Virus record (IMG/VR): IMGVR_UViG_2778261247_000002
Location: 1 to 5,544 of that record
DNA length: 5,544 bases
Reading direction: 5' to 3' (one strand)
From: a virus
Lineage: Duplodnaviria > Heunggongvirae > Uroviricota > Caudoviricetes
Part shown: piece by piece, positions 1 through 5,544 of the stretch
How positions within the stretch are numbered: the first letter of the stretch is position 1
Layout: every line of letters starts with the position of its first letter
Program-made: the position numbers and the translations under genes
The notes under the pieces: generated by a model
Told to the model about the DNA's origin: nothing
Database searches by the model: none
What the model saw: only the letters and a program-made list of their open reading frames with translations

Positions 1-284
1 AGGAGGCAACCAGCCGGATTGGCGTGGGGAATCTTTACCGGCTGATGCGCGGCTATGCCACCGGCGGTTATGTCGGTACACCGGGCAGCATGGCGGACAG
101 CCGGTCGCAGGCGTCCGGGAAGTTTGAGCAGAATAACCATGTGGTGATTAACAACGACGGCACGAACGGTCAGATAGGGCCACAGGCGCTGAAGGCGGTT
201 TATGACGTAGCCCGTAAGGCGGCAATGGATGTTGTGACCGGGCAGATGCGTGATGGTGGTCTGTTCTCCGGAGGTGGACGATGA
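1..284 (+). CDS. H: Tail tape-measure protein, C-terminal end (5'-partial; reading frame phase 3, stop TGA 282-284)
   Basis: The frame is open from the window edge with no upstream stop. The translation (GNLYRLMRGYATGGYVGTPGSMADSRSQASG...MRDGGLFSGGGR) matches the C-terminus of lambda gpH as I recall it. Its stop overlaps the start of M (ATGA), as in lambda. Confidence 0.9.
   Translation, partial: EATSRIGVGNLYRLMRGYATGGYVGTPGSMADSRSQASGKFEQNNHVVINNDGTNGQIGPQALKAVYDVARKAAMDVVTGQMRDGGLFSGGGR
270..274 (+). promoter_or_regulatory. Shine-Dalgarno (GGAGG) for M, 6-nt spacer to ATG 281
   Basis: GGAGG is read directly at 270-274, upstream of the ATG at 281. Confidence 0.6.
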
Positions 285-610
285 AAACCTTCCGCTGGAA
301 AGTGAAACCGGGTATGGATGTGGCTTCGACTCCTTCCGTCAGGGAGGTGCGCTTTGGTGATGGTTACTCCCAGCGCGCGCCTGCCGGGCTGAATGCCAAC
401 CTGAAAACGTACAGCGTGACGATTTCTGTCCCCCGTTGGGAGGCCACGGCGCTGGAATCGTTTCTGGCAGAGCACGGAGGCTGGAAAGCCTTTCTGTGGA
501 CGCCGCCTTATGACTGGCGGCAGATAAAGGTGACCTGCGCAAAATGGACGTCGCGGGTCAGTATGCTGCGTGTTGAGTTCAGCGCAGAGTTTAAACAGGT
601 GGTGAACTGA
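281..610 (+). CDS. M: Minor tail protein M (tail tip assembly), 109 aa
   Basis: ORF of 109 aa (MKTFRWKVKPGMDVASTPSVREVRFGDGYSQRAPAGLNANLKTY...) with the same length and sequence as lambda gpM as recalled. Start overlaps the H stop (ATGA) and is preceded by GGAGG. Confidence 0.95.
   Translation: MKTFRWKVKPGMDVASTPSVREVRFGDGYSQRAPAGLNANLKTYSVTISVPRWEATALESFLAEHGGWKAFLWTPPYDWRQIKVTCAKWTSRVSMLRVEFSAEFKQVVN
597..602 (+). promoter_or_regulatory. Shine-Dalgarno-like AGGTGG for L
   Basis: AGGTGG lies 7 nt upstream of the L ATG at 610. The M stop and L start overlap (TGATG), consistent with translational coupling. Confidence 0.5.
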
Positions 611-1308
611 TGCAGGATATCCGGCAGGAAACACTGAATGAATGCACCCGTGCGGAGCAGTCGGCCAGCGTGGTGCTCTGGGAAATCGATCTGACAGAGG
701 TCGGTGGTGAACGCTATTTTTTCTGTAATGAGCAGAACGAAAAAGGTGAGCCGGTCACTTGGCAGGGGCGGCAGTATCTGGCGTATCCCATTCAGGGGAG
801 TGGTTTTGAATTGAATGGCAAAGGCACCAGTACGCGCCCCACGCTGGCAGTCTCTAACCTGTACGGCATGGTCACCGGGATGGCGGAAGACCTGCAGAGT
901 CTGGTCGGCGGAACGGTGGTCAGGCGTAAGGTTTATGCCCGTTTTCTGGATGCGGTGAACTTCGTCAACGGAAACAGCGACGCCGATCCGGAGCAGGAGG
1001 TGATTAGCCGCTGGCGCATCGAGCAGTGCAGCGAATTGAGCGCGGTCAGTGCCTCCTTTGTACTGTCCACGCCGACTGAAACGGATGGTGCCGTTTTTCC
1101 GGGGCGCATCATGCTGGCTAATACCTGCACCTGGATCTATCGCGGTGATGAGTGCGGTTATAACGGTCCGGCGGTCGCGGATGAATATGACCAGCCGACG
1201 TCCGATATCACGAAGGATAAATGCAGCAAATGCCTGAGTGGCTGTAAGTTTCGCAATAATGTCGGCAACTTTGGCGGCTTCCTTTCCATTAACAAACTTT
1301 CGCAGTAA
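610..1308 (+). CDS. L: Tail tip assembly protein L, 232 aa, with C-terminal cysteine cluster
   Basis: ORF of 232 aa (MQDIRQETLNECTRAEQSASVVLWEIDLTEVGGERYFFCNEQNEKGEP...) matching lambda gpL in length and sequence as recalled. Conserved Cys codons sit at 1126, 1153, 1222, 1231 and 1243. Confidence 0.95.
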   Translation: MQDIRQETLNECTRAEQSASVVLWEIDLTEVGGERYFFCNEQNEKGEPVTWQGRQYLAYPIQGSGFELNGKGTSTRPTLAVSNLYGMVTGMAEDLQSLVGGTVVRRKVYARFLDAVNFVNGNSDADPEQEVISRWRIEQCSELSAVSASFVLSTPTETDGAVFPGRIMLANTCTWIYRGDECGYNGPAVADEYDQPTSDITKDKCSKCLSGCKFRNNVGNFGGFLSINKLSQ

Positions 1309-1313
1309 ATCCC

Positions 1314-2057
1314 ATGACAGAGACAGAATCAGCGATTCTGGCGCACGCCCGGCGATGTGCGCCAGCGGAGTCGTGCGGCTTCGTGGTGAGAACGCCGGAA
1401 GGGGAAAGATATTTTCCCTGCGTGAATATCTCCAGTGAGCCGGAGGAGTATTTCCGGATGTCGCCGGAGGACTGGCTGCAGGCAGAGATGCAGGGTGAGA
1501 TTGTGGCGCTGGTCCACAGCCATCCCGGTGGTCAGCCCTGGCTGAGTGAGGCGGACCGGCGGCTGCAGGTGCAGAGTGATTTGCCGTGGTGGCTGGTCTG
1601 CCGTGGGGAGATTCATAAATTCCGCTGTGTGCCGTATCTCACAGGGCGGCGCTTTGAGTACGGGGTGACGGACTGTTACACGCTGTTCCGGGACGCTTAC
1701 CATCTGGCGGGGATTGAGATGCCGGATTTTCATCGCGAGGATGACTGGTGGCGTCACGGTCAGAATCTCTATCTGGATAATATGGAGACAACGGGGCTGT
1801 ATCAGGTGCCGTTATCAGCGGCACAGCCCGGCGATGTGCTGCTGTGCTGTCTGGGTTCATCGGTGCCGAATCATGCCGCCATTTACTGTGGCGACAGTGA
1901 GCTGCTGCACCATATTCCTGAACAACTGAGCAAACGAGAGAGGTATACCGACAAATGGCAGCGACGCACACACTCCCTCTGGCGTCACCGGGCATGGCAC
2001 GCATCTGCCTTTACGGGGATTTGCAACGATTTGGCCGCCGCATCGACCTTCGTGTGA
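1314..2057 (+). CDS. K: Tail tip assembly protein K, 247 aa, two-domain (N-terminal JAMM/MPN-like, C-terminal NlpC/P60-like)
   Basis: ORF begins 6 nt after the L stop. HSH(x7)S(x2)D motif at 1515-1556 and a Cys/His/His set (DCYTLF Cys at 1674-1676, His at 1872-1874, HH at 1908-1913). Sequence matches lambda gpK as recalled. No strong SD upstream, so the start is probably coupled to L. Older lambda annotation starts at the internal Met equivalent to 1458 here. Confidence 0.88.
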   Translation: MTETESAILAHARRCAPAESCGFVVRTPEGERYFPCVNISSEPEEYFRMSPEDWLQAEMQGEIVALVHSHPGGQPWLSEADRRLQVQSDLPWWLVCRGEIHKFRCVPYLTGRRFEYGVTDCYTLFRDAYHLAGIEMPDFHREDDWWRHGQNLYLDNMETTGLYQVPLSAAQPGDVLLCCLGSSVPNHAAIYCGDSELLHHIPEQLSKRERYTDKWQRRTHSLWRHRAWHASAFTGICNDLAAASTFV

Positions 2058-2596
2058 AAACGGGTTCCGAAGCCATCCGGGCGCTGGCCACGCAGCTCCC
2101 TGCGTTTCGTCAGAAGCTGAGCGACGGCTGGTATCAGGTACGCATTGCCGGGCGTGATGCAGGCGAAAACGAATTATCTGCCCGTCTTAATGAGCCGCTG
2201 GCAAATGGTGCCGTGATCCACATAGTACCGCGTCTGGCGGGTGCCAAAAGTGGTGGTGTTTTTCAGGCAGTGCTGGGTGCGGCGCTGATTGCTACGGCGA
2301 TCTGGATGCCAGGAATCAGTATCGCTTTCAGTAACATTCTCTTTTCTATGGGGGCAGCTATGACGCTTGGTGGTGTCGCACAGATGCTGGCCCCTAAACC
2401 CAAAACTCCACGTACACAGACAACGGATAACGGCAAACAGAACACCTATTTCTCCTCACTGGATAACATGGTTGCCCAGGGCAATGTCCTGCCTGTTCTG
2501 TACGGTGAAATGCGCGTGGGGTCACGTGTGGCATCTCAGGAGATCAGCACGGCAGATGAAGGGGATGGTGGTCAGGTTGTGGTAATTGGGCGGTAA
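1955..2596 (+). CDS. I: Tail tip assembly protein I, 213 aa (ubiquitin-like N-terminus, hydrophobic central segment)
   Basis: ATG at 1955 lies inside the 3' end of K in a different frame (103-nt overlap, as in lambda). N-terminus (MAATHTLPLASPGMARICLYGDLQRFGRRIDLRVKTG) and C-terminus (KQNTYFSSLDNMVAQGNVLPVLYGEMRVGSRV.SQEISTADEGDGGQVVVIGR) match lambda gpI as recalled. The central Gly/Ala-rich segment is shorter and divergent. Confidence 0.9.
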   Translation: MAATHTLPLASPGMARICLYGDLQRFGRRIDLRVKTGSEAIRALATQLPAFRQKLSDGWYQVRIAGRDAGENELSARLNEPLANGAVIHIVPRLAGAKSGGVFQAVLGAALIATAIWMPGISIAFSNILFSMGAAMTLGGVAQMLAPKPKTPRTQTTDNGKQNTYFSSLDNMVAQGNVLPVLYGEMRVGSRVASQEISTADEGDGGQVVVIGR

Positions 2597-2601
2597 TATT
2601 A

Positions 2602-2630
2602 TTTACTCATGTTCTAACTGATTTAATATT
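2602..2630 (+). promoter_or_regulatory. Putative sigma70 promoter for the lipoprotein moron (-35 TTTACT 2602-2607, 17-bp spacer, -10 TAATAT 2625-2630)
   Basis: Hexamer matches of 4/6 and 4/6 with ideal 17-bp spacing, in an AT-rich stretch directly upstream of the lipoprotein ORF. An alternative -10, GATAAT, is at 2644-2649. Pattern match only. Confidence 0.3.
2603..2611. repeat. Left copy of 9-bp direct repeat (TTACTCATG) flanking the AT-rich insert
   Basis: TTACTCATG at 2603-2611 versus TAACTCATG at 3023-3031 (8 of 9 identical, core ACTCATG identical). The copies sit at the two compositional boundaries of the insert. Confidence 0.35.
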
Positions 2631-2668
2631 TATATCGAACACTGATAATTATTCTGTTGGTTAGCTAT

Positions 2669-3007
2669 ATGAACAAAACGATTTTATTCTGCACGATTAT
2701 TGCTTTAACAGGATGTAAATCTTTGGATTACGTAAAATCCGGGAAACCTGTAATGGAAGGTAATTCATTAAAAAATGTTGATGAATTGTCAGGCTGCATA
2801 TCCAGACAATGGGCTGGTAATGGAACACCTATAACATCCCTTCCTATTGAGAATGGGGTAAGCCTTTTAGTTCCACAGGCTATGGGTGGGTATGATGTTG
2901 TGCTTGATATCAAAAAAGCAGGAAATGGCAGTAGTTTTACTCTTTATGAACGCGTACCAGCACTAACGCCAAAAATTTTTGCTGATAGTGTTAATGCATG
3001 TAAATAA
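2669..3007 (+). CDS. Small secreted lipoprotein, 112 aa, unknown function (candidate moron / superinfection-exclusion protein)
   Basis: N-terminus MNKTILFCTIIALTG-C is a canonical lipoprotein signal peptide with lipobox LTGC; residues after the Cys are K and S, with no Asp at +2. Two further Cys in the mature part (SGCIS, NACK). The ORF track begins at an upstream TTG (2657), but the ATG at 2669 gives the canonical signal peptide. No strong SD, so the exact start is uncertain. Confidence 0.75.
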   Translation: MNKTILFCTIIALTGCKSLDYVKSGKPVMEGNSLKNVDELSGCISRQWAGNGTPITSLPIENGVSLLVPQAMGGYDVVLDIKKAGNGSSFTLYERVPALTPKIFADSVNACK

Positions 3008-3022
3008 TAGTTAATCCTGCCG

Positions 3023-3031
3023 TAACTCATG
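3023..3031. repeat. Right copy of 9-bp direct repeat (TAACTCATG) flanking the AT-rich insert
   Basis: See the left copy at 2603-2611. This copy sits exactly at the AT-rich to GC-rich transition, immediately before the hairpin. Confidence 0.35.
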
Positions 3032-3059
3032 AGCCGCCTTTTGGGCGGCTTTGTTGTTT
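3032..3059 (+). terminator. Rho-independent terminator-like hairpin (AGCCGCC / loop TTTTG / GGCGGCT) followed by TTGTTGTTT
   Basis: Perfect 7-bp GC-rich inverted repeat at 3032-3038 and 3044-3050 with a 5-nt loop and a T-rich tail at 3051-3059. It lies downstream of the lipoprotein stop and 14 nt upstream of the J start. Confidence 0.6.
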
Positions 3060-3061
3060 AT

Positions 3062-3065
3062 GGAG
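3062..3065 (+). promoter_or_regulatory. Shine-Dalgarno (GGAG) for J, 8-nt spacer to ATG 3074
   Basis: GGAG is read directly at 3062-3065, upstream of the ATG at 3074. Confidence 0.5.
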
Positions 3066-3070
3066 TGTGA

Positions 3071-5544
<2,474 letters not shown>

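Follow-up and report, generated by a model that had tools for sequence, protein, structure and literature searches.

The window, by which we mean the whole 5,544-nucleotide stretch analysed here (positions 1 to 5,544 of the IMG/VR record IMGVR_UViG_2778261247_000002), contains the distal tail-gene block of a lambda-like Escherichia coli prophage and is 100% identical to a prophage adjoining dusA in E. coli AR_0089. Relative to lambda, identity reaches 89% over positions 1-2592, which comprise the end of H together with M, L, K and I, and 94.7% over positions 3043-5539 in J. The tail assembly gene I (1955..2596, plus strand, 213 aa, stop codon TAA at 2594-2596) was delimited from the open reading frame list and the alignment with lambda and phage 434, and corresponds to a RefSeq 'tail assembly protein'. 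The 5' part of J, the tail tip or host-specificity gene (3075..5544, plus strand), starts with the ATG at 3075 and continues past the end of the window. Between these two genes lies a spacer of 478 nt; the same spacer is 60 nt long in lambda and 59-61 nt at other sites lacking the additional DNA, hereafter empty sites.

The additional DNA invites comparison with morons, defined as extra DNA of differing composition with its own promoter active in the repressed prophage and a downstream terminator (Hendrix/Juhala, summarised in PMC3594210). At this locus, extra DNA separates two genes that are normally adjacent, the 478 nt found here contrasting with 60-61 nt in lambda, in 434, in 130 IMG/VR sites and in sampled E. 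coli prophages. Its composition is unlike that of the surrounding genes, with a GC content of 0.35 over positions 2597-3031 against 0.56 in I and 0.56 in J, and the low-GC block is foreign to its flanks. It begins with an AT-rich non-coding region (2597..2668, plus strand, 24% GC), continues with a single small gene (2669..3007) and is followed by a terminator-like hairpin, GAGCCGCCTTTTGGGCGGCTT, with a T-rich tail (3031..3060, plus strand, stem-loop at 3031-3051). A terminator therefore does lie downstream of the gene, and it is the conserved backbone hairpin of the I-J junction, not one imported with the gene. A search of the plus strand for sigma-70 promoters returned no match at the 9/12 threshold of the tool; by eye, the 5' non-coding region offers TTTACT-17-AATATT and TTTAAT-16-GATAAT as candidates, both reaching only 8/12.

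The gene (2669..3007, plus strand) encodes a predicted lipoprotein of 112 aa with the lipobox LTGC, Lys at position +2 and invariant cysteines at positions 43 and 111. More specifically, its signal peptide MNKTILFCTIIALTG, followed by CKS, conforms to the lipobox L-x-G/A-C and carries a residue other than Asp at +2. Under the +2 rule, Lys at this position predicts sorting to the outer membrane, and the cargo lipoprotein is probably an outer-membrane protein. It matches phrog_914 over its full length (E 1e-32), and in the family alignment the motif GCKSLD is nearly invariant and both cysteines are conserved. The open reading frame is intact in 56 of 59 copies and segregates 11 synonymous and 6 non-synonymous changes, which indicates purifying selection. 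No match to the protein was obtained in Pfam or PADLOC, and NCBIfam gave no family match, VirB7 falling far below threshold (12.8 bits for a cut-off of 60). An AF2 model (pLDDT 83) was obtained, and structure searches with the protein recovered generic or uncharacterised matches only. Homology to a characterised exclusion protein such as Cor or Llp was thus not detected by Pfam, PADLOC, NCBIfam or structure; the likeness to Cor (phi80, N15, HK022) and Llp (T5) is that of small phage or prophage lipoproteins encoded beside tail or receptor-binding genes (PMC3594210 and general knowledge).

The moron archetype is HK97 gene 15 (Juhala et al. 2000; Cumby et al. 2012; PMC3594210, PMC3430355). Like morons of the HK97 type, the I-J block consists of extra DNA in the tail operon with a differing GC content and one small gene for an envelope protein, succeeded by a terminator. 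Unlike in these, no convincing promoter of its own was found for the block within the window, and its terminator is the backbone I-J hairpin. The proteins also differ, HK97 gp15 being an inner-membrane, YebO-like protein and the window protein an unrelated predicted lipoprotein.

We read about 138 empty I-J sites: those of lambda and 434, six in E. coli genomes and 130 in IMG/VR, the last group falling into 30 sequence variants. All of them have the form GTGATTGGYCGNTGA, TG(C/A)AAAAYRTTT(T/C)ATGTGAAAYCGCC, loop, and GGGCGGTTTT onward. Of the 5,426 complete E. coli genomes searched, about 4,300 gave a match to the I-J junction, and the insert together with both its flanks, I and J, was recovered from 334; at no less than 80% of its length, the insert alone is present in 333. 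A spread sample of 60 out of 4,326 records contained only two states of the junction, a spacer of 60-61 nt or one of 478 nt, and no other cargo. The approximately 349 copies of the insert, carried by 337 genomes, are all in the I-J context, and no phage-independent site was seen in the 5,426 genomes. The cargo family is present in about 6% of complete E. coli genomes, including EAEC 042, O104:H4 and APEC O1. The insert was not found in INPHARED phages, where the best-ranked lambda-type records match through their I and J flanks alone. All 58 IMG/VR loci have the same junctions, and the IMG/VR and E. coli copies are 95-100% identical to each other; on this evidence, the filled sites go back to a single event. 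A donor at high DNA identity was not found, the INPHARED search being empty and the E. coli copies all sharing the same context.

The hairpin preceding J informs on the direction of this event. It is annotated as a terminator in phage 434 and is present in all the empty sites read as well as in distant phages. The whole arrangement, in which the I stop codon and a spacer of 17-28 nt are followed by a GC-rich hairpin, a run of T residues and, ahead of J, ATGG, recurs even in Klebsiella and Kluyvera-type phages, where the tail proteins share only about 33% identity with those of lambda. Because spacer and hairpin are found in such very distant phages, the empty arrangement is ancestral and the hairpin is part of the backbone. 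The window accordingly holds an insertion relative to this ancestral arrangement, and lambda is not the product of a deletion; on its right side the insert ends at or before position 3031. The hairpin of the filled allele has itself diverged: a compensatory change replaces A-U by G-C at 3033/3049, the loop differs, and position 3055 is altered as well.

The insert is bordered by two copies of a short sequence, reported in the earlier note as a near-perfect 9-bp direct repeat at the compositional boundaries. Both parts of this description hold. The left copy, TTACTCATG (2603..2611, plus strand), begins 7 nt past the stop codon of I, and the right copy, TAACTCATG (3023..3031, plus strand), abuts the conserved GC-rich hairpin. 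They agree at 8 of 9 bases, including the exact 7-mer ACTCATG, are spaced by 420 nt from start to start, and mark the edges of the 35% GC block between the end of I (2596) and the start of J (3075). Each copy is the same in 58 of 58 IMG/VR copies of the locus, an extra T preceding the left one in 21 of the 58 alleles. The exact right junction, that is the right copy together with the hairpin, occurs in 337 E. coli genomes, every one of which is a filled site. Beyond the 9-mer, the two edges share nothing in register, with matches at 0 of 9 positions upstream and 3 of 9 downstream.

Whether this repeat exceeds chance depends on how much sequence is counted as edge. In mononucleotide shuffles of the edge zones, the chance of an 8/9 repeat is 0.005 for zones of 20 nt, 0.07 for 30 nt, 0.17 for 40 nt and 0.48 for 60 nt, the zone size being picked after the fact, and the repeat is only borderline relative to chance. 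We note that the tightest zones, with a P of 0.005, speak against dismissing microhomology outright. The same edges also contain a perfect inverted repeat of 10 nt (shuffle P of about 0.006), with a left arm TATTATTTAC (2597..2606, plus strand), interrupted by the extra T in 21 of 58 alleles, and a right arm GTAAATAATA (3000..3009, plus strand) that spans the final and stop codons of the lipoprotein gene. Since this inverted repeat is about as improbable as the 9-mer pair and no single mechanism produces both, caution is warranted in reading either of them.

Sequence differences around the insert extend farther than the repeat. Comparing the filled allele with 124 empty sites, we identified a block private to the filled allele from about 2584 to 3066, which is wider than the repeat. 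On the left, the private substitutions 2584 A, 2590 G, 2593 G and 2595 A fall within the last 13 nt of I, which reads GTA..GGG CGG TAA in the filled allele against GTG..GGT CGC TGA in empty sites, all changes being synonymous or from stop to stop. On the right, about seven private changes lie in 3032-3066, among them the compensatory change in the stem. Farther out, private positions are few, with two in the 200 nt upstream of 2570 and one in the 250 nt downstream of 3057. The filled allele is thus flanked by an I gene ending in GTAATTGGGCGGTAA and by the hairpin AGCCGCCTTTTGGGCGGCT / AGCCGCCTTTTGGGCGGCTTTGTTG. Neither the I end GGGCGGTAA nor the hairpin variant of the filled type was ever found without the insert; a scan for I ending in GGGCGGTAA and continuing into non-insert DNA returned 103 random matches, of which none is I-like. 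The ancestral empty site of the filled allele was likewise not found among the sequences searched.

The private block has the look of homologous but diverged backbone. Because it is wider than the repeat, it points to an insertion in an unsampled, diverged lambdoid ancestor and a subsequent homologous spread. Mosaics of this sort are documented to arise when diverged sequences undergo recombination of the Lambda Red type (PMC2327257). Furthermore, as private substitutions lie on both sides of the repeat, the filled allele does not descend directly from any of the sampled empty sites, and a test based on empty sites is not final.

Homologues of the lipoprotein gene are found at other tail junctions. 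Relatives with 50-63% identity, which are unannotated prophage genes, occupy the K-I junction of Klebsiella, Kluyvera and other prophages (L069-72, L075, L076, L208, L215, L216) and, in Enterobacter prophages, the junction of the chaperone gene T with the tape measure gene (L073, L209-214). A terminator succeeds the gene in each case. The homologues from Enterobacter are located exactly where HK97 carries gene 15 (PMC3594210). A distant homologue is gp19 of Klebsiella phage phiKO2, annotated as 'putative moron' at K-I (26% identity, pairwise E 9e-8). It resembles the window protein in length (111 versus 112 aa), in the position of its lipobox, and in being a tail-operon moron next to an annotated terminator; it differs in lying at K-I and not at I-J, and the relation is only distant. 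N15 and mEp237 provide the matching empty K-I sites, and comparison of phiKO2 with them reveals complex replacements at the junctions with no flanking repeat. A scan of genome contigs with the family alignment recovered only the Kluyvera locus and a spurious Nitrospira match. Terminal sequences are not shared between the junction contexts, which argues against a dedicated transposition machinery. On these comparisons, the lipoprotein gene appears as a typical moron that landed independently at three or more junctions.

The left edge of the insert has a possible counterpart in one of these relatives. The element ATTTACTCATGTTCTAACTGAT (2600..2622, plus strand), which contains the left 9-mer copy, matches ATTTACCTCATCTTTAACTGAT at 20 of 23 positions upstream of L075, the closest homologue (63% identical, K-I junction). 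The match has a shuffle P of about 0.001 across eight comparisons, while a MAFFT alignment placed the element in another register. At L075, ATTTACCTCATCTTTAACTGAT lies 13-34 nt upstream of the start codon and inside that moron, some 85 nt away from the stop codon of K; L207 has this element too. The left 9-mer copy is thus probably part of the cargo and not of the target, and the cargo probably extends leftward up to about 3 nt from the end of I, both points being no more than suggestive. For the right edge (3008-3031), no relative yielded a significant counterpart. The earlier note had also taken the repeat to define the cargo as about 420 bp: that size is right, and its limits are not set by the repeat, the left copy lying inside the element shared with L075.

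We hypothesize that the insert is a single-gene moron, that is about 415-435 bp of low-GC DNA placed between the I stop codon and the hairpin before J. Entry would have occurred on a single occasion, most likely by illegitimate recombination, which is the general assumption for morons, and into a lambdoid backbone that differed locally from every lambda-type phage sampled. Homologous recombination within I and J would then have carried the module from one E. coli lambdoid prophage to another and trimmed the donor flanks, leaving about 13 nt of them on the left side and about 35 nt on the right side. The lipoprotein gene would reuse the existing I-J hairpin as its terminator. We regard this course of events, an ordinary moron insertion in a diverged ancestor with later homologous spread, as fairly probable. 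The 9-mer pair would then be incidental at most, either a coincidence in AT-rich DNA or no more than a microhomology of 7 bp.

The principal alternative is the model of the earlier note, in which the ancestral spacer contained one T(T/A)ACTCATG and the cargo entered by microhomology, leaving one copy at each edge, for example through a single crossover of a circular fragment or through template switching with re-copying. The repeat does lie no more than 20 nt from both of the edges defined by homology, where its P is 0.005. Deleting one copy and the intervening DNA also restores a spacer of normal length, close to the 60 nt of lambda as the earlier note held, the remainder being 58 nt (478 - 420) and not 57. 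Comparison with lambda bears out an insert of about 420 bp over an empty spacer of 60-61 nt, but neither lambda nor 434 has ACTCATG. The earlier note expected empty sites to carry a single copy of this motif and considered that sites lacking it would mark the repeat as coincidental; ACTCATG is absent from all of the approximately 138 empty sites read, which by that note's own standard refutes the interpretation for each empty site that was available. A related sequence, TTTCATG, occurs at the equivalent place in about 10 of the 130 IMG/VR empty sites, so (T)CATG could be backbone.

Direct searches for the predicted single-copy junction point the same way as the empty sites. The exact junction has no occurrence in the 5,426 complete E. 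coli genomes, where only the right junctions of filled sites matched. Degenerate and gapped patterns, built on the private flanks or on CTCATG before the hairpin, gave none in IMG/VR and five matches in JGI metagenomes, all irrelevant. In addition, the 21-nt spacer of lambda and the other empty sites aligns with the edges of the insert no better than with the interior of the open reading frame. Against microhomology also count the rise of P to 0.07-0.17 with zones of 30-40 nt and the equally improbable inverted repeat at the same edges (P 0.006), which shows that edge coincidences happen here. We thus consider entry through microhomology-mediated illegitimate recombination possible and rather unlikely, the searches of empty sites and junctions giving it no support.

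One version of the microhomology model makes a further prediction. Under a single crossover of a circular or tandem intermediate, the donor is expected to be contiguous at CCTGCCGTAACTCATGTTCTAACTGAT, so that the right and left edges would adjoin each other in relatives. This circular permutation is unsupported, the right edge giving a P of 0.28. A broader proposal, in which a family of morons with a conserved 5' element hops between the I-J, K-I and T-tape-measure junctions of the tail operon, acts in receptor masking or superinfection exclusion, and left the ACTCATG pair through a Campbell-type single crossover of a circular intermediate at 7 bp of microhomology, is in our view improbable.

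A functional role for the two 9-mer copies, as a binding site for a protein or small RNA flanking the gene, would account for their invariance in 58 alleles and for the presence of the left copy within the element conserved at L075. However, the alleles are 97-100% identical overall, which makes the invariance uninformative; the right-edge sequence lacks a significant counterpart in relatives, and no such motif is common to the K-I or T-H versions. We judge this explanation very improbable.

The reverse course of events, with the filled state ancestral, the lambda-type spacers of 60 nt produced by deletion between the direct repeats and the hairpin left as a moron scar, is slightly less probable again. 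Deletions between short direct repeats are common in phage genomes (PMC5630979 and references therein), and a terminator-like hairpin inside a late operon resembles a moron remnant. Moreover, L216 and L076 share an identical 28-nt hairpin, which follows the lipoprotein gene in the former and occupies the I-J junction in the latter. Empty sites nevertheless do not retain the copy of ACTCATG that such a deletion would leave, and they are diverse (30 variants), whereas the filled allele forms one tight clade with 97-100% identity. Finally, the spacer with its hairpin exists in very distant relatives. Being a conserved I-J feature of distant phages, the hairpin of lambda was rejected as a moron scar.

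Target duplications of 9 bp are made by several IS families, and like IS elements and MITEs the insert has a short direct repeat, about 9 bp long, at each end. The earlier note also suggested a small target duplication; such a duplication, produced by a transposase that mobilises a small non-autonomous element, is effectively excluded even given the perfect 10-nt inverted repeat near the edges: the left arm (2597-2606) overlaps the left direct repeat from its outer side and the right arm (3000-3009) is set 13 nt inward of the right direct repeat, so that no terminal inverted repeats adjoin just inside the direct repeats; the repeat is imperfect; there is no transposase; the approximately 349 copies in 337 genomes are all at I-J, one site in 5,426 genomes in place of several unrelated ones; empty sites do not carry the single-copy sequence; and the homologues at other junctions have no common terminal sequences. 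Tai tail-assembly-interference systems were also considered and are not relevant here, being encoded upstream of the packaging genes (PMC11364771).

Returning to the moron insertion with homologous spread, the repeat itself adds little to its significance. The comparisons identify I-J as a new placement of a little-studied and already annotated kind of moron (phiKO2 gp19-like, phrog_914). Moron entry is usually put down to illegitimate recombination without evidence at the level of junctions, and proof of a microhomology footprint would add a modest but concrete observation on this step. A single crossover of a circular intermediate through 7 bp of microhomology would, if true, represent a concrete mechanism of moron acquisition. 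What the locus clearly shows is the second phase of moron spread, in which a single ancient insertion is moved by homologous recombination and its donor flanks are eroded to tens of bases. The lipoprotein would be expressed from the prophage and located in the outer membrane, and it may protect the host or the prophage, for example by receptor masking or superinfection exclusion. As a common and conserved family found repeatedly beside tail-tip genes, it is a reasonable candidate for tests of phage exclusion or envelope function.

At the insert edges, window positions 2597-2606 and 3000-3009 form a perfect inverted repeat of 10 nt (TATTATTTAC / GTAAATAATA), for which shuffling gave a chance probability of about 0.006. 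The left arm begins at the base directly 3' of the I stop codon, and the right arm spans the stop codons of the lipoprotein gene. With gaps allowed, the match extends to about 16/19, pairing TAAT-ATTATTTAC(TC)ATG with the reverse complement of GCATGTAAATAATAGTTA. An extra T disrupts the 10-nt repeat in 21 of the 58 IMG/VR alleles of the insert.

A direct repeat of 20 nt with 75% identity relates the end of I (2586-2605, TTGGGCGGTAATATTATTTA) to the I-J hairpin (3041-3060, TTGGGCGGCTTTGTTGTTTA). Synonymous substitutions private to the insert-bearing allele, in the last codons of I, generate the TTGGGCGG that this region has in common with the 3' arm of the hairpin; at I-J junctions lacking the insert, the same register matches at only 8/20 positions. 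Within the 5' untranslated region of the lipoprotein gene, a further motif recurs as AACTGAT (2616-2622) and ACACTGAT (2640-2646), each preceded by an ATTTA-type sequence, suggesting that about 23 nt have been partially duplicated in tandem. This duplication accounts for the different placement, by two alignment methods, of the element (2600-2622) shared with L075, the locus of the closest homologue.

The lambda I-J hairpin, AACCGCCTGCGGGCGGTTTT, closely resembles a 28-nt hairpin segment, AACCACCTGCGGGTGGTTTTTTTATGGG, that is identical in locus L216 (3350-3377) and the Kluyvera phage L076 (4003-4030) and also occurs in L077-79 and L205. In L216 this segment lies 3' of the lipoprotein gene and before I, but in the Kluyvera phage it occupies the I-J junction.

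Upstream of the insert, the N-terminal half of gene I (window 2101-2400) shares only 59-75% identity with lambda, compared with 90-98% in its flanks, and is a separate mosaic patch within I. In E. coli c1-17 (H44/H45) and 24AR0376 (H79), the 2300-3400 region matches as two pieces with about 780 bp of additional DNA between them, and the annotation beneath the match includes an IS1 transposase; in both genomes, the IS1 insertion lies in the moron or beside it. The phage AsXd-1 (H222, MH178096) is 95% identical to the flanks of the Enterobacter T-lipoprotein-tape-measure arrangement, with an insert-sized gap, a closeness that is unexpected for hosts so different, its recorded host being Aeromonas salmonicida.

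Cargo is also found at other tail junctions. Within positions 1511-4525 of L207, a Jejubacter-type prophage, the tail operon contains a multi-gene cargo island: an Xre-like ORF and an antirepressor-like ORF on the opposite strand precede the homologous lipoprotein gene (2971-3312), and another lipoprotein ORF (3406-3855), unrelated to it, separates that gene from gene I. At the K-I junction of phage mEp390 (L223, 594-1040) lies a different, non-homologous lipoprotein gene of 148 aa, for which a promoter is annotated. Lipoprotein morons seem to have landed repeatedly at the K-I junction.

Follow-up and report, generated by a model that had tools for sequence, protein, structure and literature searches.

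The window, a stretch of 5,544 nucleotides from a virus of the class Caudoviricetes (positions 1 to 5,544 of IMG/VR record IMGVR_UViG_2778261247_000002), covers part of the tail operon of a lambda-like E. coli prophage, and all features described here lie on the plus strand. The gene for tail tip protein I (1955..2596; Pfam Lambda_tail_I) is the upstream neighbour of a gene for a small lipoprotein (2669..3007), which is followed by the gene for the tail tip and host-specificity protein J (3074..5544; Pfam FNIII-A_GpJ, Phage-tail_3 and Ig_J). The N-terminal 823 residues of J are encoded before the gene runs off the window; in a prophage that is 100% identical to this DNA, the full-length protein has 1159 aa. 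In the same prophage RefSeq annotates a coding sequence at the coordinates of the lipoprotein gene, with the product WP_157921128.1 (‘hypothetical protein’). In these prophages J is followed by lom.

The lipoprotein gene is an open reading frame from ATG to TAA that encodes a precursor of 112 aa, corresponding to a mature protein of 97 aa when the lipidated cysteine is counted. Residues 1-15 (2669..2713) form a predicted lipoprotein signal peptide with the n-region MNK and the hydrophobic core TILFCTIIAL, and cleavage, as read from the sequence, is predicted between MNKTILFCTIIALTG and the following Cys. The lipobox L13-T14-G15-C16 (2705..2716) ends at Cys16 (codon TGT, 2714-2716), where lipidation is predicted to occur, and position +2 is a Lys. 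In the family alignment this signal-peptide architecture is seen throughout the family, and the AlphaFold2 (AF2) model of the window protein has pLDDT values below 50 at residues 1-3 and 8-15, as expected of a signal that is cleaved off. A lipobox of the pattern [LVI][ASTVI][GAS]C is found in 125 of 128 family members, and all sequences of the close subfamily share the motif G15-C16-K17-S18-L19-D20. None of the 125 lipobox-bearing members has Asp at +2, the inner-membrane retention signal of E. coli lipoproteins, and the sorting signal is of the outer-membrane type; the mature protein is thus probably located in the outer membrane. Two further cysteines are conserved: Cys43 (codon 2795..2797), in a predicted helix spanning residues 37-50, and Cys111 (codon 2999..3001), the penultimate residue at the end of the helix formed by residues 103-111. 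Both are invariant in 65 aligned sequences and are kept together in 116 of the 125 lipobox-bearing members, and they may form a disulphide. An earlier note on this DNA had described a 112-aa protein with a lipoprotein signal peptide, no Asp at +2 and two extra cysteines, and in all these respects our analysis bears it out.

The gene is real and not a chance open reading frame, since it has homologues in other genera, a confident structural model and a polymorphism that is rich in synonymous changes and free of premature stops. Homologues at 50-63% identity are present in Klebsiella, Kluyvera, Enterobacter, Citrobacter and Jejubacter. The 13 E. coli haplotypes compared differ at 10 synonymous and 6 non-synonymous sites. 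The sampled E. coli copies are intact in 57 of 61 cases, with no premature stop in the 57 full-length copies, and some copies are broken by a frameshift or by IS1. The protein matches PHROG 914, a family annotated as function unknown, over its entire length (residues 1-112 aligned to profile positions 1-118 of 118; E 1.1e-32), and this profile alone was returned by the PHROG scan at E<=1. In a deep search the family grew to about 126 clusters at E<=1e-3, and its conservation, with invariant cysteines and lipobox, reaches down to about 22% identity.

Searches for a named family gave no match. At E<=1, the window protein matched no Pfam family, including Bor, Iss, Ail, Lom and DUF3568, and at E<=0.01 the 65 family members produced none except three isolated chance-level matches. 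NCBIfam yielded no family for the window protein, its sole line (VirB7, E 0.078) reflecting signal-peptide similarity, and PADLOC-DB at E<=1 returned zero defence families for the window protein and four homologues. The members are called only ‘hypothetical protein’, ‘Lipoprotein’ or ‘Phage protein’ in their sources; the JGI label ‘YceK’ on one distant member was set aside, as Pfam DUF1375 did not match. Judged by these profile searches, the lipoprotein belongs to an uncharacterised phage-borne family. The earlier note had likewise recognised no named family; its description of the gene as an orphan has to be dropped in view of PHROG 914 and its roughly 126 clusters.

The AF2 model has a mean pLDDT of 86, with values above 90 across the mature domain, and predicts a small helix-grip alpha+beta domain. 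The nearest solved structure in the fold search is Flpp3, a lipoprotein from Francisella, in a match that is no better than those to many unrelated helix-grip domains (DUF302, KA1) and has an identity of 6-12%. Membership of the DUF3568/Flpp3 family was rejected, because Pfam DUF3568 does not match and the fold match is non-specific. The earlier note had suggested structure prediction and a fold search against exclusion proteins of the Cor and Llp type; the model gave the helix-grip domain, and Llp (PDB 8a60 chain B) is not among the matches listed by the fold search.

The lipoprotein gene lies on DNA that is extra relative to lambda. In a blastn comparison of the window with lambda only positions 186-2592 and 3043-5539 align, and the lambda I and J genes flank the insertion site at 89-95% identity. 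Pairwise alignment places an AT-rich insert of about 450 bp (2593..3042), flanked by the stop of gene I on one side and by the conserved I-J hairpin and the start of J on the other, where lambda has an I-J spacer of about 60 bp. The GC content of the insert is 0.30-0.41, compared with 0.55-0.59 in the flanks, and that of the lipoprotein gene itself is 0.37 against 0.58; the copies from Klebsiella, Kluyvera and Enterobacter show the same low-GC contrast with their flanks. The segment is moron-like, being extra DNA between conserved genes with a base composition unlike that of its neighbours; a moron in the sense of Juhala and Hendrix is an accessory unit of a phage genome that is transcribed independently. 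Between the lipoprotein gene and J lies a terminator-like element (3031..3061), consisting of a GC-rich hairpin (3031-3051) and a T-rich tail. The hairpin is also present at the I-J junction of lambda and of N15, where it is annotated as a putative rho-independent terminator, and hence it was borrowed from the junction and not brought by the insert; on the same grounds, the hairpin was not taken as an argument for a terminator belonging to the E. coli copy. A hairpin with a T-run follows every copy examined, and the copies in other slots have their own.

The insert is present in about 334 of 5,426 complete E. coli genomes (approximately 6%). The I-J junction query has at least a partial match in 4,309 E. 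coli genomes, with 8,724 matching places, and of these genomes only the same 334 or so have the insert. Sequenced free phages with the same tail genes all lack the gene, and neither megablast nor tblastn found the window gene in sequenced phages (50,697 records); Pseudomonas phage phiAH14a, found with a divergent query, is the only sequenced phage in which these searches turned up a family member. In every context examined the family is confined to phages, prophages and integrative islands, and a core-chromosome context was seen for no member. Four very distant members (P0033, P0052, P0064 and P0107) are on contigs too short to show the gene context, and a profile search of genome contigs with a narrow alignment gave a single locus.

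The lipoprotein segment is portable between slots of the tail operon. In E. coli it is situated between I and J, in Klebsiella and Kluyvera between K and I, and in one further lineage (P0022) between an island and I, while in an HK97-like prophage of Enterobacter the homologue separates gene T, for the tail chaperone, from the tape measure gene. All enterobacterial copies are co-oriented with the late tail operon and embedded in it. Two distant homologues lie outside the tail module: that of Burkholderia is found 418 bp downstream of a co-oriented cI-like repressor gene and has its own strong terminator, and that of phiAH14a is part of the operon of a cI-like repressor and is followed by an orphan I-like gene. 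Such repressor-side positions are typical of genes that are expressed in the lysogen.

We hypothesize that the protein is a portable, envelope-acting accessory lipoprotein, and most likely a superinfection-exclusion factor that is not keyed to the receptor-binding domain of J; this reading draws on analogy with known systems, and we give it somewhat less than an even chance. As part of a moron, the gene would have entered several intergenic positions within siphophage tail operons, and also sites beside prophage repressors. The mature helix-grip alpha+beta domain of about 96 residues, stapled by a Cys43-Cys111 disulphide, would be displayed in the periplasm, where the prophage-made lipoprotein, acting on the periplasmic side of the outer membrane, would block the entry of an incoming phage. 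The target would be one that phages with different J receptor-binding domains have in common, rather than a receptor set by the adjacent J tip. Expression from the prophage, the exclusion function and the nature of the target are what we infer from related arrangements. In particular, the Enterobacter copy occupies the slot of the gp15 exclusion moron and relatives are found beside cI-like repressors, which makes an exclusion role a reasonable analogy. The terminator-like hairpin after every copy is as expected of a self-contained unit, and the spread of the family over several genera and environmental samples fits a role between phages better than a host-specific role in virulence. Counting against exclusion, no relationship to a known exclusion or defence protein came to light in PHROG, in PADLOC or in the comparisons with Cor and Llp, where only the signal peptide is similar. 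The lack of a convincing promoter upstream of the tail-operon copies, the absence of the gene from free phages with the same tail genes and the occurrence of disrupted copies also speak against it.

The distribution of the family bears on a different role as well, namely lysogenic conversion, which the earlier note had also mentioned. Carriers include clinical and pathogenic E. coli, among them EAEC 042 and blood isolates, and the gene shares the tail-end accessory neighbourhood of lom. A lipoprotein of the Bor or Lom kind that confers serum resistance, adhesion or stress tolerance, and that has no part in contests between phages, would suit these observations, as would the nearest solved fold, because Flpp3 is an outer-membrane lipoprotein described as a virulence determinant of Francisella. 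However, Pfam shows no match to Bor or to any other family, and the members from environmental metagenomes, from an Antarctic Pseudomonas phage and from Burkholderia give no pointer to a host-specific function. Also, no family member was seen in a core chromosome. We consider conversion unlikely, while granting it a real share of the probability.

The earlier note had proposed that the lipoprotein masks the outer-membrane receptor used by the adjacent J variant in the manner of Cor or Llp. Such a factor would exclude phages of its own receptor type or protect progeny from debris. A small lipoprotein of the outer-membrane type with a conserved Cys pair does recall Llp and Cor, and the E. coli copy is directly upstream of J, with a single J tip as the partner in 26 of 37 complete J genes. 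The claim that the gene is next to the receptor-binding gene holds only in part. It abuts the 5' end of J, but the receptor-binding part of J is located about 3.3 kb downstream, outside the window because J runs off its end, and tail gene I is equally adjacent.

More importantly, the lipoprotein does not travel with the receptor-binding domain of the neighbouring J. One identical lipoprotein variant is found upstream of four J C-terminal types, three of which share 46-65% mutual identity over the last 180 aa and the fourth of which is unrelated. Conversely, at least 56 phage records have a J tip of the window type (>=90% identity), in a collection where no record has the lipoprotein. The J proteins that adjoin homologues range from 1,050 to 3,367 aa and have unrelated tips, and other homologues lie far from any J. 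Ties to Cor or Llp in sequence or fold are also lacking past the signal peptide: aligned with hhalign, the family profile and N15 Cor share 29 columns, covering the signal peptide and the first residues (probability 68%), the alignments with Cor and Llp extend over 20-29 signal-peptide columns only, and BLASTP against Cor gave an E value of 0.77. Since the similarity ends at the signal peptide, the lipoprotein is not a relative of Cor or Llp, and such a relationship was ruled out. From the likeness drawn in the earlier note an exclusion role survives as a reasonable analogy, whereas homology does not, and masking of the receptor of this J variant appears to us distinctly improbable.

With about the same low probability, the gene could serve late in lytic growth, being transcribed only with the tail operon; it might, for example, keep new virions from adsorbing to the remains of the lysed cell or ejecting their DNA into them, or modify the outer membrane at lysis. 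The constant orientation of the enterobacterial copies within the late tail operon agrees with this possibility, as does the outcome of our promoter searches. A scan with the strict sigma-70 consensus found no promoter on the plus strand, and under relaxed settings the top candidates agree with the consensus at only 8 of 12 hexamer positions (relaxed score 9, with a spacer bonus counted in). In the upstream regions of five copies neither kind of scan gave anything convincing, and no candidate is conserved between slots. The copies from E. coli, Klebsiella, Kluyvera and Enterobacter all lack a convincing sigma-70 promoter upstream, and that of Klebsiella begins just 32 bp past gene K, so that the tail-operon copies might be expressed only late in the lytic cycle. 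T5 Llp, moreover, is credited with protecting progeny. Against a late function, the distant members are found in repressor-side operons or outside late operons, and a terminator-like hairpin after each copy would be unnecessary in a simple member of an operon. Furthermore, progeny protection by receptor masking predicts a linkage to the J tip, which is absent.

A further possibility concerns protein I. On the basis of cryo-EM structures it has been proposed that helices H1-H2 of gpI leave the opened lambda tail tip, insert into the outer membrane and start the DNA conduit (PMC11101478, PMC12617516). An outer-membrane lipoprotein anchored in the inner leaflet would be positioned to block this insertion from the periplasmic side. 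We therefore speculate that the lipoprotein may be a gatekeeper that caps or blocks H1-H2 and excludes phages by H1-H2 type, whatever their J domain; we see only a slim chance that this is so. The I protein of the window is 80% identical to lambda I overall but differs in the hydrophobic H1-H2 segment (about 2252-2404), a mosaic patch of the IWMPG type that is unlike its lambda counterpart. The ‘IW(M/V)PG’ type is shared with the I proteins of Klebsiella and Enterobacter phages that have the close lipoprotein subfamily, proteins that are otherwise 37-38% identical. An I gene is the immediate neighbour of the lipoprotein gene in E. coli, Klebsiella, Kluyvera and the P0022 lineage, and an I-like gene takes that place in phiAH14a; in Enterobacter a distance of 5.7 kb separates the lipoprotein gene from I. 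Phages that lack the lipoprotein often have this H1-H2 type as well (26 of 87 matching records), and the lipoprotein-bearing lineages L070 and L080 do not have it. The association of H1-H2 type and lipoprotein has a rough binomial p of about 0.07, uncorrected for shared ancestry, and amounts to a weak one-way trend after control. A special I subtype beside the lipoprotein was ruled out overall, lambda I already being 80% identical to that of the window.

Finally, that the reading frame is a decaying or functionless hitch-hiker in an AT-rich insert is hardly credible: the gene is indeed dispensable, as free phages that share these tail genes do without it and a frameshift or an IS1 insertion has disrupted some copies, but its conservation across genera down to about 22% identity with invariant cysteines and lipobox, its confident fold prediction, the intactness of 57 of 61 sampled E. 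coli copies and the excess of synonymous polymorphism all argue against it.

Lipoproteins of the Llp and Cor type, which act at the periplasmic face, are the best-understood route by which temperate and virulent coliphages close the host cell to later phages. To our knowledge, all characterised exclusion lipoproteins of this kind constitute one loosely related family that is tied to FhuA-type receptors. The lipoprotein family described here is unrelated to Llp and Cor and has a different predicted fold, and it is found in approximately 6% of complete E. coli genomes and in prophages of Klebsiella, Enterobacter, Citrobacter, Burkholderia and Pseudomonas. If the exclusion reading is correct, the family would be a second, structurally distinct class of exclusion lipoproteins that act on something other than the cognate receptor, and it would bear on the prediction of phage susceptibility in clinical Enterobacteriaceae. 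Should the protein act on the insertion of gpI into the outer membrane, it would open to genetic study a step in DNA delivery by siphophages for which structures are at present the only source of knowledge.

Among the closest known systems are Cor and Llp (the lytic conversion lipoprotein of T5), which occur in FhuA-dependent phages. Both are small periplasmic outer-membrane lipoproteins with a disulphide that constrains the termini (Cys11-Cys58 in Llp), and both exclude phages (PMC9586334). Like T5 Llp and Cor of phi80, N15, T1 and HK022, the protein of the window is a small phage lipoprotein with a lipobox and without an inner-membrane retention signal, encoded among tail genes, and it has a conserved Cys pair that would link the C-terminal end to a more N-terminal stretch of the protein (here a predicted Cys43-Cys111 disulphide). 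In contrast to Llp and Cor, its mature domain has about 96 rather than about 60 aa, and it is not co-inherited with one receptor-binding domain. A Cor-like role was also proposed for p83 of phiAH14a, a lipoprotein encoded beside tail gene I, by analogy and without experiments (PMC4936722). That protein is not a member of the present family; the true family member of phiAH14a is a protein of 115 aa with 35.7% identity to P0024, encoded by the gene mis-annotated as gp33/gp34 in the repressor operon.

As with Bor/Iss and Lom of lambda, the gene is a prophage-encoded accessory gene with a predicted outer-membrane product. Bor is a small lipoprotein too, encoded in a different position, since lambda bor adjoins the lysis genes. 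Flpp3, the nearest structural match, is chromosomal and not phage-borne, and the N-terminal domain of BamC is another example of a helix-grip domain.

In genomic arrangement the lipoprotein gene resembles gene 15 of HK97, a moron between the tail chaperone and tape measure genes that is expressed from the prophage and excludes superinfecting phages (PMC3594210). Each is an accessory insert, rich in AT, within a lambdoid prophage's tail operon, and the Enterobacter homologue sits exactly in the gp15 slot. The proteins themselves differ, as gp15, a small YebO-family protein of the inner membrane, is no lipoprotein and has no sequence relationship to the present family, and prophage expression has been demonstrated for gp15, whereas the present gene has no convincing promoter. 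Exclusion by HK97 gp15, like that proposed here, does not proceed via blocking of a surface receptor.

The window comprises the distal portion of a lambda-type tail operon, with the 3' end of the tape measure gene (24-284), M (281-610), L (610-1308), K (1314-2057), I (1955-2596), the lipoprotein ORF (2669-3007) and, from 3074, the 5' part of J (823 codons). The longest reading frame of I overlaps the end of K by ~100 nt (1955-2057), as in the lambda annotation; RefSeq places the I start later, at window position ~2021. A 472-aa ORF antisense to J (4004-5422, minus strand) is unsupported as a gene; the GC-rich codons of J would account for it most simply. E. coli AR_0089 has the window sequence, identical throughout, in a complete lambdoid prophage integrated at dusA; enteroaggregative E. 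coli 042 has a 98.8%-identical copy in another prophage, near trp. In both prophages, lom and side-tail-fibre genes come after J.

The alignment of the window with lambda spans 186-2592 and 3043-5539, and the intervening 450 bp are missing from lambda. The GC content of this insert is 0.30-0.41, versus 0.55-0.59 outside. The insert is present in approximately 334 of the 5,426 E. coli genomes that are complete; a query with the I-J junction gave a match to any part of it in 4,309 E. coli genomes. Just before J, inside the late tail operon, a hairpin with a T-run (3031-3061) resembles a terminator of the insert. It is not specific to the insert, because lambda (locus L081, ~2460-2500) and N15 (L097, 4308-4331, where the record labels it a putative rho-independent terminator) have the hairpin at the same junction. 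The insert arrived upstream of an already existing hairpin structure.

The ORF product begins MNKTILFCTIIALTG followed by CKSLD..., and RefSeq has this 339-bp CDS under the name 'hypothetical protein'. Klebsiella, Kluyvera, Enterobacter, Citrobacter, Salmonella and Jejubacter have homologues with 50-63% identity, and searching 1.8 billion representatives with a profile yielded a family of ~126 clusters, nearly all of 105-125 aa. The lipoprotein signal peptide without Asp at +2, described in the earlier note, is borne out by the lipobox L-T-G-C with Lys at +2, and holds family-wide: the lipobox is present in 125 of 128 members, none of which has Asp at +2. The note had also pointed to two extra cysteines in the mature part; these, Cys43 and Cys111, are with the lipid-attachment Cys the sole invariant residues among 65 aligned members, and both are retained in 116 of 125 members. 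The AlphaFold2 model (mean pLDDT 86; mature domain >90) consists of a helix, a strand, a long helix, a four-stranded sheet and a C-terminal helix, in that order. Copies in E. coli have 10 synonymous versus 6 non-synonymous polymorphic sites, with no premature stops in 57 full-length copies. Given the homologues, the conserved lipobox and cysteines, the confident model and the polymorphism pattern, 2669-3007 is a real gene under selection.

Damaged copies, recognised by gapped blastn alignments or partial matches, make up 4 of 61 sampled E. coli copies (frameshifted or truncated; L067, L068, L069 and L078, IMG/VR prophage contigs), and the protein database entries P0002 and P0018 are frameshift products. 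In E. coli c1-17 (NZ_CP189959; L100, 608-1305), an IS1B element interrupts the gene at its 5' end, leaving an annotated remnant of 84 aa without signal peptide (WP_001300316.1). Truncated forms of 84-85 aa are common in databases (P0003 comprises 134 member sequences).

Relatives of the gene occupy varied slots. Klebsiella and Kluyvera have it between K and I, with J proteins of 1,600-3,367 aa encoded downstream; in HK97-like prophages of Enterobacter and Citrobacter it separates the tail chaperone gene T from the tape measure gene. A 38%-identical relative (P0022 lineage) is the last gene of an accessory island, immediately upstream of I. The island, 4.5 kb at the K-I junction in the tail operon (L082-L084, ~3400-8000), carries genes for a SocA/Panacea-domain protein and two Arc-like repressors, together with antirepressor-like genes of the Bro-N/ANT and KilA-N kinds; one copy also encodes a protein with an FtsK-gamma domain. 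Among distant members (25-36% identity), one in a Burkholderia gladioli prophage sits just downstream of a cI-like repressor, co-oriented and with its own strong terminator, another is a lone opposite-strand gene amid phage replication genes, and another resides in an integrative island. A few kb downstream of the B. gladioli homologue, a bAvd-like gene and a reverse transcriptase (L091, 11584-13288) suggest a diversity-generating retroelement. The homologue in Pseudomonas phage phiAH14a, which is inducible, is a 115-aa lipoprotein beginning MRIAALGLAVALLSGC... and belongs to the operon of a cI-like repressor (L099, 5962-6309; NC_074659, 14637-14984, complement); the record mis-annotates it, splitting it into gp34 and a 93-aa gp33 without signal peptide. 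A hairpin with a T-run follows every copy. Together with the variety of slots, this gives the picture of an accessory gene that phages and other mobile elements carry as a portable, self-contained unit, rather than a tail component or a partner of J.

We tentatively favour, as the best explanation, a predicted outer-membrane lipoprotein that may hinder entry of phages with different J tips; located at the envelope, it would interfere with an entry step common to them. The support is that the family is confined to mobile elements, that it sits in positions where exclusion genes expressed in lysogens are known, that Llp and Cor set a precedent, and that its range of hosts and environments fits a role between phages. 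The reading is weakened by the undetectable promoter in tail-operon copies (on the coding strand of the window a strict scan found none, and the best candidates under relaxed scoring match just 8 of 12 hexamer positions) and by an uninformative predicted fold. A conversion factor of the Bor/Lom kind seems unlikely, and a late function in the lytic cycle is improbable.

The earlier note had proposed that the lipoprotein may mask the outer-membrane receptor of the J variant in the window. Such a mask should travel with the J receptor-binding domain, and the observed pattern is otherwise. The 69 IMG/VR loci and the genome loci yielded 37 complete J proteins of E. coli encoded downstream of the gene, with four C-terminal types among them (n = 26, 6, 3 and 2). 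Three types are 46-65% identical to one another over the last 180 residues and 43-49% identical to the LamB-binding tip of lambda; the fourth is unrelated. One lipoprotein sequence variant is found with all four. Conversely, the window-type tip is present at at least 90% identity in 56 sequenced phages, such as PhiR47_1, 2G7b and Stx2a phages, and a tblastn search of 50,697 phage records gave no copy of the lipoprotein. This double dissociation, one lipoprotein with four tips and one tip without the lipoprotein, makes a cognate mask improbable as well.

The gene often flanks tail gene I, on either side. In phiAH14a, it is directly followed in the repressor-side operon by gp32 (L099, 6367-6948), an orphan second I-like gene, separate from the tail module, that encodes 193 aa with a hydrophobic central segment; a 2016 paper notes that satellite AH14b, too, has an I-like gene and then a lipoprotein gene (PMC4936722). 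The window I protein is 80% identical to that of lambda overall, and the difference lies exactly in the central hydrophobic segment, helices H1-H2, which forms a mosaic patch (2252-2404, residues ~100-150). The window protein shares this segment, of 'IWMPG' type (…AIWMPGxSIxxSNxxFSxGA…), with otherwise only 37-38% identical I proteins of Klebsiella and Enterobacter phages that likewise have a lipoprotein of the close subfamily. A different segment is found in N15 gp20, which is 65% identical to Klebsiella I and has no lipoprotein neighbour. A 22.5-kb contig (L044, IMGVR_UViG_2695420744_000007) contains three I genes (at 4520, 9556 and 13855), two lambda-type and one IWMPG-type adjoining the lipoprotein, which suggests tandem or mis-assembled tail modules. 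In recent structures the H1-H2 segment of gpI has come out of the lambda tail tip once this is open, and its insertion into the outer membrane has been proposed (PMC11101478, PMC12617516). That an inner-leaflet lipoprotein blocks this insertion is a long shot: the same segment type occurs without any lipoprotein in 26 of 87 phage records matching the segment, two lipoprotein-bearing lineages have I proteins without it, and the association is one-way and marginal (rough binomial p about 0.07, uncorrected for shared ancestry). A functionless ORF is scarcely credible given the polymorphism, conserved cysteines and confident model of a real, selected gene.

As the earlier note surmised, the protein belongs to no named family: the single match, over its full length, is PHROG 914, of unknown function. 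Pfam, NCBIfam and PADLOC hold no family for the window protein, nor Pfam for 65 relatives, and all sources name members hypothetical, 'Lipoprotein' or 'Phage protein'. Kinship with Cor and Llp did not extend beyond the signal peptide. Homology was rejected in both cases, as profile comparisons align the signal peptide alone with N15 Cor (29 columns; BLASTP E 0.77) and T5 Llp (20 columns), and a PDB sequence search reaches Llp (8a60_B) over residues 1-20 only. Judged by these alignments and the empty family searches, the predicted fold differs from those of known exclusion lipoproteins. Prophage accessory outer-membrane lipoproteins are a kind already well known; new here is a family, common yet unstudied, that is unrelated to the characterised exclusion lipoproteins, different in fold and uncoupled from the receptor-binding domain. 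It resembles Cor and Llp in small size, predicted compartment and a Cys pair that would tie the C-terminus to the body, of which the Llp counterpart is Cys11-Cys58 (PMC9586334). Between T and the tape measure gene, where the Enterobacter and Citrobacter relatives lie, HK97 has gene 15, the original 'moron'; the prophage expresses it, and it keeps superinfecting phages out while leaving their receptors unblocked (PMC3594210).
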